IMG/VR virus record: IMGVR_UViG_3300005573_000052 | From: a virus | Length of the DNA: 64,000 bases | Direction: 5' to 3' (one strand) | Shown: piece by piece, positions 1-64,000 of the stretch | How positions within the stretch are numbered: position 1 is the first letter of the stretch | Layout of the letters: each line of letters opens with the position of its first letter | Translations under genes and position numbers: made by a program | Notes under the pieces: generated by a model | Database searches by the model: none | What the model was told of the DNA's origin: nothing | What the model saw: the letters and a program-made list of their open reading frames with translations, nothing else

Positions 1-516
1 ATTGACGCTTAGGGTCTTGACAACATGCTCCCCCTCGGTCAAGTCGTCCCAACACTGGGCAAGACGACCGACCCCTTGAGCCTGAGCCATTTCCAACAGC
101 CCAATAACGCGCTCCACCGCCGCCATCCGGTCAGCGCGCAACGCATATTTCGCAGACTGGCTCTTGGCGTATCCAAGTGAACCAACCATCCGCTTGGTGT
201 AGAACCGGGAACGCTCGCGCCGCAGGTGCCGATAGACCTCCGAGTCGATAACTACATCCTGATCCGCCGCATGCAACATGGTGATGATGAGGTCCTCCCC
301 GTTGGCCGCGAGCTTGAGGAACTCTTGAAGGGCGAAAGACTCGTGTTCTACCTTGGCCGCACCTTCGCCGGTCTTCTGTTGGATGTTGCGAGGGGCGCAC
401 AGAAGCAGGCAGTCTTCGCGGGAGGGCAGAAAAATACCCTTGTAATCCGTGTCGGATTTGGGGTTGTCCAGTCGATAGAGCTTGGACCCGGCGAGAACCT
501 TGGCTAGTGTGGTCAT
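1..516 (-). CDS. Pol-beta superfamily nucleotidyltransferase (T4 NrdC.11 / Nuc-transf-like), runs off window edge
   Basis: Not in the ORF track. Manual translation from ATG 516 gives [31 protein letters not shown] (GS..Y.L....SD.D.KG motif). Frame is open to base 1; ATGA overlap with the cca stop. Confidence 0.8.
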   Translation of the reverse strand, partial: MTTLAKVLAGSKLYRLDNPKSDTDYKGIFLPSREDCLLLCAPRNIQQKTGEGAAKVEHESFALQEFLKLAANGEDLIITMLHAADQDVVIDSEVYRHLRRERSRFYTKRMVGSLGYAKSQSAKYALRADRMAAVERVIGLLEMAQAQGVGRLAQCWDDLTEGEHVVKTLSVN

Positions 517-1892
517 GGGATGAAGGTTTTGGCGTAGGCAACCGCCTCGTCAAGGGTGGTAATGTCGCCATCCAACTGCTTCTCCAGCGTGGCAGTCAAG
601 ATGGTCTTGAATAGGATGCTAGGCTGGAGCCCAAGTTCGATCAGGTGACGACCCATGAGAATCGGCACGGGTCCCTCCTTCGCCACGCTCAGGTTAGCGG
701 CGCGATCCAGCAGCCATTCAGCTTCGGGGGCGATTTGCGGCTTGGGCGGACGACCGCTCTTATCAGCCAGCACAACGCGGGCGAGTCTGTCCAAACGAAC
801 CCTGCGTGCCAGACGACGCACCGAGCGATTCATCTGCTTAACCGTCTCACCCCGTGTTGCCTCCTTGTAGAGGTGGGTGGGAATCATGTGGGTGGTAACC
901 AGTGCGACCACGTCATCAATGAAGTCGGTCTGATTGGTCAGACGACCAAGAAACGCGCGGGTGGGTGCCTCGCCTGCTTCCTCGTGGCCGTAGGCGTGAA
1001 TACCGCGTTCATCACGGGTCGTGGTCGTAGCCTTGCCCATGTCATGGCAAAGCACGGCAAAGCCTACTACGAGGTCCTCATAGTCGTCCCCCGTGCGACG
1101 CGCGGCAAAGGCATCCATGCAGTGCTCAACATGTCGATGAACCGGACCCTCGGGATGGTGACCCGCGTCCTGTGGCACGTCAACCAGCGCCGCCAGCTCA
1201 GGAAAATGAGCCAGCCAGCCGGTCCCCCGCAAAAAGTGCAGGCCCAACGACGGCTTAGCACCCTTGAGAATCAGTTTGACCCATTCGTCCCACAGCCGTT
1301 CAGTCGAGAGGTGCTCAGGCGTAAGAGTGCGACACAGGGCGACCGTGTCGGGATGAGCGGTCAAGTTGAACCGGGCACAGAACTGAGCCCCGCGCAGGAC
1401 ACGGAGAGGGTCCTCGGCGAAATGATGCGAGACGTGGCGTAGAGTCTTAGTGCGGATGTCTTCCCTGCCGCTATGCGGGTCCAGCACTTCGCCGGTGAGA
1501 GGGTCAAGGCCGATGGCGTTGATGGTAAAATCTCGCCTTAGAGCGGCGTCGGCGAAGGTCATATTGGGGTCCAAGATGACCTCGAAATCAGTGTGGTTAA
1601 GCCCCATCTTGACCTCGCGCCGGGGTAGAGCTACGTCCACCGCTTCACTTTCACTCCCCTCAAACGGCCAGACCTTCCAGACCGGAAACGAACGACCAAC
1701 CCGGCGAGCTTGGCCGCAGTGAAGCAGAATACCCTCTACCTCGTCAGCAGGGACGCCAAAGACCTCCAAATCGTAATCCTTGGGGTCGAGGCCAAGCAGT
1801 TCATCCCGGACACAACCGCCCACCAACAGTGCGCGGCCACGGGCAGCGCGAACAGTTTCGGCGATGGTGAGGATGATAGGGGGAACGGGCAT
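513..1892 (-). CDS. cca: CCA-adding tRNA nucleotidyltransferase with HD domain
   Basis: [34 protein letters not shown], plus HD domain (HPEGPVHRH...LCHDMGK...GHEEAG). Confidence 0.93.
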
Positions 1893-1902
1893 GATGAGGC
1901 GA

Positions 1903-1932
1903 AGTATGACACAAGTGGGGCGCGGAAGTCAA
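1903..1932 (-). promoter_or_regulatory. sigma70-like promoter for cca
   Basis: TTGACT-N18-CATACT, 10 nt before the ATG. Confidence 0.55.
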
Positions 1933-1951
1933 GACCCAAATGATAGCCGTG

Positions 1952-2593
1952 TCACAAACGATAGAGAACCCGGTCGGTCAGGTTGAAGTGGTAGGCGGGC
2001 AGCGGTTCGGGGTATTGAACTTCCCCTCCAGCGTTAACCATGGGCTCACGCTCCATCAGGGCGCTGCTTCGGGCGAGAAACTTGGCCACGGTATTCGCCG
2101 TCCCCCCATCCTTCAGCCCCGGTTGCCCTGCCTCCCCAAAAGTAAACGCCAGCAATGCCTCCGCCTCATTCGCCACATCACTATTCCGGGCCTTGAAGCC
2201 GCCCGGATTCACCTTGACAATCGCACCCTTGGTCATGGCTTCGGCTAACTGGGCAAGTGAGTCCTGTCCGGTCGCAGCAGAAAACAGGCGATGATAGTAG
2301 CTGGCAGTCCGACCGGGACAGAACTTGTCGAATGACTCAACGAAGCCCTTACCATCCGCGCGGAAAGGGCAGGGGAAGTGAAGACTCAGGTCCTTGACGG
2401 CTCCGGCTAGATAGAGTTGGACTGCGAGGTGGTCCGAGAAAGCCGCTCCCCCGGACACGAGTCGGGTAGGCTGAATCACACAGGTGACCGTCTGAGCAAT
2501 TACACTCATCATGCGCCAATAGGCGGGGTTGGTGCGGAGTTTGTCTCCGTCGCTTCCCCGGCCCGCAGAACCGATAATAGCCAAGGTGCTCAT
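1952..2593 (-). CDS. SLOG/YspA-like nucleotide-binding protein
   Basis: LAIIGSAGR and LVSGGAAFSDHLAV resemble the SLOG SGGA.GAD motif. Confidence 0.55.
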   Translation of the reverse strand: MSTLAIIGSAGRGSDGDKLRTNPAYWRMMSVIAQTVTCVIQPTRLVSGGAAFSDHLAVQLYLAGAVKDLSLHFPCPFRADGKGFVESFDKFCPGRTASYYHRLFSAATGQDSLAQLAEAMTKGAIVKVNPGGFKARNSDVANEAEALLAFTFGEAGQPGLKDGGTANTVAKFLARSSALMEREPMVNAGGEVQYPEPLPAYHFNLTDRVLYRL

Positions 2594-3069
2594 ATCGCCC
2601 CTCTCGGCCCCTTAAGTGCCCGTCTCACCCGCGCTATGACATTAGGTGCCCAATACGGGTTGAGAGACTCCAGCCCCTTCGCCCGGGCTTGGGTGACCAA
2701 CCCATCCATCCATTCCTTGTCCAGCCGGTCCAGATGATCCTGATTGTCCAGCACAATCTGGTATCGCGCGACCGGGTTGTCCCGGTAATCCGCTGCGAAC
2801 GCAGTCTTGAACGACGTTATCTGCGGTACGCCGGGGCCAAGGAGATACATGGGGTAATCGGTAAAGCGACAGAAGTATTCAAGGTCGTAATTGCGCCCGC
2901 GCACGGACACGCGCTTGATGCCAAGCTGCTTGGCCATGGCGAAGGCCCGGGCGTCGGTGTCCTTGACCATCTGTTTGCACTCGGCCTTGTGGTCACGCCA
3001 GTAGGACCATGAGACAGTGCAAGTTTCACGGATGACGTGGGGGTAGGGAAGAGAGGGCGTGCAGCTCAT
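2590..3069 (-). CDS. hypothetical protein
   Basis: Overlap-coupled ORF in the operon. Confidence 0.7.
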   Translation of the reverse strand: MSCTPSLPYPHVIRETCTVSWSYWRDHKAECKQMVKDTDARAFAMAKQLGIKRVSVRGRNYDLEYFCRFTDYPMYLLGPGVPQITSFKTAFAADYRDNPVARYQIVLDNQDHLDRLDKEWMDGLVTQARAKGLESLNPYWAPNVIARVRRALKGPRGAI

Positions 3070-4391
3070 AACCCCTTAAACTCCCGGTCCTTATAAGCGG
3101 ACCCACGAGATACAATCCCGATGGGCACACCAAGTTGAGCGGAGATATAAGATGGAACCCATTCCGCCGCAACCATCTCACACCGTCTATTTACGTTGTC
3201 CCTTACCTCACCTAACGCCGCCGTCAGCCGTTCGCGCTTGCTGAAATCACCCGGGTCAACACGACAAGAAAGCAAGTCTGCCCCGGGGTAATCCACGATC
3301 ATCGGCCACGTCGAACGCTTGCTCAACTGGTCCAAATGGGTAAGAGCCAACTGGTGAATGGGTTGACCTACTGCCACCGCATATTTGGCCAACACCGTAT
3401 CAAACCAACCCGCGCGGAATCCATGCTGCCATTCGTTGGTTCCGTTATGGGGTTCGGAGACAAGGGACTTGACAACGGGGTCTTCGCCGGGAAAGGGTCC
3501 GGCCCCATGGCGATGCCCGTAAACCCGCAAAACGCCCACGTTCGTTACATCCGTAACCCCAGCCTGAACTAACATCTCGCCCGCGTTACGATGGGTCACG
3601 CGCGACCAAGTGGTGTGAGGATGAAAGCCATAATCCTCGTCCAGCAACACCCCTTGAGACCCTTCCCAGACAGTGTCTTGGGTTGACACCATATCCATCA
3701 TCTCGTCTTCGCCCACAAGACGAACCTGCTTGGTGAAATTGCCATAACGGAAGACCAAGGTGTCGAGAAGCAGGTCATCAGCGAACAGGTTCATGTCGTC
3801 TTGGGCACCCCTCGCGCCCGCATCCTTGACCCGATCCCAAGCAATTCGAGCCTGAGGAAGCAAATGCTTGCGAAGACGATCCAACCTGTAACCGGTAGAA
3901 TGGCCGTTTTCAAGGTCACCGATGGTTAAGATGTCTTGTCCACCTGCCTCTCTCCGCTCCAACGCATATCTGACCGTCTCCCCTATCCCGACTCCACAAG
4001 ACCCATGCCGGTCCAACCCTCGCGCTCGCTCCTTGAGCCGATTAAGGGCGGCATGATATGGGGTCGTGACCAGAGCATCCTTGTGAATGGTGATGATGGG
4101 AAGGTGACCGATCACCTTGGGAACGAGAACCTCTTGCTCGCGCATTAGACGCAGAGGGTCAACCAAAACGTGCTGAGTCAACAGAGTTGCTGCTCCGGCC
4201 AAAGACCCACTTCCCCATTGGGCGAAGGTGTGATGGATACCGGCATCGGTTATGACGTTGTGGGCGCACTGGCACCCACCAGAAAATCGAACGACCAGCT
4301 TGATTCCGTGATGGCGCACCAAAGCGTCCACCGTAGCGCCCTTGGCCTCGTCACCAAAGTGTAGTCCTGTGACAGTGAAAGCCTTGGGCAT
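3066..4391 (-). CDS. purA: adenylosuccinate synthetase-like protein (divergent PurA type, not PurZ)
   Basis: GLHFGDEAKGATVD, RFSGGCQCAHNV, GSCGVGIGET, EGSQGVLLD, HPHTTWS, RHGAGPFP; catalytic Asp retained. Confidence 0.85.
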   Translation of the reverse strand: MPKAFTVTGLHFGDEAKGATVDALVRHHGIKLVVRFSGGCQCAHNVITDAGIHHTFAQWGSGSLAGAATLLTQHVLVDPLRLMREQEVLVPKVIGHLPIITIHKDALVTTPYHAALNRLKERARGLDRHGSCGVGIGETVRYALERREAGGQDILTIGDLENGHSTGYRLDRLRKHLLPQARIAWDRVKDAGARGAQDDMNLFADDLLLDTLVFRYGNFTKQVRLVGEDEMMDMVSTQDTVWEGSQGVLLDEDYGFHPHTTWSRVTHRNAGEMLVQAGVTDVTNVGVLRVYGHRHGAGPFPGEDPVVKSLVSEPHNGTNEWQHGFRAGWFDTVLAKYAVAVGQPIHQLALTHLDQLSKRSTWPMIVDYPGADLLSCRVDPGDFSKRERLTAALGEVRDNVNRRCEMVAAEWVPSYISAQLGVPIGIVSRGSAYKDREFKGL

Positions 4392-4437
4392 GGGTTGGAA
4401 TCAAGCTGGTCGGTTAGGACAGGAACTGCAACTTGGC

Positions 4438-5460
4438 TTAGAGCCTCGTCACGGTGTCAGAACCCCCAACCATCAAAGCTCCCTCTACTGTCGCTGCTTT
4501 CTTGGCCAAGGAGGACGAAGCCGAGTAAACAGCGATTGCTCCCGTCGCCCGCTTGGCGGCTGAGGCGCTGAGACCCGAGTCAACAAGGTCGGTGACAATG
4601 TCCTTAGGGTTGAACCCTTGACTGACACCGATGGCGGCAGCAATGACCTCGGCGATTTCCTCGATCTTCTCCAGCCGGACGAAGTTTTGGCCAAAGGTGG
4701 CTTCCAACGGTTCGGCGGTAATGGTCTCAGTATAGTAAGAGGAGCAGTTGGGGAACAGCCAGATGACCTCGTAGTGTTCGCGCAGTTCCTCCAAGATGGT
4801 TGAAGTCGGAATGTCGGCCTCAAGCGTGTCGCCGATGAGGCGTTCAACTGCCCCCCGACTCACCTTGGCCCGGAACATCTCGTCGCCCACGATGAACAAG
4901 TAGCCCTTCTGACCCCGCTTTTCCCAGCAGTCAGCAGACGTGTGGCGAGCCATGAAATACATGGCAAGTTCGTAGGACTCGTAGTGTTGGCCTCCGCCAC
5001 CGCCCTCCACATAGACCTTACTCAACGCCTGATCCATCTCATTGCCAGACTCGAACTGGCCGATTTGGAGGGGAACGCGGTCGCTCGTTTCGTCGCCGAT
5101 GGCACCGAAGAGGAGCTGGGGGTCGGCAAGGTAGCCCTTCTTGACGATGAGGCTCATGAGGGGACCGAGTTTCTCGATGAAAACGCGAGGGCCTCGGCCA
5201 ACACTGCCTGTAATGTCGAACAAAACCGCGATGGCTACTGAGTTTGGATGGGCGTCGCTGTCACGCGATTCACGCATGACCTTACCCGCGTAGGGGCTGG
5301 TGGGGCCAGCGACCAACTTGGGGTCAAGGGTGGGGTGAACGGCTACTGGTGCGGTTCCTGCCCTGATGTCTGCATCATAAGCAAACGAGGAACCTCCAGC
5401 GGCAGCCGTAGCCCCAATGGTGGAGTCAAAAACGCTCCGTGAATAGGTTGATCCGCCCAT
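4438..5460 (-). CDS. vWA (MIDAS) domain protein
   Basis: VLFDITGSVG, FGAIGD, GGGG...ESYELA, FIVGDE. Confidence 0.8.
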   Translation of the reverse strand: MGGSTYSRSVFDSTIGATAAAGGSSFAYDADIRAGTAPVAVHPTLDPKLVAGPTSPYAGKVMRESRDSDAHPNSVAIAVLFDITGSVGRGPRVFIEKLGPLMSLIVKKGYLADPQLLFGAIGDETSDRVPLQIGQFESGNEMDQALSKVYVEGGGGGQHYESYELAMYFMARHTSADCWEKRGQKGYLFIVGDEMFRAKVSRGAVERLIGDTLEADIPTSTILEELREHYEVIWLFPNCSSYYTETITAEPLEATFGQNFVRLEKIEEIAEVIAAAIGVSQGFNPKDIVTDLVDSGLSASAAKRATGAIAVYSASSSLAKKAATVEGALMVGGSDTVTRL

Positions 5461-5462
5461 GG

Positions 5463-5600
5463 TCAGTTGGTTACCGAAGTCGAAGCAACGGCAGGCTGAG
5501 GGTTAATGGTTGCTGTGGTGGGAACAGTCTCGGCGGGAGCTGAGACCGGAATGCTCGGAACGGACGCCGAAGCTTCGTCATCGTATGATGGTTGACCCAT
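5463..5600 (-). CDS. small Ser/Thr/Pro-rich peptide (45 aa)
   Basis: Manual translation MGQPSYDDEASASVPSIPVSAPAETVPTTATINPQPAVASTSVTN; fills the gap and stops 2 nt before the vWA ATG. Confidence 0.55.
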   Translation of the reverse strand: MGQPSYDDEASASVPSIPVSAPAETVPTTATINPQPAVASTSVTN

Positions 5601-5639
5601 GGTGATGATGGATTGGGGGTTAACGGTTGATGGCAAAAA

Positions 5640-6710
5640 TTAGGAAGAGGCAGAAGGAAGAGAGAAAGGACGAAAAGCACTGGACCATCCCAAAGCCTTG
5701 CGAACGTCCTTGAACTCGGCGTGAAGCTGACGGGCGGAATGGGACCGATGGGCCTGCCCCAACCAGCACGACTTCATTAATCCGGCCAGTGCCAGCGGGA
5801 CGCCGTTGGGGACGGTGGACAGGGAAGACGGAGACGCTCCAAGGAGGTAATTCATGCAATATCCCACCATACAGATGTCACTGGAAAAGTCAAGCGGTTT
5901 TTTTGCCAATACCTCGGGTGGGTAGAACCCATTCCACGCTAGATTGATGGCCTTGGCCGTCTGCCCGGTCTTGCGCGCACAGCAGAAGTCAATAAGGACG
6001 CCTTGATGCGTGTCTGGCACGATTAAGAAATTGTCGGGCGTGAGGTTGGCATGAACGATGCCTTGAATATGGAGCAAGTGCAGGGCTTCCAACATCCGAT
6101 TCCACATCCATGCCGCGTCCTTGGGGTCAAGACCCTTGGGATAGGCGTTACGAACCTCGGCCAGTGACACCGCCCCAGTCATGAAAGAAAACACGTTGGT
6201 TCGGACTTTGATCCTGCCGTTCTGGGTCTCGAAGGAGTCGAGGAGGTTGGAAAAATAAGCACAGTGCTTGGGGTCCAACGTCGCGGGCAACTTGGCCAGC
6301 AGATCAGCCTCCGCCTTCATCAAGTCGTTATTGGCGGGAGAGCGACACACCTTGACCACCACGGGAACCCCTTTGTCGCTCACTCCCTCATACAGACAGG
6401 CTATATCCTGCTCTTTCAGCAGGTTTGTCAGGTCATATACTGCCGTTTTGGTGCGGAGGGTGGCAAAGATGGCGGGGCGGTTGTCTCCATAGGTGCCTCG
6501 CGCAACCTTGGCCTCAGCCTGTTCACGCCATTTGGTCAATAGGAGGAAGGCTTCGTGGGCGGCAGGCTTGTCGGCGACAGGAACAAGGTCTTCGTGAACC
6601 AGTTTGGCCCATTCCCGGTAAGAAGACTCAATGGCGGACTGGTCGGGGCCGAAGATGGCCTCGGGCCAACGAGCGGATTTAAGAGTGGATAGGGCGATAG
6701 AGAGAGTCAT
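5640..6710 (-). CDS. J-domain + Ser/Thr kinase-like fusion (degenerate motifs)
   Basis: YREWAKLVHED (HPD-like), VVVKV, IVHANLTPDN, LIDF, PPEVL. Confidence 0.75.
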   Translation of the reverse strand: MTLSIALSTLKSARWPEAIFGPDQSAIESSYREWAKLVHEDLVPVADKPAAHEAFLLLTKWREQAEAKVARGTYGDNRPAIFATLRTKTAVYDLTNLLKEQDIACLYEGVSDKGVPVVVKVCRSPANNDLMKAEADLLAKLPATLDPKHCAYFSNLLDSFETQNGRIKVRTNVFSFMTGAVSLAEVRNAYPKGLDPKDAAWMWNRMLEALHLLHIQGIVHANLTPDNFLIVPDTHQGVLIDFCCARKTGQTAKAINLAWNGFYPPEVLAKKPLDFSSDICMVGYCMNYLLGASPSSLSTVPNGVPLALAGLMKSCWLGQAHRSHSARQLHAEFKDVRKALGWSSAFRPFSLPSASS

Positions 6711-7054
6711 GACCGTCCCTCCCGTTCGCGCCGAGCCAATTCATCAACCATGTCATAGTAGGTGCTGGGCAACACGCCTTCCCAACCGTCCTCCTCTAAC
6801 GCATCCAGCCCGTTCTCGATGTCCATTGTGGCCATCTCGCCCTGCACGAAGCTTAACGCAGAATAACCCGCGCTGATAATCTCAGGATAATGCTCTTGAG
6901 CCTTCCGCTCCAGCAGGGCGATGGAGTTGCGAAGGTGCAAGTCAGTCATGTCCTCCAGCCTCATCTTGGTGCCGTCGCGCATGGTCCAGTGCAGATAGCG
7001 GGACCGGCCCTTGGAAGGAAGGTAGGAGGATTTGGGGGTGGAGCGGCTAATCAT
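6707..7054 (-). CDS. hypothetical protein
   Basis: Overlap-coupled ORF; W.MRDG....LEDMTD.HL.N motif of a kind I associate with phage hypotheticals. Confidence 0.7.
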   Translation of the reverse strand: MISRSTPKSSYLPSKGRSRYLHWTMRDGTKMRLEDMTDLHLRNSIALLERKAQEHYPEIISAGYSALSFVQGEMATMDIENGLDALEEDGWEGVLPSTYYDMVDELARREREGRS

Positions 7055-7314
7055 GACTGGTGATTGGTTGACTCTGTCGGTTCATCCAATCCATCCACAG
7101 GCGGCAAACTGCCCCGATGCGCACGAAACACATCCGCCCAGTTGACGTGGCTGGGCACCAGTGGAAGCACCTCCTCGTCCCATTTGACATCGCGTAAGGG
7201 CAACACGCGACTCCTCAGCCATTTGGCTGCGTCAGCGTAACCGGCGTGGTCCAATTCAAGGGCGATGGTTAGCCGGGCTTGATCGTGGGAGGAGAGTTCA
7301 ATGGTGCCGCTCAT
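7051..7314 (-). CDS. hypothetical protein
   Basis: ORF downstream of a promoter, overlap-coupled. Confidence 0.65.
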   Translation of the reverse strand: MSGTIELSSHDQARLTIALELDHAGYADAAKWLRSRVLPLRDVKWDEEVLPLVPSHVNWADVFRAHRGSLPPVDGLDEPTESTNHQS

Positions 7315-7340
7315 GGGGAGATGGGGATTGGTTATGGGGG

Positions 7341-7370
7341 AGTATAAGGGATTTGGGGTGATGGTGTCAA
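7341..7370 (-). promoter_or_regulatory. sigma70-like promoter
   Basis: TTGACA-N18-TATACT. Confidence 0.7.
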
Positions 7371-8941
7371 GCCTTTGATATGCCGCCGCGCCAGACGTTC
7401 CCTTGCGCGTCCTTGACCATACCCAGTTCCATTATGGCCGTAGCCTGATCAACTGACCCGTATTTCACCTGTAGCTCGTGGACATAAGACCGGCGCGCAA
7501 GGTGTTGTTCGGTCAGACCCGCATCGCGCTCGGGCGGTGGCTCAACCGGCTTAACCACCCCGCTCCCCCAAAATTTAATCAGTGCCAACTGTGCGCACCG
7601 CTCTTGAAACTGCGCTGCCGTCTCGCCTTCGCCCGCGCGAACAGCCTCGTCAACCAGCTCGGGCCAGTCGGACAGGATAAGCCCCGCCAGCTTGCGCCGC
7701 TCCGGCTCACCCATAGGACCTACATAGACCGCCTTGCTGATTCGTCCCGGCCTCGTGGTTCTCCCGTGCCCATTATCCGGGATGCCCAACGCCGGGTCGA
7801 TCTTGTCCAGATGGTTGGTCGTGACGAACAGCAGAATACCGTCCGACGAACCCACGCCCGAAATGGTGTTAAGCAGGCAGTCGAAGGTCAGACAATCACG
7901 GGTCTTGCCCTTGGCCGACAAATTCTCGCGCAGGTTGAACTGGCAGTCCAAGTCCTCCAGCAGCACTATTGCGGGCACATTCTGAAGCGCGATCTTCCAG
8001 TCGGACGCGAACGACCGGTTGTCGTAGGTGGATAGGTCAAAGACGTAGATAGGCAGGTCGTGACGCTGGGCGAGGTTGCGCACGATGGTGCTTTTGCCGC
8101 TGCCCGATTCGCCCCAAATCAGGTAACCGCGAAACCACGGAACCGAGCGCGACCGGAACCAAGTCTCGTGAGAGAGGAAGGTCTCGATCTCATCAAACTG
8201 GCCGAGGACTTCCGGTGCAACCGGATGGTTGACAAAGGGAGCGATGTCATTTGCCCGCTCCACCAACTCCTCCGGTTTCCACACGAGCGACCGTAGCTCA
8301 CCCTGCTGGAGCTTGACCATGATGTCGCCGCTATCCCTGTTGCCATGAAGAGAAGCGGAAGTGGGATTATCGGCCCGGACGCCCTGATCCGCACCTGTCA
8401 TCGGGCCATACATCCTGATGACGTTGAACCGCCGGGTCTTAGTCTGCCCCATTTCGCGCGACTGGCGCAAGGCGTTATAGGCCGCAATGGACTCAGCCAG
8501 AAAGGTGTCGATGTCAAGGGTGCCCCGAAAATAGCGGAGAGTGACCGGCTGGTTGTTACCCCCGTAATCGCCCACGTTAGGCTGGCTGTTTGCCCCCAAT
8601 GTGAACCCTTGGCCGACTAGAAGGGGAACTCGACCCAGCCAGAAGAGCAGGGCCTCGGAGGTCAGGCCCTCGTACCCCACGCCCTCTCCCCGCCGTTTTG
8701 GAGCCACGAACCCCTGAATGCCGCCGAACATGCGAAGGCCAAACGGGCTGCGCTGCCCCTTTTGCCAGACCTGATTCATGATGGCCCGGGCGGCATCCTC
8801 CTTGACCACCACGCGGCACACGATTAGGCTGGAGACCCAAGTGAAGAAGGAGAGGAACTGACGCCAGAAACCTCCAACGACGGCAAAAGCGGCGGTGATA
8901 CCGGCCCACGAGGCAAGGGAGAGGTTGGATAGATCGGGCAT
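7367..8941 (-). CDS. BCS1-like AAA+ ATPase with N-terminal membrane anchor
   Basis: RGYLIWGESGSGKST, LLEDLD, LLNTISGV, TTNHLDKIDPAL...RPGRI; hydrophobic N-terminus. Confidence 0.85.
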   Translation of the reverse strand: MPDLSNLSLASWAGITAAFAVVGGFWRQFLSFFTWVSSLIVCRVVVKEDAARAIMNQVWQKGQRSPFGLRMFGGIQGFVAPKRRGEGVGYEGLTSEALLFWLGRVPLLVGQGFTLGANSQPNVGDYGGNNQPVTLRYFRGTLDIDTFLAESIAAYNALRQSREMGQTKTRRFNVIRMYGPMTGADQGVRADNPTSASLHGNRDSGDIMVKLQQGELRSLVWKPEELVERANDIAPFVNHPVAPEVLGQFDEIETFLSHETWFRSRSVPWFRGYLIWGESGSGKSTIVRNLAQRHDLPIYVFDLSTYDNRSFASDWKIALQNVPAIVLLEDLDCQFNLRENLSAKGKTRDCLTFDCLLNTISGVGSSDGILLFVTTNHLDKIDPALGIPDNGHGRTTRPGRISKAVYVGPMGEPERRKLAGLILSDWPELVDEAVRAGEGETAAQFQERCAQLALIKFWGSGVVKPVEPPPERDAGLTEQHLARRSYVHELQVKYGSVDQATAIMELGMVKDAQGNVWRGGISKA

Positions 8942-8990
8942 ATAGAGTAAATGACTGAGTAGATGAGATAGAGTTGATGACGAAGGACCT

Positions 8991-9020
8991 AGTCTAGTCC
9001 ACTTAGCCTCTGCCTGTCAA
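8991..9020 (-). promoter_or_regulatory. sigma70-like promoter with abutting TTTCGCGC boxes (9021-9039)
   Basis: TTGACA-N18-TAGACT; two GCGCGAAA copies on + strand at 9021 and 9032. Confidence 0.6.
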
Positions 9021-9096
9021 GCGCGAAATCGGCGCGAAAGGGTGTTGTGCCAGTCTGTCAGTCCATCCCCTCCGCTAAGCAGACTCAATCACCCAA

Positions 9097-9417
9097 TCAA
9101 TCCACCCACCGCCTGAACGTGCGCAGAAACGCCTCGGCTCGTTGAGGAGCAGTGGCTGGCGCGAACCTGTGGTCAACCCGGGTTCGCAAAAGGTCATAGT
9201 AAACGGCTCTAAATTCCGGTCCCCACGAAAGAAGAGCCCATTCCGCCTCGTGCATGGCGTTGAGGTCGGTGAGGTAATGCGGCACCTCCATCTCCTCCGA
9301 TTTCATGGTCCCAAGGGTCTTGGCCCCCCAAAGCATGTTCGGGTCAATCAGATCACGGCGGAAATCAGACCACCCGCACAATTTGGCGATAGCAATTCGT
9401 TGGGCTTCGGGGTTCAC
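9097..9417 (-). CDS. tandem paralog 3, phage ABA-sandwich-like protein
   Basis: MNPEAQRIAIA..CGW / VP.Y..DL.AMHEAE / QRAEAFLRT motifs shared with neighbours. Confidence 0.8.
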   Translation of the reverse strand: MNPEAQRIAIAKLCGWSDFRRDLIDPNMLWGAKTLGTMKSEEMEVPHYLTDLNAMHEAEWALLSWGPEFRAVYYDLLRTRVDHRFAPATAPQRAEAFLRTFRRWVD

Positions 9418-9767
9418 AGAGAGTCATCCTTCCATTTACCGATTGTGCGTAGAAATGCTTCCGCACGTTGGGCAGCAGTGGCACGGATGACCGGAAGCCA
9501 CTGCTGGTGACGGAGAGACATCATGCCCTTGTGCAATATGGCGTGCAGCTCGCGGTAATAATCGGCCTGCTGTTGTGGTGTTAGCACGTTCTCCGCCTCG
9601 TGCATGGCGTCAAGACTGGCGGGGTAATTGGGGACCTCAAATTCCTCACAGCCTATGTGGCCAAATGACTTGGTTCCCAATAACAGACTGGGGTTCGTCA
9701 AGTCTCGACGGAAATCAAACCACCCGCACACTTCGGCGATGGCAATGCGCTGGGCCTCGGGGTTCAT
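9414..9767 (-). CDS. tandem paralog 2, phage ABA-sandwich-like protein
   Basis: Same three conserved blocks. Confidence 0.8.
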   Translation of the reverse strand: MNPEAQRIAIAEVCGWFDFRRDLTNPSLLLGTKSFGHIGCEEFEVPNYPASLDAMHEAENVLTPQQQADYYRELHAILHKGMMSLRHQQWLPVIRATAAQRAEAFLRTIGKWKDDSL

Positions 9768-10087
9768 GGGGAGTCATCCTTCCATTTGCCGAGAGTGCGC
9801 AGGAAGGCCTCGGCGCGTTGGGCGGCGGTGGCGTGACAAACTGTCCAATCGGCATCGAAATGATGCTGGTGTTTGTCGGGGTGAAGCAGCCGCACAAACT
9901 CGCGGCGTTGGATCGCATCCAGCACTTGTTCGGCCTCATACATGGCATCGAGACTGGTGGAGTAAGAAGGGATAAAAACAGACGACCAATCATAGCCCCG
10001 CGTCCCGGGTCGCTTCCAATAGCCCTTGGCGTTTCGCTCCCACCCGCATATCTCGGCTATCGCAATTCGTTGTGCCTCTGGTGTCAT
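9764..10087 (-). CDS. tandem paralog 1, phage ABA-sandwich-like protein
   Basis: Same three conserved blocks. Confidence 0.8.
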   Translation of the reverse strand: MTPEAQRIAIAEICGWERNAKGYWKRPGTRGYDWSSVFIPSYSTSLDAMYEAEQVLDAIQRREFVRLLHPDKHQHHFDADWTVCHATAAQRAEAFLRTLGKWKDDSP

Positions 10088-10094
10088 GGCGGTA

Positions 10095-10415
10095 TCAAAT
10101 CTCCCCCTTGAGCTTCCGCCAATACTTGCGGGGCAGAGCGACCAGCACCGTCAGCCACGCGCGCAAACTGGCGGGGCGGCGAAAGTGCGAGAGGCCCGGG
10201 TTGGCAAAGTGCTCGGAAGTGAAGTAGGCCGACAACTGCCAGCCCACGCGAGGGTGCAGGCGATAGACTTGGTCGGTCGTGCGGACAAGGACGTTGGTGC
10301 CGACTGAAGTCCATCCGGTGCCCGGGCCGGTTTCGCCGGGGCCGAGGTTGAAGACCGGGAGGTTCTTGGGGATGTCGGAGGGGGATCGGGGGGTAGAGAA
10401 AGTGCCGGGTTGCAT
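10095..10415 (-). CDS. hypothetical protein
   Basis: Start moved to MQPGTF to remove the overlap with the NAMPT-like gene. Confidence 0.5.
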   Translation of the reverse strand: MQPGTFSTPRSPSDIPKNLPVFNLGPGETGPGTGWTSVGTNVLVRTTDQVYRLHPRVGWQLSAYFTSEHFANPGLSHFRRPASLRAWLTVLVALPRKYWRKLKGEI

Positions 10416-10461
10416 GGGTAAAACTGTGTGAATTAGATGGCGAGATGAAGGAGAATGGAAA

Positions 10462-11970
10462 TTAGAGCGACGCCGCCACCCGGGCACGAATTTCGGCCAA
10501 GGTAGGCTCAATCAAGATGGTCCCGTTGAGGAAAATGGGTTTCAGCTCAGACGCTTCCTCCTGCTCAGGCGTGACACAGTCATTCAAAACCAGTCCGCCC
10601 GGCGTCTTGACCACCTGCAAAAGGCCCTTGGCCGACTTCTTCATCCCATCGTCAGTCACCGGGTCCTTGAATATCTCACGGGCGACCCCGTTCACCACTC
10701 CATACGTGGCTTTGACGGCGAAGCCAAAGGTATCGCGGGTGTTATACTGGTAGGTGTAGCTGCCAATCCCGGCCACCCAGTTGGTCGAGGCGAAGCCCTT
10801 GTCCTTGAGGCGCAGGTGGATGCGCTGCTGACGGTCCAGCGAAATGGAGTCGCCATAGATGGTTCCGATGCACGGGGACAACATCTTGTAGCCCAAGGCG
10901 TTGACGGTGCCACCGAAGATATCCCAGAGGGCCTCGATGACCCCCTTGCGAGTGACAGCCTTGCCCGCCGCGTCCAGCTTCTCCATCTGGGGGTGATAGC
11001 CGTCAAACCCGCAGAGACAGTCAACTGGATCGGTCCAGAACGAGTCGGGACGGATGACAACCTTGCCCTTGCGGGCGGCGATTTTGGTCTTGAGTGCCGG
11101 GAGGATGACGGTCAAAACGCGCTGAAGACTCCATGTGTCGGACACAATGCTAATAATGGCGTCGTCTGGCGTATTGTCAATCAGGCGCTCGAACGTGCCT
11201 ATCTCGTCCTGCTGGCCGCTGAGAGCCATGATGGAGTGTTCGGTAGCACGGACCGATGCCCCAACCAGCTCCTTGCGGGCGTCCGTCCGGTAGTAAAGCT
11301 CCAGAAACCGGATGGCAGGGACTGTGTCGGTCCCGGTGAAGCCAACCGCAAGGTGCGCCGCACCACTGGTGCAAGCTGACTCAAGACTACTCATCCCACG
11401 CATGGAGAAATCATGGCCCTGCCACTGACAGAATCCTGTATCTCCGGTCGTCTCCAATGCGGCCCGCCGGAACTCGCGCAAGAACTCGCGGGCAAGAGTG
11501 GCCGTGGTATACGGCTGCCACAGCGTAGTGCTGAGGATGGTTTCGAGGAAATTGACCAGCCAGTAAGCATGGTCAACCGTATTGGTGATGGTGAGGGACG
11601 GGACACGAATGGGACAAAGCGACCCTTCCGGGAGAGCCTTGATGAGAAGGGGAAGGTAGCCCAAGTCATGCAACGACTTGATATGGGCGAGGGTCACCGC
11701 TCCCGGTCCCAAGGTAGAATCCATGAGGGACTGATAAGGGGCTGACACTTCCTCCCACGGGCGCGAAAAAAACTCGCGGTTCCACTGGTTGACCAGATAC
11801 TCGCGGAGAAAGTAGGTGTGACCGAACACCACTACCTGATTGATGCCTTCAACCCGGCTCTTGCGCGGGGTCAAGTTGGAGTAGATGCGGGTCGTGCCGG
11901 GTTCATACATGGCGTAGTGACCCTGCTTGTAGAAGTCGGTTTGGATGAGGGGAGATATGGAGATGTTCAT
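10462..11970 (-). CDS. nadV: nicotinamide phosphoribosyltransferase-like protein (NadV/NAMPT; possibly NARP1 Namat)
   Basis: TDFYKQGH, HDFSMRGMSS, GTDT, ATEHS, SIVSDTW, VIRPDS, IYGDSI, TRDTFGFAVKAT, KDPVTDDGMKKSAKG. Confidence 0.92.
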   Translation of the reverse strand: MNISISPLIQTDFYKQGHYAMYEPGTTRIYSNLTPRKSRVEGINQVVVFGHTYFLREYLVNQWNREFFSRPWEEVSAPYQSLMDSTLGPGAVTLAHIKSLHDLGYLPLLIKALPEGSLCPIRVPSLTITNTVDHAYWLVNFLETILSTTLWQPYTTATLAREFLREFRRAALETTGDTGFCQWQGHDFSMRGMSSLESACTSGAAHLAVGFTGTDTVPAIRFLELYYRTDARKELVGASVRATEHSIMALSGQQDEIGTFERLIDNTPDDAIISIVSDTWSLQRVLTVILPALKTKIAARKGKVVIRPDSFWTDPVDCLCGFDGYHPQMEKLDAAGKAVTRKGVIEALWDIFGGTVNALGYKMLSPCIGTIYGDSISLDRQQRIHLRLKDKGFASTNWVAGIGSYTYQYNTRDTFGFAVKATYGVVNGVAREIFKDPVTDDGMKKSAKGLLQVVKTPGGLVLNDCVTPEQEEASELKPIFLNGTILIEPTLAEIRARVAASL

Positions 11971-12395
11971 GAAGAAGGGGCTGCTTGGGTGGGAGAAAAA
12001 AGATAAGAGGCCAAAGCCTCGCGGAGAATGGTATAAGCTTGGCCTAGTCCCGCCCGGTCGTCAAGCAGGATGTTGTAATACATCTTGCCGTGGTTGCCGA
12101 AAGGCATGGGGAACGGATTGGTGTTGATGGAAGCCACAGGGATACCGAGAGACTCGACGTAAGCCTTGATGGCGGGGTATTTGTCAGGCGGCGAACCGGT
12201 AAAAATGCAAACGTAAGCCCCGACCTCTGCACAGCGGTGAACCAGCGAAATGACAGCGGGATAGGCGAATCCCCGCGAATGGTAGTCAAAAATCGTGTCG
12301 TCGTAGTCCAGCGCGATGATGATTTTGCCGTGCTTCCGCCATTCCTGAAACAGGCGGTCGGCGGCGACGTGGGTATCGAAGTAGGGGTCGTTCAT
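11967..12395 (-). CDS. HAD-superfamily hydrolase-like protein
   Basis: IIIALDYDDTIF (DxDxT) and ILLDDRAG. Confidence 0.7.
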   Translation of the reverse strand: MNDPYFDTHVAADRLFQEWRKHGKIIIALDYDDTIFDYHSRGFAYPAVISLVHRCAEVGAYVCIFTGSPPDKYPAIKAYVESLGIPVASINTNPFPMPFGNHGKMYYNILLDDRAGLGQAYTILREALASYLFSPTQAAPSS

Positions 12396-13252
12396 CGAGA
12401 GAACACCTCATCCAAATCCAGAGTGACCACCCGGTCGTCAATCCCGGCGGGCCAGACGGCATGATACGAGTTGGTGGTATAAATCTCGTCAATGCCTCCG
12501 GTGTAAAGTGGTCCAGTTCCCTTGGTGAATAAACCATGAGTGACGTAGAGCACGATTTTGCCTGCGTTCTTGGTCTTGAGGACCTTGGCCAACTCCACGA
12601 AAGTGCGGCCTCCATCACACAGGTCATCAACAATGATGATATCGCGTCCGCCCAAGTCGGATGCATAGACCACCGTCTCCTTGATCTGTCCCGTGGCCAA
12701 ATCGCGCAGTTTGTCAGCGCGGATGAATTCGGAGTGCCCAAAATAGGCGGCGAGTGTGGCGATCTTCTTGTTCGCCCCCGCGTCCGGGCTGATGAAAAGA
12801 CCGCCGGAGGTGGCGATGCGTTTGGTCAAAGCATCAAATCGTCCGATGATATCGACTTGGGAGCAGACGCGCAAACGGTCGATGACCGCCCCGGTTACGT
12901 CACTGTGGGGGTCAAAGGTGATGACTTCAGCAAACCCCATGGCGTTGATGAGGTTGCCAAAGACCTTGAGGCTGAAAGCTTCGCCCGGAACACAAACACG
13001 GTCTTGGCGTCCATAGGGGACGTAGGGCAGCACCAGTGAGATGGGACGGTTATCAAGCCGGGCAAGCGCATCCTTCACCATGGCCAGCTCAATGATGTCG
13101 TTAGCACTCTGGAGACGAGCGGTGATATACTGGGTGCCAGCCTCAGCCAGATAGCGAAGGTTGGACGTGTCAAGCTTCACGCCGATTTCGCCGCCGGGGA
13201 AGAGAAAGGTCTGGAGGTTGAGCGATTGTGTTCCCTTGGAGATTTTAATCAT
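12392..13252 (-). CDS. prs: ribose-phosphate pyrophosphokinase-like protein (Prs; possibly NARP1 Adps)
   Basis: FPGGE, PYVPYGRQDR, DPHS, SPDAGA, IIIVDDLCDGGRTF, VTHGLF. Start set at MIKISK, just after the promoter. Confidence 0.92.
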   Translation of the reverse strand: MIKISKGTQSLNLQTFLFPGGEIGVKLDTSNLRYLAEAGTQYITARLQSANDIIELAMVKDALARLDNRPISLVLPYVPYGRQDRVCVPGEAFSLKVFGNLINAMGFAEVITFDPHSDVTGAVIDRLRVCSQVDIIGRFDALTKRIATSGGLFISPDAGANKKIATLAAYFGHSEFIRADKLRDLATGQIKETVVYASDLGGRDIIIVDDLCDGGRTFVELAKVLKTKNAGKIVLYVTHGLFTKGTGPLYTGGIDEIYTTNSYHAVWPAGIDDRVVTLDLDEVFSR

Positions 13253-13258
13253 GGAGGT

Positions 13259-13288
13259 ATGATAGCCCAATTGAGTCGCCGCTGTCAA
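13259..13288 (-). promoter_or_regulatory. promoter for prs-HAD-nadV (probably leaderless)
   Basis: TTGACA-N18-TATCAT, 6 nt before ATG 13252. Confidence 0.7.
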
Positions 13289-13659
13289 GCCGAAACCTGC
13301 CCGTCGCGCACGAACCGGTAAGACCGACCCATCAGGTAGTTCTCGACTTCTACGGGGTCAGTTACGACATGTGTAGCGTAACGATCCGCCTGCTCAGGGG
13401 TCAAGCCTTCATCCACCGCCCAAGCCCACCTCGCCGGGTCTATGACCTCGGCCCGAAAAAATACATCCGACTCGGACTCGATATGCCCAAAGTGAAGAGT
13501 GGCCTGTCGCGGCACGTCATCATGGCGCGGGCCGGTCGGAGCCCAATGAAGGAGGACGCTGGACCCAGTGAACTCCATTTGGGTGTGGAGGCTCAGCTCT
13601 GCGCCGGTTTCGCGCGCGAGGGAGGACAGGTGGGAGGTCAGGGTGGAGAGGGTGGTCAT
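13285..13659 (-). CDS. hypothetical protein
   Basis: ORF track; co-oriented with neighbours. Confidence 0.65.
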   Translation of the reverse strand: MTTLSTLTSHLSSLARETGAELSLHTQMEFTGSSVLLHWAPTGPRHDDVPRQATLHFGHIESESDVFFRAEVIDPARWAWAVDEGLTPEQADRYATHVVTDPVEVENYLMGRSYRFVRDGQVSA

Positions 13660-13668
13660 GGAAAGGGG

Positions 13669-13950
13669 TCAGACAAACATGGCAAGAGAATCCGTTCCAG
13701 AGTCGTATCTGACCCCGCACCGAATCAGTTCGACAATCTGGTCTTCCGTCGCCACCTTGGCCAGTTCGTCGGGAGGGATATCCAGCCATATCTCGTCATG
13801 CTCGGCAGCACTGACCATGTCTCGTTTGCCGGGAACCAGACGGTCGAGCAGGTTGAAGGCGTGAAGGTCGGAGCGGTTGGACGTGCGAGTCAGAACCCGA
13901 TCAAAGCGCAGGTATTCGTCGGAGTAGCGTTCGTATTGGTCGTGGGTCAT
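13669..13950 (-). CDS. hypothetical protein
   Basis: Start at MTHDQY; SAAEHDEIWL...ELIRCGVRYD resembles a recurrent phage hypothetical. Confidence 0.7.
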   Translation of the reverse strand: MTHDQYERYSDEYLRFDRVLTRTSNRSDLHAFNLLDRLVPGKRDMVSAAEHDEIWLDIPPDELAKVATEDQIVELIRCGVRYDSGTDSLAMFV

Positions 13951-13963
13951 GGATGGGGGTGAG

Positions 13964-14221
13964 TTAGGGATTGGGCTGAGGAGGATAGAGCATTGCACCT
14001 TGCAGCGCCCACAGAATGGCGAAACGGACCGGTTTATAGGCACTGTCCGGGCACCAGCCAGCCACGGCGTAAAGACCGTCCGGGGCCATCACAGTGCAAT
14101 ACCAGTCGCTGGATTTGTCGTCCCGTTCGGCGCAGATAAAATGGCCCTTGTAGCGCCCGTAGAAGTGACGGGGGCCTTGGTCATCGCAGCGAAGACGGGG
14201 AGCGGAGGACAGATGGCTCAT
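13964..14221 (-). CDS. hypothetical protein
   Basis: ATGA overlap with the upstream stop at 14218. Confidence 0.6.
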   Translation of the reverse strand: MSHLSSAPRLRCDDQGPRHFYGRYKGHFICAERDDKSSDWYCTVMAPDGLYAVAGWCPDSAYKPVRFAILWALQGAMLYPPQPNP

Positions 14222-14478
14222 GACTTGAACGGCTTCCACCAGTTCGCGCGGTCGGCCCACCACTCCCCGTAGCTGTTGTAAAACGCGGGCGGGCGACTCA
14301 TGAAAAGGCTGATAACCAAGATGATGAGCCAAAGATGGGCCAAGACACTAGCCGTGGTATGAGACCACCGGTTGATGAGCAAGGCACAGATGGGAAGAGA
14401 GAAGATGATGGCCCAGTTACGAAGCATCCGCCCGAGAACGCGCGGGATGCTGTTGGGATTGGAAGATGGAGTGGGCAT
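14218..14478 (-). CDS. small membrane protein
   Basis: Two hydrophobic stretches. Confidence 0.55.
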   Translation of the reverse strand: MPTPSSNPNSIPRVLGRMLRNWAIIFSLPICALLINRWSHTTASVLAHLWLIILVISLFMSRPPAFYNSYGEWWADRANWWKPFKS

Positions 14479-14492
14479 AGGTGAAAGGTGGA

Positions 14493-17400
14493 TTAGATGA
14501 CAACCGTTCCGGGGTCGGACCGCTTGAGTTTGACAGAAATCGGTTGAATGATAAGGCTGTCAGCGAAGAGTATGCCCCCATCGCGCGCGAACGTGGCAGT
14601 GACAATGACCAAGTCGCCCTCCTTGGGCAGCCCGCCGTTAAACGAGCGACAGGCCTCCACCCGCTCGGACCCATGGAGCATAGCCTTGATTGAGCCGGTA
14701 TCATCCGAGAGCACCAGCTTGATGTAGGGCTCCTTGGACTTCTGACTGACGCACGACTTGGCCTCGTCCACAAAACAAACCAGTTTCACGGGGTCCTGTC
14801 GCGCCGGTTTCGGGGGGGTCGTCCCCTTGAGCGCGTGCTCGGCCACCACCTTAGCCCGCTCCTCAGCCGCGATCCGCCCCTTGTCTAGAACCTGAACGAC
14901 AGAGAGCAGTCCCACCACGCGGGTGGAAAAGATTTGGTGCAAGGAGCCCGAATAGCTGAACCCAAGCAGATGCCTCTCCATGACGTAAGCGCACAGCTCC
15001 TCGTTCTTCGCGTTCGCCACATACTGGTCCCAATAGGGCTGGTAGTTGCGGCGGAGAGTATCGAGCTGGGAAGCTGGGAGCAGAACCTTCCCCTTCTCAT
15101 CCTTGCGGTCAGCCAGCCCCTTAATCGTGGCGGTAAGGTCCCAGTCGTGTTCGGGCGCGAACTGGGTGACCAGCCGTTTCTGCCTATCGCTCTTGGAAAG
15201 CAGGTTGTAGAGCTGGGCTTCGAGGGCCAGTTTGGTGCGCGGCACGCCGGGCCATTCGAGGCAACCCGAGTAGATGAGGCTAGTAAGCACCGCTATGTTA
15301 ATACCCGCCGCCTTCGCGGCCTCGAACATATCGAATTTGGTGGTGAAGGAGCGGTTGAACCCGGCGAGTTTCGCCATGGTTGAGTCCGAGATGCCTTTAA
15401 CCGAAGCCAGCCCAAACCGAATGGAGGTTTCGCCGGTCGCCTCGTCTCGCTCCAGAGAAAAGTCGGACTGGGACTTGATGATGCTAGGTGGGAGCAGCTT
15501 GACCCCAGTCTGCTTCATCTCGGCAATAATGGAGTTCATATACTCCGTGGGGTTGGGCTCCTCGCGCGCCAACCGGAGCATGGTCAGATAGAAGGCTTGC
15601 GGGTGCTTGGCCTTGAGGTAAATCGTTGCGGCGGATAGGTATGCGTAGGAAAAAGCGTGCGAGTTGCTCACGACGATGCCGTTGGCAAAAAAAAGATGAT
15701 CGAAATGGTCAACCTCCAAATCAAGCGTAAGTTCTGGCTGATTGCTCCCCGTCCAGTGCTCAATGATAGGAGAAGTGTTGTCCTCGGTGAGCAACGGACA
15801 GGTCGGATGCCGAAGCAATTCGCGCAAGGTTCGCATCGCCCCGTCCACGCATTTCAACTTGTGGTCAAGAGAACAGGTAATCTGTCTCCCGTTAGACAGA
15901 AAAGCAGTGTAGAGTGGACGGTATCCCGTGTGAACAGCAACCACGCGCACAAAACCCGAAGGAGCGAGAACGGAATCACCCGGTTGAATCGCATCCAAAC
16001 GACGAGGCCCATCTGGCGTGGTGACTAGCGTAGCGGGATGAAGGCACTTGACGAACAGGTAGTCCGCGCTGGCGTTACACACATCCCAGAAATACTTGAT
16101 GACTACGTCGGGAACTCCACGAGCGCGTCCATTCTCGTAAAGGACGGCTTCCCATTTCGCCATCTCCTCCCGTTTTTTCTTAGACACCGCATACCGGACG
16201 CTATCAGCGTCGATAGGACTCATGCCAAAAACACTGATGCAAACCGCTGTGATCTGCTCCTGAAATACTAGCACGTTACCAGTTGGCTTGAGCACCTCGT
16301 CAACGGGCGGATAGATGGTTTTTAGCAGTCCCTTGTTTGTGTAGTCGGCGAACTGCTTCAATCCGGCCAAGGCTCCGGGGCGGGAAATGGCCACTGCGGC
16401 ACTCAGGTCATCAATATTGCGCGGCTTGATTTGCAGAACTGCCTCCTTGGTTGTCCCCTCTTCAATCTGGAACAGACCCATGTAAGTAGAACACCTGTTG
16501 AGGTAATCATAGATAACGGGGGAGTTCACGTCGATGTCTTCTACCCTCTCACCCGCCAATGCGGCGGTTTGGGCCACAATATCGGCGCTCCTCAGACCGA
16601 GAAGATCAATCTTGATCGCAAGCCCGGCCACGGTTTCCATGTCAAACGACGACACTACGTCGCCCGTCTTGGACAACTCGGTGGGAATGTTACCGTCAAG
16701 CGGGTCATAAGCGACGAGAACACCACTAGGGTGTTGTCCTTTTGCTACAGGAGCCCCCTCAATAGCCATGGCCAGCGCGAATATCTCGGCGTTGCGCGGG
16801 TCCAGCGTCAGCCACTTCTTCACGTCCTCGTTCTTCTCCCGCGCCTCGTGCAACGATTGGACTTTGCCAAAGCGGGCCTCAATCATACCACCCACCGCCT
16901 TGGCCTCTTCTTCGTCGTAGCCTGCGTAGACCTTGAGGACATCCTTGAGGGCCGTCTTGCCGGTCAATTCGAGTCTCGTGCTGATTTTAGACGTGCGACC
17001 CACATACTTGGTTTCGACATACTTGACTACGTCTGCACGACGGAGATACTCATAGTCACAGTCGATGTCGGGTGCGGCCTTGCCATCCACGTAAACCACC
17101 CCGTCCTTGACGACCGGTTTCATACGTGCTTCGGAGATAAATCGCTGGAAATTAAGACCATGACGAATCGGGTTAACGCGAGTAATACCAAGGCAATAAT
17201 TCGTCAAACTGGACGCCGCGCTCCCGCGTCCGTAGCCACGAATGATACCCTGTTTATCCGCCCACCTGTTTATGTCGTGGACCAAAAGCAAATATGGAAT
17301 CACGCCGGTCTTGTCGAACGTGACGAACTCAGCCTTGAACTGGGCGATAACCGTCTCCCGATTTATCCCAGCAAACGCCCCCTTCGCCTCCAGCTCCAAA

Positions 17401-17570
17401 AACCCTTTCCACGCCAGTGTGCGAAGCACATCGCGGTCGGTCGCGGTCGGCTTAACACCCAGCGCCACGCGCTCCTCGGGCGAGATGGTCAGAGAAGGGA
17501 AGCGAACCAACCCGAGGTTCGGGAAGGACAGGGGGGTGAACTGGCTGAGAAAGGGGTTGGTTGGGGCCAT
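14493..17570 (-). CDS. dnaE: DNA polymerase III alpha catalytic part (no PHP domain), intein-containing
   Basis: GYGRGSAASSL, PDIDCD, HPSGV, KIDLLGL, GLFQIE, FQEQI, SHAFSYA, IRFGLASVKGI, C-terminal OB fold; start after promoter 17584-17613. Confidence 0.93.
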   Translation of the reverse strand: MAPTNPFLSQFTPLSFPNLGLVRFPSLTISPEERVALGVKPTATDRDVLRTLAWKGFLELEAKGAFAGINRETVIAQFKAEFVTFDKTGVIPYLLLVHDINRWADKQGIIRGYGRGSAASSLTNYCLGITRVNPIRHGLNFQRFISEARMKPVVKDGVVYVDGKAAPDIDCDYEYLRRADVVKYVETKYVGRTSKISTRLELTGKTALKDVLKVYAGYDEEEAKAVGGMIEARFGKVQSLHEAREKNEDVKKWLTLDPRNAEIFALAMAIEGAPVAKGQHPSGVLVAYDPLDGNIPTELSKTGDVVSSFDMETVAGLAIKIDLLGLRSADIVAQTAALAGERVEDIDVNSPVIYDYLNRCSTYMGLFQIEEGTTKEAVLQIKPRNIDDLSAAVAISRPGALAGLKQFADYTNKGLLKTIYPPVDEVLKPTGNVLVFQEQITAVCISVFGMSPIDADSVRYAVSKKKREEMAKWEAVLYENGRARGVPDVVIKYFWDVCNASADYLFVKCLHPATLVTTPDGPRRLDAIQPGDSVLAPSGFVRVVAVHTGYRPLYTAFLSNGRQITCSLDHKLKCVDGAMRTLRELLRHPTCPLLTEDNTSPIIEHWTGSNQPELTLDLEVDHFDHLFFANGIVVSNSHAFSYAYLSAATIYLKAKHPQAFYLTMLRLAREEPNPTEYMNSIIAEMKQTGVKLLPPSIIKSQSDFSLERDEATGETSIRFGLASVKGISDSTMAKLAGFNRSFTTKFDMFEAAKAAGINIAVLTSLIYSGCLEWPGVPRTKLALEAQLYNLLSKSDRQKRLVTQFAPEHDWDLTATIKGLADRKDEKGKVLLPASQLDTLRRNYQPYWDQYVANAKNEELCAYVMERHLLGFSYSGSLHQIFSTRVVGLLSVVQVLDKGRIAAEERAKVVAEHALKGTTPPKPARQDPVKLVCFVDEAKSCVSQKSKEPYIKLVLSDDTGSIKAMLHGSERVEACRSFNGGLPKEGDLVIVTATFARDGGILFADSLIIQPISVKLKRSDPGTVVI
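15663..16046 (-). mobile_element. 128-aa mini-intein in DnaE
   Basis: YLFVK|CLHPATLV...CSLDHKL...DLEVD...FFANGIVVSN|SHAFSYA; blocks A, B, F, G present, no endonuclease, Ser+1. Confidence 0.92.
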
Positions 17571-17583
17571 GCGAGAGAGCGGT

Positions 17584-17613
17584 ATTGTAGTCTGATTGGG
17601 TCCCACTAGTCAA
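17584..17613 (-). promoter_or_regulatory. promoter for dnaE
   Basis: TTGACT-N18-TACAAT. Confidence 0.65.
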
Positions 17614-17837
17614 TCCCTAACCCGCGCCCGCGCCCAGACGTTATCTGGGGTCGCGCCGATGGGGAAGTGGCCAAGGTAAATCCAATGCTCGTCACGCATT
17701 CTCTCATACAGGCCAATGGGAGCGTTCCTCATGCTACCCCTCTCATCGCAAACTACCGTAAATCGGTCATACCAACCGTCAACCGGAACGCTTTGAGGCT
17801 GGTAGAAGTAGGCGAGATAGATGGGCGGAAAAATCAT
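17610..17837 (-). CDS. hypothetical protein
   Basis: ORF track; co-oriented. Confidence 0.6.
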   Translation of the reverse strand: MIFPPIYLAYFYQPQSVPVDGWYDRFTVVCDERGSMRNAPIGLYERMRDEHWIYLGHFPIGATPDNVWARARVRD

Positions 17838-17840
17838 GGC

Positions 17841-18491
17841 TTAGCACTCCACTCGCTTGACCAGCTCCCTGAGCACGCCGCCCATGCGCGTGATATCGTA
17901 GGTGGCTGAGTGTGCCTCATTGGCCGAGTAGTCTATCCCAAACTCCTGACACATCGCGCCCAAGTTGGTCTTCATGCCCTTCTCATAGTAGTCGGAGCAC
18001 TGGTATTGGAAGCGGAGGAAGGCTTCTGGTGACGACAGATCGGGCACAAAGCCCTTACGGTAGGCCTTGGAGATGGCCAAGGTGTCAAGACACGGGCGGT
18101 AGAGATAGCTGTAGTTGGGAGTGGTGCCCATCAGGCGCTGCCACGTTGCCAGCATCGCAAAATCAAACCCGAGCAAGTTATGGGCCACGGCCCGGTAATC
18201 GGGCGAGAACAGAAGCGGCGCAAACTCGGCCCACACCTCGTGCGGGTCGCGCGCATTGGCGTCGTATTCGGCCCGGTCAAAATGGACCTTGCGAGCCAGC
18301 TCGGGATCAATGGTGAAATTGGGCCAGCGGATGAGCACCCGCTTCGTCCACCGCATGCCGTCGCGGAGAGTAAACTCGCCGTAGGCCAGTTCCCATGGGA
18401 GGGAGTAGCAACCGTTCAATCCGTTCGACTCGGTGTCGAGCAGAAGAAACTTCTGGTCCATTGCGTAACGCGTGAGTCCGCCGAATATCAT
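17841..18491 (-). CDS. DEDDh 3'-5' exonuclease (Pol III epsilon-like)
   Basis: LLDTESNG, AHNLLGFD, LDTL, AHSATYD. Confidence 0.88.
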   Translation of the reverse strand: MIFGGLTRYAMDQKFLLLDTESNGLNGCYSLPWELAYGEFTLRDGMRWTKRVLIRWPNFTIDPELARKVHFDRAEYDANARDPHEVWAEFAPLLFSPDYRAVAHNLLGFDFAMLATWQRLMGTTPNYSYLYRPCLDTLAISKAYRKGFVPDLSSPEAFLRFQYQCSDYYEKGMKTNLGAMCQEFGIDYSANEAHSATYDITRMGGVLRELVKRVEC

Positions 18492-18515
18492 AGAGGGGTG
18501 TCGGGTAACAGTGCC

Positions 18516-18545
18516 AGTATAGCCCGGTTAAGGCGCGGGTGTCAA
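18516..18545 (-). promoter_or_regulatory. sigma70-like promoter
   Basis: TTGACA-cccgcgccttAACCGGGC-TATACT. Confidence 0.75.
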
Positions 18546-18884
18546 GGTGGATTGCTCGGGCAGCGAAACAAATGGAAACAACCTATAGCCCATGCTATCC
18601 ACCCATCCTGACGAGTAATCGTGCTTGTAGTCCCATGGACGAACCTCGTAAAGCCCGGGGGAGCAATCGGTTAGATTGATGATCTGGGACACAACATTGA
18701 CGGCCCCCGTGTCGCGCAGGTCATCCCAGAAAAACTGAACTCCCCAGCTTAACGACTCTACAGACAGAATCCGATAGAGCCAAGACACCACCTCGGGGCT
18801 AGTTTCGTCATTAACCTCAAGCCTGACGACACAGAAGTTCAAAGGTTCCCCGGGAGGGACGGAAGATGGATCAGGGTATTTCAT
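18528..18884 (-). CDS. hypothetical protein
   Basis: ORF track; overlap-coupled. Confidence 0.65.
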   Translation of the reverse strand: MKYPDPSSVPPGEPLNFCVVRLEVNDETSPEVVSWLYRILSVESLSWGVQFFWDDLRDTGAVNVVSQIINLTDCSPGLYEVRPWDYKHDYSSGWVDSMGYRLFPFVSLPEQSTLTPAP

Positions 18885-19519
18885 GGGGAAACAGCGGTTT
18901 TAGCCACCAGCACGACCTTCTTGGTGCTCGCCCGTCCCTTGGCCCGGTGCTCCTCATAGGCCCGCTCGTAATCATCCCTCAACCCCGGTGCGAACAGCCG
19001 CCCCGCCGCACACTCCAGCATATCGGGATCAATGCCATAGGTTTGATGAATGTGAGCCAACTCGGCCCCTGTGACGGTCGCCCAGTCAAGGCTGTCTGCG
19101 ATAGGCTTGGCACGTTCCATATTCTGGGCAAGCTTGGCCTCCTCTGCGCGAATAACGCCTCGGATATCCGGCGCAGTCTTGGCCTGCTCCTCCGCCACTA
19201 GGCAGTGCATGGGTTGATTGTCCCATCGAACCTGTTCACGCGAACGGTTGCACTGGGTGCAGCGAGCTTGCCGGTCAGCATGGAGGAAGTGATGCGGATA
19301 GGAGAGGTTGGGAAACTCCACATCGTGATAAGCGTAGGTGGCACGTTGCACCCCGTCCCACGCCTCCGGGTTAGCCGCCATATGGTCGGCTACGATGGAC
19401 TTGGGAGACCGAGGGGGCGGCGGCGGAAGAGACAAAGGGACAGAAACCGCTCGCGCGGACCGGGCGAAAAAACGACGGATTCGGTTGATGAGGGGATAAA
19501 AGATGGAAAACGGATTCAT
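18881..19519 (-). CDS. hypothetical protein with C-terminal alanyl-tRNA synthetase-like helical segment
   Basis: VTGAELAHIHQTYGIDPD...YERAYEEHRAKGRAS resembles the AlaRS G..AF.LYDTYGFP.D...F...M.EQR..AR segment; ATGA overlap at 19516-19519. Confidence 0.55.
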   Translation of the reverse strand: MNPFSIFYPLINRIRRFFARSARAVSVPLSLPPPPPRSPKSIVADHMAANPEAWDGVQRATYAYHDVEFPNLSYPHHFLHADRQARCTQCNRSREQVRWDNQPMHCLVAEEQAKTAPDIRGVIRAEEAKLAQNMERAKPIADSLDWATVTGAELAHIHQTYGIDPDMLECAAGRLFAPGLRDDYERAYEEHRAKGRASTKKVVLVAKTAVSP

Positions 19520-20325
19520 GAGAGAACGGCAGAAGGTGTTTGGGCGGCAGTTCGGACCAGCTCCTGATACGCCGCGAACGAGAACAGCGGTGAGGACAGG
19601 TGGGGGACCTCGGGCTTGTCGAATGAGGACTTTTCGGCGAGGCACCGCAGAACCATCAGAGCCTTGAAATCGCCCGGTTCCGCATACCTGACACTCTTGA
19701 CCGGCCAGACCTCCGCCAATCCACCACTGTCCTTGACGTAGCCCTGCACGGCGGCGCGAATGAGGGGCGAGAATGGCAGTCCACCCCCATCCACCTCGTC
19801 ACACACCCAGTGCTTGATGCCGGATGGCAACTGGGGAACCACCCGGTTGAAAGTCAGGGTGTTGACGGCGAGGAACGAGGAGAAGAACGGGAGGGCTAGG
19901 ACGAGGTTATCAGTCCACAACTCCCTCACCATCGCCCAGTCCGCGCGGGCGCGCCCATCATAGTGGCCAATGGTGGCTGCACGGGACCACAGGCGCAACA
20001 AGTCGTGATAGCCTTGGGTGTTGCGACAGAACACGCTGATTGCACTCTCGGTCTTGGCGCTGGCCGGGTCCTTCTGGGCGGCGTCGGCACACACGGTCAG
20101 GCGCAAGCCGTAGATGAGCTGGACCTTGGCGGCTTTGGCGGACTTGTAGGCTTGCAAAAAACCATCAATCTTTCTGTCCTCTAGCACGACTTGGGTCAAG
20201 TTGCCTCGTTTAGTCAAGTCAAAGACAGATAACGCCCCACCGGGTTTGCTTTTCTCTGGCTCATCAAGAGTGAGTAATGAGTGTCCACCAATAGAGTAAG
20301 TAGAGGTAAAAACTGGAGTAATCAT
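19516..20325 (-). CDS. stand-alone PHP domain of DNA polymerase III alpha
   Basis: STYSIGGHSLL, QLIYGLRL, FCRNTQGYHDLLRLWSRA, VRYAEPGD correspond to the DnaE N-terminal PHP layout; metal ligands look degenerate. Confidence 0.8.
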   Translation of the reverse strand: MITPVFTSTYSIGGHSLLTLDEPEKSKPGGALSVFDLTKRGNLTQVVLEDRKIDGFLQAYKSAKAAKVQLIYGLRLTVCADAAQKDPASAKTESAISVFCRNTQGYHDLLRLWSRAATIGHYDGRARADWAMVRELWTDNLVLALPFFSSFLAVNTLTFNRVVPQLPSGIKHWVCDEVDGGGLPFSPLIRAAVQGYVKDSGGLAEVWPVKSVRYAEPGDFKALMVLRCLAEKSSFDKPEVPHLSSPLFSFAAYQELVRTAAQTPSAVLS

Positions 20326-21278
20326 AATTTGAGCTTCCATCCGTTAATGGTTCCGCCTGCCAACATAAATTGAAAATAGGTTCCCTGTTGCTTGCACCAT
20401 GCATTAAGATTTGTAATCACGACCTCGTTACCATTTGGGTCAATCATCACCCAATCTTTAACACTGCGCGAGCGATAATGAGAAACGTCCTTTCCGGGTA
20501 TTCTCCACCCTTGAGAAGTTTTGGTTATCCCGGCTAACAGATGATATATCGGCCCAGCTTTCAACCCGTGCTCCTTGCAAAAGGCCCGCAAACCGACTCC
20601 GCGATAGACGGTGCCATCTGGAGACTGCAAACAAAACTCCCTCTTGACGTTATCTTTTCGGTCAGGATGAGTCTTCCACCCTTCATATTCAATCGCTCGA
20701 CCAATAGCTACAGCGTGCAATCGCCCATAGTTTAATCCCATTTCGTGACAAAACGCCTTTAGGTTGACTATCTCCCTTTTGCTCCCGAGGGGGTCGTAAA
20801 GAACATAAGCCTTTGGGCCGCTAAACCCGTTTTGTATGGCTTTCTCTCTTGCTTTCTTTGCTTTCTCACGGTTGTTGGGGTCTGAGAAGTATTTTTTAAG
20901 CCATTCTGATTGGGCTTGTGTCTGTTTTTTTGTTCGTTTCGCTCCAAGCGTCCCTTTTGTTGGCTTCGGAGCGAGATTAAAGCCATATCGGCGGATTGCG
21001 CTTCGATAAGATTTAATCCAATGCTCCTCCCGTTCTAGCAGGTAAGACTCCCCCAATGAAGGGTCTATGTCTTCCACGATTTCGATAGACATTCCTTGGT
21101 CTCCGTATTTATCAAACGCTCGTTGAAGGTAAGAATTATCATGCTTCCCGGCTTCTAATTGGCCAAGATGATGTGTGGCTCGTAAGGGCCAGCGCGCGGT
21201 TGAACCCACGTAAACCTTGGGTGAAGCCATAAAACGGATAACGTAAATGCAAGACGAAAAGGAAGATTGAGAACGCAT
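20322..21278 (-). CDS. GIY-YIG homing endonuclease (free-standing, AT-rich)
   Basis: CIYVIRF...VYVGST..R...H...H.N.YLQRAF..YG...REEHWI...GFNL, followed by repeated DNA-binding modules; GGAGG RBS before ATG 21278. Confidence 0.9.
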   Translation of the reverse strand: MRSQSSFSSCIYVIRFMASPKVYVGSTARWPLRATHHLGQLEAGKHDNSYLQRAFDKYGDQGMSIEIVEDIDPSLGESYLLEREEHWIKSYRSAIRRYGFNLAPKPTKGTLGAKRTKKQTQAQSEWLKKYFSDPNNREKAKKAREKAIQNGFSGPKAYVLYDPLGSKREIVNLKAFCHEMGLNYGRLHAVAIGRAIEYEGWKTHPDRKDNVKREFCLQSPDGTVYRGVGLRAFCKEHGLKAGPIYHLLAGITKTSQGWRIPGKDVSHYRSRSVKDWVMIDPNGNEVVITNLNAWCKQQGTYFQFMLAGGTINGWKLKL

Positions 21279-21333
21279 ACCCTCCAATACACCTAGAGAG
21301 TAGAGGATTTGATACAATCCTACAAAAATCTTC

Positions 21334-21429
21334 ACCCGCCTTTTCCTTGCCGGGCTCGTCAAGGTTGAGCAGAGACGCGCCTCCGATGCTGTAGGTGCTG
21401 GTGAAGACGGGGGTGACGGAGGATGTCAT
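21334..21429 (-). pseudogene. orphaned original 5' end of the PHP gene
   Basis: MTSSVTPVFTSTYSIGGASLLNLDEPGKEKAG matches the PHP N-terminus at 22/27 positions, then homology stops at the endonuclease cassette. Confidence 0.85.
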
Positions 21430-21749
21430 GGAGAGTTGTCCTGAAGAATCCGCACCGCGCCGCGCATGGTGGACAGGGCTGTTTCGGCGTCCCTAATCTG
21501 GGCAAACAACTCGTCCAGTGAGAAGGTAGGACGCGAACCAAGCGCGGAAAAGTAGACCTCGCCCGAATCGGTGATGGTGAAGCGACCAAGGCAATTATAC
21601 ATGCCGAAAAGGTCAAGACCGCGACGGCCAAGGTGATAACCCGAATCGGTTTTCACCATAACCCGTTCGCAGTTCGCGCGGATAGATTCGAGGATGGCGG
21701 GGTCAATGTCGGCAGTGGTCATCATACCAGTGAATCCGTTCCCACCCAC
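21426..21749 (-). CDS. hypothetical protein
   Basis: ORF track; ATGA overlap. Confidence 0.65.
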   Translation of the reverse strand: MGGNGFTGMMTTADIDPAILESIRANCERVMVKTDSGYHLGRRGLDLFGMYNCLGRFTITDSGEVYFSALGSRPTFSLDELFAQIRDAETALSTMRGAVRILQDNSP

Positions 21750-22738
21750 CCCAGTACCTCGTCATACTGTTTCTTGATCTCAGGTGGCACGAGGGCGAAA
21801 ATAGCGTCATAACTCCACTCACCATCCCTGAACACGCGCCCGTCGCCGTCCCAGTCGGTAATACTGGGCTCGATGGCCGCGACGATGCTACGATCAACAT
21901 CCGTCTCGACTGAAAACCCGTTGAGCCCGGCTTCGGCCAGTGACGGGCCATCTGCCCAACTGCACCGGTTGAGGTAGAGGTAGTGGGCGAGGCGAAGGTG
22001 ACGGTTGAGACTTAGAACATGGTCAAGCACGTCGTGCGGAGTGGCGGTCACGGGCAATCCGTAGCGCCCTTGATAGACACCCAGCAGCCGGACCTTTTCG
22101 GTCTTCGCAGCCTCCTCGTCCGCCTTGCGCTTTGCCTCCGCCTCTTCGGCGCGCTTGCAGGTGACGTAGGTCTGGATGTCGGCCAAGAACCGCTTGTAGT
22201 CGGACTCAACCGATGCATAACCGTCATCGGTGCGAATCTCACGCTGGATATCGTCTATCCAGCCCGCGTTAACCGAGTAGCTTCGCTGGGTTCGGGCGCG
22301 CCCCGTGGCTCCGTAGTCTCTCTTGGTCCACTTGGACGGCATCTTGATAGACCCCATCAGCGCGGTCAGGGCGGCAATCAAGCGCTGGTTGGATTCGATG
22401 GCGGGGACGTTCTTGGCGTGAATCTCCTCCGCCTTAGCCTTCATCTCCTCGGCTAGCTTCTTGCAATACGCCTCGACTTGGTCGGCGGTCCGCTTAGACC
22501 CATAACGGCGTTCATAGTCACTGCCGCCGTAGTAGTAGCTCTCGTAATCCGAGATGGAGATTTGACGACGCCCAAAGCCGTTGCACTGCTCGACTGGTTG
22601 GATGGGCGGGTAGTTGTTGACCGCGACGGTCTCAATCCGCTTATACTCAGCCTCAGTCTTGGTCAGGGCCTCGTTCAACACTTCGCGCAGACGGTCAGTC
22701 GGAGATTCCTTGGAGGAGGAGACGGATAGGTAGGGCAT
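21722..22738 (-). CDS. hypothetical protein (coiled-coil rich)
   Basis: 338-aa ORF 7 nt behind a promoter. Confidence 0.8.
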   Translation of the reverse strand: MPYLSVSSSKESPTDRLREVLNEALTKTEAEYKRIETVAVNNYPPIQPVEQCNGFGRRQISISDYESYYYGGSDYERRYGSKRTADQVEAYCKKLAEEMKAKAEEIHAKNVPAIESNQRLIAALTALMGSIKMPSKWTKRDYGATGRARTQRSYSVNAGWIDDIQREIRTDDGYASVESDYKRFLADIQTYVTCKRAEEAEAKRKADEEAAKTEKVRLLGVYQGRYGLPVTATPHDVLDHVLSLNRHLRLAHYLYLNRCSWADGPSLAEAGLNGFSVETDVDRSIVAAIEPSITDWDGDGRVFRDGEWSYDAIFALVPPEIKKQYDEVLGWVGTDSLV

Positions 22739-22745
22739 GGGGAGG

Positions 22746-22775
22746 AGGATAGCAGAGTTGGGGCGCGCCTGTCAA
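22746..22775 (-). promoter_or_regulatory. leaderless-type promoter with upstream TTTCGCGC
   Basis: TTTCGCGC-TTGACA-N18-TATCCT-N7-ATG. Confidence 0.7.
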
Positions 22776-23242
22776 GCGCGAAACACATCCCCCGCATATC
22801 GCGTGCCCGCCTCGTGAGCCGACATGCGCTCGCCCTTGTAGGTCGGAACCCCGCCAAGCCGCGTGACAAGATTGAAATGGCGAACGGCTTGCCCCTTGGC
22901 CGACCCGACACACCTCGTGCACACCAGTCTGCCGGGACTTAACTCGTGCAGTATGACAGGGACCGAAGCCGATTCGTAGGCGTAGCCCATGCCTTGGCGG
23001 TAGTGGCTCTTGCCGCAGTGCGCGCAGATGGGGTAACGGCTGAGCTTCTTGCGGTCGATGGGGCGGAGAAACACGTTACCGGCGGCGATATCACCCGGTT
23101 GAATAACGTCGTAGCGAGCCGTGGACCAGCCGGTCGCGGGCCTGCGCCAGTTACGCCAAGCCAAGTCGCCCGGTTTGCACTGGGTGCCTACACGAGTAAG
23201 CGGGCGGTAACCTTGGGGGACTGGGGGAGGGGTGCGGTTCAT
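22772..23242 (-). CDS. hypothetical protein with Zn-finger-like CxxC pairs
   Basis: CAHC and CTRC. Confidence 0.6.
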   Translation of the reverse strand: MNRTPPPVPQGYRPLTRVGTQCKPGDLAWRNWRRPATGWSTARYDVIQPGDIAAGNVFLRPIDRKKLSRYPICAHCGKSHYRQGMGYAYESASVPVILHELSPGRLVCTRCVGSAKGQAVRHFNLVTRLGGVPTYKGERMSAHEAGTRYAGDVFRA

Positions 23243-23571
23243 GCCTTGGCCTCCGTAAACCGCTCGGCCAGCTTGGTCAGCGTGGCGCGCAATGACACTA
23301 CCTCAGGATGGTCCTTGAGACCCTCGCTCTCCAGCTTGCGCAGAAACTCAACCGATTCCTCAACCGCCTGAACCATGAACGGCGAGAGCACCTTGATGAC
23401 CCCACGCAGCCTCAGCACCTCAGCCAAGTCGCCCACGACCGGGTCGGGGACAGCGGGTAGTTTGGCGGCTATCCGGTCCGCGCGAATCTGGGCATCCGCC
23501 TGACGCGGCGGCTTGACGGGCGGCATGGGCACCTTGGCGCAAGTGCGAGGAAGATGATCGAAGTCGCTCAT
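23239..23571 (-). CDS. hypothetical protein
   Basis: Overlap-coupled ORF. Confidence 0.65.
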   Translation of the reverse strand: MSDFDHLPRTCAKVPMPPVKPPRQADAQIRADRIAAKLPAVPDPVVGDLAEVLRLRGVIKVLSPFMVQAVEESVEFLRKLESEGLKDHPEVVSLRATLTKLAERFTEAKA

Positions 23572-23849
23572 TGCTCAATTGTCTCCTCCGTGCCTAACCG
23601 GGCAATCACCTCACGCACTCGGGCAAGCTGCCTCTCCAGTTCGACCTCCTGTTCCCGGTAATTCTTCAGTATCTCCTTTAGGGCTTCGTCCATGGTTAGA
23701 TGGCACGAATAACCGGACGCACGCAAGGGAAACGCGCATTCGACAATGGTTTCATTGCCTCGGGCGTAAGCGAAAGTATCATCAACCCGGGAAACAATTA
23801 GCTCTTGGGGGTTAGGGTCGAGTCGGGAAACCCGATAAAGCGTTATCAT
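23568..23849 (-). CDS. hypothetical protein
   Basis: ATGA overlap at 23846-23849. Confidence 0.6.
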   Translation of the reverse strand: MITLYRVSRLDPNPQELIVSRVDDTFAYARGNETIVECAFPLRASGYSCHLTMDEALKEILKNYREQEVELERQLARVREVIARLGTEETIEQ

Positions 23850-24400
23850 ACCCACTCCTCCCTCACCGTCCCCGCCGGTTTCCATGTCTTGCCTTGGTCA
23901 ACCGAGCACTCCATCGCATCCATTACGTAGGAGTAGTCAAGGAACTCATTGTCTCTTGCATCGACCCGAAATCCACCATAAGCCACGCTGGTAATGAGAT
24001 AGGAGGCGCTGGGATGATCTTTCCATCTGACCCAACCACCCAATGGGGCAGTTTCAGCCGTCCACGGTTTGACCCGACGCCTGCTCAGCTCATCCACAAA
24101 CGGTTTGACCACACGGTCGCGGACAATCTCCCGGGTAAAATTACCCATAATGTGCTTGAATTCCTTGTCGGCCGGGACAGAGGGGAGGGGCATCCAGTAA
24201 AGGGGTTCCGATCCACCATCTGTAAAATGGTCGTGGGCATGATCGCGCCAAGTGCCTTCTACCCAGCAACACGCCTGATAGCGCAGCGGGGTAGAAGTGT
24301 AGCCCGACTCGCCCGCGACAAGGATATAAGTGCCGTCGCGCGGCGCAGTGGCGATGGGTTGGAGGACGGGGGTGAGGATCGGGGCGGATGAGGAGGACAT
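23846..24400 (-). CDS. DUF551-like phage protein
   Basis: LQPIATAPRDGTYIL...PLYWMPLP. Confidence 0.65.
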   Translation of the reverse strand: MSSSSAPILTPVLQPIATAPRDGTYILVAGESGYTSTPLRYQACCWVEGTWRDHAHDHFTDGGSEPLYWMPLPSVPADKEFKHIMGNFTREIVRDRVVKPFVDELSRRRVKPWTAETAPLGGWVRWKDHPSASYLITSVAYGGFRVDARDNEFLDYSYVMDAMECSVDQGKTWKPAGTVREEWV

Positions 24401-24407
24401 GGGTGGC

Positions 24408-24437
24408 ATCATAGCCCAGTTACCCCACGCTTGTCAA
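24408..24437 (-). promoter_or_regulatory. leaderless-type promoter with upstream TTTCGCGC
   Basis: TTTCGCGC-TTGACA-N10-AACTGGGC-TATGAT-N7-ATG. Confidence 0.7.
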
Positions 24438-24464
24438 GCGCGAAATGCGCCCGGTCCGCGCGGC

Positions 24465-24734
24465 TCAGTTCTCCCGCGCCCCGTGCAACGCCTTGGCCGT
24501 TTCGCGCGGACTATCGGCGATCAACCGACCTGTTAACTTGCCCACGCCCACCGCAACCAAATCGGCCAACTCAGTAGTGCGACCCTCATCAACCAGCCGG
24601 TTGACAAAGGATGTGGTCTTGAGCCAATGGCCCCGGTCCTTGATATACAGGATGGACTCGCTCGCGCGGACGGGGTATTCGCGACCGGCGAGGAAGATGG
24701 TGGGAGGACTAGACTGGGAGGTCTTGGTTGACAT
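24465..24734 (-). CDS. hypothetical protein
   Basis: ORF track. Confidence 0.55.
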   Translation of the reverse strand: MSTKTSQSSPPTIFLAGREYPVRASESILYIKDRGHWLKTTSFVNRLVDEGRTTELADLVAVGVGKLTGRLIADSPRETAKALHGAREN

Positions 24735-24985
24735 CAGCGGGACTCGCTAACCTCGGAAAACAGAGGAGGAAGCCATCCGCCCCCACCCCGGATAAAAGCC
24801 GCCTCGGTCTGCTCGGGCAGTTCTGCGTCACACCCATCCGCGCCCATTCCAATGCGCCGACGTGACACGATGCCGACGCGGCAGGTTTCGGCGGGGATGG
24901 TGTGGTAGATGTCGCCCCGTGGGGTCCTCAGTGGATAGGGGGCAAATTCAACGAGGAAGGCGGAGGAGGTTTGTGAAGTGGGCAT
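24734..24985 (-). CDS. hypothetical protein
   Basis: ORF track. Confidence 0.55.
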   Translation of the reverse strand: MPTSQTSSAFLVEFAPYPLRTPRGDIYHTIPAETCRVGIVSRRRIGMGADGCDAELPEQTEAAFIRGGGGWLPPLFSEVSESR

Positions 24986-24991
24986 GGAAAA

Positions 24992-25255
24992 TCAGTTGTC
25001 GTCCGACTCAGGCCCATAGATGTAGTCAAGGATGCGCCGCGCCATCCAGTTCTGGACCGTGCCGGTCAGAGTCTGCTCCCGGTGCAAGTATACCGCCACG
25101 ATTTGATCGCGGCCATAGAGTGCCCAAAGCAAATGGCTCCACCACTGATAGGCCTTGGCAGAAACAAAAGTTCCAATTGAGCACTCGTTATACCGGTAAC
25201 GCTGATAACCGTGCAGGTTGGGACTGGCGGGGTCGAAGATGCGAGAGTCAGACAT
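24992..25255 (-). CDS. hypothetical protein
   Basis: Downstream of the promoter at 25275-25304. Confidence 0.6.
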   Translation of the reverse strand: MSDSRIFDPASPNLHGYQRYRYNECSIGTFVSAKAYQWWSHLLWALYGRDQIVAVYLHREQTLTGTVQNWMARRILDYIYGPESDDN

Positions 25256-25274
25256 GGGGTTGGGAGACAGGTCC

Positions 25275-25304
25275 ATCATAGGAGGATTGGGGTGAGAATG
25301 TCAA
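25275..25304 (-). promoter_or_regulatory. sigma70-like promoter
   Basis: TTGACA-N18-TATGAT. Confidence 0.65.
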
Positions 25305-26287
25305 GTCGCCGGTTCGCGCCAACGGAGGGTGCACCCCTTGTGTGCCCGCTCCACCACCCGTTCACCCGGTTTCAGGGCCTTGTTCGCGGCTTCGGGACTC
25401 AGGTGAGAGGAGACAGGGGTGAGTCCCTCGGGGTCGGTGGGGGCTAGGACGACCCAGTATGGGTGCGGTGCATAGTGGGAGCACACCCGTTGGCAGAAGC
25501 CCAAGTCAGAGCACGGCGACACGTAGGCGTCATCCAGTCCGAAAGTCTTGAGCCGCTGGGACATGGAACATAGATAGGCCTCCAACCCGGCGAGAACCTC
25601 GGGCGACGAAGGCTCAACCACCATCAAGTGCTTCTCCGGGGTCCGTTTAGTTGGTCCATGCCTCAGATAGACAAACTCGACCCGGGCGAGCTTGCAAAAA
25701 TGCTTCCAGACGTAAAGTTGATACACCATCCCCTGAATGGAATTGACGGTGTCGGCTACGGTGGGCTTGGACCCGGCCGACTTGAAGTCCCGTATCACCA
25801 TGATATCGCCCTCCTCCGCCATGTCGTCAATGAAGCCACGCACGATGGTGCCGTCCTCCAGCACGAGATTGAACTCGTGTTCCGGGCCGTGGGTGATAGG
25901 CTCCCCCGTCTTCTCGTCCTTGTTCGCGCCGGTCCAGTGGAAGTCGATGCAGAGGAGGCCGACATAGAGCATGCCATCCAACTCGTCAATCAGCTTCTGC
26001 TCGATGCCATGTTTGTCCTGCCACATGCGCACAAGGCGCGCGACGGCGGGAGAGGCCCGGTGGTTCACACTGGTCTTGGGTGCAGTGATGGTATCGAAGT
26101 GGTGGCGGTGACGGGGGTGGCGGAGACACTCAAAGATGGAGTGGCAAAGGCTGCCCATCACGGTCTTGGCCCACGTCTTCTCGGGCAGCTTGAGCACCCG
26201 GGAGTAGTAGAACGCCAAGGAGCAGTCAATGAGCGCGCGAACGGACGACGCGCTGAGGCGGGAATAGGAGGGGGCGGGAGTGCTCAT
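25301..26287 (-). CDS. PD-(D/E)XK RecB/Cas4-like exonuclease
   Basis: LSASSV...C...FYY, G..CH, RGFIDD, IRDFKS, Q..VY, C-terminal C..C..C. Confidence 0.85.
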   Translation of the reverse strand: MSTPAPSYSRLSASSVRALIDCSLAFYYSRVLKLPEKTWAKTVMGSLCHSIFECLRHPRHRHHFDTITAPKTSVNHRASPAVARLVRMWQDKHGIEQKLIDELDGMLYVGLLCIDFHWTGANKDEKTGEPITHGPEHEFNLVLEDGTIVRGFIDDMAEEGDIMVIRDFKSAGSKPTVADTVNSIQGMVYQLYVWKHFCKLARVEFVYLRHGPTKRTPEKHLMVVEPSSPEVLAGLEAYLCSMSQRLKTFGLDDAYVSPCSDLGFCQRVCSHYAPHPYWVVLAPTDPEGLTPVSSHLSPEAANKALKPGERVVERAHKGCTLRWREPAT

Positions 26288-26637
26288 GACTCGTCCTCCT
26301 GCTCCAACTCCAACAGCTCCACCGTCTGTCCCCGCAACTCGTGAGTGCAGTCGTCAAGGAACTGGACTATGCCGTCATTGAGCCAGACGTGGCAGACTAT
26401 CTCCGCTCCGCCCTCTCCATGCGTTGTTGTCTTGATGGACGGTTTGAGGGTAGGTTTATCCACGTCGCCGTTCCAAGTCCAGTTGGGTGTTCCGGCTCTG
26501 CTACCCCCAATCATCACGGGGAGGAGCAGCGTGCCTACGGGGCCGGGCAAGCGAAACTTGAGATGAGTGGCCACGGCGGGTTCACACGGGGTGAACGTGG
26601 AGTCGGCGTCCGACCAGAGATAGGGGCGGGATTTCAT
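26284..26637 (-). CDS. conserved hypothetical protein (DUF6527-like)
   Basis: WTWNGDVDKPTLKPSI...CHVWLNDGIVQFLDDCTHELRGQTV. Confidence 0.7.
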   Translation of the reverse strand: MKSRPYLWSDADSTFTPCEPAVATHLKFRLPGPVGTLLLPVMIGGSRAGTPNWTWNGDVDKPTLKPSIKTTTHGEGGAEIVCHVWLNDGIVQFLDDCTHELRGQTVELLELEQEDES

Positions 26638-26960
26638 GATTTGGCGGGGTTGCTGCCCCACAGTCCGTGCTTGGCCACGCGACGTTTTGGAGATGAAGTT
26701 CGGAATATCCAGCTCCAGAGGGTATACCCCGCTTGGTGCCACCGCTCCGCGTAATAGCGTTCCACCATGCGCCAGAGAGGGGGGTGCCACGCATATCCGT
26801 TACCAGTGTCCCAAGTGCCGCCGATGAAAAAAACAAGCCCGGCGGGTAGACACCACTGGGTCTTGCTTCGAGTGCGATGTGGGAAATTGCGACGGAAAAA
26901 CACCTTGGTTCGGAACCAAGGCTCGGGAGGCAAGAGAGGATGGGGCTGTGGGTAGGACAT
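26634..26960 (-). CDS. hypothetical protein
   Basis: ATGA overlap. Confidence 0.55.
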   Translation of the reverse strand: MSYPQPHPLLPPEPWFRTKVFFRRNFPHRTRSKTQWCLPAGLVFFIGGTWDTGNGYAWHPPLWRMVERYYAERWHQAGYTLWSWIFRTSSPKRRVAKHGLWGSNPAKS

Positions 26961-26971
26961 GATGAGGAAAA

Positions 26972-27937
26972 TCAGGTAATGGGTGTAGTCATCCGCGCCA
27001 CAAAGTCGCGCAATTCGTCAGGGTTCTTCTGGTGGACCAAGTTCCAGTCCTTGAACGACTTGGGCAGGTCTATGATGACCCGGTCCTCGCCAAAATAGGG
27101 GACCAGTTTGGCTCGCAACCGATTCGCGGCGAGATTACCCTCGTCTTTGGGCTTACCGGTCTTGGGGTTGACCGTCAGCGCATCGTTGTTGGTGGAGATA
27201 ACCAGTTGGCGTGGATTGAGGGCGACCAACTTGCCAATGATGCGGCTGTTGAGGTTGAGGCCGAAAAGAAGGAGCCAGTTCCACATGCCACACGAAGCCC
27301 ACGATAATCCGTCTCCGGTCCCCTCAGTGAAAACCACCCGCCCGGTGCGCCGAATCTCGGCCTCGGCCTGTGCGAACGGGTAGATGGCACGGCTAGACCG
27401 GACAAGATGCTTGTGTTTGGGGCGGAACGAGTTCTCCTCGGTGTTGCGACCCGTCCACCCCATGATGCGCCCAGCCTCGTCGCGCACGGGAAAGACGAAA
27501 TAGCCCGACAACTTGTTGAATGGGGTAGCCGGGACAAGCCCGCCCTCAAGCCTCCTGAGCACGTCCTCACTGACCCCGCGCCCGGTCCAATAGCGATAGT
27601 CGGGCAGGAGCTTCTTGAGCGAGTCCTCCGGGTAGACCTTGTCCACGTCAAGACGGGGTTCGGGGTCCACGATCTGGATTTCCAAGCTGGCCAGCGTGGG
27701 CGAGTCAATCCCATCGTAGATGAAAGCCCTGATAGCTTGGTTGTGGGTTGATATTTCGCCGGGCGTCTTGCGGAACTTCGCGCACGAAAAAGCCGAGGTA
27801 GCGCGCCAGATTTTCAAATGGTCGCGATTAGAGTCGCAGCCTTCGGAACGGCAGATCGGGCAAGCGGCAGTCCAACCGTCAGCCGTGGGCTTCAGGTTCT
27901 CCAGCCGGGAAACGAGGAGGTCTTGGAGGGAGGCCAT
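26972..27937 (-). CDS. dnaG: DNA primase (Zn-binding + TOPRIM)
   Basis: CPIC, FPVRD..GRIMGWTGR, VFTEGTGD, NDA...GN.AA, KDWN. Confidence 0.85.
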   Translation of the reverse strand: MASLQDLLVSRLENLKPTADGWTAACPICRSEGCDSNRDHLKIWRATSAFSCAKFRKTPGEISTHNQAIRAFIYDGIDSPTLASLEIQIVDPEPRLDVDKVYPEDSLKKLLPDYRYWTGRGVSEDVLRRLEGGLVPATPFNKLSGYFVFPVRDEAGRIMGWTGRNTEENSFRPKHKHLVRSSRAIYPFAQAEAEIRRTGRVVFTEGTGDGLSWASCGMWNWLLLFGLNLNSRIIGKLVALNPRQLVISTNNDALTVNPKTGKPKDEGNLAANRLRAKLVPYFGEDRVIIDLPKSFKDWNLVHQKNPDELRDFVARMTTPIT

Positions 27938-27940
27938 GGG

Positions 27941-29452
27941 TTAGATGGGCGCTGCCCCGTTGCTAGCCAGACTACCGCCCAACGTAACCGGCGCATGACC
28001 GAGAGTCTCCAGCATATAGCGCAAGTCACCCTTCTCGGTGAAGTGGAACCCCTCGTTTTCGAGGTTGTAGGCGTTGGTGACAAAGCGTCCGTTGGGCAGC
28101 TTGACCGGGCGAAGCGCCTTGGCAAACTCCTTACCCATCGCCTCGCGCGATTTGACGCAGGTCAATTTCATGTTGCCGAACAGCCCCTTCTCCGCCGCGA
28201 TCTCCTCGGGCACCTTGAACCGGAGAATGAAGCCCCAGTCGGACTGCTGGATGATGCGGTCAGACAACCCCATCTGGTCCTCGCTGTCCACGATGTCGCC
28301 CGCCTTCTTGCCCTGATACGAGCCGGTGCGGTTGTTTTGCACGGAGGTCCAGAAGGATGCTGGTATCTCGTTGGTGATGAGGTTCTTAACATCCTCGACG
28401 TAGTAACCGATGGACTGGTATTCGGCGGTGTTTTTGCCCAGTGCCTCGATACCCTTGAGGTAGTCGTCCAAAATGCAGAACGACTGGCCGCGTCCAACCT
28501 TGTTGTAGGCGTAGCGACGAATCAGCTTGATCTTCTCACGGGGAGACAACCCGCCGATGTTGATGTGGTCGATGCGCAACCTGTCGGCACGGGGGTAGCA
28601 CTCCTCCCTCATGATACGCGCCCACTCCTTGTTCTGAACCCATTCGCCGCTCTTGATGGCCCAAAGAGGGATGCGTCCCTTAGAGAGACAACAGGCGGCG
28701 CGATCCCGGATGCGTTCGCGGGTCATTTCGCCGCAGTCAAGCAGGAGCACCGGCATACCATAGGTTTCAGCCAGATGGACGTGATAGGAGAAACCGAGAG
28801 AGGATTTCGCATTTCCGGTGCGCGCCCCGACACATACGAACAAAGATTCAGCCGTGAGGGCTCCCAGAGTGCGGTTGATGGTTGGAAACGGCCCCATCCA
28901 GCCCATCGTCGCCGCATCAATTGGATTGGCGGCGCGGCGCTCGTTCTCCTCCCGGAACCCGTCAAACACGTTGATGAACTGGTCCGATTGATGATATTCG
29001 GTGGTGATGGAGGTGAGGTTGCGCTCCACAATAGCCGTCATGTCCTCAAAGGTCGCGTTGCCGTCCTGCAACAGTGCCTTCTTGGCCTCGTCCATCTTGG
29101 CAATCAGTTCACGGCGCACAGCCAGCCGCTTCAGCTCTCGGGCATAGGCCGGGGCCTCCTTCTTTTCCGCGAAACGGCAACGCAAGCCACTGAGATAGTC
29201 AAAAATTTCCACGCCGCCAACCAACTGGGTAATCCCAATCGCCTTCATGCGCTCAGTCAACAACATGGGGTCGAGTGAGCCGGGCGGCGTGGCGTTGAGC
29301 TGCAACGCGATGATATCGAACACCGGGCGGTTGGCCTCGCTGAAATCGTCCCGGCCTATCAGATGGAAATCGGCCCAGACGGTCGGGTCTTTGAGGAGAA
29401 TGGCTAGGGCACTGGACTCGACTTCGACGTTGTAGAGGGCGGTGGTGGCCAT
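27941..29452 (-). CDS. dnaB: DnaB-like replicative helicase
   Basis: VESSALAILL N-domain, GARTGNAKS (Walker A variant), CGEMT, ILDDYL, VQNNR, SDRIIQQSD; TAATG overlap with the methylase stop. Confidence 0.85.
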   Translation of the reverse strand: MATTALYNVEVESSALAILLKDPTVWADFHLIGRDDFSEANRPVFDIIALQLNATPPGSLDPMLLTERMKAIGITQLVGGVEIFDYLSGLRCRFAEKKEAPAYARELKRLAVRRELIAKMDEAKKALLQDGNATFEDMTAIVERNLTSITTEYHQSDQFINVFDGFREENERRAANPIDAATMGWMGPFPTINRTLGALTAESLFVCVGARTGNAKSSLGFSYHVHLAETYGMPVLLLDCGEMTRERIRDRAACCLSKGRIPLWAIKSGEWVQNKEWARIMREECYPRADRLRIDHINIGGLSPREKIKLIRRYAYNKVGRGQSFCILDDYLKGIEALGKNTAEYQSIGYYVEDVKNLITNEIPASFWTSVQNNRTGSYQGKKAGDIVDSEDQMGLSDRIIQQSDWGFILRFKVPEEIAAEKGLFGNMKLTCVKSREAMGKEFAKALRPVKLPNGRFVTNAYNLENEGFHFTEKGDLRYMLETLGHAPVTLGGSLASNGAAPI

Positions 29453-29922
29453 TAGAGGTAAAACGAGGAGAACTTGGTAGAGGCGGCTTTGTGAAACACG
29501 ACTAACACCAATGGTTGAGGCAACCCATGCGCGCTGTCGCCGAACTTGGGACGCCCGCAGATGAACCTGACCTCTGCCGCCGTCATACAATATCGGTGGA
29601 ACCAGCGCGTATTGGTGCGGGCCGGGACAAGCATCACGACCGTCAGCGACTCGTCTGACTGGGACAACTCCCAAGCGCGTTTGATCCAGTCAACCATTTT
29701 GGACTGCCGGTCCCCATAGGGAGGGTTACACCAACAAGTGCCGGTCCACGGTTGGGCGAGCCCATCATCGGCAGAGGTGTAATAGCGCACACACAGGGCG
29801 TTATCGGGGCTTGCGGCTAGATCGGTGGTAAAATGGAACTCAGCATCCAGCTTGGCAAACAGAGACTTGGGTGTGGTCCAGTCCTGTCGGACTGACTGGA
29901 ACTTGTTCTGGAAGGTGGCCAT
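29452..29922 (-). CDS. phage DNA N6-adenine methyltransferase (Dam-like family)
   Basis: DWTTP, DLAAS..NA, CWCNPPYG, VMLVPARTNTRWFH, RFICGRPKF. Confidence 0.88.
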   Translation of the reverse strand: MATFQNKFQSVRQDWTTPKSLFAKLDAEFHFTTDLAASPDNALCVRYYTSADDGLAQPWTGTCWCNPPYGDRQSKMVDWIKRAWELSQSDESLTVVMLVPARTNTRWFHRYCMTAAEVRFICGRPKFGDSAHGLPQPLVLVVFHKAASTKFSSFYL

Positions 29923-29967
29923 GAAGGGGGTTGGGTAGGTAGAAGGAGACAGCAAAGCGGTCTGCCC

Positions 29968-29997
29968 AGTATAGCCCGGTTGGGGCGGGGGTGTCAA
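29968..29997 (-). promoter_or_regulatory. sigma70-like promoter
   Basis: TTGACA-cccccgccccAACCGGGC-TATACT. Confidence 0.75.
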
Positions 29998-30022
29998 GAC
30001 GAGAATGGGCGGATCAGAGCCT

Positions 30023-30997
30023 CTACTCCCATGTAGCTCGAAGAGTTTCAAGAATCCTAGCCTGAACTCCGTCCGGGTCTTTTTTGATGTCGTTCTCCCA
30101 CAGAAATAGCAAACGGAATCCGTGCTTAGCTGCCAACTTCGCCTTCGTCAAATCCCGCGCACGGGAAGAGCGCTGGGTCTTGTCAAGGTCGGAGTCCTTG
30201 TAAAACAGAGGATTTCCGTGCCAATAGTCGCCATTAGTCTCAATGAGCAGTCCATAATCAGGAAGCCCAATATCAAAAAACTTGATTTCAAGCGGAAACT
30301 GCTTTCGGTAGCCAACCGCCAATTCATCTAACATAGCCGCGACCGCCCTCTCGATAGAGGTGTTCCCAACCGTCATATCACGGGTTTTCCATTTCCACTC
30401 ACGGAATTTATTGGATAGACACGAAATACTGATACCATATTCGTCGGCAATCTCCTGAAGACTAAATGTCCTTTTGTAGTATAGTTCGTGAATCCGATCC
30501 TTCTCTCGATAGACTTTTTTTACTGGCTCGTCAGCAATAGAAGCGACTCCGTGTTTTCTGAATAAGGTCCGAAGAGTAACATCGGTGACTCCGTAAAATT
30601 TGGCCGTTTCGTTAATATCCCCTAGCTCTGCATATTTTTTGACAACGTCCTCTTCCTGTATCCCAAAGCGATGGATAAAATATCTGCGTTTTGAACCATT
30701 AAGAGGAACACCCCAGTTCTTCATCTTGCGAGATACTGTCCATGGCGTTATGCCGAAACGTTCAGCGATTTCATCCAGCGGAACATGCCCCTCATACATC
30801 CTCATCATTTCAGCCTTGTCCTCTTCGGACATCTTGTTCCTGTCAGGATCAAACCTGCCCGCTTTCTTAAGCTGGTATTTAATGGTCGTTCCACTAACCC
30901 CAAACAGCTTTCCTATGTCGCTAAGGGTCTCACCCTTACCGCTGAGTTCGATAATTTTATCTATCTCCTCTTTCGTGAATCCTCTTGACGGTGCCAT
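30023..30997 (-). CDS. putative homing endonuclease: tandem HTH repeats + DUF559/Vsr-like nuclease (AT-rich)
   Basis: Four HTH-like repeats, then TSIE...FDI...LIETNGDYWHG...RD..K...LWE.DI. Confidence 0.82.
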   Translation of the reverse strand: MAPSRGFTKEEIDKIIELSGKGETLSDIGKLFGVSGTTIKYQLKKAGRFDPDRNKMSEEDKAEMMRMYEGHVPLDEIAERFGITPWTVSRKMKNWGVPLNGSKRRYFIHRFGIQEEDVVKKYAELGDINETAKFYGVTDVTLRTLFRKHGVASIADEPVKKVYREKDRIHELYYKRTFSLQEIADEYGISISCLSNKFREWKWKTRDMTVGNTSIERAVAAMLDELAVGYRKQFPLEIKFFDIGLPDYGLLIETNGDYWHGNPLFYKDSDLDKTQRSSRARDLTKAKLAAKHGFRLLFLWENDIKKDPDGVQARILETLRATWE

Positions 30998-30999
30998 TC

Positions 31000-32280
31000 T
31001 CAGTTCTCCGGCTCAGACTGAAAGATGGTCTCCAGTCCGTTCTCCCCGTAAAGGAACGCCATCGCGCACCGGACAGCTCCGACATACCCGTTAGACTGGT
31101 GATAATTGTCACTCCCAGACAAAGACGGGAGAATCCACACTTGCACTCCAACATACTCCTTTAAACTGAGATGGTGAAAATGACCAAGAAACCACACCCG
31201 GCGCTTGCATTTAGCCCAAAGGTCGGCACGCTCGTTGGCTCCAAGCAGGGGAAGTTGATCTTGCTTGATAGTGTCACCATGGGTCAGACCGAAAACAGTG
31301 TTACCAAAGCTGTAGTATTTGCGAGGCTTAAACTGGTTGTCGATGGTCACATTGGTGTCAGCGTGATACCAGCACTCCAAGGCGTCACCTAAATGAAACA
31401 TGCTTTCCCGTTCATGGTTGCCGCAGATAACAATTACGTCCACCGGAGCAATCTGCCGGAGATAGTCAATGGCCTCGACCAGTAGTTTTCTTGCCTCACG
31501 GAAAATCTTGGGGAAACGCCCATCAACTGATTGCGGCGTCCCGGCGCTGGTCTCGTGGTCGTCTCCGTCGCAAGTAAGGTAATCGTTACCTACCGGGAAA
31601 AGTATTCGTGAGATATTGCCTTGAACCTTGGCCTTTGCCACCAAGTCATACAACGCCCGCATAAACATGGTTTTGGCAATCTTGAGGTCGTAATTCTCTC
31701 CGTCCTGCTCGGCCCATGATAGCTTACCCAAATGGGCGTCGAAAATGCTAACAACCAACAGTTTACCCTCGGACGGAGAAGGGGTGTATTTCACCGGTTT
31801 GTATTCCGGGGCGAAGGCTTGCAAATCCGCTTTCAGGTCCGCCGCGAGAACAGTATCAATCGCAATTTCCCGCTTGGCGAATCGAGCATTCCATGAGAAT
31901 CCCTTCGCCCCGCGTCTGATGGAAAATCCCCGACTCTCCCATTGATTGGTGTCAACGGAGCACAGAGAAATGACCTCCTCAATCGTCGCGGCCTTGGATG
32001 TCTCGACTGAAACGTCAAATACATCGCCTGCTGACGGAGGGGACGAAAGGGGGGTAGACCCATCCTTGGACTCGACGGTCCCATCCAGCAACCTCGCATA
32101 AATCTCGCGCGCGCGCCGGGGCGATTTGCCCAGCACCTTGCCCACAACTTTGACCCCCTCCACTCTCGGCAACCCATTTACCAGCGTCTTGAGCGCGGCG
32201 ATGAGTTCGGCGGAGTAGATGATGTTACCGCGAGAATCGGTGGAAATGGCAAGAGCTACAGGGGAGGTGAGGTCAGGCAT
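31000..32280 (-). CDS. calcineurin-like metallophosphoesterase with N-terminal extension
   Basis: DAHLGK, GND, GNHE, THGD, GHFHH. Confidence 0.82.
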   Translation of the reverse strand: MPDLTSPVALAISTDSRGNIIYSAELIAALKTLVNGLPRVEGVKVVGKVLGKSPRRAREIYARLLDGTVESKDGSTPLSSPPSAGDVFDVSVETSKAATIEEVISLCSVDTNQWESRGFSIRRGAKGFSWNARFAKREIAIDTVLAADLKADLQAFAPEYKPVKYTPSPSEGKLLVVSIFDAHLGKLSWAEQDGENYDLKIAKTMFMRALYDLVAKAKVQGNISRILFPVGNDYLTCDGDDHETSAGTPQSVDGRFPKIFREARKLLVEAIDYLRQIAPVDVIVICGNHERESMFHLGDALECWYHADTNVTIDNQFKPRKYYSFGNTVFGLTHGDTIKQDQLPLLGANERADLWAKCKRRVWFLGHFHHLSLKEYVGVQVWILPSLSGSDNYHQSNGYVGAVRCAMAFLYGENGLETIFQSEPEN

Positions 32281-32394
32281 GGATGTGAAGGTGGGGGTAT
32301 AACCGGGCGTAATGAGATGGTAAGAAATAAAGTGGTCGCCGCGAGGCCGCTGCCCGGCGGCTGCGGGATAGATACACGCGGGGAGAGGAGGTTT

Positions 32395-32853
32395 TTAGGC
32401 GTCGGGCAGCGCGTCGTCCAGATACTGGCCGGGGCCAAGAACCAGATGGTGAGTCGCCCGCGTCTCGTTCTCCATCTCGCCCAACCAGTTGTCCCAGTTA
32501 GAGGCCAGTAGGATGACGAAAGACTCGGGGCTGCCGCGCTGGCGATACCGTTCCAGATATTCTGCTAGACACTGGCGTGCCGGGTAGCACACCGAAAACG
32601 ACAGGTTGGCTTGAACTAGCGCGTTGCGGACGACAGAGTGAGACGAGGCCAGCACGGGACCTTCGAGGCAAGCAATGTGAAAGATGTAGTTCGCGGGGAA
32701 CTCGGGGTTGGGCACCCTCGGAATCTCGCCGTGGGAAACCCAAGAGAACTGGGACGAGTCGGAGTCATGCCAGCCGCGCTTCTTGGCGGCGTAGCTCTTG
32801 CCGATACCGGGGAAACCGCAGATGATCACTGGGTTATTGGGAGGGTTGGACAT
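32395..32853 (-). CDS. P-loop nucleotide kinase-like protein
   Basis: IICGFPGIGKS, DSDSSQF, EFPANY, ERYRQRG. Confidence 0.7.
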   Translation of the reverse strand: MSNPPNNPVIICGFPGIGKSYAAKKRGWHDSDSSQFSWVSHGEIPRVPNPEFPANYIFHIACLEGPVLASSHSVVRNALVQANLSFSVCYPARQCLAEYLERYRQRGSPESFVILLASNWDNWLGEMENETRATHHLVLGPGQYLDDALPDA

Positions 32854-33638
32854 GGGAGAGTGGCGTATGCGTTTTCGATGCGTTTCTTGGCGATGGCAAA
32901 GTATCCCTCGTCGCGCTCGATTCCGATGAAGCGGCGTCCAGCGTTCACGCACGCCACGCCGGTTGTGCCGCTGCCCATCGTGTTGTCGAGGACCAGTTGT
33001 CCCTCGTTTGTATAGGTGCGGACGAGGTATTCCATCAGCGCAACGGGCTTTTGGGTGGGATGGTAATGGGGATCAGACGGAGCAATCCCATCAAACCGAA
33101 CAATGCTGCGCGGGTATTTGAGACCGCTCTGGTCCGTCGCCACCGTGTCACTCTCTCCGTGGTAAATATCTGACTTAGGGCGATACTTGCGCTGTCCGGG
33201 TTTGACCCCCGTCGAATTATTGGGCTTGCCCTGAGTGCGAACAGGATTATATGTCGGTTGGGACCCGTAAAACACAACCACATCTTCATGGAACTTGAGT
33301 GGACGCTTCTTGGCATCAAGAAAGCCCGTGCCCCGGTTCTTCTCCCATATCCAACAATAGCGGAACCAACTTGGGTTACTCATCACCAGCGCGCTCGTAA
33401 AAGGCTGACTCGCCGTCAGAACGATAGCTGCGCTTGGCTTGCACACACGCCAATACGCCTCCCACAACGGCACAAAGGGTATCACCGCGTCCCATTTACA
33501 GGCAGTGGTTCCATACGGCAAATCGCACATCACCATATCCACGGAGCCGTCCGGTATCTCGGTCATGCGCTCTAGGCAGTCGCCCAAGAGAAGGGTCCAA
33601 GACACAAGGGTAGAATTGACAGGGGGTGAATCGCTCAT
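32826..33638 (-). CDS. DNA methyltransferase, N4/N6 beta class
   Basis: GDCLE, DLPYG, WIWEK, HPTQKPVALMEYL, LDNTMGSGTTG, FIGIE. Confidence 0.93.
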   Translation of the reverse strand: MSDSPPVNSTLVSWTLLLGDCLERMTEIPDGSVDMVMCDLPYGTTACKWDAVIPFVPLWEAYWRVCKPSAAIVLTASQPFTSALVMSNPSWFRYCWIWEKNRGTGFLDAKKRPLKFHEDVVVFYGSQPTYNPVRTQGKPNNSTGVKPGQRKYRPKSDIYHGESDTVATDQSGLKYPRSIVRFDGIAPSDPHYHPTQKPVALMEYLVRTYTNEGQLVLDNTMGSGTTGVACVNAGRRFIGIERDEGYFAIAKKRIENAYATLPCPTLPITQ

Positions 33639-34054
33639 AAAATAATGCCAAACCGCTCCTCGAACAGCTCGGCTGACAGGGGGAAGTCAGTCTCGCACAC
33701 AATCTCGGCATACCGCCAGCCCATGATGCGGACCACCCAGTCCTCCTTCTTGATATCGCGCTTCAGGGCGTTCTGGAAACCGGCGAGCGACTTGTGGAAG
33801 AACGGATTGAAACTGTGGGAGGAGAATGGTGAAACCTCGACAACGATACCTTGGTTAACGTTAACTAGGTCAAGACGGAGGCGAGAACCGGGTATGGGTA
33901 GCTCCTCCAGCACGATATCGCGCTCCCAATAGGGCCGGAGAAACCGCTTGACCTCGCCTTGCGGGCCAGACACCTCCCGCTTCGGGTCCCAGTCGATGAG
34001 GTGGGGCTTGTGCGAGACGGTGCAGTCGCGGCCTTGAAGGTTGCGGAGGCGCAT
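33635..34054 (-). CDS. DUF559/Vsr-like PD-(D/E)XK endonuclease
   Basis: EELPIPGSRLRLDL...VEV...H...RD..K. Confidence 0.6.
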   Translation of the reverse strand: MRLRNLQGRDCTVSHKPHLIDWDPKREVSGPQGEVKRFLRPYWERDIVLEELPIPGSRLRLDLVNVNQGIVVEVSPFSSHSFNPFFHKSLAGFQNALKRDIKKEDWVVRIMGWRYAEIVCETDFPLSAELFEERFGIIL

Positions 34055-34061
34055 GGGCGAC

Positions 34062-34268
34062 TTAGAACAATTCGCGCGAATCCGGCGCGGCGCGCGATAG
34101 GACGGGACGGGGAGTAACCGGCGGGGTATACCATGCGGCCAATGCCCGGAGAGCGCGGGGCAATGGGCTAACGGTTAGCTCGTCATCCAACTCGTAACGG
34201 CGCGCGGCGCGGGCGCATTCGGATGGTTCTTCGTCACCAGAGGTAGAATGGGGGTTGCAATCGGTCAT
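34062..34268 (-). CDS. hypothetical protein
   Basis: ATG 2 nt after the upstream stop. Confidence 0.4.
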   Translation of the reverse strand: MTDCNPHSTSGDEEPSECARAARRYELDDELTVSPLPRALRALAAWYTPPVTPRPVLSRAAPDSRELF

Positions 34269-34270
34269 GG

Positions 34271-34537
34271 TCAACCTCCGCCAATATGATTGGTCGCGTG
34301 CCCGTCTGGGTGGCGCGAAACGGACGCAACCCATTCGGACCCGTCATAGCAGGCCGGGAAGTATACCCAATTGGCAGTCCAGACCATGAACGGGCCTCCC
34401 TTGGCTCCCCCCCATCCGTCGTCAAATGTGCGGTCAAGTTGCTCGTCGGTCAGGGTGGAGGAGACAATGTCGCCCCAGACCTCCCCATGGGTGGTCAGCG
34501 CCTCGATCAGCACGGAACGCCAAGTGATGGTGCTCAT
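34271..34537 (-). CDS. conserved phage hypothetical protein
   Basis: LDRTFDDGWGGAKGGPFMVWTANWVYFPACYDGSEWVASVSRHP is a motif I recognise from phage hypotheticals. Confidence 0.75.
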   Translation of the reverse strand: MSTITWRSVLIEALTTHGEVWGDIVSSTLTDEQLDRTFDDGWGGAKGGPFMVWTANWVYFPACYDGSEWVASVSRHPDGHATNHIGGG

Positions 34538-34550
34538 GGAATGGTTGTGC

Positions 34551-35714
34551 TCACTTGCCCCCGACCATATCGCGGAACTTGGCGAAGAGGTAGTCGGCCA
34601 CGTCCTTGCGGGATTCCAGCAGGGCATAAAGCTGGTTCATGCCTTGGACCTTCTCGGGGATGTCGGAGAAGCCTTTGTCGGATAGCTCCTTGAGGAGGAC
34701 CGGGCTGAGCGTGAACCAACTGCCGCCCTTGGTAATCAAGCCCCAGAGAAGGAGCTGGTCGGCGATTTCTCGCTCACGCCAGATGGCAGACCCGTTAGCC
34801 ACCCCATACTTGATGGGGATTTCCACTGTGACATACCGCTTCTCAGCGCTGCTCTTCTGCAACTTGACCTTGAGGATATGCCCGAGCGCAGGATTGGTCA
34901 AGCGGTTGAGTCGCTCATCAGGGTTCTTAAGAATCAGGTCGCCCTCATACCAGTTGAGGAACTCGGCGGTCTCGTTTGCATTGTGGCTGATAGAATTCCC
35001 GCCTGAGCTGTTACCTTGACGCGGCGGGGTCTTATCATACATATTGAGCTTGATTTCTGCCGTAACCTGAGAGATAAAAAATGCGATATGGCCCATCTCG
35101 TTGAGAGCCTGACCCATGCGCTGGAACATCTGAGCGGTCAACTTGGGTGCGCCAGCCACCCGTGCCTCCTCGTCGGTAGCCTTGTTGCGGTCATTCCGCA
35201 GAATCATATTGTTGAGCGAGTCAGTCACAAAAGCATAGCGACACTTGGTGGGGTTGTTCATGACGAGGTCACGCATCATGTCGATCCACGTCTCATAGAC
35301 ACTGTTTTTGAAGATGAGGATGGTGCCGGGAACCCAGTCCTTGGCGTCCGTAACGAGAGGGTGGCGGGCGCGGGCCATGTTCTTGGTGCTGAATCGCCCC
35401 TCTGCCTTGCACCATACCGCCCGACTACCGGGCACCTCGTCAAGGAACGTGTCCACCACATTGAGGACAAACGGGGTCTTACCCAGATTCGGTCCGCCAA
35501 GAATTCGATGTGCTCCTTCAGAAAATCCGCCGATTTCCATGTCAAGATTGAGTGAGCCCGAGGAAACGCGAAACGGAGGAACGGTCTCAGTTAGGTTGTA
35601 ATGGTCCTCGGCAGTCTTCTTGAGGTAAGCCTCCATCTGTGCGGTCGGGTCAAGGACCTTCTTGTCATCGGTCTTCTCGGGGGCGGGCTTAGCGGTGGAT
35701 TTGGGATTGGCCAT
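34551..35714 (-). CDS. recA: RecA/UvsX-like recombinase
   Basis: SSGSLNLD, GGPNLGKT, AEGR, VTDS, FISQV, GG...SH.A, IKYG, GGSWF. Confidence 0.88.
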   Translation of the reverse strand: MANPKSTAKPAPEKTDDKKVLDPTAQMEAYLKKTAEDHYNLTETVPPFRVSSGSLNLDMEIGGFSEGAHRILGGPNLGKTPFVLNVVDTFLDEVPGSRAVWCKAEGRFSTKNMARARHPLVTDAKDWVPGTILIFKNSVYETWIDMMRDLVMNNPTKCRYAFVTDSLNNMILRNDRNKATDEEARVAGAPKLTAQMFQRMGQALNEMGHIAFFISQVTAEIKLNMYDKTPPRQGNSSGGNSISHNANETAEFLNWYEGDLILKNPDERLNRLTNPALGHILKVKLQKSSAEKRYVTVEIPIKYGVANGSAIWREREIADQLLLWGLITKGGSWFTLSPVLLKELSDKGFSDIPEKVQGMNQLYALLESRKDVADYLFAKFRDMVGGK

Positions 35715-35761
35715 AAAAAGGAAAGGGTGAAAACAGTAGTATGAAGGGGTGGCAAAAAAAA

Positions 35762-36190
35762 TCAGGACCTGAGAAACTCCGCCACGGTGCGCGGGCGCAC
35801 GGGGGGCGGTCCAGCATAACGATAGTCACTTGGGCTGGCCGTGTCAACATCTAAAACCGGGGAAGAGTCGGTTGGAACTGCCCCGGGTTCCGGTTCAGGC
35901 GTGACCGGAAAGTCAAAGTAAAAGAGTAACCAGTCGCTGGCTAGCTGCTCGGCCCCCTCAGGCGTCCGAAACCACAGCATGGAATTGAGGCTTTGCGCCC
36001 CGAAGGGCAACTCGTGGTGCTGCCAAAAGTGCAGTTCCGGGTAGGTCTTCCAGAGCCCGTGCCATGTCGATATCTCACGCGCCCAGTCCGGTCCCTTAAA
36101 CCGCTCGAAAACCTCGGGCTTGATGTAGCGGGCAAGGATGGCCGTGATGATCTTGCGCGGGGGAGCTTTGGGGACAGGGGAGTCACTCAC
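35762..36190 (-). CDS. hypothetical protein
   Basis: GTGA overlap at 36187-36190. Confidence 0.6.
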   Translation of the reverse strand: MSDSPVPKAPPRKIITAILARYIKPEVFERFKGPDWAREISTWHGLWKTYPELHFWQHHELPFGAQSLNSMLWFRTPEGAEQLASDWLLFYFDFPVTPEPEPGAVPTDSSPVLDVDTASPSDYRYAGPPPVRPRTVAEFLRS

Positions 36191-36630
36191 GCCTCGTCCT
36201 CCACGTCCACCCATGTCAATTCACCCGGTTCGCCATCCTTGTCTGCCACGATTCGCACGCGTTTGATGGTGGCCCTGTATCCCGCCACCGGGAACCGCTT
36301 ACCCGCCAAAGCCTCCCGGAAACGACGGCGGAGCTGAGTGAGATTCCATCCGCGCCACTCGATTTGGTGCTGCTCGCTGTTGCGCTCAAGTCGGCCATCC
36401 ACCACCGCGTCGATGCAGGCGCTCTCGATAAGCGACGAGGGGTCAGAGTCGCTGTTCTCACGGATAACCGGTTCGAGCATTAGGCACGGACGCCCGAACT
36501 CGTAGCCCTCGTTTTGCCATGTGAGCACGTCGAAGGTCAGTTCATCGCCTTCCCGGATTCCTAACCAATCGCCAGAGCGCAACGTCTCTGCCGGTCCGTC
36601 CTCGGTCGTTTGTTTTTCTGTGCTGCTCAT
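36187..36630 (-). CDS. protein Y, copy 2 (start codon inside attC-B)
   Basis: Highly similar paralog of 36952-37353; first 22 codons lie inside the attC-like site. Confidence 0.8.
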   Translation of the reverse strand: MSSTEKQTTEDGPAETLRSGDWLGIREGDELTFDVLTWQNEGYEFGRPCLMLEPVIRENSDSDPSSLIESACIDAVVDGRLERNSEQHQIEWRGWNLTQLRRRFREALAGKRFPVAGYRATIKRVRIVADKDGEPGELTWVDVEDEA

Positions 36631-36678
36631 AGTGGTTTGGTTTTCGCGGCAGAGCCGTGGCTCATCTCAGTGTTCGGC
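36559..36678 (-). other. attC-like site B (120 bp)
   Basis: R'' GCCGAAC, L'' AGATGAGC, arms CTCTGCCG/CGGCAGAG, L' GCTCTGG, 6-nt spacer, R' GTTAGGA. Confidence 0.8.
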
Positions 36679-36869
36679 AGAGGCGGAATGGCCCCCGCTT
36701 TTTCAAGGGCGTTTATCACCCGTGGCAAAATGCGAAATGCGTCCGCGTCTGCCTTCGGTCCGTTGTAAAACTCGAAATGCAGCGTCAGCAGTAGCTCGCG
36801 TGTATTCTCCGGTAGGTCCGTCCGTTCGGTTGGATAAAAGTTGGACGTGCGATCAAAGACGGAGCCGAA
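36565..36869 (-). mobile_element. integron-type gene cassette X (305 bp)
   Basis: Begins TTCGGC and its own R'' is GCCGAAC, the exact complement expected for a cassette. Confidence 0.78.
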
Positions 36870-36962
36870 CCCACCGCCAGAGCCAATGACCACAGACTGT
36901 CCGTGGTCGGACGATTGTCCGGCTGTCAGAGCCGCCGGTGTGCTGCTGTGGTCATTGCTCAT
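36627..36962 (-). CDS. cassette protein X (start in attC-A, stop in attC-B)
   Basis: ATG within L'' of attC-A; ends LPNTEMSHGSAAKTKPL inside attC-B. Confidence 0.65.
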   Translation of the reverse strand: MSNDHSSTPAALTAGQSSDHGQSVVIGSGGGFGSVFDRTSNFYPTERTDLPENTRELLLTLHFEFYNGPKADADAFRILPRVINALEKAGAIPPLPNTEMSHGSAAKTKPL

Positions 36963-36976
36963 CGGAATTGTTAGGA
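36864..36976 (-). other. attC-like site A (113 bp)
   Basis: R'' TCCTAAC, spacer AATTC, L'' CGATGAGC, perfect 11-bp arms AATGACCACAG/CTGTGGTCATT, L' GCTCTGG, 6-nt spacer, R' GTTCGGC. Confidence 0.85.
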
Positions 36977-37353
36977 AGATCGACCCAAGAAAGGTCCCCG
37001 TGCTTGTCGCGCACGATTTTCACGCGCTTGCGGGTCGCTCGGTAGCCCGCCACCGGAAAGCGTTTGCCAGCCAGCGCCTCGTTGAAGCGGCGGCGCTTCT
37101 GTTCCAGATTCCAGCCGCGCCACTCGATTTGTTGCTGCTCGTTGTTTCGCACGAGTCGGCCATCCACCACGGCGTCGATGCACACGCTTTCGATGAGCGA
37201 TTCCGGGTCGGAGTCGCTGTTCTCGCGGATTACCGGCGCGAGCATCAGGCACGGACGCCCGAACTCGTAGCCCTCATGCTGCCAAGTGAGGACCTTGAAG
37301 GTCAGGATGTCGCCTTCGCGGATGGGGAGGTAGAGGGATGAGTCGTCGGCCAT
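36952..37353 (-). CDS. protein Y, copy 1 (C-terminus reads into attC-A)
   Basis: Paralog of 36187-36630; ends LPNNSDEQ. Confidence 0.8.
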   Translation of the reverse strand: MADDSSLYLPIREGDILTFKVLTWQHEGYEFGRPCLMLAPVIRENSDSDPESLIESVCIDAVVDGRLVRNNEQQQIEWRGWNLEQKRRRFNEALAGKRFPVAGYRATRKRVKIVRDKHGDLSWVDLPNNSDEQ

Positions 37354-37360
37354 GGTCGCG

Positions 37361-37603
37361 TCAAACCACCTTGGTCACCCGGTTGGTCTCACCGTCCACA
37401 ATCAGTGTCAATTCACGCCGGTTCAGCCACTTGTCCCGGGTAGGGCGGAGAGCCCGGAGAGCGGCCTTGTCCACGCCACCCGCGCCATAGTAGACCACGG
37501 CGCACTGCTGTTTGTGCGTCATGGCGATGGACAGGGCCTCGTCCACGGTGAGACCGACGAGGACGCGGCGGAGGGCGGGGAGAGGGAGTTTGGGGGCGGG
37601 CAT
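37361..37603 (-). CDS. small hypothetical protein (potato inhibitor I-like C-terminal motif)
   Basis: TRDKWLNRRELTLIVDG...VTKV resembles T.D.R..R......G.V. Confidence 0.45.
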   Translation of the reverse strand: MPAPKLPLPALRRVLVGLTVDEALSIAMTHKQQCAVVYYGAGGVDKAALRALRPTRDKWLNRRELTLIVDGETNRVTKVV

Positions 37604-37605
37604 GA

Positions 37606-38646
37606 TCAGGGATAAAGGTTAAACACGTCCGGGCGCGGCATTTTCTGCCCAGTCTCCTCCAAGTGGTAATCCGCCCTGCACATGAGTCTCATATGGTCCC
37701 CGAACGACATCCGCGACGGCTTCCACCCCAGCTTCTCGACCGCCTTGGCTGGGTTACCAACCAGCTTGACCACCTCGTTCGGGCGCAAACGGGTTTTGTC
37801 CAGCTTGACATACTTGCGCCAGTCAAGATTGAAGTGTCCAAAGGCCGCATCAAGGAACTGCTCGCCATGGAAACACTCGCCCCGACAGATGACAAAGGTC
37901 TCGGGGGTCGGGAGTTGGAGCATCTTCCACATCATCTCGCAGCCAAAGTCGCTCCAGTGCTCATCCCGGTAAAAATCGAGGGAGCCTAAGGTGAGTTCAT
38001 CCTGCTTGCCCAACGCAATCCGTGCTGCACCGTTGGTGACACGGCGGACGTAGAAGGATAGATTTCGGTCGCAGTTGGAGTGGTTAAAAAGCACCCCATA
38101 GGTCGCGAACATGCCCATCTGCCGGTAATACTTGACCCAACGGGTGCCAAGCTCCTTGCCGATGGCATAGGGGGAACGACACTCGTATTCGGAGGTCTCG
38201 TCAAAAGGGCAGCGAGAGGGGTCTCCACCCAACAGCTCACTGGTCGCCGCGAAGTAGACCCGGGTGGACCGGGACAGATTGTAGAGTGAGTCGAGAAAGT
38301 AAAACACGCTCATACCGTCACAGAGCACCGTGCTCTCGGCGGAAGTGAAGGAAAGACCGACGTGAGACTGAGCGGCAAGCAGATAGACTTCGTCAATCCG
38401 CGCGAATCGCTCCAACACGCCGATTATCAGGGACTTGACCGAGCCGCCGTCAGACACGTCGCAGTGCTCTAGGTGCAATGCCGGATGGTTGCCATGCTCG
38501 GCCTTTACCGAGTCCAAATTCAGGTTAGCGGTTTTGCGATAGGTGCCGATTACGGTGTAGCCCTTGGATAGGAGAAGGGAGGTAAGGGCAGAGGCATCCA
38601 TACCGGTGATGCCTGTGATGAGCGCGGTTTTGCTCGCTCCACTCAT
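37606..38646 (-). CDS. gmd: GDP-mannose 4,6-dehydratase
   Basis: TALITGITGMDAS, LAAQSHV..SF, RVYFAATSEL, FDETS...RSPYAIGK, LFNH, L.LG.LD..RD, RPNEV. Confidence 0.88.
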   Translation of the reverse strand: MSGASKTALITGITGMDASALTSLLLSKGYTVIGTYRKTANLNLDSVKAEHGNHPALHLEHCDVSDGGSVKSLIIGVLERFARIDEVYLLAAQSHVGLSFTSAESTVLCDGMSVFYFLDSLYNLSRSTRVYFAATSELLGGDPSRCPFDETSEYECRSPYAIGKELGTRWVKYYRQMGMFATYGVLFNHSNCDRNLSFYVRRVTNGAARIALGKQDELTLGSLDFYRDEHWSDFGCEMMWKMLQLPTPETFVICRGECFHGEQFLDAAFGHFNLDWRKYVKLDKTRLRPNEVVKLVGNPAKAVEKLGWKPSRMSFGDHMRLMCRADYHLEETGQKMPRPDVFNLYP

Positions 38647-38936
38647 ACCCCGCCCTCCCGGGCCATTTCCTCGGCACTCACCACCGGGACATCCCGCCAT
38701 TCCTCGCGCAGGTAGAACCAGCCGGTGCGGTCCGGGGTATATCCCCATAGCTCGCCCTGAGTTGGTTGGCTGTCACGGCGCACGTCGCCGTCCTGCACGA
38801 CCCAAAGCTGTTGAAGCCGCCATGGGATGATCCAACCCGGGCCAGTTTCTGCTTCTACCCAACGCAAACCGTTGGTCAGGTGCTCGAAACGGGGAATGTC
38901 GGGGGGCGGGGAGACGAGGGGAGGAGTGTCGGTCAT
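38643..38936 (-). CDS. hypothetical protein
   Basis: Overlap-coupled ORF. Confidence 0.55.
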   Translation of the reverse strand: MTDTPPLVSPPPDIPRFEHLTNGLRWVEAETGPGWIIPWRLQQLWVVQDGDVRRDSQPTQGELWGYTPDRTGWFYLREEWRDVPVVSAEEMAREGGV

Positions 38937-39331
38937 GAAGAAAATGAGGGGTTAGAGGTGAGCAGCTCGGGGTTCTCGTGAATATTGCCGATGACTACAA
39001 TATCGTCGTTAGTCGTATAATCGCCTCCGACCAAAAATCTTGACAAGAGCCGGTCCGACTCAACCTGATATTCGACCACCGAAATGTAGAAACGGTCATC
39101 TGCTACCCCCGGAGTATCACGAGGGTAGCGAACGATATCGCCCTCATAGATATCCCGGCCATTGCGGTCGGTCAAACCCGTGAACATCTCAATCTCCCTG
39201 CCGAAACCCGCGAGACGACACACACCCGGTTCCGGGTGCAACCAGCCGATTTCGATTCGCGGGTCATCAACCCAATGGTCTACGTGCCAGACGCGGAACT
39301 TGATGACTCGGATGTTATCGGGAGTGCTCAT
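38933..39331 (-). CDS. YopX family protein
   Basis: IKFRVW, MFTGLTDRNGRDIYEGDIV, VIGNIHENPELL. Confidence 0.9.
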   Translation of the reverse strand: MSTPDNIRVIKFRVWHVDHWVDDPRIEIGWLHPEPGVCRLAGFGREIEMFTGLTDRNGRDIYEGDIVRYPRDTPGVADDRFYISVVEYQVESDRLLSRFLVGGDYTTNDDIVVIGNIHENPELLTSNPSFSS

Positions 39332-39352
39332 AATAGGTGCTGCTATCTCACC

Positions 39353-39382
39353 ATAATAGCCCAATTGGGCTGCTTGCGTCAA
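39353..39382 (-). promoter_or_regulatory. sigma70-like promoter
   Basis: TTGACG-N10-AATTGGGC-TATTAT. Confidence 0.6.
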
Positions 39383-39385
39383 CCA

Positions 39386-39817
39386 CTAAATCTGCGCCAG
39401 TATCTCGGAACTCGCCCGAATCTTGGCTCCCAGCCCATCCACGATAGCTATCCCCAACTCACAACACACCACCGCCTCGGGTATTTCGCCCGCGAACCTG
39501 TCGCCGCCCTTGGCGAAGATATATCGGTGGGAATCGCCCAATTCGGCGCGGATGAGACGGATGGTAGCGCAGACGCTCTTGTCCTCGTCCACCGACAGCA
39601 CCACATCATCCACCATGGCCAGCGACCGGACTATCTCTAGCCGATCCTCCTGCGATTGAAACGACTTGGAACCCTTGAGCGCGACTTGGTAGTCCGAGTT
39701 GACGATGACTATCAGTGTGTCGCCCAGCTCCTTGGCGCGCCAAAGGTAGTCGAGATGGCCAATGTGAAGGGGGTTGAAGTAGCCTGAGGCGATAACAATC
39801 GTGGACATGAGGGGCAA
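39386..39817 (-). CDS. cytidylyltransferase-like protein (HIGH family; TagD/RibL/RfaE-II-like)
   Basis: SGYFNPLHIGHLDYL..AKELGD.LIVIVNSD, FAKGGDR, KIRASS. Confidence 0.88.
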   Translation of the reverse strand: MPLMSTIVIASGYFNPLHIGHLDYLWRAKELGDTLIVIVNSDYQVALKGSKSFQSQEDRLEIVRSLAMVDDVVLSVDEDKSVCATIRLIRAELGDSHRYIFAKGGDRFAGEIPEAVVCCELGIAIVDGLGAKIRASSEILAQI

Positions 39818-39840
39818 CAGATGGAGAAGTGGTTAGACCC

Positions 39841-39888
39841 ATGATAGCTCTGTCACCCACTCCTGTCAACCACGCCAATTCGCGCGAA
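39841..39888 (-). promoter_or_regulatory. promoter with upstream TTCGCGCGAA palindrome
   Basis: TTGACA-N17-TATCAT; palindrome at 39879-39888. Confidence 0.65.
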
Positions 39889-39896
39889 ACGGGTGA

Positions 39897-40490
39897 CTAA
39901 GCCCAGCCCCACCGCTTCAACACCCGATAAACCTGCCAAAACACACCCTTGAACCAGTCGCACCGCCGGTAGTTCTCCTCCCCGTTCAGGTATAGCGGAA
40001 GCCATGCGTGCAACACCCTGACGCGCACCTTGGCAGACCCCGACAAATCCAAAGCCACGTTGTAGGTCCGTTCGTCAGACTGGTCCGACCAATTACCCAA
40101 GTCCACGTCGGTTTCACTGCCACCCCGGATAACGCGCCCGTGCACGGTGATATCATGAGAACCGCCCTTGATAGTGGCGACGAACAGGCCGCCCGACACC
40201 CAGTCATCCGCGTAGACCTCGATATGGTGGGAGCCGTTGTTGATGTCCAAGCAGTCCTCGCGCCCGCCCGGCAGCACGCCCCGCACAATGATGCGCAGAT
40301 AGGAGCAGTTGGACACCTTGATGGTATCGCTGTGCTGGCCGCTAGGCGGATCGAAATAGCCATTGCGTCCGGTGTCGGGGTGACCCGAGACAAACCATTG
40401 CGGCCCGGTGGTATCAACCTCCACGACCAACCAATTGCCAAGGCTGCCATGCCAGCCCGCGAAATCAAGGGGGGCGTAGTTGATGTCCAT
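39897..40490 (-). CDS. hypothetical beta-helix-like protein
   Basis: EDCLDINNGSHHI...TIKGGSHDI repeats suggest parallel beta-helix coils. Confidence 0.55.
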   Translation of the reverse strand: MDINYAPLDFAGWHGSLGNWLVVEVDTTGPQWFVSGHPDTGRNGYFDPPSGQHSDTIKVSNCSYLRIIVRGVLPGGREDCLDINNGSHHIEVYADDWVSGGLFVATIKGGSHDITVHGRVIRGGSETDVDLGNWSDQSDERTYNVALDLSGSAKVRVRVLHAWLPLYLNGEENYRRCDWFKGVFWQVYRVLKRWGWA

Positions 40491-40516
40491 GTGGCCTAAG
40501 GTGGCGAGGAATCTCC

Positions 40517-41017
40517 CTAACCCGCCATCTGGAACGGCGACGTGGAATAGGAAATGAAGGGCTTGACAGCCTCGAAGGTGTCAACGCTCATCCGCTTGCG
40601 CTTGGTGTGCCGTGCACTGGCCACGGCCTCAGTTTGCGCGAGATGGCGCGAATGGACAAAATGAATGCGGCTGAGCAGGGTTGAAGGAGAAAGGCCCGGT
40701 TTGGTGAGATAGTCATTGGCTCCAGCTCTCGCTGCGGCGGCAAGAATGGCGGGTTCAACCACCCCGCTGACCACCACCATGGGGATGCGATAGGGGGCTA
40801 GCGCCTCCACCGCCTCTACGTCGCGCGCATCGGGCAAGATCAGGTCTACCAGCAAGATATCATAACTAGGGGCGGTGGAGGAGCTTAACCGTTCCCGAGC
40901 CTCCGCCAACGTCCCAACGCAATCAACCGCTATCTCGTTCTCACCCAGCGTGGTTTGAACGAATTTGCACACCTCAACCGAGTCTTCAACGTAAAGCACG
41001 CGCATGGGGAAAGTCAT
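40517..41017 (-). CDS. response-regulator receiver domain protein (orphan)
   Basis: VLYVED, ILLVDLILP (phosphoacceptor Asp), VVSG, GANDYLTKP. Confidence 0.88.
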   Translation of the reverse strand: MTFPMRVLYVEDSVEVCKFVQTTLGENEIAVDCVGTLAEARERLSSSTAPSYDILLVDLILPDARDVEAVEALAPYRIPMVVVSGVVEPAILAAAARAGANDYLTKPGLSPSTLLSRIHFVHSRHLAQTEAVASARHTKRKRMSVDTFEAVKPFISYSTSPFQMAG

Positions 41018-41439
41018 TGGCCCGTAAAGGTCTTATAAAGTTGGATGGCGAAAGCGAGGAACCCTGACAATCCCATGCCAATGGCAGCAATGAGCTTCCA
41101 GCCCTGAAGCAGGCTTTTCTTGTCGTCCTGTAGCTCCTTGATGTCCGATTCAGCTCTGAGTAACCGACCATTCGTCCGGCGAACCTGAAAATGAGTCTGG
41201 ATCAGTGCGTCAACCAGCCACTTATCATATTGACCACCAACGGATAGCTCATGCATGATATGCTTATCCTGAGGAGAGGCGTCTTCAAGAAGATGTTCTG
41301 GAATTTGACTCTTGAACTCTCCCGGTGGGGTCAAGACGGGATAAGTTGAATCGGGGATGGTTTTGTCAGAGGAGTCAGATTGGCTCATGGCATGGGAGTG
41401 GGGTGAAACGAAGAGGGTAGTAGAGACCTTCATATACAC
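41014..41439 (-). CDS. coiled-coil protein with C-terminal TM helix (holin/XhlA-like architecture)
   Basis: Coiled coil followed by IAAIGMGLSGFLAFAIQL. Confidence 0.5.
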   Translation of the reverse strand: MYMKVSTTLFVSPHSHAMSQSDSSDKTIPDSTYPVLTPPGEFKSQIPEHLLEDASPQDKHIMHELSVGGQYDKWLVDALIQTHFQVRRTNGRLLRAESDIKELQDDKKSLLQGWKLIAAIGMGLSGFLAFAIQLYKTFTGQ

Positions 41440-41472
41440 CGCCCGAACGCCCCAAACGGCGCGAACTGGATG

Positions 41473-42333
41473 TCAGATCGGGATCAACACCCCGTTGGGA
41501 GCGGTAAAGGCCGGGATAACCATCGGGTCCTCGTCATAGGGGATAACGATGGTCTCCTTGGTGGGCCAGATGAAAGCGGTCATATTGCCCCCGCCACGGT
41601 CCGAATAGGCGGCACCCGTATCAATTGCAGCGAATGTCTCAGTTATCTGCGCGGTTTTGACCGGAGAATGGCCAAACACCCTAAACCACCCATCCTTAGG
41701 GAAGTCGATATCACGAGCCCATAGGGCGTGATACCAGTCCCCCTGATTCGCCACTAATCCATGGCCATTATGAGTGCAAAGCAACTTGAGTCCCCGTTCA
41801 TCAACCGGCGCGCTGGGAAAGGTCAGATAAGCAGGGAGTTGCTGCATCCAGTCGAGCACCCCAGTCGGCACTTCACACCCATCCTGAAACGGGACGTTAT
41901 CGTTTTCCATGGTCCGATAACGCGGCCAATTGTCCAGTGTCGCCTCACCCCCATTCCACAGCCAGACATCCCGGTCGTAGTAACTGGAGCAACGGGCCTT
42001 GTAACCGAGGCGGGAATGGGCGGAATAGGCCAACGCCAAATCACAATGATTCCCAAGCACATTCGGCACAGAATTATCCATGGCGAACTCCACCACCTTG
42101 CGCGAGTTCGGACCCCGGTCAATCAGGTCCCCGTTGAGGACCAACTGTGCGCCCGGATACTTAGCGACGACTTGATTGAGCAGGCGGACGAGGGTATAGA
42201 ATGTCCCATGCACGTCGGACACAATCACGACGAGTTGGTCCGGCTTCGTCTCGACCTCGCGCCCGGGCGAATAGGGCGATGTGACGGAGGCGGGCAGAGA
42301 ACGGGTGGGTGGGGGTTGGCGGGGAGGAATCAT
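41473..42333 (-). CDS. PPP-family Ser/Thr phosphatase (lambda phosphatase/ApaH-like)
   Basis: SDVHG, GDLIDRGP, GNH, GHSP, IDTGA. Confidence 0.88.
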   Translation of the reverse strand: MIPPRQPPPTRSLPASVTSPYSPGREVETKPDQLVVIVSDVHGTFYTLVRLLNQVVAKYPGAQLVLNGDLIDRGPNSRKVVEFAMDNSVPNVLGNHCDLALAYSAHSRLGYKARCSSYYDRDVWLWNGGEATLDNWPRYRTMENDNVPFQDGCEVPTGVLDWMQQLPAYLTFPSAPVDERGLKLLCTHNGHGLVANQGDWYHALWARDIDFPKDGWFRVFGHSPVKTAQITETFAAIDTGAAYSDRGGGNMTAFIWPTKETIVIPYDEDPMVIPAFTAPNGVLIPI

Positions 42334-42348
42334 GGAGAAAGGGAGGAA

Positions 42349-42561
42349 TCAGCGGTCATCCAACCCTAGCACCTTCCCCACATAAGTCAAGCACAAACCG
42401 CAATACGCCCCGCACCCGGTCTTGCGCTGGACATCCTCCAGTGTCGTGCAACCGGACGCAAGGGTAGGGAGGGCACTGAGCGGGGTGTCGGTGCAGATGC
42501 AGGTGAGAGAGTAGGGGTCTAGCTTACCCATTAGCGAACTGGGCAAATTCCGCCCGCACAC
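42349..42561 (-). CDS. BFD-like [2Fe-2S] ferredoxin
   Basis: CIC.D...TGCGAYCGLC. Confidence 0.75.
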   Translation of the reverse strand: MCGRNLPSSLMGKLDPYSLTCICTDTPLSALPTLASGCTTLEDVQRKTGCGAYCGLCLTYVGKVLGLDDR

Positions 42562-44510
42562 TCAAGCGAATCAAGGGTGGCACCTCGCGCCGCTTCACCT
42601 AAACACTGCAATGGTCGCACCTTAGCAACCATCTCCCAATATTGGTTTCCGGTGATGGTTTCATAAGGAGCTTGTTGAAATCCATGTAGGTCCTTGAGTA
42701 AGAACGAGACAGATTTAACCCCCTCGGCATAATTGGTGCTCATCCATTCTTTAAGGGCAGGCAACTCCTCTGGCGTATAGTAAGCCGTCACAGAAACAGC
42801 GTTGTCAGACCAAATGGTCTGAAGCTGCTTAACTAGATCGAGCTGCTGAACTACGCTCATGTCGCCCGCAAATAATGCTCCTTCGGGGGTCTTACAAGGA
42901 AATTCCACTACCATGGTGCCGTGGTCATCGGTCCCATCAAACCGCTTTTGAAACTTAACCACATAGCCCGCATCACGACAAACCTTGACCAGTTTATCGT
43001 CACTGCTCATCCGCACACGCCGAATATAATAGGGAGAATAAGCGGGGTGCACTCCGGGGGTCGCTCCGGCCAGCAAAGATAAACTCCCGCTCGGTTTCAC
43101 CGTGGTCAGCTTGATGCTTTCGGGCCAACCGCGCAATTTGCTCCACCGCTTGTCAAGAGCGCGAAGAGCCAGATAGCAGTCATCTAGCCATGCCAGCTTG
43201 TCCAACGACTGGCACACCCCAGTAACTCCGAGGCCTAATCGCATGTTCTTGTGCACGATGACATTAGTCTCCTCGTGAATAAATGGCATGGCGGCGACGG
43301 CTTTCTGAGTCTTGTAAAGCAGAGAGGCGCAGTCAATCAACTCATCCTTAGACCGGATGTTGTTGAGGTAGAGTTCAGAAAGATTGCAACTCTCTGATGA
43401 TGAAAGACTTATCTCTGCACAAGGGTTCACACCAGAACAGTTATCCCTGTCGGCAGGATAAAGATCACTGTCCTTCATCGGTCCATCTTTCAGCCGCCCA
43501 AAGCGTTGTGACAACGGCAAATTGAAAAATCCATAAGGCTCACCCTTAGCACGCCCTGTTTTGGGGTCCAGATAATATCCATTGCCCCAGACCTCCTCCG
43601 AAATATGGTCAAACGCATCTGCGTAAATGCTGTTGTTGGACATGCCTCTCCAATTAGGAATGTTACCCAAGGTCCAATTCTTGGCACGCAAATAGAGATA
43701 GTCGTCGGGGTCTCCCAAAGCAATCGTGGCGGAGCGTCTTACGTTGCCTGCCACCACAATGGACGCAATAATATTGCAGATGTCTAATACGTCAATAGAC
43801 CGAAGCTTCTTCTCCTCACGCGACTGCATGATGCGAACAATCTTGTCTACCCCCTCCATGAGGATGCCGGGGCCACTGGCGGTGCCGCCGAAACCCACTA
43901 TTTTCTCCCCTGCGCCACGCACAAGGATAGTAGAGTAGGTCATAGACTTGCCTGTGACATAGAACGAGTCAAAGACATGAGAGAGCAACTTGATCCAGCC
44001 TTGGCGCGAATCAGGCACGATGAAATCGGCGTCCTTGGTCGCCAAGTGAGTGATAGAGACGCCCTTCTTGATGCGCGGCAACTCGTGCACGTCCTCACGA
44101 CGGACAGAAAATCCCACCCCGGCCCCTAGCATGAGGTTTTCAAATAAGAACAGGAACGCCTTAGGGTCGTTCATAGCGATATAGAAGCAGTTAAGTAGGC
44201 TATTGGCTCCGAATTTCTCCACCAATGGGGTGCCAAGCTGCCACAACATGCGCCCAGCAAGATTACAGCGCAGGTTGAAAATGTGGTCATAAAGGCGCTC
44301 TGCCTCCTCTTTGGTATATTGCGCCCCGATTTTCTGCGCCCCGTTAATGCAACGAGCAACCGTCTCATACCACTCCTCATTGGTTCCATCCGGCTTGACG
44401 CGGCTATAGGTTCGTTTGTAAACCACGTAGCCCAAACCGTTGAAACCCCAAGGCACCGTCTGGTCCTTGTAACTGTTGATGAATTCGTTGGAAAGAATAG
44501 ATTCAGACAT
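42531..44510 (-). CDS. nrdJ: class II (adenosylcobalamin) ribonucleoside-triphosphate reductase, monomeric type
   Basis: YKRTYSR, SLLNC, GAGVGF, AGNVRRSA, NPCAEI, CNLSEL, TTVKPSG.LSLL, C-terminal ECAGGICPVR. Confidence 0.93.
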   Translation of the reverse strand: MSESILSNEFINSYKDQTVPWGFNGLGYVVYKRTYSRVKPDGTNEEWYETVARCINGAQKIGAQYTKEEAERLYDHIFNLRCNLAGRMLWQLGTPLVEKFGANSLLNCFYIAMNDPKAFLFLFENLMLGAGVGFSVRREDVHELPRIKKGVSITHLATKDADFIVPDSRQGWIKLLSHVFDSFYVTGKSMTYSTILVRGAGEKIVGFGGTASGPGILMEGVDKIVRIMQSREEKKLRSIDVLDICNIIASIVVAGNVRRSATIALGDPDDYLYLRAKNWTLGNIPNWRGMSNNSIYADAFDHISEEVWGNGYYLDPKTGRAKGEPYGFFNLPLSQRFGRLKDGPMKDSDLYPADRDNCSGVNPCAEISLSSSESCNLSELYLNNIRSKDELIDCASLLYKTQKAVAAMPFIHEETNVIVHKNMRLGLGVTGVCQSLDKLAWLDDCYLALRALDKRWSKLRGWPESIKLTTVKPSGSLSLLAGATPGVHPAYSPYYIRRVRMSSDDKLVKVCRDAGYVVKFQKRFDGTDDHGTMVVEFPCKTPEGALFAGDMSVVQQLDLVKQLQTIWSDNAVSVTAYYTPEELPALKEWMSTNYAEGVKSVSFLLKDLHGFQQAPYETITGNQYWEMVAKVRPLQCLGEAARGATLDSLECAGGICPVR

Positions 44511-44617
44511 GAGGAAAATAAAAAGAGTTAGATGATGAGGGGAACGGGCAATACACCATTGATTCGGACCGGAAAAGGCGGCTATAAACAGGTCCGCGCG
44601 GGGTGTAGTGCGGGAGA

Positions 44618-45472
44618 CTACTCCCGGATTAGTTCGGGTAGCGGCAACCCCCGATTGGTGTAGTAAGACTCGTTGAAACGCAACGAGTTAGACGACTCGT
44701 CCCAGCGGAAGGAGCATTCCCAGCCCCGGCCCCGGGTTTGGTATTCCACCTTACGCTTGGACCTCGCCTTGTTGGCGGGCGTGTCGCTCAACCACGTCCA
44801 ATGGCGCGGGTTGGCCACGGTGGGCGGGATGGTCAACGATGCCATCTGCACGTCATGCACCACCGGGCAATCCATCTTGCCCCGCTCCCAAGGCCGCGTG
44901 TAACGGACATTGTTGTCGTCCCAAAACCCGTCCGCCACGTAGCCTCCGCTATTGTAGAGGCGATGAATGCGAGGCGGCGTGAACGGGTCGGCCAGAAAAG
45001 TGTGACGGTCGAACACGGCGTTCCGGTAGGACAGTCGGAACCATGTCGTCCACTCGTTGACGGCGACAAAGTCCGCAATGCGCCCGATTTCAGCGACTGA
45101 CGTAATCTCGTCGGAGTCCCATTGCCAGATGGCGGTGGTCCCACCTTGGTCTAGTGCCCATTTCAGCGCCGCGCCGCGCGCTACGACCTCGGTCCGAGGC
45201 AAGTCTCCGTTGACTATGTGATCTATCTCGCCCCGGTCGAGCGCGCTCTGAAGATACTGGCGAGTGCCGTCCGGTTTGGTCCCGGTGTGGTCGAACCCGA
45301 CAAACGGGACTGAGACCGCCACGATGCGGAACTGGTGCTCGCCGGGTTTGGCGTTACGCCGGGCCTCAATCCATGGAGTGAGCGACTCGGGCAGGTAGTC
45401 CATGGCCTGCCATGCGCAGAAGATGATGGTGAAGGTGAGGGGGTTGGGAGAGGGAGGAGAGGAATCGGTCAC
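44618..45472 (-). CDS. GT-A/GT2-like glycosyltransferase
   Basis: WQWDSDE (DxD), R..ALKWA; located in the sugar island. Confidence 0.6.
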   Translation of the reverse strand: MTDSSPPSPNPLTFTIIFCAWQAMDYLPESLTPWIEARRNAKPGEHQFRIVAVSVPFVGFDHTGTKPDGTRQYLQSALDRGEIDHIVNGDLPRTEVVARGAALKWALDQGGTTAIWQWDSDEITSVAEIGRIADFVAVNEWTTWFRLSYRNAVFDRHTFLADPFTPPRIHRLYNSGGYVADGFWDDNNVRYTRPWERGKMDCPVVHDVQMASLTIPPTVANPRHWTWLSDTPANKARSKRKVEYQTRGRGWECSFRWDESSNSLRFNESYYTNRGLPLPELIRE

Positions 45473-45477
45473 GGGGA

Positions 45478-45645
45478 CTATGGTAGCACGGTTGGGTCGT
45501 CCCTGTCAACCCGTTTCTGCCCCCGTTTCGCGCGAACCACCCGCTTGCGCCCGAACACGCGCTCCCAGCCCTCCTCATACGCCCCGGGTCTGTTGCTCGG
45601 CCTGCACTTTGAGCCCTTGCCGTTTTGGCCTGTCATGCTCATCAT
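45478..45645 (-). CDS. small basic phage protein
   Basis: GKGSKCRP...YEEGWERVF resembles the recurrent GKGS..RP...WDRIF motif. Confidence 0.55.
   Translation of the reverse strand: MMSMTGQNGKGSKCRPSNRPGAYEEGWERVFGRKRVVRAKRGQKRVDRDDPTVLP
45480..45509 (-). promoter_or_regulatory. leaderless-type promoter
   Basis: TTGACA-N18-TACCAT-N7-GTG. Confidence 0.65.
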
Positions 45646-45652
45646 CCGCGAA

Positions 45653-46129
45653 TCACTTGCGAAGACTGAGAAATGTGGGTCCCGGATGAAACAAAAAGTC
45701 ATTCACGCTAGCGACAACCTGCTCATCGTTCTCGGGCCAAAATTGACGGATATTGGGCAATAGGTTCAAAAATCCGCGCACGTCATGGGCGTGATGACTA
45801 ATGCCTTCGGTCTTGTAGTCCATGTCTCGGCCCGCTCCTACAAGTCGAATAGACGGACCTTCATGATTGACATAGGTCCGAAGCAATTCAAATGGACGGA
45901 ATATCTCAAAGGGCGTGATGGTGTAGCACACCGGAATCCTGCCTTCCTGAGCTAACCCGATAGCCGCGCCGACCATGACAAATTCAGCCACCCCCATATT
46001 GTGATAACGATGGAGATAATCGGTTTGGATGGGGTCAACAAAAGAAAAACCGATGTCAGCACACAAAAAATGAATCCGTTGGTCGCGAGCCATGGCCGCG
46101 TGAAGATGTTGAAAGAAAAGTTTACGCAT
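45653..46129 (-). CDS. transketolase-like pyrimidine-binding subunit
   Basis: ADIGF, NMGVAE..MVGAAIGLA.EG, RPFE, GISHHA. Confidence 0.85.
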   Translation of the reverse strand: MRKLFFQHLHAAMARDQRIHFLCADIGFSFVDPIQTDYLHRYHNMGVAEFVMVGAAIGLAQEGRIPVCYTITPFEIFRPFELLRTYVNHEGPSIRLVGAGRDMDYKTEGISHHAHDVRGFLNLLPNIRQFWPENDEQVVASVNDFLFHPGPTFLSLRK

Positions 46130-46866
46130 TATGGAGTAAAGACCTGACCGGTTGCCTGAACCGCTTCAGCTTCCGTCTTAAACTGACCCAGCCATTCATC
46201 ACCGTTCCGCGCGGCCCAGCGTTGGCTTCTGGTGACGAAATGAACGCCCTTATATCTCGATGTTTTCTGCCTTGAGCGAGGAGGATTTTTGACGACCTCT
46301 TCAATGGAGAGGCCTCGGCGAAGGGCTCCATGCAATGTGTTCGGTTTCAGTCCTAATATCTCGGCCCATTCAGCTACACATTTACTTTCGCCCCGATACT
46401 CAACATAATGTGCGTTGCGTGAGTTGCGCCCCTGTGTCTTAGCATCGGTCCACCGACAGTTGCCGGGTTCATAATTGCCGTCGTTGTTAATCCGATCTAA
46501 GGACATAGATTGAGTCGGAGGCTCTCCCATGTCTTGGTAAAACCGCGAAAACTCATGCCACTCTGAGGTTACAGTAATACCCCTCGCTCCGTAAGCGTGA
46601 TAATAAGGGGCGTCTGGCTCATAACACCGCCGCAACATATCCCTCCATGCCGCCATCGTCTTTTTATAGAACGGAGTCCGATGCTTCTTGCGGGTGCATC
46701 CGCACGATTTTGCGTCACCCGTAGTTAGTCCGCCAGTCGTTACAACGGTTTCTTTCCCACAGTCACAACGGCACAACCATCGCTTTTTCTTGTTGTTATC
46801 TACGTGGGACAATCGAACAACCGTTAATATCCCAAACCGTCTCCCCGTATAATCGCGCTCAAGCAT
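46129..46866 (-). CDS. HNH-type homing endonuclease with AP2-like tail
   Basis: WLCRCDCG, SCGC, W.DM..RC, YGARGI, SLDRINNDGNYEPGNCRW, SRYKGV. Confidence 0.88.
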   Translation of the reverse strand: MLERDYTGRRFGILTVVRLSHVDNNKKKRWLCRCDCGKETVVTTGGLTTGDAKSCGCTRKKHRTPFYKKTMAAWRDMLRRCYEPDAPYYHAYGARGITVTSEWHEFSRFYQDMGEPPTQSMSLDRINNDGNYEPGNCRWTDAKTQGRNSRNAHYVEYRGESKCVAEWAEILGLKPNTLHGALRRGLSIEEVVKNPPRSRQKTSRYKGVHFVTRSQRWAARNGDEWLGQFKTEAEAVQATGQVFTP

Positions 46867-47485
46867 GACCGATAATCTCCTTGTAATCCTCCTCGGACAA
46901 GACCTTGTAATGCCCGACTATGCCGCTGAGCGAGCGATAACGGTTACAACTCGTGTGATAAATCTGAATGGTGGGGTCAAGGGCAAGAACCATCGTTTCC
47001 AACTCATGCAAATCCAGAAAACGTAAGGTCGTCTGTCCGTTGAAATTAGCATGAATGCGCAAGTTATCTATTCCATTCACGGTCTTGTGTTTGAGTGTCT
47101 CCAAGCAAGCTCCCGAATCACACTCGCCGTCACTAATCAATACATGCACATTACGCGTTCGATCAGCCATTGCCATACCTAGGGCGATAGCCAATCCACA
47201 TCCAAGACTTCCCGCACTGACATGAATGCCATTGTCTGGATCGCGGTGAGGATGAGTGCGATGCTTGAGATAAAGCTGCTCGGCGTCTCGTCCTTCATAT
47301 TTTTCCAGTGCGACGTAAAGAGCCAACCCAGCATGACCCTGACTGAGAACAAAGAGGTCGCGAGGGGCCTTAGACTGATAAATTGAATCAATGATGTCAA
47401 TGGCGGTTAAGCAGCTACTCAAATGGCCGAGTTTGTGCTTGTAGGCCAATTGGAGGATTCGGTAGTGAAGACGGGGTATGCTCAC
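46859..47485 (-). CDS. transketolase-like ThDP-binding subunit
   Basis: GHLSSCL, FVLSQGHA, GSLGCGL.IALGMA, ISDGECDSG...N, VGHY. Confidence 0.88.
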   Translation of the reverse strand: MSIPRLHYRILQLAYKHKLGHLSSCLTAIDIIDSIYQSKAPRDLFVLSQGHAGLALYVALEKYEGRDAEQLYLKHRTHPHRDPDNGIHVSAGSLGCGLAIALGMAMADRTRNVHVLISDGECDSGACLETLKHKTVNGIDNLRIHANFNGQTTLRFLDLHELETMVLALDPTIQIYHTSCNRYRSLSGIVGHYKVLSEEDYKEIIGHA

Positions 47486-48402
47486 GGGGTAGCGTAAGGG
47501 CTGAGGTAGTAGTCGCGGGTATCCAGTATCGCCGCTTCACTGGAATAGTCAAGCTCCAAATTGAACTCGCCCTGAATACGTGTGAGATTGGCAGAGTAGC
47601 GAGACGAGCCCACGTTGGAAACAAAGGTCTGGTCCGGTGCGGCGCGTGTAACAAGGTCCGGTGCAATGAGTTGCGCGGCCCGCTCCACCGTAATAACATC
47701 GTCGGAACCCGTGTCGTAGATGATGGGAGCCCTACCCCAAACCATCACGAACAGGGCCTGAGCCACGAAATCTGTGACATGGGCGAAGGAGCGATAGCAT
47801 GGTTGGACCGACACAACGAGCGGCTGGTTGGCCCGGGCGTTACGCAGAAACGACGCGATGGCGAAGTGGCCGTTTAGGTCCATTCCCGGCCCGATGACTG
47901 CATGAGGGCGCACGATGACCGCGTTCTCCGTCGTGATGCCTTGTAACCACCATTCGGCCTCGCCCTTGACCCGGGCATAGATGGAGGTGGAGGACGCCGC
48001 TTCTACCGCGCCCGAACTGACATAGAGCAGCCGCCCATCCGCGCGAACGACACCCTTGTAGAGGTTCAGCAGCCCCCGGTAGTGCGGACTGGCCAGTCCA
48101 TGCTCAACCGACAGCATTGTGCCCGGGTCGCCCGCGCAATGGATGGTGTAGTCGGCTTGGCTCTGGAACGGCTCGATGTAGGTAGTCTCATCCATGATGT
48201 CCCAGCCCGTGCGCCGCGAACCGCCCTTGACCTCCACGTTAACCCCAACCGTATCGCGCAGATAGGCGAAATAGGCGTGGAACCATGAGCCAAAGAACCC
48301 GGTGCTGCCCGCAATGAAGACCTTGGTATTGTGCAAGGCCTCGTGAAGGGGCTCGGTGCGCTGGGCCAAGCGGGCGAGATAGCGAGGTGGTGGAGTAAAC
48401 AC
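47482..48402 (-). CDS. NAD-dependent epimerase/dehydratase (extended SDR)
   Basis: IAGSTGFFGSW, YVSSGAV, YARVK, RSFAHVTD; GTG start chosen after the upstream stop. Confidence 0.85.
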   Translation of the reverse strand: MFTPPPRYLARLAQRTEPLHEALHNTKVFIAGSTGFFGSWFHAYFAYLRDTVGVNVEVKGGSRRTGWDIMDETTYIEPFQSQADYTIHCAGDPGTMLSVEHGLASPHYRGLLNLYKGVVRADGRLLYVSSGAVEAASSTSIYARVKGEAEWWLQGITTENAVIVRPHAVIGPGMDLNGHFAIASFLRNARANQPLVVSVQPCYRSFAHVTDFVAQALFVMVWGRAPIIYDTGSDDVITVERAAQLIAPDLVTRAAPDQTFVSNVGSSRYSANLTRIQGEFNLELDYSSEAAILDTRDYYLSPYATP

Positions 48403-48410
48403 GGGGCGAA

Positions 48411-49100
48411 TCAGTCCCAGACAATTTGATCGCGGATTTCGGGGGACGAGAACAGTTTGACCCGGGTGAGGACGAGAGGGGTAGGCTCGGGGTGGCGAAC
48501 CGAGCGGCCCGGGATATGGAGGATGAAAGACCTGCCGGGGATAAACTGACCCGGGGTGGTCGTCGGCCAGTTGTAGTGAGCCCAGTCGTAAGAATTGAGC
48601 AGCCATTGGTCCATCACCTTGATGCGCCCCGCAAACTCAGGCTTCTCTCGGTTGTCGGTCATGGCGTTCTGCTCCTTCCACTCCCGCGCGGTATACTCGG
48701 GTTCAACCTCCAACAAGCGGTCAAGCCATGTCCTCAGCCATTCGCTCTTGCGCAGGATGAAGACCCCCGCGTTCAGCCCATTGACATCTGCCGCGATGTA
48801 GAAGTCCTTGCCGTCCTCCAATAGTGACTCTACCGTGATGGTATGGGTCATGATTTGGGCGTGGCCATTAAGACAGAGAATGACATCCACGTCGCGCCCC
48901 TCGGGAAGGTTGCCAAAGAACAGGTCACGGATATAGGCCAGTCGGTCATAGGCGTAGTAGCCGGGGTCCGCGCGATACGGACGATTGCGCACGATGTGAC
49001 AATAACCGTGCTTGGCACAGTAGGCATCCTTGACCGGACCGTTTACATCATGAAGCGGCTGGTAGTCAGGAGTGAAGAAAGAAAGGACAGCGGTAGACAT
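48411..49100 (-). CDS. GT34/MNN10-like glycosyltransferase
   Basis: AYCAKHGY, DVNGLNAGVFILR, EQNAM, FILHIPG. Confidence 0.75.
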   Translation of the reverse strand: MSTAVLSFFTPDYQPLHDVNGPVKDAYCAKHGYCHIVRNRPYRADPGYYAYDRLAYIRDLFFGNLPEGRDVDVILCLNGHAQIMTHTITVESLLEDGKDFYIAADVNGLNAGVFILRKSEWLRTWLDRLLEVEPEYTAREWKEQNAMTDNREKPEFAGRIKVMDQWLLNSYDWAHYNWPTTTPGQFIPGRSFILHIPGRSVRHPEPTPLVLTRVKLFSSPEIRDQIVWD

Positions 49101-49109
49101 GAGTGGAAG

Positions 49110-50009
49110 TCAAGGAAGAAGATGGTTCAGGCCGTTCTCGATCCGGTTCGTGGCAAAAGTCAGGTCCGATACACCGTAACGGTGAAGCTGGACGAGCTTG
49201 GAGAGCGAAATACGGAGGTAGTAGGTCCAGAAACGCAGGTCAAAGTCACTTGGCTTGGGACCGGCGTGGAGGAAATAAGAGTCGAGGAAAGTCGGCCAAG
49301 TATCCGGGGTATGCGCGACGAAGGTAGCCCAGTAAGCGAGGTCAAAAATGGGGTCGCCAATCAGCGCGTCCTCCCAGTCAATAATGGCGGTGACAAGGTC
49401 CTGCTGGACGAAGACGTTGTGATCGTTGAGATCGCCGTGGAGAAGGGTGGTGGGGAAATTGGCCCACTTGTGCTGGCTGATGAAGCCGCCAAGCTTGGAT
49501 GAGACATAATGCACCTCGGCTTGGTCAAGCAGGTTGTGCTTCGTGGCGTAGTCAAGATGGGAAATCAGGTTGGTCTGAAGGTAATAGACCCAACAACCAT
49601 GCAATCCGGTGGGGGTTTCACTAAAGGGGTCGATCAGCCCTGCGCCACGCGCGTCTACCGCGTGCAAAATCGCCAGCGTGCGCCCAAGGTCCTTGTAGGC
49701 GGCGAGCTTCTGTCCGGGCGTGACCAATCTGGCAATCGTGGCACCCTGCGCCACCTCCATCTCCTGCCACGACTGGGTGGGCTCAAAACGGACGGTCTTG
49801 ACTCGCGCCACCGGCACGCCCGCCTTGTGCGCCGCCTCGATTACCCGCCCTTCCGCGATCATGGAATAGTCGTGGGGAGTGAAGGAGTAGCGGCGCAGGG
49901 TGGGGCGGTTCGCGGCCCAGTCGATGTGATGGCGGGTGCCAACGACCGGTTCATCCGTCTTGGGATAGAACAGGGAGCGGCGATGGGCGAGATAGTCGGC
50001 GGGGGTCAC
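49110..50009 (-). CDS. aminoglycoside-phosphotransferase/choline-kinase family protein
   Basis: LLHGDLNDHNVFV, IIDWEDALIGDPIFDLA. Confidence 0.88.
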   Translation of the reverse strand: MTPADYLAHRRSLFYPKTDEPVVGTRHHIDWAANRPTLRRYSFTPHDYSMIAEGRVIEAAHKAGVPVARVKTVRFEPTQSWQEMEVAQGATIARLVTPGQKLAAYKDLGRTLAILHAVDARGAGLIDPFSETPTGLHGCWVYYLQTNLISHLDYATKHNLLDQAEVHYVSSKLGGFISQHKWANFPTTLLHGDLNDHNVFVQQDLVTAIIDWEDALIGDPIFDLAYWATFVAHTPDTWPTFLDSYFLHAGPKPSDFDLRFWTYYLRISLSKLVQLHRYGVSDLTFATNRIENGLNHLLP

Positions 50010-50983
50010 TGCTGGAGCGTGTAGGCAAGGTCCTCGTAGTCAAATGCGTGGATGATGAGCTGAGCCTCCTTGGCAATACGGGTGCGGATGTCCACGGGGA
50101 GATTGCGAGCCTGAGCAAGGTTGTATTCCGTGGTCGGCTTCTCGACAGTGCCCCACGGCGGCAACGTGGTCAATTCGCGTCCGTTGAAAGACGGGTAGTT
50201 CAGGGCGTCGTCCCAAGGGAGTCCGATTTGAGCGAGGATGGGTTCGAGGGCGGCACGACGGTTGGCCAACAGGTCCTCAAGGCGCACGACGTGGAAACGG
50301 CCCGCATACTTGGCTCGGTAACCGTAGGCCAGCCCATGAGCCACGTTATAGGGGAGAAGATACTCCTCAAGGGACTGCTGGGGAAACGGGCGGCGCAGGT
50401 AGTCGGCATACGCGCTGAACGGGTTGCGCACGACATGGATGATATGGGCGGTGGGGAAATCAGCAAACAGCTTGTCGGTCTCTGCCACCATGCCGGGGTT
50501 GTAGCCCACATAGTGGGTCTCACGTCCCGAGTGGTTGAGGTTCTCCCATGCGTCGAAAAAGGAGCGGAAGTAGGCTTCGATGACCCCTTGACGAAAACCC
50601 TTCAAATGGCGAATTGCCAACGGATCGGTTGTGTGTCTCAAAAACGCCTCGCGCCGCTTCTCCTCGCTCATCACCATACCGCAGTCCCTAAACTTGCTCC
50701 GTTGCGGATTGCGCAGATAGGCCTTGCACTCCTCGTCCCACAGCAGGTCAAAGGCCCGCTCGTAACTCGTGCCCTCCGGGAACTCGGGATACCCGTAACG
50801 GACCGGATGGATGGAAGGGCAGAGGATGTTGCGGGAGAACTTGGTGCCAATCTGGGACTCGAAGCCGTAAGTGAGGCAGTTGGGGTGGCCATCGAAGTGA
50901 CGATGAGTCAAATTGCCGCCGTGTTCAAATTCGGCAGAAATCATGATGAGATTGAAGGGCGTGGGTGCGCTGGTAATAGTCAT
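50006..50983 (-). CDS. sulfotransferase-fold protein
   Basis: IIHVVRNPFSAYA, VRLEDLL.N....L..I...GLPW; the 5'-PSB loop (EHGGN) is atypical. Confidence 0.72.
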   Translation of the reverse strand: MTITSAPTPFNLIMISAEFEHGGNLTHRHFDGHPNCLTYGFESQIGTKFSRNILCPSIHPVRYGYPEFPEGTSYERAFDLLWDEECKAYLRNPQRSKFRDCGMVMSEEKRREAFLRHTTDPLAIRHLKGFRQGVIEAYFRSFFDAWENLNHSGRETHYVGYNPGMVAETDKLFADFPTAHIIHVVRNPFSAYADYLRRPFPQQSLEEYLLPYNVAHGLAYGYRAKYAGRFHVVRLEDLLANRRAALEPILAQIGLPWDDALNYPSFNGRELTTLPPWGTVEKPTTEYNLAQARNLPVDIRTRIAKEAQLIIHAFDYEDLAYTLQQ

Positions 50984-50991
50984 ATCCCACC

Positions 50992-51021
50992 ATGATAGCC
51001 CGTTTGGGGTGCCACTGTCAA
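50992..51021 (-). promoter_or_regulatory. promoter (near-leaderless)
   Basis: TTGACA-N10-AAACGGGC-TATCAT-N8-ATG. Confidence 0.7.
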
Positions 51022-51022
51022 C

Positions 51023-51511
51023 TCACGGTTGCGCGCGTGTGGTGTAAATGTCCGTGACAAGGCCGAGATAGTTGTCCTCGGTCATGCGCCAACGGTTCTC
51101 GTAGTAGCGGTTGTTGTCCCCGCTCATAATCCAACCTAGCCCGTCTTTTTGTGCGGTGCGATGGGATACCGGGAGAGACCCGACAGGACGCCAATTGGCG
51201 CGATAAAGCACGACCTGTCCGGCCCGGAGAGACGAATAGGGATAAGAAAAATCGACCGCAATGTAGTCACCACCGTGAATCAGCGGTTTCATTGAGCCAG
51301 TGTCGCTCACGATGAAATAGCCCCCCCGCTCCATCTCGCCCGCCCGGAACATGGCGGCGACCCTCGCCTGAGCCCCGTTTGCACAACCCCAATGCACCAC
51401 CGGGTTTTCCGGATTGGCCATCTCGTCGCACGAGGCCACGCCAAACAGCAGCCATAGGGCCAGCAACAAGGGGGCTAGGAAAGTAATTGGTCGATAGCGG
51501 GATAGATGCAT
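51023..51511 (-). CDS. S24/S26 peptidase-like predicted lipoprotein
   Basis: Hydrophobic leader ending VASC; GSMKPLIHGGD and VSHR. Confidence 0.7.
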   Translation of the reverse strand: MHLSRYRPITFLAPLLLALWLLFGVASCDEMANPENPVVHWGCANGAQARVAAMFRAGEMERGGYFIVSDTGSMKPLIHGGDYIAVDFSYPYSSLRAGQVVLYRANWRPVGSLPVSHRTAQKDGLGWIMSGDNNRYYENRWRMTEDNYLGLVTDIYTTRAQP

Positions 51512-52296
51512 GACTTCAACGGGATGTCGTTGACCCGTAGAGCACTGAGATATATCGCATTGGGATTGATGGGTTGGATGGCAGGGAGATATTGGTCGCC
51601 ATAATAAGCAGACGAGTATAACCCAAGCGCCCGCTGCTTGTAAGCCCCGGCAACATGTCCCATGCCCGTGTCCGTGTGAATGAGAGCCCGGCAAGCCAGC
51701 ATGTTACGGACTGAGTCGAAATAGTTGGTCGGTAGACAAATTGTTCCACGTAGAACAGGCTCATCTGCCCCGCCCAACTGAAGGACACGGAATCCCTGCG
51801 ATAAGATGTAATCCGCGATGGACTGTGCTGTCTCAATGTCGAGCCGCTTGTCGTTGCCGGGGTTGTAAAAACCCGCGAAAGCCGCCAACGCCACCGCGTC
51901 CTTGAAATCGTCCCGGACACTAAACCACTTAGTCAACACGGTTGAGATATCGGCGGGGATGGGCAGCCCAACCATATATGCGGCTTCGGCATTTTGATGC
52001 CGATATCTCCACCAATCCTGTTCGCGATGAGGGGGGAAGCCGTTGAAAACTATGTCGTAACGGGAACGATGAAGATAATCACGGTCCATTTCGTTGGGCC
52101 AGCCTTGGTAAGAATTGTAAACGTGGATGTCGTCGTAGTAAGGATGCCGAGCGAAAAGAGGAGCCATGTCGGCAAACTCTGGACCGAGACCGAGAGTGAG
52201 GGACGTATTGGGGTGCTGTTCTTTGAAGGCTCGGGCGGCGACGGTGGACATGACAAGGTCACCCCGAAGACCGAGATTAAACCCTATGGCTCTCAT
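51475..52296 (-). CDS. GT9 (heptosyltransferase-like) glycosyltransferase
   Basis: GLRGDLVMST, VLQLGG, LIHTDTGMGHVAGA, ALGLY. Confidence 0.85.
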   Translation of the reverse strand: MRAIGFNLGLRGDLVMSTVAARAFKEQHPNTSLTLGLGPEFADMAPLFARHPYYDDIHVYNSYQGWPNEMDRDYLHRSRYDIVFNGFPPHREQDWWRYRHQNAEAAYMVGLPIPADISTVLTKWFSVRDDFKDAVALAAFAGFYNPGNDKRLDIETAQSIADYILSQGFRVLQLGGADEPVLRGTICLPTNYFDSVRNMLACRALIHTDTGMGHVAGAYKQRALGLYSSAYYGDQYLPAIQPINPNAIYLSALRVNDIPLKSCIYPAIDQLLS

Positions 52297-53248
52297 GAGT
52301 TATGTGATTTAGTTTAGCCCGGTCTCCCCAGACAATTTTTGCCTGTTCATTATAGGCAATTGCGGCTTCTTTTTCTGTGTCAAACGATCCAAGATTGTGG
52401 TTTTTCCCACCGTGTCTTATTTGGGCAAACCATTTTCCGGTTCGCTTGTAAAATGAAACACCCCGATATTTAGAAAGTCCTCTCCCAAAATTTTCACTTT
52501 TGATTTCTTCTTGCAACCGATCACACTCAACTAAAATAAAGTTACGAGAAGACTCCAAATTAGGATTCTTCAACAGATAACATTCTCTAACTTCGGCGGC
52601 TTTCCTTTCAGAGGCGAAACGACCTAAAACTTTTCGTTTGCCATTTTCCATAACATAAGTTTTCCATTTTCCTGATACCTCTTGAATCACCCCGATAAAC
52701 AACGACGAAGTCTGTTTTTTTAATTTTGGTCGGTCTATTTTTTCCGTGACCATTTTTATTTCTTCTTCCGTTGCGTCTGGAACATTTTTCGCAGCAAATT
52801 CACCAACCAATCGTGTCGCCATTATATCCCTAGCGATGGAAGCTTCTCGCAAGGAAGTAAAATAACGAGAAACGTGTGTTTCGCCGTCAACTTTTATTTC
52901 AGCGTTCCATTTACCCGTTCTGCTATCACAATAAACGCCCCTATGTCCGACTTTGTTTGTTACATAAACTTTTGAATTATGATGATTTTGAGACTGTGTT
53001 GCCAGTCTTAAATTACTTTTTTGATTATCCAACCCATTTCCGTTAATGTGATCGACTACTTTGTCTCTAATGTCATACCCGTTTCTTTCCATGACAAAAC
53101 GATGTAAAAAACCTAACTCCGAATGTTTTGCGTAACGAGTTTGTTTTCGTGGAGACCCAGCCAAACTCCACCGAAAGGGTAGCGCAGCAAGATAATCTTC
53201 GTCGTCAAGCAGAGCCACTTTCCCTTGAGATAATTGAAGTTCTTTCAT
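52277..53248 (-). CDS. HNH homing endonuclease with multiple AP2 domains (very AT-rich)
   Basis: LHRFVM, VDHINGNGLDNQKSNLR, three AP2-like repeats (GV.....GKW.A.I...G....LG.F..E.EAA.AYN). Confidence 0.9.
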   Translation of the reverse strand: MKELQLSQGKVALLDDEDYLAALPFRWSLAGSPRKQTRYAKHSELGFLHRFVMERNGYDIRDKVVDHINGNGLDNQKSNLRLATQSQNHHNSKVYVTNKVGHRGVYCDSRTGKWNAEIKVDGETHVSRYFTSLREASIARDIMATRLVGEFAAKNVPDATEEEIKMVTEKIDRPKLKKQTSSLFIGVIQEVSGKWKTYVMENGKRKVLGRFASERKAAEVRECYLLKNPNLESSRNFILVECDRLQEEIKSENFGRGLSKYRGVSFYKRTGKWFAQIRHGGKNHNLGSFDTEKEAAIAYNEQAKIVWGDRAKLNHITHESHRV

Positions 53249-53359
53249 AGAACCTATTATACACCCACTGTCTTGCCTTTTGTGACTCGTGAGGATCAAA
53301 TCAATCTATTATTACGATCCCCACGATTCGTTCTCCCTCTCGGCTCAATTCATCTCCCC

Positions 53360-53962
53360 TTACTGGTGATGCTCCCCCAGCCCCACCTCGGCATCGCCCT
53401 CAACCAAGTGCCTGCGCTGCTTCATCAGCACCCGGGGAATTGCGTGGCCGTTGTGTCGGTCATCCCGCGCATAGACCCGAATCGGCGCGAAATGGGCGCG
53501 ATACCGGTCCTCGTAGGCCCAGCGCACATCGCCCAGAAAGTCGTCCACCAGCACCCACGGGATGTCCAAGTCGAGCGCAAGCTGGTAGTCGTTCTCCACC
53601 CCGCCGCGCGAATGGTCACCGTCGAGGTTGAACAGGTCGAACCGCTGGCCCGCCAAGTCGCCCCGCACGTCTGCACTACTTTTCTGGAGCAGAGTGAAAC
53701 GGTCGGGGAAGGCGGATTGGAGGAGAGGGGCGTTGCTCAGCAGGTTATCGGTGCCCTGCATGGGGTCCACGGAGGTCAACGTGGCGTCGCCGCTCAGGTA
53801 GAGCAAAGCCGCAGCCGAACCGCCCCGAAAGAACCCGGTTTCGAGGATGTTGCGCGGGCGCGTCAGGGCGATGACATCGGAGAAAATGGTGTGGTCGCAA
53901 CCGGGCGTAGTGCGGGTTGAGTCGTAACCGAAGTGGATTAGGAGGTCGGCGGGGGACATCAC
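53360..53962 (-). CDS. class I SAM methyltransferase (Methyltransf_24-like)
   Basis: ILETGFFRGGSA, SVDP, FDLFNLDGDHS, LVDD. Confidence 0.85.
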   Translation of the reverse strand: MMSPADLLIHFGYDSTRTTPGCDHTIFSDVIALTRPRNILETGFFRGGSAAALLYLSGDATLTSVDPMQGTDNLLSNAPLLQSAFPDRFTLLQKSSADVRGDLAGQRFDLFNLDGDHSRGGVENDYQLALDLDIPWVLVDDFLGDVRWAYEDRYRAHFAPIRVYARDDRHNGHAIPRVLMKQRRHLVEGDAEVGLGEHHQ

Positions 53963-54630
53963 CAGTTAACCATCTCGACCGGCGTGGCATGGAGGAACTT
54001 GGCCTCCTGCTTGGGATAAAGCATGACCTTCTCGCTGTAGGGTCGGTTGGCGCAACGAAAATGATGGGCGTTCCAGCCCCGATCCCACAGCCAATAGTCG
54101 CGCACAGGAAGGGCCATCTGCCCGAGGAACTGGGCGAAGTTGTTGGGGTCTACCATGAGGGCGGGGTAGAGATAGTTATGGGTCACGTTGGCGTGCGGGA
54201 TGCTGATGATGATGTCGCCATCCGGCTTGACCAGCTTCTTGATCTCGGCAAGGCAGTGATAGGGATTAGTCAGGTGCTCTAAGGTCTCAAGACAGAAAGC
54301 TACGTCAAACGGACCGCACAAAGTCGTATCACGATAGGTGGCAAAGGGATGATGGTCCAAATCAGCCCGAAACCAGTCGCCCTTACACAACTGCTGTTCC
54401 GGGGTTACCTCTGCCCCGTCAATCACCCAGTATTCGGTGGTAGGGTCGAGTCGCTTGCCAAGGAAGCCTAGTCCTCCACCCACGTCCACCACGCGCTTGC
54501 CCTTGAGCTGTTCGCGCAGGTTCCAATGGCTGAGCATGGCGTCAAGACGAGGACCGTGGTCACGGTCATAGGCGTGAAGGTAATCTTCATCAGGGTTCTT
54601 GACGAAAAAATTAGAGACAGAGGAATCCAT
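53959..54630 (-). CDS. class I SAM methyltransferase
   Basis: VVDVGGGLG, FDVAFCLETLEHL.NP, IIISIP. Confidence 0.88.
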   Translation of the reverse strand: MDSSVSNFFVKNPDEDYLHAYDRDHGPRLDAMLSHWNLREQLKGKRVVDVGGGLGFLGKRLDPTTEYWVIDGAEVTPEQQLCKGDWFRADLDHHPFATYRDTTLCGPFDVAFCLETLEHLTNPYHCLAEIKKLVKPDGDIIISIPHANVTHNYLYPALMVDPNNFAQFLGQMALPVRDYWLWDRGWNAHHFRCANRPYSEKVMLYPKQEAKFLHATPVEMVNW

Positions 54631-54654
54631 GTGAAAGCAGTTAGCGCGAATCAG

Positions 54655-55083
54655 TTAGCTCACCACTGCCGTAGCCGGGGCCACCCTAGTCTTCTCCGCC
54701 AGCCAGTGCTCCACCACCCGCTTGTGGGCCGGGCCGATGTTGGGACAGTTCGCCAGAATAGCGCGCAGATGGTCAACCTCAAACTCCTTGATGGGCCGGA
54801 ATCGGAGCGGCTGTTTACCATCCTTTCCCCTCGTGCCCCAAAGCAGCTTGGCCGCGATGACCTCAAACGGGTCTTCGTCAGTCAAACAATACTCCTGATA
54901 CCGATTCTGGGCGTCAAGACGGATGAAATCGCCCCCGCGCCGACAATACTCACGGCCACCGTCAAGGATAAGGACGCTAGAATCGGCGGCGAGCGTGTGC
55001 TCGATGTAGTCGTGGACGTGAGAGGAGACGAGGTAGAGGTCTTCCTCGTATACGTAGGCGGCGTTCTGCAACAGTGTAGGCAT
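54655..55083 (-). CDS. conserved phage hypothetical protein
   Basis: SSHVHDY, LDGGREYCRRGG, WGTRGKDGKQPL, HLRAIL motifs. Confidence 0.75.
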   Translation of the reverse strand: MPTLLQNAAYVYEEDLYLVSSHVHDYIEHTLAADSSVLILDGGREYCRRGGDFIRLDAQNRYQEYCLTDEDPFEVIAAKLLWGTRGKDGKQPLRFRPIKEFEVDHLRAILANCPNIGPAHKRVVEHWLAEKTRVAPATAVVS

Positions 55084-55379
55084 CAGAGTGTTATGGATTT
55101 GAGGGTAGTGCGATCGGAGTCAAGCAGAGACATCCCGCGCGGATTGCGACGGTCAGTCACAACCCTGAGCCCTCCCAATACCTCCTCGTTGTCCGGGATA
55201 ACGGGATAACCGTGGTGGGAATTGACTGCGCAACCAATAGAGAGATAGACAGGCGGATTATCCCAGTCCCAATTAGAGAAGGTGTAAGATTTGACTAGTC
55301 GGTCGGCACTAGCCAGTAGCTCCTCACGGATGGCGGCGGAGTGATCAGGAAGAGAAGATAGAGGGGCTTGCGTGGACAT
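55083..55379 (-). CDS. hypothetical protein
   Basis: Start after the promoter at 55395-55424. Confidence 0.55.
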   Translation of the reverse strand: MSTQAPLSSLPDHSAAIREELLASADRLVKSYTFSNWDWDNPPVYLSIGCAVNSHHGYPVIPDNEEVLGGLRVVTDRRNPRGMSLLDSDRTTLKSITL

Positions 55380-55394
55380 GGAAACGACAACGGT

Positions 55395-55424
55395 ATTATA
55401 GGGCATTTGGGACGCAAGTGTCAA
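55395..55424 (-). promoter_or_regulatory. consensus sigma70 promoter
   Basis: TTGACA-N18-TATAAT. Confidence 0.8.
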
Positions 55425-56206
55425 GTCGCAATCAGCGGCTTGGTCAAATCGTCCTCCTCGGCGGGCGACGCAACACCAATGTGCCCGCACCGGATCATCT
55501 CGGGGTTGAAGCAAGCGAAGGGGAGGCCAGTTTCATTCCACGAAAGGAGTGCCATAGCCCGTCCCATGCCGTGCTCGGAATGGCGCGGCAAATTGGTCTT
55601 GGCTATGAAGGTAAGTGCGGCGCGAAGGTCCCGTGTGCGCGCAACATGAGGGTGATTGGACCAATCGTTCTGCCGGAACCAGCGCGATTCAATCAAGTCC
55701 ATCACCGCCCGGCCATCAATGTTGTGCTTGGCCTTGAGGCCGTTAATCCGATCCATCTCATTGGTGAACCGTGGGATGCGGACTTGGACGATGGAAGGGT
55801 CCTTGTCAAGGATGGAAACCGCCTCGTGCAACCAGTATTCGAGATCAAACTCATAGGGGCGAACCTGCCAATCGTCCTCCGAAAAATAAATGTAGGGAGT
55901 AGTGACATGGCCGAGTAACGTCATTTGGTCCTGCAAAAAGCCGAGCTGGTGGGAGTCGTCATTGTGCCTCCACTGTCCAACTGTCGTGCGTCCATGAAAC
56001 CCGTGTTCGCGCAGAAACGCCGCCATCTCCTTGGCCTTCGCTTCGCCTTCGGGTGTTGGGTCTACCTTGATGTGGCTGAGTAAATCTCCCCACGATGACG
56101 CAGGCACTTGGGCGAGAAGGGATTGGACGGTCCGTTGATAGGTAGAGCGCCCGAAATGCCCTTTGGAACTCGTGTATAAGCAAACGGTTAGGTTATTGGG
56201 GTGCAT
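55421..56206 (-). CDS. GT2-like glycosyltransferase
   Basis: TPYIYFSEDDW, DPSIVQVRI, WSNHPHV. Confidence 0.65.
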   Translation of the reverse strand: MHPNNLTVCLYTSSKGHFGRSTYQRTVQSLLAQVPASSWGDLLSHIKVDPTPEGEAKAKEMAAFLREHGFHGRTTVGQWRHNDDSHQLGFLQDQMTLLGHVTTPYIYFSEDDWQVRPYEFDLEYWLHEAVSILDKDPSIVQVRIPRFTNEMDRINGLKAKHNIDGRAVMDLIESRWFRQNDWSNHPHVARTRDLRAALTFIAKTNLPRHSEHGMGRAMALLSWNETGLPFACFNPEMIRCGHIGVASPAEEDDLTKPLIAT

Positions 56207-56217
56207 GGAAAAGCGAA

Positions 56218-57099
56218 CTAGGGAATAGGTAGAGCTTTGCGCGGGTCGTGGCTGTCAACCACGTCGGTTCGCCCGCAAACCACATGGTGATAGTGATCCG
56301 AAAGCACCTTCTCCGCCCGCAGATAATCCTTTAGCTCCTCATCCAGCGGCGCGGACAGGAGAGCGGTGAGGCCATCGGTGGTGAGGGGGTAGCCCCGGGT
56401 CTTCATCAACCGCCTGAACGCCAACCGCCTCTCCTCGCGCTCGGCAAACTGCTGGTTGCGGTCCCCGGGGGGAAAGTGGTCGAGACCAAGGGCACAGGTG
56501 TTGGAACCGGCGGGATAACTGATGTAGTAACGACTGTAATGCGTCAGCCAGTGGAATGGCTGGTTCGCGCGCTTGACAGGCCGCACGTTCAACCTCACCT
56601 TGCTCTCGTCCGGCTCAATAGTGGACCACTCTATCCCCCGCCCATTCCAGCCGATAAGACTCCAATGCGGCGAATTGCGGTATTCCATGGTCTCACGATA
56701 ACGCATAAGGTAAGGCTTTCCCCACCCAAAAATAACATCCACGTCAGTCTCGTCCATCATCGGACCAATCTCGGTCTTGATGCGCGAGACGAACTCGATA
56801 GCAGGGCGTTCTTCAAGATCGGACCAAAGGACATAGTCTCCCTCTTCTATCGGCCCGCAGAACAGGGTGTGGTTCATGTTATGGAAATGACGGCCGCGAG
56901 ACCACGGAGCATAAATGATCTTCCCCGCCCCTTTGACCGACTCCAGATAGCGCGAGACGGGAGCGTCGGTGGGAACATCATTGAGCGACCAGACCACTCC
57001 GTCCAGCCACGGGAGCAACGGCTCAACCATCTCGGTTGCGTTTTCGGCAGACGGGGAGCCCGACATGCTAGTGAGCCAGAGTTTGGGTGCGGGAGTCAT
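56218..57099 (-). CDS. GT-A-like glycosyltransferase
   Basis: GDYVLWSDLEER, R..LMRY, H.Y; located in the island. Confidence 0.55.
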   Translation of the reverse strand: MTPAPKLWLTSMSGSPSAENATEMVEPLLPWLDGVVWSLNDVPTDAPVSRYLESVKGAGKIIYAPWSRGRHFHNMNHTLFCGPIEEGDYVLWSDLEERPAIEFVSRIKTEIGPMMDETDVDVIFGWGKPYLMRYRETMEYRNSPHWSLIGWNGRGIEWSTIEPDESKVRLNVRPVKRANQPFHWLTHYSRYYISYPAGSNTCALGLDHFPPGDRNQQFAEREERRLAFRRLMKTRGYPLTTDGLTALLSAPLDEELKDYLRAEKVLSDHYHHVVCGRTDVVDSHDPRKALPIP

Positions 57100-57320
57100 G
57101 ATTTAGGCGTGATGACGACGTTGCCCTTGTGCAAAACCGTCTTAAACCCTCCATCAAACTCAAGCACATTCCCATCCGCGTCGGTCGCATAACACAATGC
57201 CTCCCCGCTCTCTTCGTCGGCCGTAATGCAACGACCAAGGAGTTTCCCGTCCAAGGTGACGGTCGCACCGAAAGCATCAGAGGAATAACCCGGATCGGTT
57301 TTGTCTACACTAAGCCTCAT
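57096..57320 (-). CDS. hypothetical protein
   Basis: VTLDG..L..CITADE..G motif typical of phage hypotheticals. Confidence 0.65.
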   Translation of the reverse strand: MRLSVDKTDPGYSSDAFGATVTLDGKLLGRCITADEESGEALCYATDADGNVLEFDGGFKTVLHKGNVVITPKS

Positions 57321-57613
57321 GACTGGTTCTCCCCTCCTGCTCGCTCGTCCTCATCCTCCGCCGCCTTACGCAGCAGAGCCATCTTGGCGTCGTCGGCTAT
57401 GGCGTAAGCAACCGCCCTTTCCACCGCCTCAACCATCCCGGTGTCATCGGGCAAGACGCAGCCCGCTTCAGACTCATCAAATCCCACGCATCGTCCCTCC
57501 GGTCCGTAAAGCGTAACCCAGCCCGCGCCGCGCTCAATGCAGACCTTGAGGACGTAGTCGAGGGGGAGATGTTCGCAAGCGCGGTCGAGAGCGTCGGAGA
57601 GGGTAATGCTCAT
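57317..57613 (-). CDS. hypothetical protein
   Basis: Overlap-coupled ORF. Confidence 0.65.
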   Translation of the reverse strand: MSITLSDALDRACEHLPLDYVLKVCIERGAGWVTLYGPEGRCVGFDESEAGCVLPDDTGMVEAVERAVAYAIADDAKMALLRKAAEDEDERAGGENQS

Positions 57614-57987
57614 TTAGAATCGTCCCACTTGCCAATGGTGCGCAAAAACGCCTCGGCGCGCTGGGGGGCAGTTACTCCGTGAGCCCACCGATGGATGGGG
57701 ATGGAGTTGGCGTCGTCGGCCGCGCGAACGGCGAAAGGAATGAGGTGCCCGTGATACTCCCATGTCTGAGACATGGTTAAAGTCATTTCCGCCTCATGCA
57801 TCCAGTCCAGACTCTGAGTATAGTTCGGCACGAACCTTCACCGTCCATCCACCGGGCTATTTCCGCGCAGACCCTCCCACGGATAAAGGCATCGTGGATC
57901 AATATCCACGTCTTGGCCCGATTCATAGCGGATGTCGGTCCAACCGCAGGAGGTGGCGATGGCGATATTTTGGGCTTGAGGAGTCAT
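57610..57987 (-). pseudogene. fourth ABA-sandwich-like paralog interrupted by in-frame TGA (57838-57840)
   Basis: ATG 57987 gives MTPQAQNIAIATSCGW...VDGR-TGA-RFVPNYTQSLDWMHEAE...QRAEAFLRTIGKWDDSK in one frame. Confidence 0.75.
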
Positions 57988-58000
57988 GGGGGAGAAAGCT

Positions 58001-58030
58001 ATGATAGCCCGGTTGGGACGGTTATGTCAA
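58001..58030 (-). promoter_or_regulatory. sigma70-like promoter
   Basis: TTGACA-N10-AACCGGGC-TATCAT. Confidence 0.75.
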
Positions 58031-58840
58031 GGGCAAACCATGCTTGATGAGCGGGTGGCCGTCCAACTGATATCGCTCGGTCGCCACGTCCTCGGTCGCG
58101 CCGGACCGCTTCTCCCAGTGCTCTTTCCAGAACTCCTTGCCCAGTTTGGCCTTGCGTTCAAGGTCAAGGAAACCGAGGTGAACTACATAAGGCGACGCGA
58201 CCAACATATAAACAAGGTTAGGCTGGAGATAGGGGCGAGGAGCCAACGGCATAAACTGGGCCAACTCGCCATTCGCCAGTAGGGGCTCAGTCGAGTCGCT
58301 GGCTTTGGTGTTAAACAGCCCGCCACCCATCTCGGCGAACCGGGGCACTCCGCGCCGCACGACGCTGGCCTTGTGGAGGCGAAATTTTACACCCACCTGC
58401 TGGTCCGCGCGAATCAGACTCATGTCCGAATATACGTCGATAACCGGGATGAGGTAGCCGTCTGTGAACGGGTTGGACAGCAAGGACTCTGCGGCGGCAT
58501 TCCACATTGGGCGATTGGACAGGGGGAACAGTTCGTCGGCATCAGCGATGACCCGGATAGGATGAACGCACGCCTCCAACGCGGCAGTCTTCAGGTCGCC
58601 ATCGAACCGGTTGTTACGGCGGTAGTCGATGGTGGTTTGGATGACCTTGAACCGATCCGCGCCCAATTCGCGCTCGTAGGCGAGGAGACGGTCGAGCGTA
58701 TCGTCATCGGAGGGGACGGTGGCACAGACCGTCTGGTCGAAGAACTGGGTAAAATTGTGGACGCAGCCGTCGAGGTCGAAGTCGCGCAAACGGGCGTTAA
58801 AGAGGTAAAAATATAGGCTTAGCTTAGGTGCATCGCTCAT
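58022..58840 (-). CDS. GT2-like glycosyltransferase
   Basis: SDDDT, VIADADE (DxD), KFRLHK, VVHLGF. Confidence 0.7.
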   Translation of the reverse strand: MSDAPKLSLYFYLFNARLRDFDLDGCVHNFTQFFDQTVCATVPSDDDTLDRLLAYERELGADRFKVIQTTIDYRRNNRFDGDLKTAALEACVHPIRVIADADELFPLSNRPMWNAAAESLLSNPFTDGYLIPVIDVYSDMSLIRADQQVGVKFRLHKASVVRRGVPRFAEMGGGLFNTKASDSTEPLLANGELAQFMPLAPRPYLQPNLVYMLVASPYVVHLGFLDLERKAKLGKEFWKEHWEKRSGATEDVATERYQLDGHPLIKHGLPLT

Positions 58841-59166
58841 ACGCCATCCTCCTCCTTGGAATACCCATCCGGGTCCAGCCACACCCCTGCGCTCAACCCT
58901 CGTATCGCGGGCTTGGTCGGCTCCCGCTTCACCGTCACTTGGTCCCTCACCGGCATCCCCACTTGGTCAAACAGGGCCAGCACCTTCTCCACAGTGCACT
59001 TGTCGGAGCGGGAATGGTGGTAACGCCAGTCTTCCATCACGTCCTTCATGACACTGTAGACCTCCCAAGGCATGTCGTAGGTGATGGTCTCGGTGGAGGA
59101 GACTTGGACGATCCGGGCGGTTTGAGGAGCGACGATGTTCATGTCCAGTTCTCCAAATGCGACCAC
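58837..59166 (-). CDS. hypothetical protein
   Basis: Overlap-coupled ORF. Confidence 0.55.
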   Translation of the reverse strand: MVAFGELDMNIVAPQTARIVQVSSTETITYDMPWEVYSVMKDVMEDWRYHHSRSDKCTVEKVLALFDQVGMPVRDQVTVKREPTKPAIRGLSAGVWLDPDGYSKEEDGV

Positions 59167-60008
59167 ATGACCTCGTGATCCAAGTCAACCAGCACCTTGT
59201 CCTCGCCGGGCACAGTGGTCCATCCACTCTCCCTCTTCACCGTCTTCCCATCCATCCAAAGGCCAACCTCGGGATGAAGGTGACACACGGCGGCAGTCGG
59301 GTCATGAAAGGCCTTGGAGTCGTGCCCCTCGAAATAGAGCCTCGCCGCCTCGCAAAATAGCTCTGACGCAGCGTTGATAGGCTTCCCAAACCGGGCGAAT
59401 CGCTTCCGGTCGAACTGGACCGTATGACACACGTTCTTCCCGACCATCTGGCGCGGCATCGCGGCACTGAGGAACCGTTGCCCGTTGGGGCGGTCGGCGT
59501 TGAGGTTGAAAGTGGGCATCCATGCTTTGTCCTCGAACTTGTCGAGGGTGATCTGGGGACGATAGACCGAGTAGGGGACGAAGCCACCTTGCATGGTGGT
59601 GCGGCTAAAGGGCCAATCCTTCGCCCATTCAGACCCCAGATAGGTGCCTACGCTCGTCACAGGACCAATCACGAACGCCTCTACGTCCTCGCGCGTGTCA
59701 TCCTCCATGATGCTATAGACCACGTCGATACCCGACACGTCCGCCTCTGCGTGCAGGGGCTTGCCATAACGCTGGAGCAAAGCGCGGTGAATGGAGCTAG
59801 ATATTCCTTTCTTGCGCCCCATCTGTGCCGCGCCGATAGGGATGTCCAGCTTTAACCGTTCGCACACCAGCCGCGCAATGGCTATCTGGTCGGGGTCACC
59901 CGGCGACACGCAGATCGCGCGGATGTTGACTCCCGCCGCCGCAAGGTAGCAAATGGCAAATAGGTCATCGGGGTCGTGACCAAGGTCGGTCTCGATAACG
60001 AGGTTCAT
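59139..60008 (-). CDS. nucleoside hydrolase (IU-NH family)-like protein
   Basis: IETDLGHDPDDLFAI (DxDxxxDD-like), IGP.T, MQGG, FNL.AD, FHDPTA. Confidence 0.85.
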   Translation of the reverse strand: MNLVIETDLGHDPDDLFAICYLAAAGVNIRAICVSPGDPDQIAIARLVCERLKLDIPIGAAQMGRKKGISSSIHRALLQRYGKPLHAEADVSGIDVVYSIMEDDTREDVEAFVIGPVTSVGTYLGSEWAKDWPFSRTTMQGGFVPYSVYRPQITLDKFEDKAWMPTFNLNADRPNGQRFLSAAMPRQMVGKNVCHTVQFDRKRFARFGKPINAASELFCEAARLYFEGHDSKAFHDPTAAVCHLHPEVGLWMDGKTVKRESGWTTVPGEDKVLVDLDHEVMWSHLENWT

Positions 60009-60892
60009 CGCCCCTCCCTCTCCGCCACGCGCCGCCGCAAATCCCGAATGTAGTCGGTTTCCATCTGGGCCAGCATGGTGTGGTCCCAGCACCGGAACGA
60101 GTCCTTGATCTCCTGTGACGGGATGCGTCCGTCCTCCCAGTCGCCCCGTGCTGCGACGGCAAACTCCTCGTCAGTCAGCTTGGGGTAGGCCGGATTCTTA
60201 ATCTTGGGCGGCACGATACAAAAGAGAGATTTCACATCCGTGCGATGGCACCACAGCCCGCCGTCCCCCATGTCTCGAACCGCATAGACCCCGTTGTCCT
60301 GAACGAGAGGAGCCGGATAGATATGGTGGACCAAATTGTGCTCCCGGTAAAACCGCTGCATTTGGGCCTCGCGCCATTCGCCGTCATGGTAGGGACCGGC
60401 TCCGTGGTAACCCAGCACCCCGGCACGCTCAAGGTCTTGGTAGAACATGGTGGGAATGATATGGGCACGTTCCGAGTAGGTATCTGGCCCGCACGGCGCG
60501 CCCGCGAGACTGATGGAGGCGATGATTCGACCCTGTGGGTCCTTCTGGCCCAGTAGCGAGACGATGTGGTCCAACTCGGTTTGCTCCAAGTCGCACGCGA
60601 AGAACTGGTCACACTGGACCGAGCAGGTGATGGGCGACGCGGACAGCGCAAAGGTATCACGGGTCCCGAGCCCCAGTCCTCGCGACTCGCAGTTGACGAT
60701 AAGCTGGTCAACCAGTCCCTCCCTCACAAAGCCCAGTGCGTAATCCTCGCCGCTCCCGTTATCGCAGAAGATGATGCGATGCGGGACTTTGACGTGGTCG
60801 CGGATGGATTTGAGACAGATGTGGCTCTCAATGGGGCGACGGTAATCTAGGACCACGATGGAGAGAAGGGGCTCAGTGTAGGTGGGGGTCAT
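60005..60892 (-). CDS. GT2 glycosyltransferase
   Basis: LSIVVLDY.R, IIFCDNGSGED, N...GLG.G, QCD. Confidence 0.85.
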   Translation of the reverse strand: MTPTYTEPLLSIVVLDYRRPIESHICLKSIRDHVKVPHRIIFCDNGSGEDYALGFVREGLVDQLIVNCESRGLGLGTRDTFALSASPITCSVQCDQFFACDLEQTELDHIVSLLGQKDPQGRIIASISLAGAPCGPDTYSERAHIIPTMFYQDLERAGVLGYHGAGPYHDGEWREAQMQRFYREHNLVHHIYPAPLVQDNGVYAVRDMGDGGLWCHRTDVKSLFCIVPPKIKNPAYPKLTDEEFAVAARGDWEDGRIPSQEIKDSFRCWDHTMLAQMETDYIRDLRRRVAEREGR

Positions 60893-61125
60893 GATTGGGT
60901 GAGTTGCCTGCTCGCTATCTCAATCTCCGTATCGGCCTCCGCCCATCCCGCGCAAAAAGACTCCCGAAACAGCCCCACGTCTTCGGGCATCGGCGCGCCC
61001 ATGTCACGCATGAACCATCCGGCCAAAAACGGGCCTAACTGAGGCGAGTTCCCAGAAGAAAAGTCCTCCCAGCGGCGGCAAACCACAGACCAACGGACAA
61101 GGGCGGAGTCCAAGGTGGTGATCAT
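60889..61125 (-). CDS. hypothetical protein
   Basis: Overlap-coupled ORF. Confidence 0.55.
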   Translation of the reverse strand: MITTLDSALVRWSVVCRRWEDFSSGNSPQLGPFLAGWFMRDMGAPMPEDVGLFRESFCAGWAEADTEIEIASRQLTQS

Positions 61126-61586
61126 GATTGGGCTTCCGGGCTCTCCCCGTCCTTGGGCGGCGGGATCATCATGAGGCCATCCCGATAAACGGCGACGATT
61201 TCGTGATCAGGTGTATAGGTGACGATGGTGCCAAGAAGCCCCTTAGATACAAAAACGAGCGCCGGTGAAAAAAGAACGGACCGGGCCACTGCACACCGTT
61301 CCGCAAGGACCCTGTAATCGTCAGACCCGTAGGCCAGCTTGTTGAACTGCCAAAAGCCCGGAACGCGCCCATCGTCATCGGGCACATGACTGGCAGCCCA
61401 AAGCAAAAACGGCACACCCGCCGCCTCCAGTTTGGCCGAGCACTCCTCGATGACCTCAAGACGCACCCGCTCCTCGTCGCTCATCTTGGTCTTCAACTCG
61501 GCACGCGTCCGGTTAAGGTCCTCTTGGACGGCCTCGAAATGCTCGGCGTTGTTCGGGATGGTGGGAGCAATAGGTTTGGTGCTCAT
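61122..61586 (-). CDS. hypothetical protein
   Basis: ORF track. Confidence 0.6.
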   Translation of the reverse strand: MSTKPIAPTIPNNAEHFEAVQEDLNRTRAELKTKMSDEERVRLEVIEECSAKLEAAGVPFLLWAASHVPDDDGRVPGFWQFNKLAYGSDDYRVLAERCAVARSVLFSPALVFVSKGLLGTIVTYTPDHEIVAVYRDGLMMIPPPKDGESPEAQS

Positions 61587-61589
61587 AAA

Positions 61590-62546
61590 TCAGGTTTCCT
61601 TGCTCAGCTTGCCAACCACATCCAATATGCGTCGCGCCACGGCAGTCTTGCCCAGATAGTCGCGCAACACCTCAGCCCGTTCCAAGCAATACGCCTGTTC
61701 GCGCGCCTTGAGGTCAGGGTTGCTCTCCAGCAGCCTGAGCCGATAGGCCACGGAATGAGCGTTGGGGTAACAGCCCCAGTAGGCTGGATAAAAGCCCTCG
61801 TGAAAGGTGGTGAGGTCCGAACAGACGATGGGAATGGCCCCGCAAACGATGCCTTCGAGCGGCGGCAATTCCAGTCCGCCCGCCGCCGAGGCACAGAGAA
61901 CGTAGTCCACAGAATTGTAGAGGTCGCTTAGCATCTCGGGCGAAACGGAGCCCATGTAAGTCCCCCAACCGAGCGGCTCACTACCAACCACCGCCACCTC
62001 GGTCTCCGAAAACCCGGCCATGACAAGGGCATTGACGGCCAGTTCGGCGCGCTTGGAGGGGTCACGCAACCGGCCCACCATCATGGCTTTAAACTGGGGA
62101 TAAGGACGTTTGCCCGCAACCCGCGCGTCCGCCGTCACGTCCATGATAGGCTGGTAGATTAGGTAGGAGGGCAGCGCGTAATACCGGTGAATCTGGGACT
62201 GGACGTAGCGCGAAATGGCGCAGATGGCGTCGGCGCGCTTGAGGATGTCGAGCTTCTCGTAGGGGTTGTAGCCGGAGGGGAGGTTCCACTCGGGAACATC
62301 GAGACAGGTGAGAACAAGCTTGGCGGAAGGGGCATGGGCATCTCGCCAGTTCGCGGCTTCCTCCCAACGCTCGCTGTCGTTGGCGTAGACGAAGTAAGGG
62401 AGATTGCCGGGCTGCTCGTCGCCCTCCATCGCCCCCAAGGCGCGGAATCCGTCCTCAATTCTGGGCAATTGTGAGGACAAGTGACGCGCGCCAAAGGCCT
62501 TGAATCGCAGACGGGAATAAAGGGGGGCAGTTATGGGAGCATCCAT
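61590..62546 (-). CDS. GT4 (GT-B) glycosyltransferase
   Basis: ADAICAIS, VGR..D.SKR, L.DLYNSVD, GLELPPLEGIVCG; start after the promoter at 62565-62594. Confidence 0.82.
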   Translation of the reverse strand: MDAPITAPLYSRLRFKAFGARHLSSQLPRIEDGFRALGAMEGDEQPGNLPYFVYANDSERWEEAANWRDAHAPSAKLVLTCLDVPEWNLPSGYNPYEKLDILKRADAICAISRYVQSQIHRYYALPSYLIYQPIMDVTADARVAGKRPYPQFKAMMVGRLRDPSKRAELAVNALVMAGFSETEVAVVGSEPLGWGTYMGSVSPEMLSDLYNSVDYVLCASAAGGLELPPLEGIVCGAIPIVCSDLTTFHEGFYPAYWGCYPNAHSVAYRLRLLESNPDLKAREQAYCLERAEVLRDYLGKTAVARRILDVVGKLSKET

Positions 62547-62564
62547 GAGAACAGGTGTATACGC

Positions 62565-62594
62565 ATAGTAGCCTGATTGAGCCCGCGTTGTCAA
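62565..62594 (-). promoter_or_regulatory. leftward promoter of the divergent pair
   Basis: TTGACA-N18-TACTAT. Confidence 0.7.
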
Positions 62595-62626
62595 CCCAAA
62601 TCTCGCCCGATTCGCGCGCTTTGTGG

Positions 62627-62656
62627 TTGACACGCCCGGCCCAAACGGGCTATGGT
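62627..62656 (+). promoter_or_regulatory. rightward promoter of the divergent pair, drives the putative ncRNA
   Basis: TTGACA-cgcccggcccAAACGGGC-TATGGT. Confidence 0.7.
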
Positions 62657-62662
62657 TTTCCT

Positions 62663-63415
62663 CGTTCCTTGCAGTCAGTCCAATTTTCCGGGCAAACCGG
62701 AGCGTAATGGGGCGGTGCGTTAATCACTGGTCACTTCATCGCGCGAGCAGTCACCCCACCAAAAGCTGCTCGACGGGCGAAAGTCCGTCAGGTATTGTGC
62801 CGCCGGTTTTCGGTATTGGTTGTCCGGTGGTCAGCATTCCATACCTGTTGGGCAAGCACGTAAAACCCAACCCCCCTCTCGTTCTTTGACCCTTTCCTAT
62901 CCACCCCCAAGGTATTCACGTCCACTCGCGGTCGCGCGTGGGCAGGCTCCACATCCCAATACCGGCTTAGGCTTGTTTCTCCGAAACGGCCACTTAACCG
63001 ATGCGATAACTGAGCTAGGTGCCGCCCCGAACTGGCGCGCTTTGAGTCCCCCGAGAAGCGGGAACGCAAGGGTGGATGGGTTTTATTTTGAGTGGCGGCG
63101 TGGAAAGGACTGGAGAAATCCGGTCGCGCAGACACGCACCATGGCGTTCCAATGTATGTCGCGGCCTGCGGAGATTGACACCGACAGGCGGTAAGGCTGG
63201 CGCACCTCTACACATGACGGTGCCAACAAGCGATTCGGCTCAAAACCGAACATCCGCAGATCACGGATGCGAGTTACGACAGTCCCGAACGTAGTCACAG
63301 CCGGGTTAGCGTCCGGCCCACTCTATCTCGTTGCGCAGTGTCCTCTCTCCCGGTGCTACATCGAGACGCGGCAGAAAGCCGTGGAGAAGCAACAGCCACC
63401 CGACACCTCTCCCCA
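62663..63415 (+). ncRNA. putative large structured non-coding RNA (family not identified)
   Basis: No credible ORF; at least 12 stems, two GAAA tetraloops, a 9-bp pseudoknot and an 11-bp long-range helix found by eye. Confidence 0.68.
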
Positions 63416-63443
63416 TGGAGTCAATCATGGGCCTATTTTTCCT

Positions 63444-63860
63444 GTGTCCGACTTTTCCCTCTCTGCCCGGCCTGCCAATTCGCGCGAACTGGCCTGCCAT
63501 CTGTCCACTCTGCGCCCCTACCAAGTGGTCCATATCCCGGTAGACGGACGCCACATCTACTCCTTTGCCGTGATAGGCGCGACGCCCGGCACCAACCGGC
63601 AAGGCTCATGGAATGACTCGGCGGTCCCCCGCCAGATGGCGATAATCTGGTATCGCGAGTCCGAACGACACTTCACCCTGCAATACTACCCACACCAAGA
63701 CGCGGCGCAAATCGTGGAGAAGCTGCCGTTTTCGGCACTAGGCCAAGCAGTGGATGACCTAATCGCCGCCGGATTTGATATGAGACAACCCGTTGCAAAC
63801 CAACCAGTTACGCAACCTACTCCACAAATCGCACAAAAACACTTGCCAAACGCGGGGTAA
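63444..63860 (+). CDS. hypothetical protein (start uncertain)
   Basis: 3' part of ORF 63267-63860 looks protein-like; in-frame GTG at 63444. Confidence 0.45.
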   Translation: MSDFSLSARPANSRELACHLSTLRPYQVVHIPVDGRHIYSFAVIGATPGTNRQGSWNDSAVPRQMAIIWYRESERHFTLQYYPHQDAAQIVEKLPFSALGQAVDDLIAAGFDMRQPVANQPVTQPTPQIAQKHLPNAG

Positions 63861-63872
63861 CTGGGCTACTAT
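63843..63872 (+). promoter_or_regulatory. sigma70-like promoter
   Basis: TTGCCA-N10-AACTGGGC-TACTAT; core nearly identical to the promoter at 24408-24437. Confidence 0.6.
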
Positions 63873-64000
63873 GCTGGTATACAAATCACAAGTCGGCGGG
63901 TGTATAGCCCGCTGACACAATCTCAACCACTCTCCCAATTTCACCTTCCATGTCCATAACCCACCAATTTACGCTTACTACCCGGACCACATCGCTGGCC

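Follow-up and report, generated by a model that had tools for sequence, protein, structure and literature searches.

Campbell-type integration of a non-replicating circle by a single crossover (insertion-duplication) is a textbook mechanism. Clusters of attC sites without an intI gene have been described in phages, including lytic ones, and IntI1 recombines such sites (Qi et al. 2023, PMC9892861). The accessible sections of that paper suggest off-target homologous or illegitimate recombination as an entry route, without a shown case, and contain neither the footprint of an entry event nor an antisense design in which genes overlap the attC sites. Cassettes also end up outside integrons through attG insertion and in SALINs; attG insertion depends on IntI, and its joint lies at the core of the attC (Loot et al., bioRxiv 10.1101/2022.09.11.507474).

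The phage locus described here shares with the clusters of PMC9892861, as far as those sections go, the grouping of attC sites without intI, and differs from them in that entry can be traced to a 29-nt interval within a cargo gene and that an intact cassette was found elsewhere. As in Campbell integration, a homologous segment is duplicated, the offset equals the length of the circle and the two copies are reciprocally chimeric; unlike the usual case, the circle would be an integron cassette product, the homology a whole cargo gene (about 79% identical) and the target a phage gene. The cassettes lie outside an integron, as after attG insertion, but the resident sequence is joined mid-gene and the target is duplicated. 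Chromosomal integrons of Opitutales share with the locus the R''-5-L''...L'-6-R' site family, the G|TT crossover, self-complementary cassette ends and, as the model alignment places them, unpaired bases on the arm opposite the bottom-strand AAC. Unlike their cassettes, which are mostly sense, those of phage type are mostly antisense, with start and stop codons inside attC, and neither intI nor attI is present at the locus. A literature search that had most subscription journals outside its range found nothing on antisense or inverted phage cassettes overlapping attC, or on the capture of cassette circles by homology.

The window analysed, 64,000 nucleotides of the IMG/VR record IMGVR_UViG_3300005573_000052, is part of a 181,217-bp contig from a hot-spring metagenome. 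PHROG matches in the window to a DNA polymerase, a DnaB-like helicase, a ribonucleotide reductase and a UvsX-like recombinase indicate that the contig is that of a large phage. The UvsX-like gene (34551–35714, minus strand; phrog_97, E 6e-24) lies 470 bp from the locus and, as context only, is a candidate agent of a homologous crossover. The arrangement of the locus is 100% identical in one JGI contig and one Logan contig, which possibly come from the same source sample, and most of it is present in a second hot-spring run.

For the identification of attC sites, a covariance model was trained solely on 40 Opitutales host sites. It matched exactly the two intervals named in a preliminary description of this DNA, which had proposed such a search: site B at 36559–36678 (42.9 bits; E 7e-9) and site A at 36864–36976 (39.3 bits; E 6e-8), both scored on the plus strand, the E-values being rough. 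The next match in the 64 kb reached 11.9 bits, and the two sites are therefore beyond chance. Geometry alone was not counted as evidence, because a loose scan for attC geometry gave 0–4 hits even in shuffled windows. Site B is composed of R'' TCCTAAC, 5 nt, L'' GCCAGAGC, a variable stem, L' GCTCATC, 5 nt and R' G|TTCGGC, and site A of R'' GCCGAAC, 5 nt, L'' GCCAGAGC, a stem, L' GCTCATC, 6 nt and R' G|TTAGGA. The cores are thus swapped between the sites and the heptamers shared, as had been described. Site B is indeed one nucleotide short in a spacer, which is the one between L' and R' (5 rather than 6 nt) and not, as had been proposed, that between R'' and L''; the 5-nt spacer is conserved in the metagenome contig L003. 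Folding of the bottom strand gave z-scores of -2.8 and -3.4 for site A and -0.9 for site B, and the model alignment places the bulges on the expected arm, opposite the AAC arm. The first extrahelical base is T, not G, and the pairing of the L boxes is imperfect; both traits are also found in the Opitutales host family, to which sites A and B, judged from their sequence, belong. With two attC sites and no intI nearby, the locus is a CALIN. No tyrosine recombinase was found in the 64-kb window with a profile made from the IntI and Xer proteins of hosts, in agreement with the earlier statement that intI is absent, and the intI and attI that adjoin the array of a complete integron were not present within the window.

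The polarity of the sites was taken from host genomes and from other copies of Y. Among 185,579 species genomes, the plus-strand motif matched 48 stretches, mostly titled Opitutales and nearly all from Verrucomicrobiota, and a gene above the integron-integrase cut-off was present in three of five motif-bearing genomes. In four host regions the arrays and intI are divergently oriented, and the sites have the polarity AAC-5-GCCAGAGC...GCTCATC-6-GTT. In the plus polarity the model alignment places the unpaired bottom-strand bases of the two sites on the arm opposite AAC, as in the known anatomy of attC (Nivina et al. 2016, PMC5027507). In both L003 and a contig of run X3 (2023 soil), the site upstream of Y is a near-identical copy of site B among other neighbours, and the site downstream of Y departs from site A right after TCCTAAC. 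Since a B-like site accompanies Y in both, site B belongs to Y and the crossover point is G|TT on the plus strand. The minus strand, previously read as the attC strand, was rejected, as B and not A travels with Y and the host arrays next to intI show the plus polarity; the attC top strand is the plus strand of the window. The earlier R'' and R' labels, bulged base and cassette limits were for this reason mirror-imaged, and cassette X, formerly placed at 36565–36869, occupies 36673–36970. The reasoning from swapped cores survives the correction because it is symmetric. The rule behind it, that R'' complements the 5' end of its own cassette, holds empirically here: the match was 7/7 in 21 of 27 cases, and averaged 6.4 between R'' and its own cassette start, against 5.3 within a site.

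Sequence comparison shows X and Y to be true cassettes, each bounded at G|TT. Cassette X (298 bp; 36673–36970, plus strand) begins at the G|TT of site B and ends with the G in the R' of site A, and its R'' complements its own first bases 7/7. Cassette Y appears split by the crossover into part 1 (36971–37246, plus strand), which holds the 3' part of gene Y in its cassette allele, and part 2 (36482–36672, plus strand), which holds the 29-nt block, the 5' part of gene Y and site B; the two parts amount to 467 bp, and 467 + 298 = 765. Site B is the attC of cassette Y, and on the minus strand its body carries the beginning of Y2 together with the last codons of X; site A, the attC of cassette X, likewise carries the beginning of X and the last codons of Y1.

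Three intact overlapping ORFs occupy the locus, as had been observed, all on the minus strand. ORF Y1 (36952–37353, 133 aa) joins a resident 5' end to the cassette 3' part and stops inside site A. ORF X (36627–36962, 111 aa) has its start codon in site A and its stop codon in site B, the latter overlapping the start of Y2 (ATGA). ORF Y2 (36187–36630, 147 aa) consists of an attC-encoded start, the cassette 5' part and the resident 3' part, and its stop overlaps the GTG of the next phage gene. Genes X and Y therefore run antisense to attC and overlap the sites, away from the usual, though not universal, arrangement in which a sense ORF ends before R''. Homologs of Y comprised 34 close and 118 distant proteins, and those of X were P0036–P0038. 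The cassette cores at 36979–36990 and 36550–36570 (minus strand) fall where plain Y homologs start and stop: plain homologs end in DLP-stop or similar where the cassette frame continues across the core as DLP-N, and their DWLx corresponds to a DWLG encoded by the R'' arm. This coincidence of cores and gene ends may hint at how gene ends turn into cassette ends.

Offset by 765 bp, Y1 and Y2 give a gap-free alignment, are about 79–80% identical and share a 29-nt identical block (37247–37275 in Y1 and 36482–36510 in Y2), all in accordance with the preliminary description. The block alone is weak evidence, because a 29-nt run at 79% identity arises in about 17% of codon permutations; two other homologs match it at 27–28 of 29 positions. 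The evidence is instead the switch seen against two outside copies. The first, in L003, is a single Y between two attC sites, with the closure GTTAGGA/TCCTAAC, whose protein (P0001) has a Y2-type N-terminus and a Y1-type C-terminus. Another ORF of that array looks, on inspection by eye, like a DNA methyltransferase. Before the block, the DNA of L003 agrees with Y2 at 45/48 positions and with Y1 at 36/48; inside the block it agrees with both at 29/29; after the block it agrees with Y1 at 246/270 and with Y2 at 200/270. The two segments of low agreement, 37276–37353 and 36187–36481 (minus strand), would be the 5' and 3' parts of a resident Y allele without attC. The second copy, in run X3, follows the window over 36969–37246 and then jumps back 765 bp to 36482–36676, and at the joint 37246 -> 36482 the 29 letters fit both sides. 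It differs from the window at 17 positions (14 over 36969–37246 and 3 in part 2) and has different neighbours at both cores, its limits being 36969 and 36676.

An intact cassette Y, of the allele expected of a donor, is accordingly present in both L003 and run X3, and Y has three different neighbours in three samples, joined at the cores (G|TT). These alignments, which agree with the earlier view of the flanking Y copies as hybrids of attC-type and resident ends, show Y1 and Y2 to be reciprocal chimeras: each combines the cassette allele with a second, resident one and changes from one to the other within the 29-nt block. When 765 bp are deleted, a single open frame of 134 aa remains, and it is coupled to the phage gene that follows. 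An empty single-Y allele of this phage was not found, nor was a sister phage via the downstream gene; no free circle of 467 or 765 bp was seen in contigs, and the low-depth contigs of runs X1 and X2 held no joint for the empty allele or the circle. There was little synteny with other Y loci. Between the rejoined cassette allele and L003, 25 codon changes are synonymous and 1 is non-synonymous, and all 11 of the listed X3 differences are at third codon positions, which shows that the minus-strand Y is the real gene.

Further cassette forms of both genes were found in other samples. Cassette X occurs in L013 with another attC, both cores being changed compensatorily. Distant Y cassettes in L082 and L079 (73–74% aa identity) end at the same codon; in L082 the start codon position is shared as well, and the cores are changed but self-complementary. 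A site in L014 that adjoins a different gene matches site A at 98% over 100 nt. The bodies of attC sites and of genes have been re-assorted at the R'' side. The different attC of gene X lies at 2244–2344 of L013, and the part of site A that recurs (36864–36963) is found at L014:960–1059. No contig with X and Y adjacent was found outside this phage. The proposed search for the Y and X bodies in host and metagenome sequences gave cassette forms in metagenome contigs (L003, X3 and L013) and neither gene in the host genomes searched.

Phage-type arrays of 3 to 9 sites were present in L003, L013, L014 and two IMG/VR contigs (L015 and L016), the records of which contain no Phage_integrase match. In a crude longest-ORF count, the longest ORF was sense in 69 of 78 host cassettes and antisense in 21 of 30 cassettes of phage type (Fisher p 6e-9), and such tests lend support to a distinct class of phage cassettes whose genes are antisense to attC and overlap it. 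L014 is a contig of 2,054 nt whose ends overlap by 30 nt, made up of about five inverted cassettes with cores that close across the join; it is a candidate free multi-cassette circle, an assembly loop caused by a repeat being also possible. One L014 cassette carries a Mom-family protein, and no replication gene was called in that contig. Opitutales-type attC arrays in IMG/VR were seen at L015:6309–9212, at L016:3979–5139 and 9157–11249, and in L099, L107 and L108.

Most of the Y homologs examined are plain genes without attC, several of them in phage-like contigs, so that one gene family exists in two forms, plain phage gene and cassette. A single clade of the cassette forms of Y was not rejected (p-AU 0.11), and in a protein tree one of the cassette forms grouped with a plain gene. 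In L085, short direct repeats (314–334 and 754–775) flank a plain homolog of Y that has a promoter-like leader of its own, a third packaging of the gene family besides cassette and plain gene. Y was not found in a sample of 401 genomes of the phylum, and among a sample of 401 genomes from the family, short attC arms were the only coherent DNA matches. Given that Y and X are missing from the host genomes searched, the donor was probably a phage-type inverted array, or a circle from one, and not a host chromosomal array.

The locus has a direct duplication, reciprocal chimeras and one crossover interval, as after a Campbell-type event. Most probably, a Y-bearing circle from an inverted phage-type array entered the resident phage Y by one homologous crossover in the 29-nt block. 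Host IntI acting in trans would have made the circle, which would have carried cassette Y with or without X. RecA or the phage UvsX would then have made the crossover inside the block, which is the longest perfect match between alleles about 79% alike; 29 bp is close to the shortest homology that RecA-type recombination can use. If the direction was that of integration, gene X and a second Y would have been added. All frames are open, overlapped and in the direction of the operon because the cassettes are inverted and each start codon lies inside the cassette's own attC. Such single-crossover homologous integration of a Y-bearing circle, with no integrase at that step, had been put forward in the preliminary description and is the most likely account in view of L003 and X3. 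Its further claim, that the locus is only possible via a two-cassette Y-A-X-B circle, was too strong, because the same letters result if a circle of Y alone entered first and an integrase inserted X afterwards.

In that two-step route, a 467-bp Y circle entered by homology to give Y1-B-Y2, and host IntI later inserted X at site B in an attC x attC reaction. Its product is letter-identical (298 + 467 = 765), Y is met with three different neighbours in three samples, and integrase-less phage arrays of up to 9 sites exist; since these are without attI, they presumably grow at attC sites. Against it, the Y1-B-Y2 intermediate was not seen in contigs, L014 suggests that multi-cassette circles occur, and the insertion needed is of a less efficient kind, attC x attC insertion being less efficient than attI x attC. 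Taken as a whole, the two-step route falls somewhat short of an even chance; on the narrower question of X, presence in the same 765-bp circle and later addition by IntI at site B are given about half each. The circle could be dispensed with altogether if a linear Y-X-Y donor had recombined through two crossovers that both fell in the 29-nt block. Duplicated cassettes do occur in integrons, and the block, as the longest identity between the alleles, could favour both crossovers, but this donor was unobserved, two events would be needed and no duplicated cassettes were present in 18 self-compared phage-type loci, all of which makes it unlikely.

The switch pattern alone is symmetric in time, so it would equally arise if Y1 and Y2 were old tandem paralogs whose pop-out created the Y cassette of L003 and X3. 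The perfect GTTAGGA/TCCTAAC closure would then be a coincidence, and the cassette forms in L082 and L079 share their boundaries at 73–74% aa identity, from which the cassette form is probably older than the locus; the reverse direction is accordingly rated improbable, a little more so than the linear donor. Least credible and already refuted for the most part, with a very slight chance between them, are a tandem duplication with chance palindromes, an assembly artefact and insertion at a secondary attG site. Tandem paralogs do occur elsewhere in the phage (at about 9.1–10.1 kb), but the model scores of 39–43 bits stand against a background of 12, two assemblies agree, and the change from cassette to resident sequence is mid-gene and not at G|TT.

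Under integration of a Y-bearing circle, the explanation preferred here, homologous recombination would be able to act on cassette circles. Crossing over of this kind is a textbook mechanism, and the locus is a single event; no second pop-in footprint was present in 18 loci. It is a resolved natural footprint, in which the sequence reveals the cassette allele and where exactly it ends, the interval of the crossover and the hybrid products, and it bears on how cassettes enter integrase-less phages and where cassette genes originate. Entry by homology, a route suggested earlier, would link plain phage genes to a back-to-front cassette family. It is conceivable, though doubtful at present, that phages of Opitutales-like hosts keep a pool of inverted cassettes derived from plain phage genes, shuffled in trans by the host integrase, set free as circles and entering phage genomes by homology to resident non-cassette copies. 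If so, a second crossover elsewhere would release a circle with the resident allele between attC cores, and through pop-in and pop-out the cassette pool and the plain genes of phages would exchange material in both directions, with a bearing on the origin and diversification of cassette genes. The locus also offers defined sites and a candidate host integrase family for bench work.

The cargo most likely consists of small accessory phage proteins under purifying selection. Searches of Pfam and PHROGs gave no family for X or Y, Rfam gave no match, and the ESM Atlas returned unnamed clusters only (best score 0.88). A structure model of Y had a pLDDT of 89; in fold searches its best Z was 3.2 among PDB representatives and no viral structure matched at E <= 0.001, which is not proof of a new fold.

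Several other features of the window were recorded. Three tandem small-protein paralogs with the signature 'AQRIAIAE...QRAEAFLRT' lie at about 9100–10100 (minus strand), spaced by about 320–350 bp, and a fourth lies near 57.6–58.0 kb (57600–58000, minus strand); no attC match was found at these paralogs. A 43-nt intergenic motif that reads TTGACA-spacer-TATxxT on the minus strand recurs across the window (13255, 17580, 18512, 22742, 24404, 29964, 45476, 55391, 57997, 62561 and others) and probably represents sigma-70-type promoters of the phage. On the minus strand, matches were also seen to a tRNA nucleotidyltransferase (513–1892) and a nicotinamide phosphoribosyltransferase (10462–11970). 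The product of 3066–4391 (minus strand) matched the PurZ-like 2-aminooxy adenylosuccinate synthetase (phrog_1211), which could point to the synthesis of a modified base.

Follow-up and report, generated by a model that had tools for sequence, protein, structure and literature searches.

According to integron doctrine, selection of the attC bottom strand points promoterless cassette genes away from attI, for expression from the Pc promoter. Integrons and CALINs of phages have already been published (Qi et al. 2023, PMC9892861), a CALIN being defined as two or more attC sites that share a strand within 4 kb, without intI nearby (PMC4889954, PMC9892861); no start or stop codons inside attC sites are reported in the phage study (PMC9892861). 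Translation across a recombination site is known from attI1, where the frames of ORF-11 and ORF-18 span the crossover and obtain their in-phase stop from the adjoining cassette (PMC8876359). With the attI1 ORFs, and also with short ORFs of attC sites, coupling to translation through the site helps the next gene to be translated, and attC hairpins in the mRNA are a hindrance to ribosomes unless they are translated through (PMC8876359). Cassettes that have no initiation region of their own, such as aac(6')-Ib, are found with variant N-termini (PMC8876359). Finally, in the reverse or 'inverted integrase' integrons of Treponema denticola, as described in the two papers through which they are cited here (Coleman 2004, in PMC4909258 and PMC4889954), the integrase is flipped and lies upstream of the array.

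The window analysed here, i.e. the whole stretch of 64 kb, is part of a large uncultured phage, with genes tightly packed on the minus strand (among them a UvsX-like recombinase, a DNA methylase, YopX and a GDP-mannose dehydratase). It contains two sites, A and B, that resemble integron attC sites in their RYYYAAC/GTTRRRY boxes (a consensus that the boxes of site A relax at positions 1 and 4), unpaired central spacer, variable loop and L-box stem, and in the extrahelical bases on the arm opposite the AAC triplet. As in integrons, arrays in relatives adjoin an integron integrase, with a probable attI at its 5' side, and the published phage CALINs likewise carry DNA methyltransferase cargo (PMC9892861). 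Unlike in integron arrays, however, the genes lie on the bottom strand, the attC precedes the gene and the array points towards intI, and unlike in integron cassettes, starts lie inside the attC while most genes cross the recombination point and stop in their neighbour's site. The window differs further from integron arrays in having only two sites, with no integrase found within the 64 kb.

ORF-11 and ORF-18 are small dedicated peptide ORFs that occur only at attI or at a few attC sites, whereas here full-length cassette proteins have heads and tails encoded by attC sites, with an exit frame that is standard across the family. The initial annotation had tentatively regarded the design as undescribed, which goes too far for crossover-spanning translation into a neighbour's stop, given the precedent of ORF-11 of attI1 (PMC8876359). 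As with aac(6')-Ib, the start codon and N-terminal residues come from outside the conserved body, but those are sporadic fusions caused by insertion context or attC loss, whereas here it is the usual design (30/46 genes). Integrase and cassette genes point the same way, as in Treponema denticola; in the accounts cited above the genes there keep the classical orientation to attC, whereas here it is the genes that are turned round, within a classical intI-attI-attC geometry, and the array, unlike in those reverse integrons, runs into the 5' end of intI.

The two sites and their family

Sites A and B lie among the genes P1, X and P2 (Table 1), of which P1 and P2 are paralogues. The stop of P1 and the start of X overlap by 11 nt (36952-36962), and ATGA at 36627-36630, in the loop of site B, combines the stop of X with the start of P2. 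No function could be assigned to P, X or their small neighbours with Pfam, PHROGs or the protein atlas, and Rfam gave no match at 36000-37500. For the gene after P2, GTG 36190 (in a GTGA overlap, seven bases downstream of GGAGGA) is a more probable start than ATG 36214. A sugar-nucleotide module (37606-39817, minus strand) adjoins the locus, with a GDP-mannose 4,6-dehydratase (224 bits) and a cytidylyltransferase-like gene (39386-39817, assigned by eye only), a pair that recurs in the related phage L011. Also on the minus strand, at 9097-10087 and 57610-57831 of the window, the ending ..AAQRAEAFLRT.GKW.. is common to four paralogous small genes, three of them in tandem and one at a distance.

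Table 1. Features of the locus, with positions in the window
Feature	Position	Strand	Size	Remarks
P1	36952-37353	minus	133 aa	By family alignment and sliding-window identity: 5' part native to the phage P gene, including the gene's own start; 3' part from a cassette copy ending ..CCT AA^C
Gene X	36627-36962	minus	111 aa	First 33 residues from site A; last 15 residues (after Pro-Asn) and stop from site B
P2	36187-36630	minus	147 aa	5' part: cassette copy of P with a 22-residue leader encoded in site B; 3' part: native P end, no site behind
attC site A	36864-36976	minus		AAC box TCCTAAC 36976-36970; GTT box GTTCGGC 36870-36864; contains P1 stop 36954-36952 and X start 36962
Stem arms of site A	36960-36946 and 36895-36880			One extra G on the 3' arm
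attC site B	36559-36678	minus		AAC box GCCGAAC 36678-36672; GTT box GTTAGGA 36565-36559
X cassette	36673-36970	minus	298 nt	C, site A interior, GTT box, X body, ...GCCGAA
Direct repeat	36230-36529 and 36995-37294		300 nt	80% identity; copies 765 nt apart

A total of 26 sites was collected and aligned, and a covariance model (R1) was built from that alignment. The common plan, in gene direction, starts with GCCNAAC, 8-9 unpaired bases (a longer spacer than in classical attC sites), a stem that often begins with GAGCC and a variable loop, and continues with the return arm (..GTTGGCTC), 9-10 unpaired bases and GTTNGGC. The AAC and GTT are invariant in 26/26 aligned sites, and approximately 25 nt of the 3' arm are nearly invariant as well. 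The proposed pairing is found in 90% of cells, with compensatory changes in 12/12 stem pairs; none of 500 shuffles equals it, and slid partners pair at 30-43%. A search with R1 returned 94 sites from 24 sources, on one strand per record throughout, and no sites in related phages with a single uninterrupted P gene.

Within the 64-kb window R1 matches only site A (73.2 bits, E=5e-16) and site B (80.6 bits, E=7e-18), which bears out their designation as attC-type sites in the initial annotation. Site A contains a 12-bp perfect inverted repeat and has a DNA fold with z=-2.4; for site B by itself the fold is no more stable than that of shuffled sequences (z=-0.7). With two sites 186 nt apart on the minus strand, and no integron integrase found by tblastn within the 64-kb window, the locus has the composition of a CALIN. 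Simple AAC...GTT motif pairs were rejected as a discriminator, as they separated neither strands nor loci in the window (0.92 vs 0.97 per kb). A loose 16-base pattern gave 45 loci, which is roughly the chance estimate, and only about a third of these are real sites.

In 43/61 bodies, the GTT box in front and the AAC box behind are perfectly complementary, compared to a perfect box match within one site in only 16/77 cases, which is the footprint to be expected if cassettes circularise through a single site. In the window, the boxes of the X cassette (GTTCGGC and GCCGAAC) are perfect complements, and around P the GTTAGGA box is complementary to TCCTAAC. Taken as a whole, we regard as quite probable the explanation that sites A and B are genuine integron attC sites, belonging to a homogeneous family that occurs in large uncultured phages beside integron integrases.

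Integrases and the polarity of recombination

In the recombined bottom strand of an attC site the exchange takes place in the AAC triplet and the extrahelical bases lie on the opposite arm, and this strand is richer in G:T pairs and purines (Nivina et al., PMC5027507). Here, the 3' arm (next to GTT) is the longer one in 23/26 sites, by 1-3 nt. The coding strand has 15 G:T pairs, versus 5 on the other strand, and a purine content of 54%.

TIGR02249 reaches or nears its cut-off in 4/5 viral records with sites (in one of them only with neighbouring segments added), versus 0/14 control genomes at the cut-off; one of the integrases, with 40% identity to IntI1, has a score of 282 bits (cut-off 265). 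In 4/4 integrase records the array is situated just upstream of intI, in the same orientation, which is the bottom-strand geometry of a classical integron. In 3/4 of these records an orphan AAC box, without a hairpin of its own, is found ~ 45 nt before the intI ATG. It follows the last hairpin and its gene and is the exact complement of that hairpin's GTT box, which is how an attI junction should look if the crossover lay at AA^C on the coding strand. Searches for an integrase were negative in L001 and L002, two distant phages with P, and in five fragmentary records. In Virus Rctr41k (KX853513.1, 4680-5678; L069) a gene annotated as 'xerD' is 39% identical to a phage integron integrase, with no R1-family sites within 6 kb of it. 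In L064 (record G007, 12672-13523) the integrase match spans only model positions 99-315, and the frame ahead of it has an attC-type leader start (MSHG..) and a C5-methylase-like motif (DLFCGVGGW), so that it looks like a truncated or disrupted intI.

From the extra bases, the G:T skew, the integrase geometry and the orphan box together, it follows that the coding strand is the attC bottom strand, with the crossover at AA^C, and each gene therefore carries its own attC, with the start codon, in front. We infer that the crossover lies between A36971 and C36970 in site A and between A36673 and C36672 in site B. The classical cassette layout, in which the attC follows a top-strand gene at its 3' side and the start lies past the core site, is not what is found here. 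The initial annotation had placed the crossover at G^TT; the same four criteria move it to AA^C of the box that was labelled R'', so that the labels R'' and R' were swapped relative to the recombined strand.

Also in favour of this polarity, Pfam domains are found on coding-strand frames only, in 4/10 cases compared to 0/10 for the opposite frames (a C5 methylase, an N6/N4 methylase, Mom and a further, weak methyltransferase match). The cargo of related arrays (L068, 3401-4300; L043, 1211-1906; L004, 288-968) includes a C5 cytosine methylase, an N6/N4 methylase and a Mom-like DNA-modification protein, and this suggests that phages shuffle anti-restriction genes through such arrays.

Reading frames through the sites

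The exit frame was judged from the upstream gene 15 nt before the box, for the 50 sites with a clear gene. AAC is read as a codon, as part of Pro-Asn, in 37/50 (p=5e-9), and 32 of these 37 exits stop inside the next site; of the others, 7 end on the TAA of a ..CCTAAC box and 6 are in the third frame. The Pro-Asn frame meets a stop inside 71/77 sites, versus 26 and 50 for the other two frames. In P1 and X, too, CCN AAC is read as Pro-Asn, with stops 18 and 45 nt further on. The distance from stop to start is between -11 and +4 in 23/32 cases across the family, with ATGA occurring 9 times, and by this proximity the genes would rank as translationally coupled pairs. The coupling to the previous gene that had been proposed is thereby upheld as regards the tight linkage of stop and start (ATGA and the 11-nt overlap), as read from the sequence.

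On the entry side, the G in GTT falls into the three codon phases 9/17/20 times, without a significant bias (p=0.12). Of 46 family genes, 30 have an in-frame ATG inside the site, with phases at GTT of 3/16/11, and 15 have a start codon just after the GTT box. Free-standing homologues of X (P0037 and P0038) start just ahead of a conserved SNFYPT core, and in neither the X nor the P2 body does an in-frame ATG, GTG or TTG occur from the GTT box up to the conserved core; untranslated leaders with the true starts further downstream were rejected for X and P2, as there is no start codon there. Across the family it is thus the exit frame of the cassettes alone that is standardised, not the entry frame, which fits a cassette with its own head and its neighbour's tail. 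Accordingly different tails are seen in the P protein, which ends in ..LPNNSDEQ in the window and in ..LPNVKDEPRPGARSA in L003.

The boxes and both start codons that the initial annotation described are present at the two sites, as are the reading as Pro-Asn, the overlapping ATGA and the absence of a start within either body. Its distances (93 and 66 nt) hold if the count runs from the A of the ATG as far as the first T behind the G, which is the third codon base in both sites. ATG 36630 does lie in the loop of site B, but ATG 36962 lies where the unpaired spacer meets the L-box stem and not in L''. Its central claim, that the sites hold the next start and the previous stop in a fixed frame, stands for the Pro-Asn exit and fails for the GTT entry, and the statistics on similar sites that it had proposed gave the same division, with a conserved exit frame only. 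The GTT frame rule is obeyed by just 11/30 of the genes that start inside a site. Nor would any body behind any site be in frame; leader and body normally form one cassette, and the modular interface is at the 3' end of the gene.

The design that we propose is the reverse of that of classical cassettes, with the genes on the attC bottom strand. In gene direction, a cassette would consist of a C, an unpaired spacer, the 5' arm, the loop, the 3' arm with its extra bases, the GTT box and the body up to ...CCNAA. Each gene would thus have an attC in front and usually its start inside that attC, its frame would cross the recombination point as CCN AA^C (Pro-Asn), and its stop would be supplied by the attC of the next cassette, beside or overlapping that cassette's start codon. 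Ribosomes that finish the upstream gene may melt the attC hairpin in the mRNA and re-initiate, in which case the array would be translated as a coupled chain whatever the order of its cassettes.

Origin of the arrangement and alternative explanations

The limits of the modules can be read from homologues. A metagenome contig (L004) has only 36963-36864 in common with the window (100 nt, 98% identity), its copy of the site A interior being located between unrelated genes with both flanks unlike the window. In L005 the X body is in common from 36870 onwards (76% identity), with a different site in front, and L003 has site B and the P body in common with the window, as well as P1 up to 36970; the site homologous to site B (L003, 394-513) precedes the P cassette there. 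These edges of homology place the boundaries exactly at the two boxes. The P body has the same upstream site in the window and in L003, and different downstream sites. Exact searches of viral contigs with the X-leader pattern and with a 29-mer of the window gave no match, and the phage collection was likewise without a match to window DNA 34000-40000 or to the P protein.

The two copies of site A, in which 4 of 6 bases after AAC differ (AATTCCG at window 36963-36969 vs AAAAAAG at L004 953-959), are not what a clean AA^C crossover would lead one to expect. The bases right after the AAC box of site A also encode the tail of the upstream protein. Since site A is found between different neighbours, X is found with a different site in L005 and the bases after AAC differ, some exchange also takes place around the GTT box, and homologous recombination within the conserved arm may be responsible. 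Site and body thus seem not always to be inherited together; the linkage of the site interior with the upstream or the downstream body can be followed in four homologous body pairs only, and these point both ways.

The local arrangement itself appears to be an insertion. In related phages P is one native gene that has a start of its own and lacks sites. With the P cassette of L003 at 467 nt (400-866) and the X cassette at 298 nt, the sum of 467 + 298 = 765 is exactly the spacing of the direct repeat, therefore it seems that a two-cassette circle entered the native P gene by homologous recombination. In sliding windows, the L003 copy of P is 92-95% identical to P2 over the first ~ 150 alignment columns and then switches to P1, with 88-98% over most of the rest, and 82% then 66% in the last windows. 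A 765-bp circle (P copy plus X) that recombined by homology into the native gene would leave the order P1, site A, X, site B, P2, and the direct repeat would be the scar of this integration.

The initial annotation had read the locus with classical polarity: a crossover at G^TT after the leader, the leader belonging to the upstream cassette, and any body translated in frame behind it. It can point to the site A interior, which stands in front of X in the window and of an unrelated protein in L004, each time in frame, to the X body behind a different site in L005 and to the identical phase of both window sites. Across the family, however, the phase at GTT is spread (9/17/20, or 11/30 in the expected phase among genes that start inside the site), the arm with the extra bases, the G:T skew, the integrase geometry and the orphan AAC box all favour a crossover at the AAC box, and the P body keeps its upstream site while its downstream sites differ, so that we consider this polarity unlikely. 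About as unlikely, if not slightly more so, is that the hairpins are mainly modules at the RNA level or for homologous recombination, shuffled at their conserved arms by the phage's own recombinase, much like the promoter-stem-loop cassettes of T4-type phages. Both ends of the sites do act as homology boundaries, the 3' arm is nearly invariant, a UvsX-like recombinase is present in the window and the local insertion itself seems to have occurred by homologous recombination. What such modules would leave unaccounted for is the co-occurrence of the family with integron integrases and an attI-like orphan box, the box complementarity (43/61), which is a footprint of site-specific exchange, and a stem that is kept by compensatory change instead of by sequence.

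That these are ordinary overlapping phage genes, with AAC/GTT motifs and hairpins by coincidence, is very improbable. Four-base ATGA overlaps are usual in related phages without sites, simple AAC...GTT pairs are equally common on both strands of the window and the fold of site B is unremarkable, but only two R1 matches occur in 64 kb, with the E-values given above, the mosaic junctions at the boxes are sharp and the sum of the two cassette lengths is exact. Stem covariation, R1 matches and box complementarity already refute it. Of the attC reading that we prefer, sequence and comparison show the sites with their polarity, the footprint of cassettes, the bias in reading frame and the history of the insertion. 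More tentative, and in our view somewhat short of an even chance, is the wider proposal of a family of phage integrons in which the recombination sites serve as a standard translational connector, with one exit frame, a stop beside its own start in every attC, a coupled chain in any order and a C-terminal tail that depends on the neighbour.

Cassette genes that face intI, start in their own attC and borrow the stop of their neighbour in a set frame are the opposite of integron doctrine. The locus also points to a way for cassettes to leave arrays, namely as a two-cassette circle that enters a core phage gene by homology, in a 64-kb window in which no integrase was found. Should this design be borne out, expression in these arrays would depend on translation through hairpins and not on the distance from Pc, and cassette order would also change the C-termini of the proteins.
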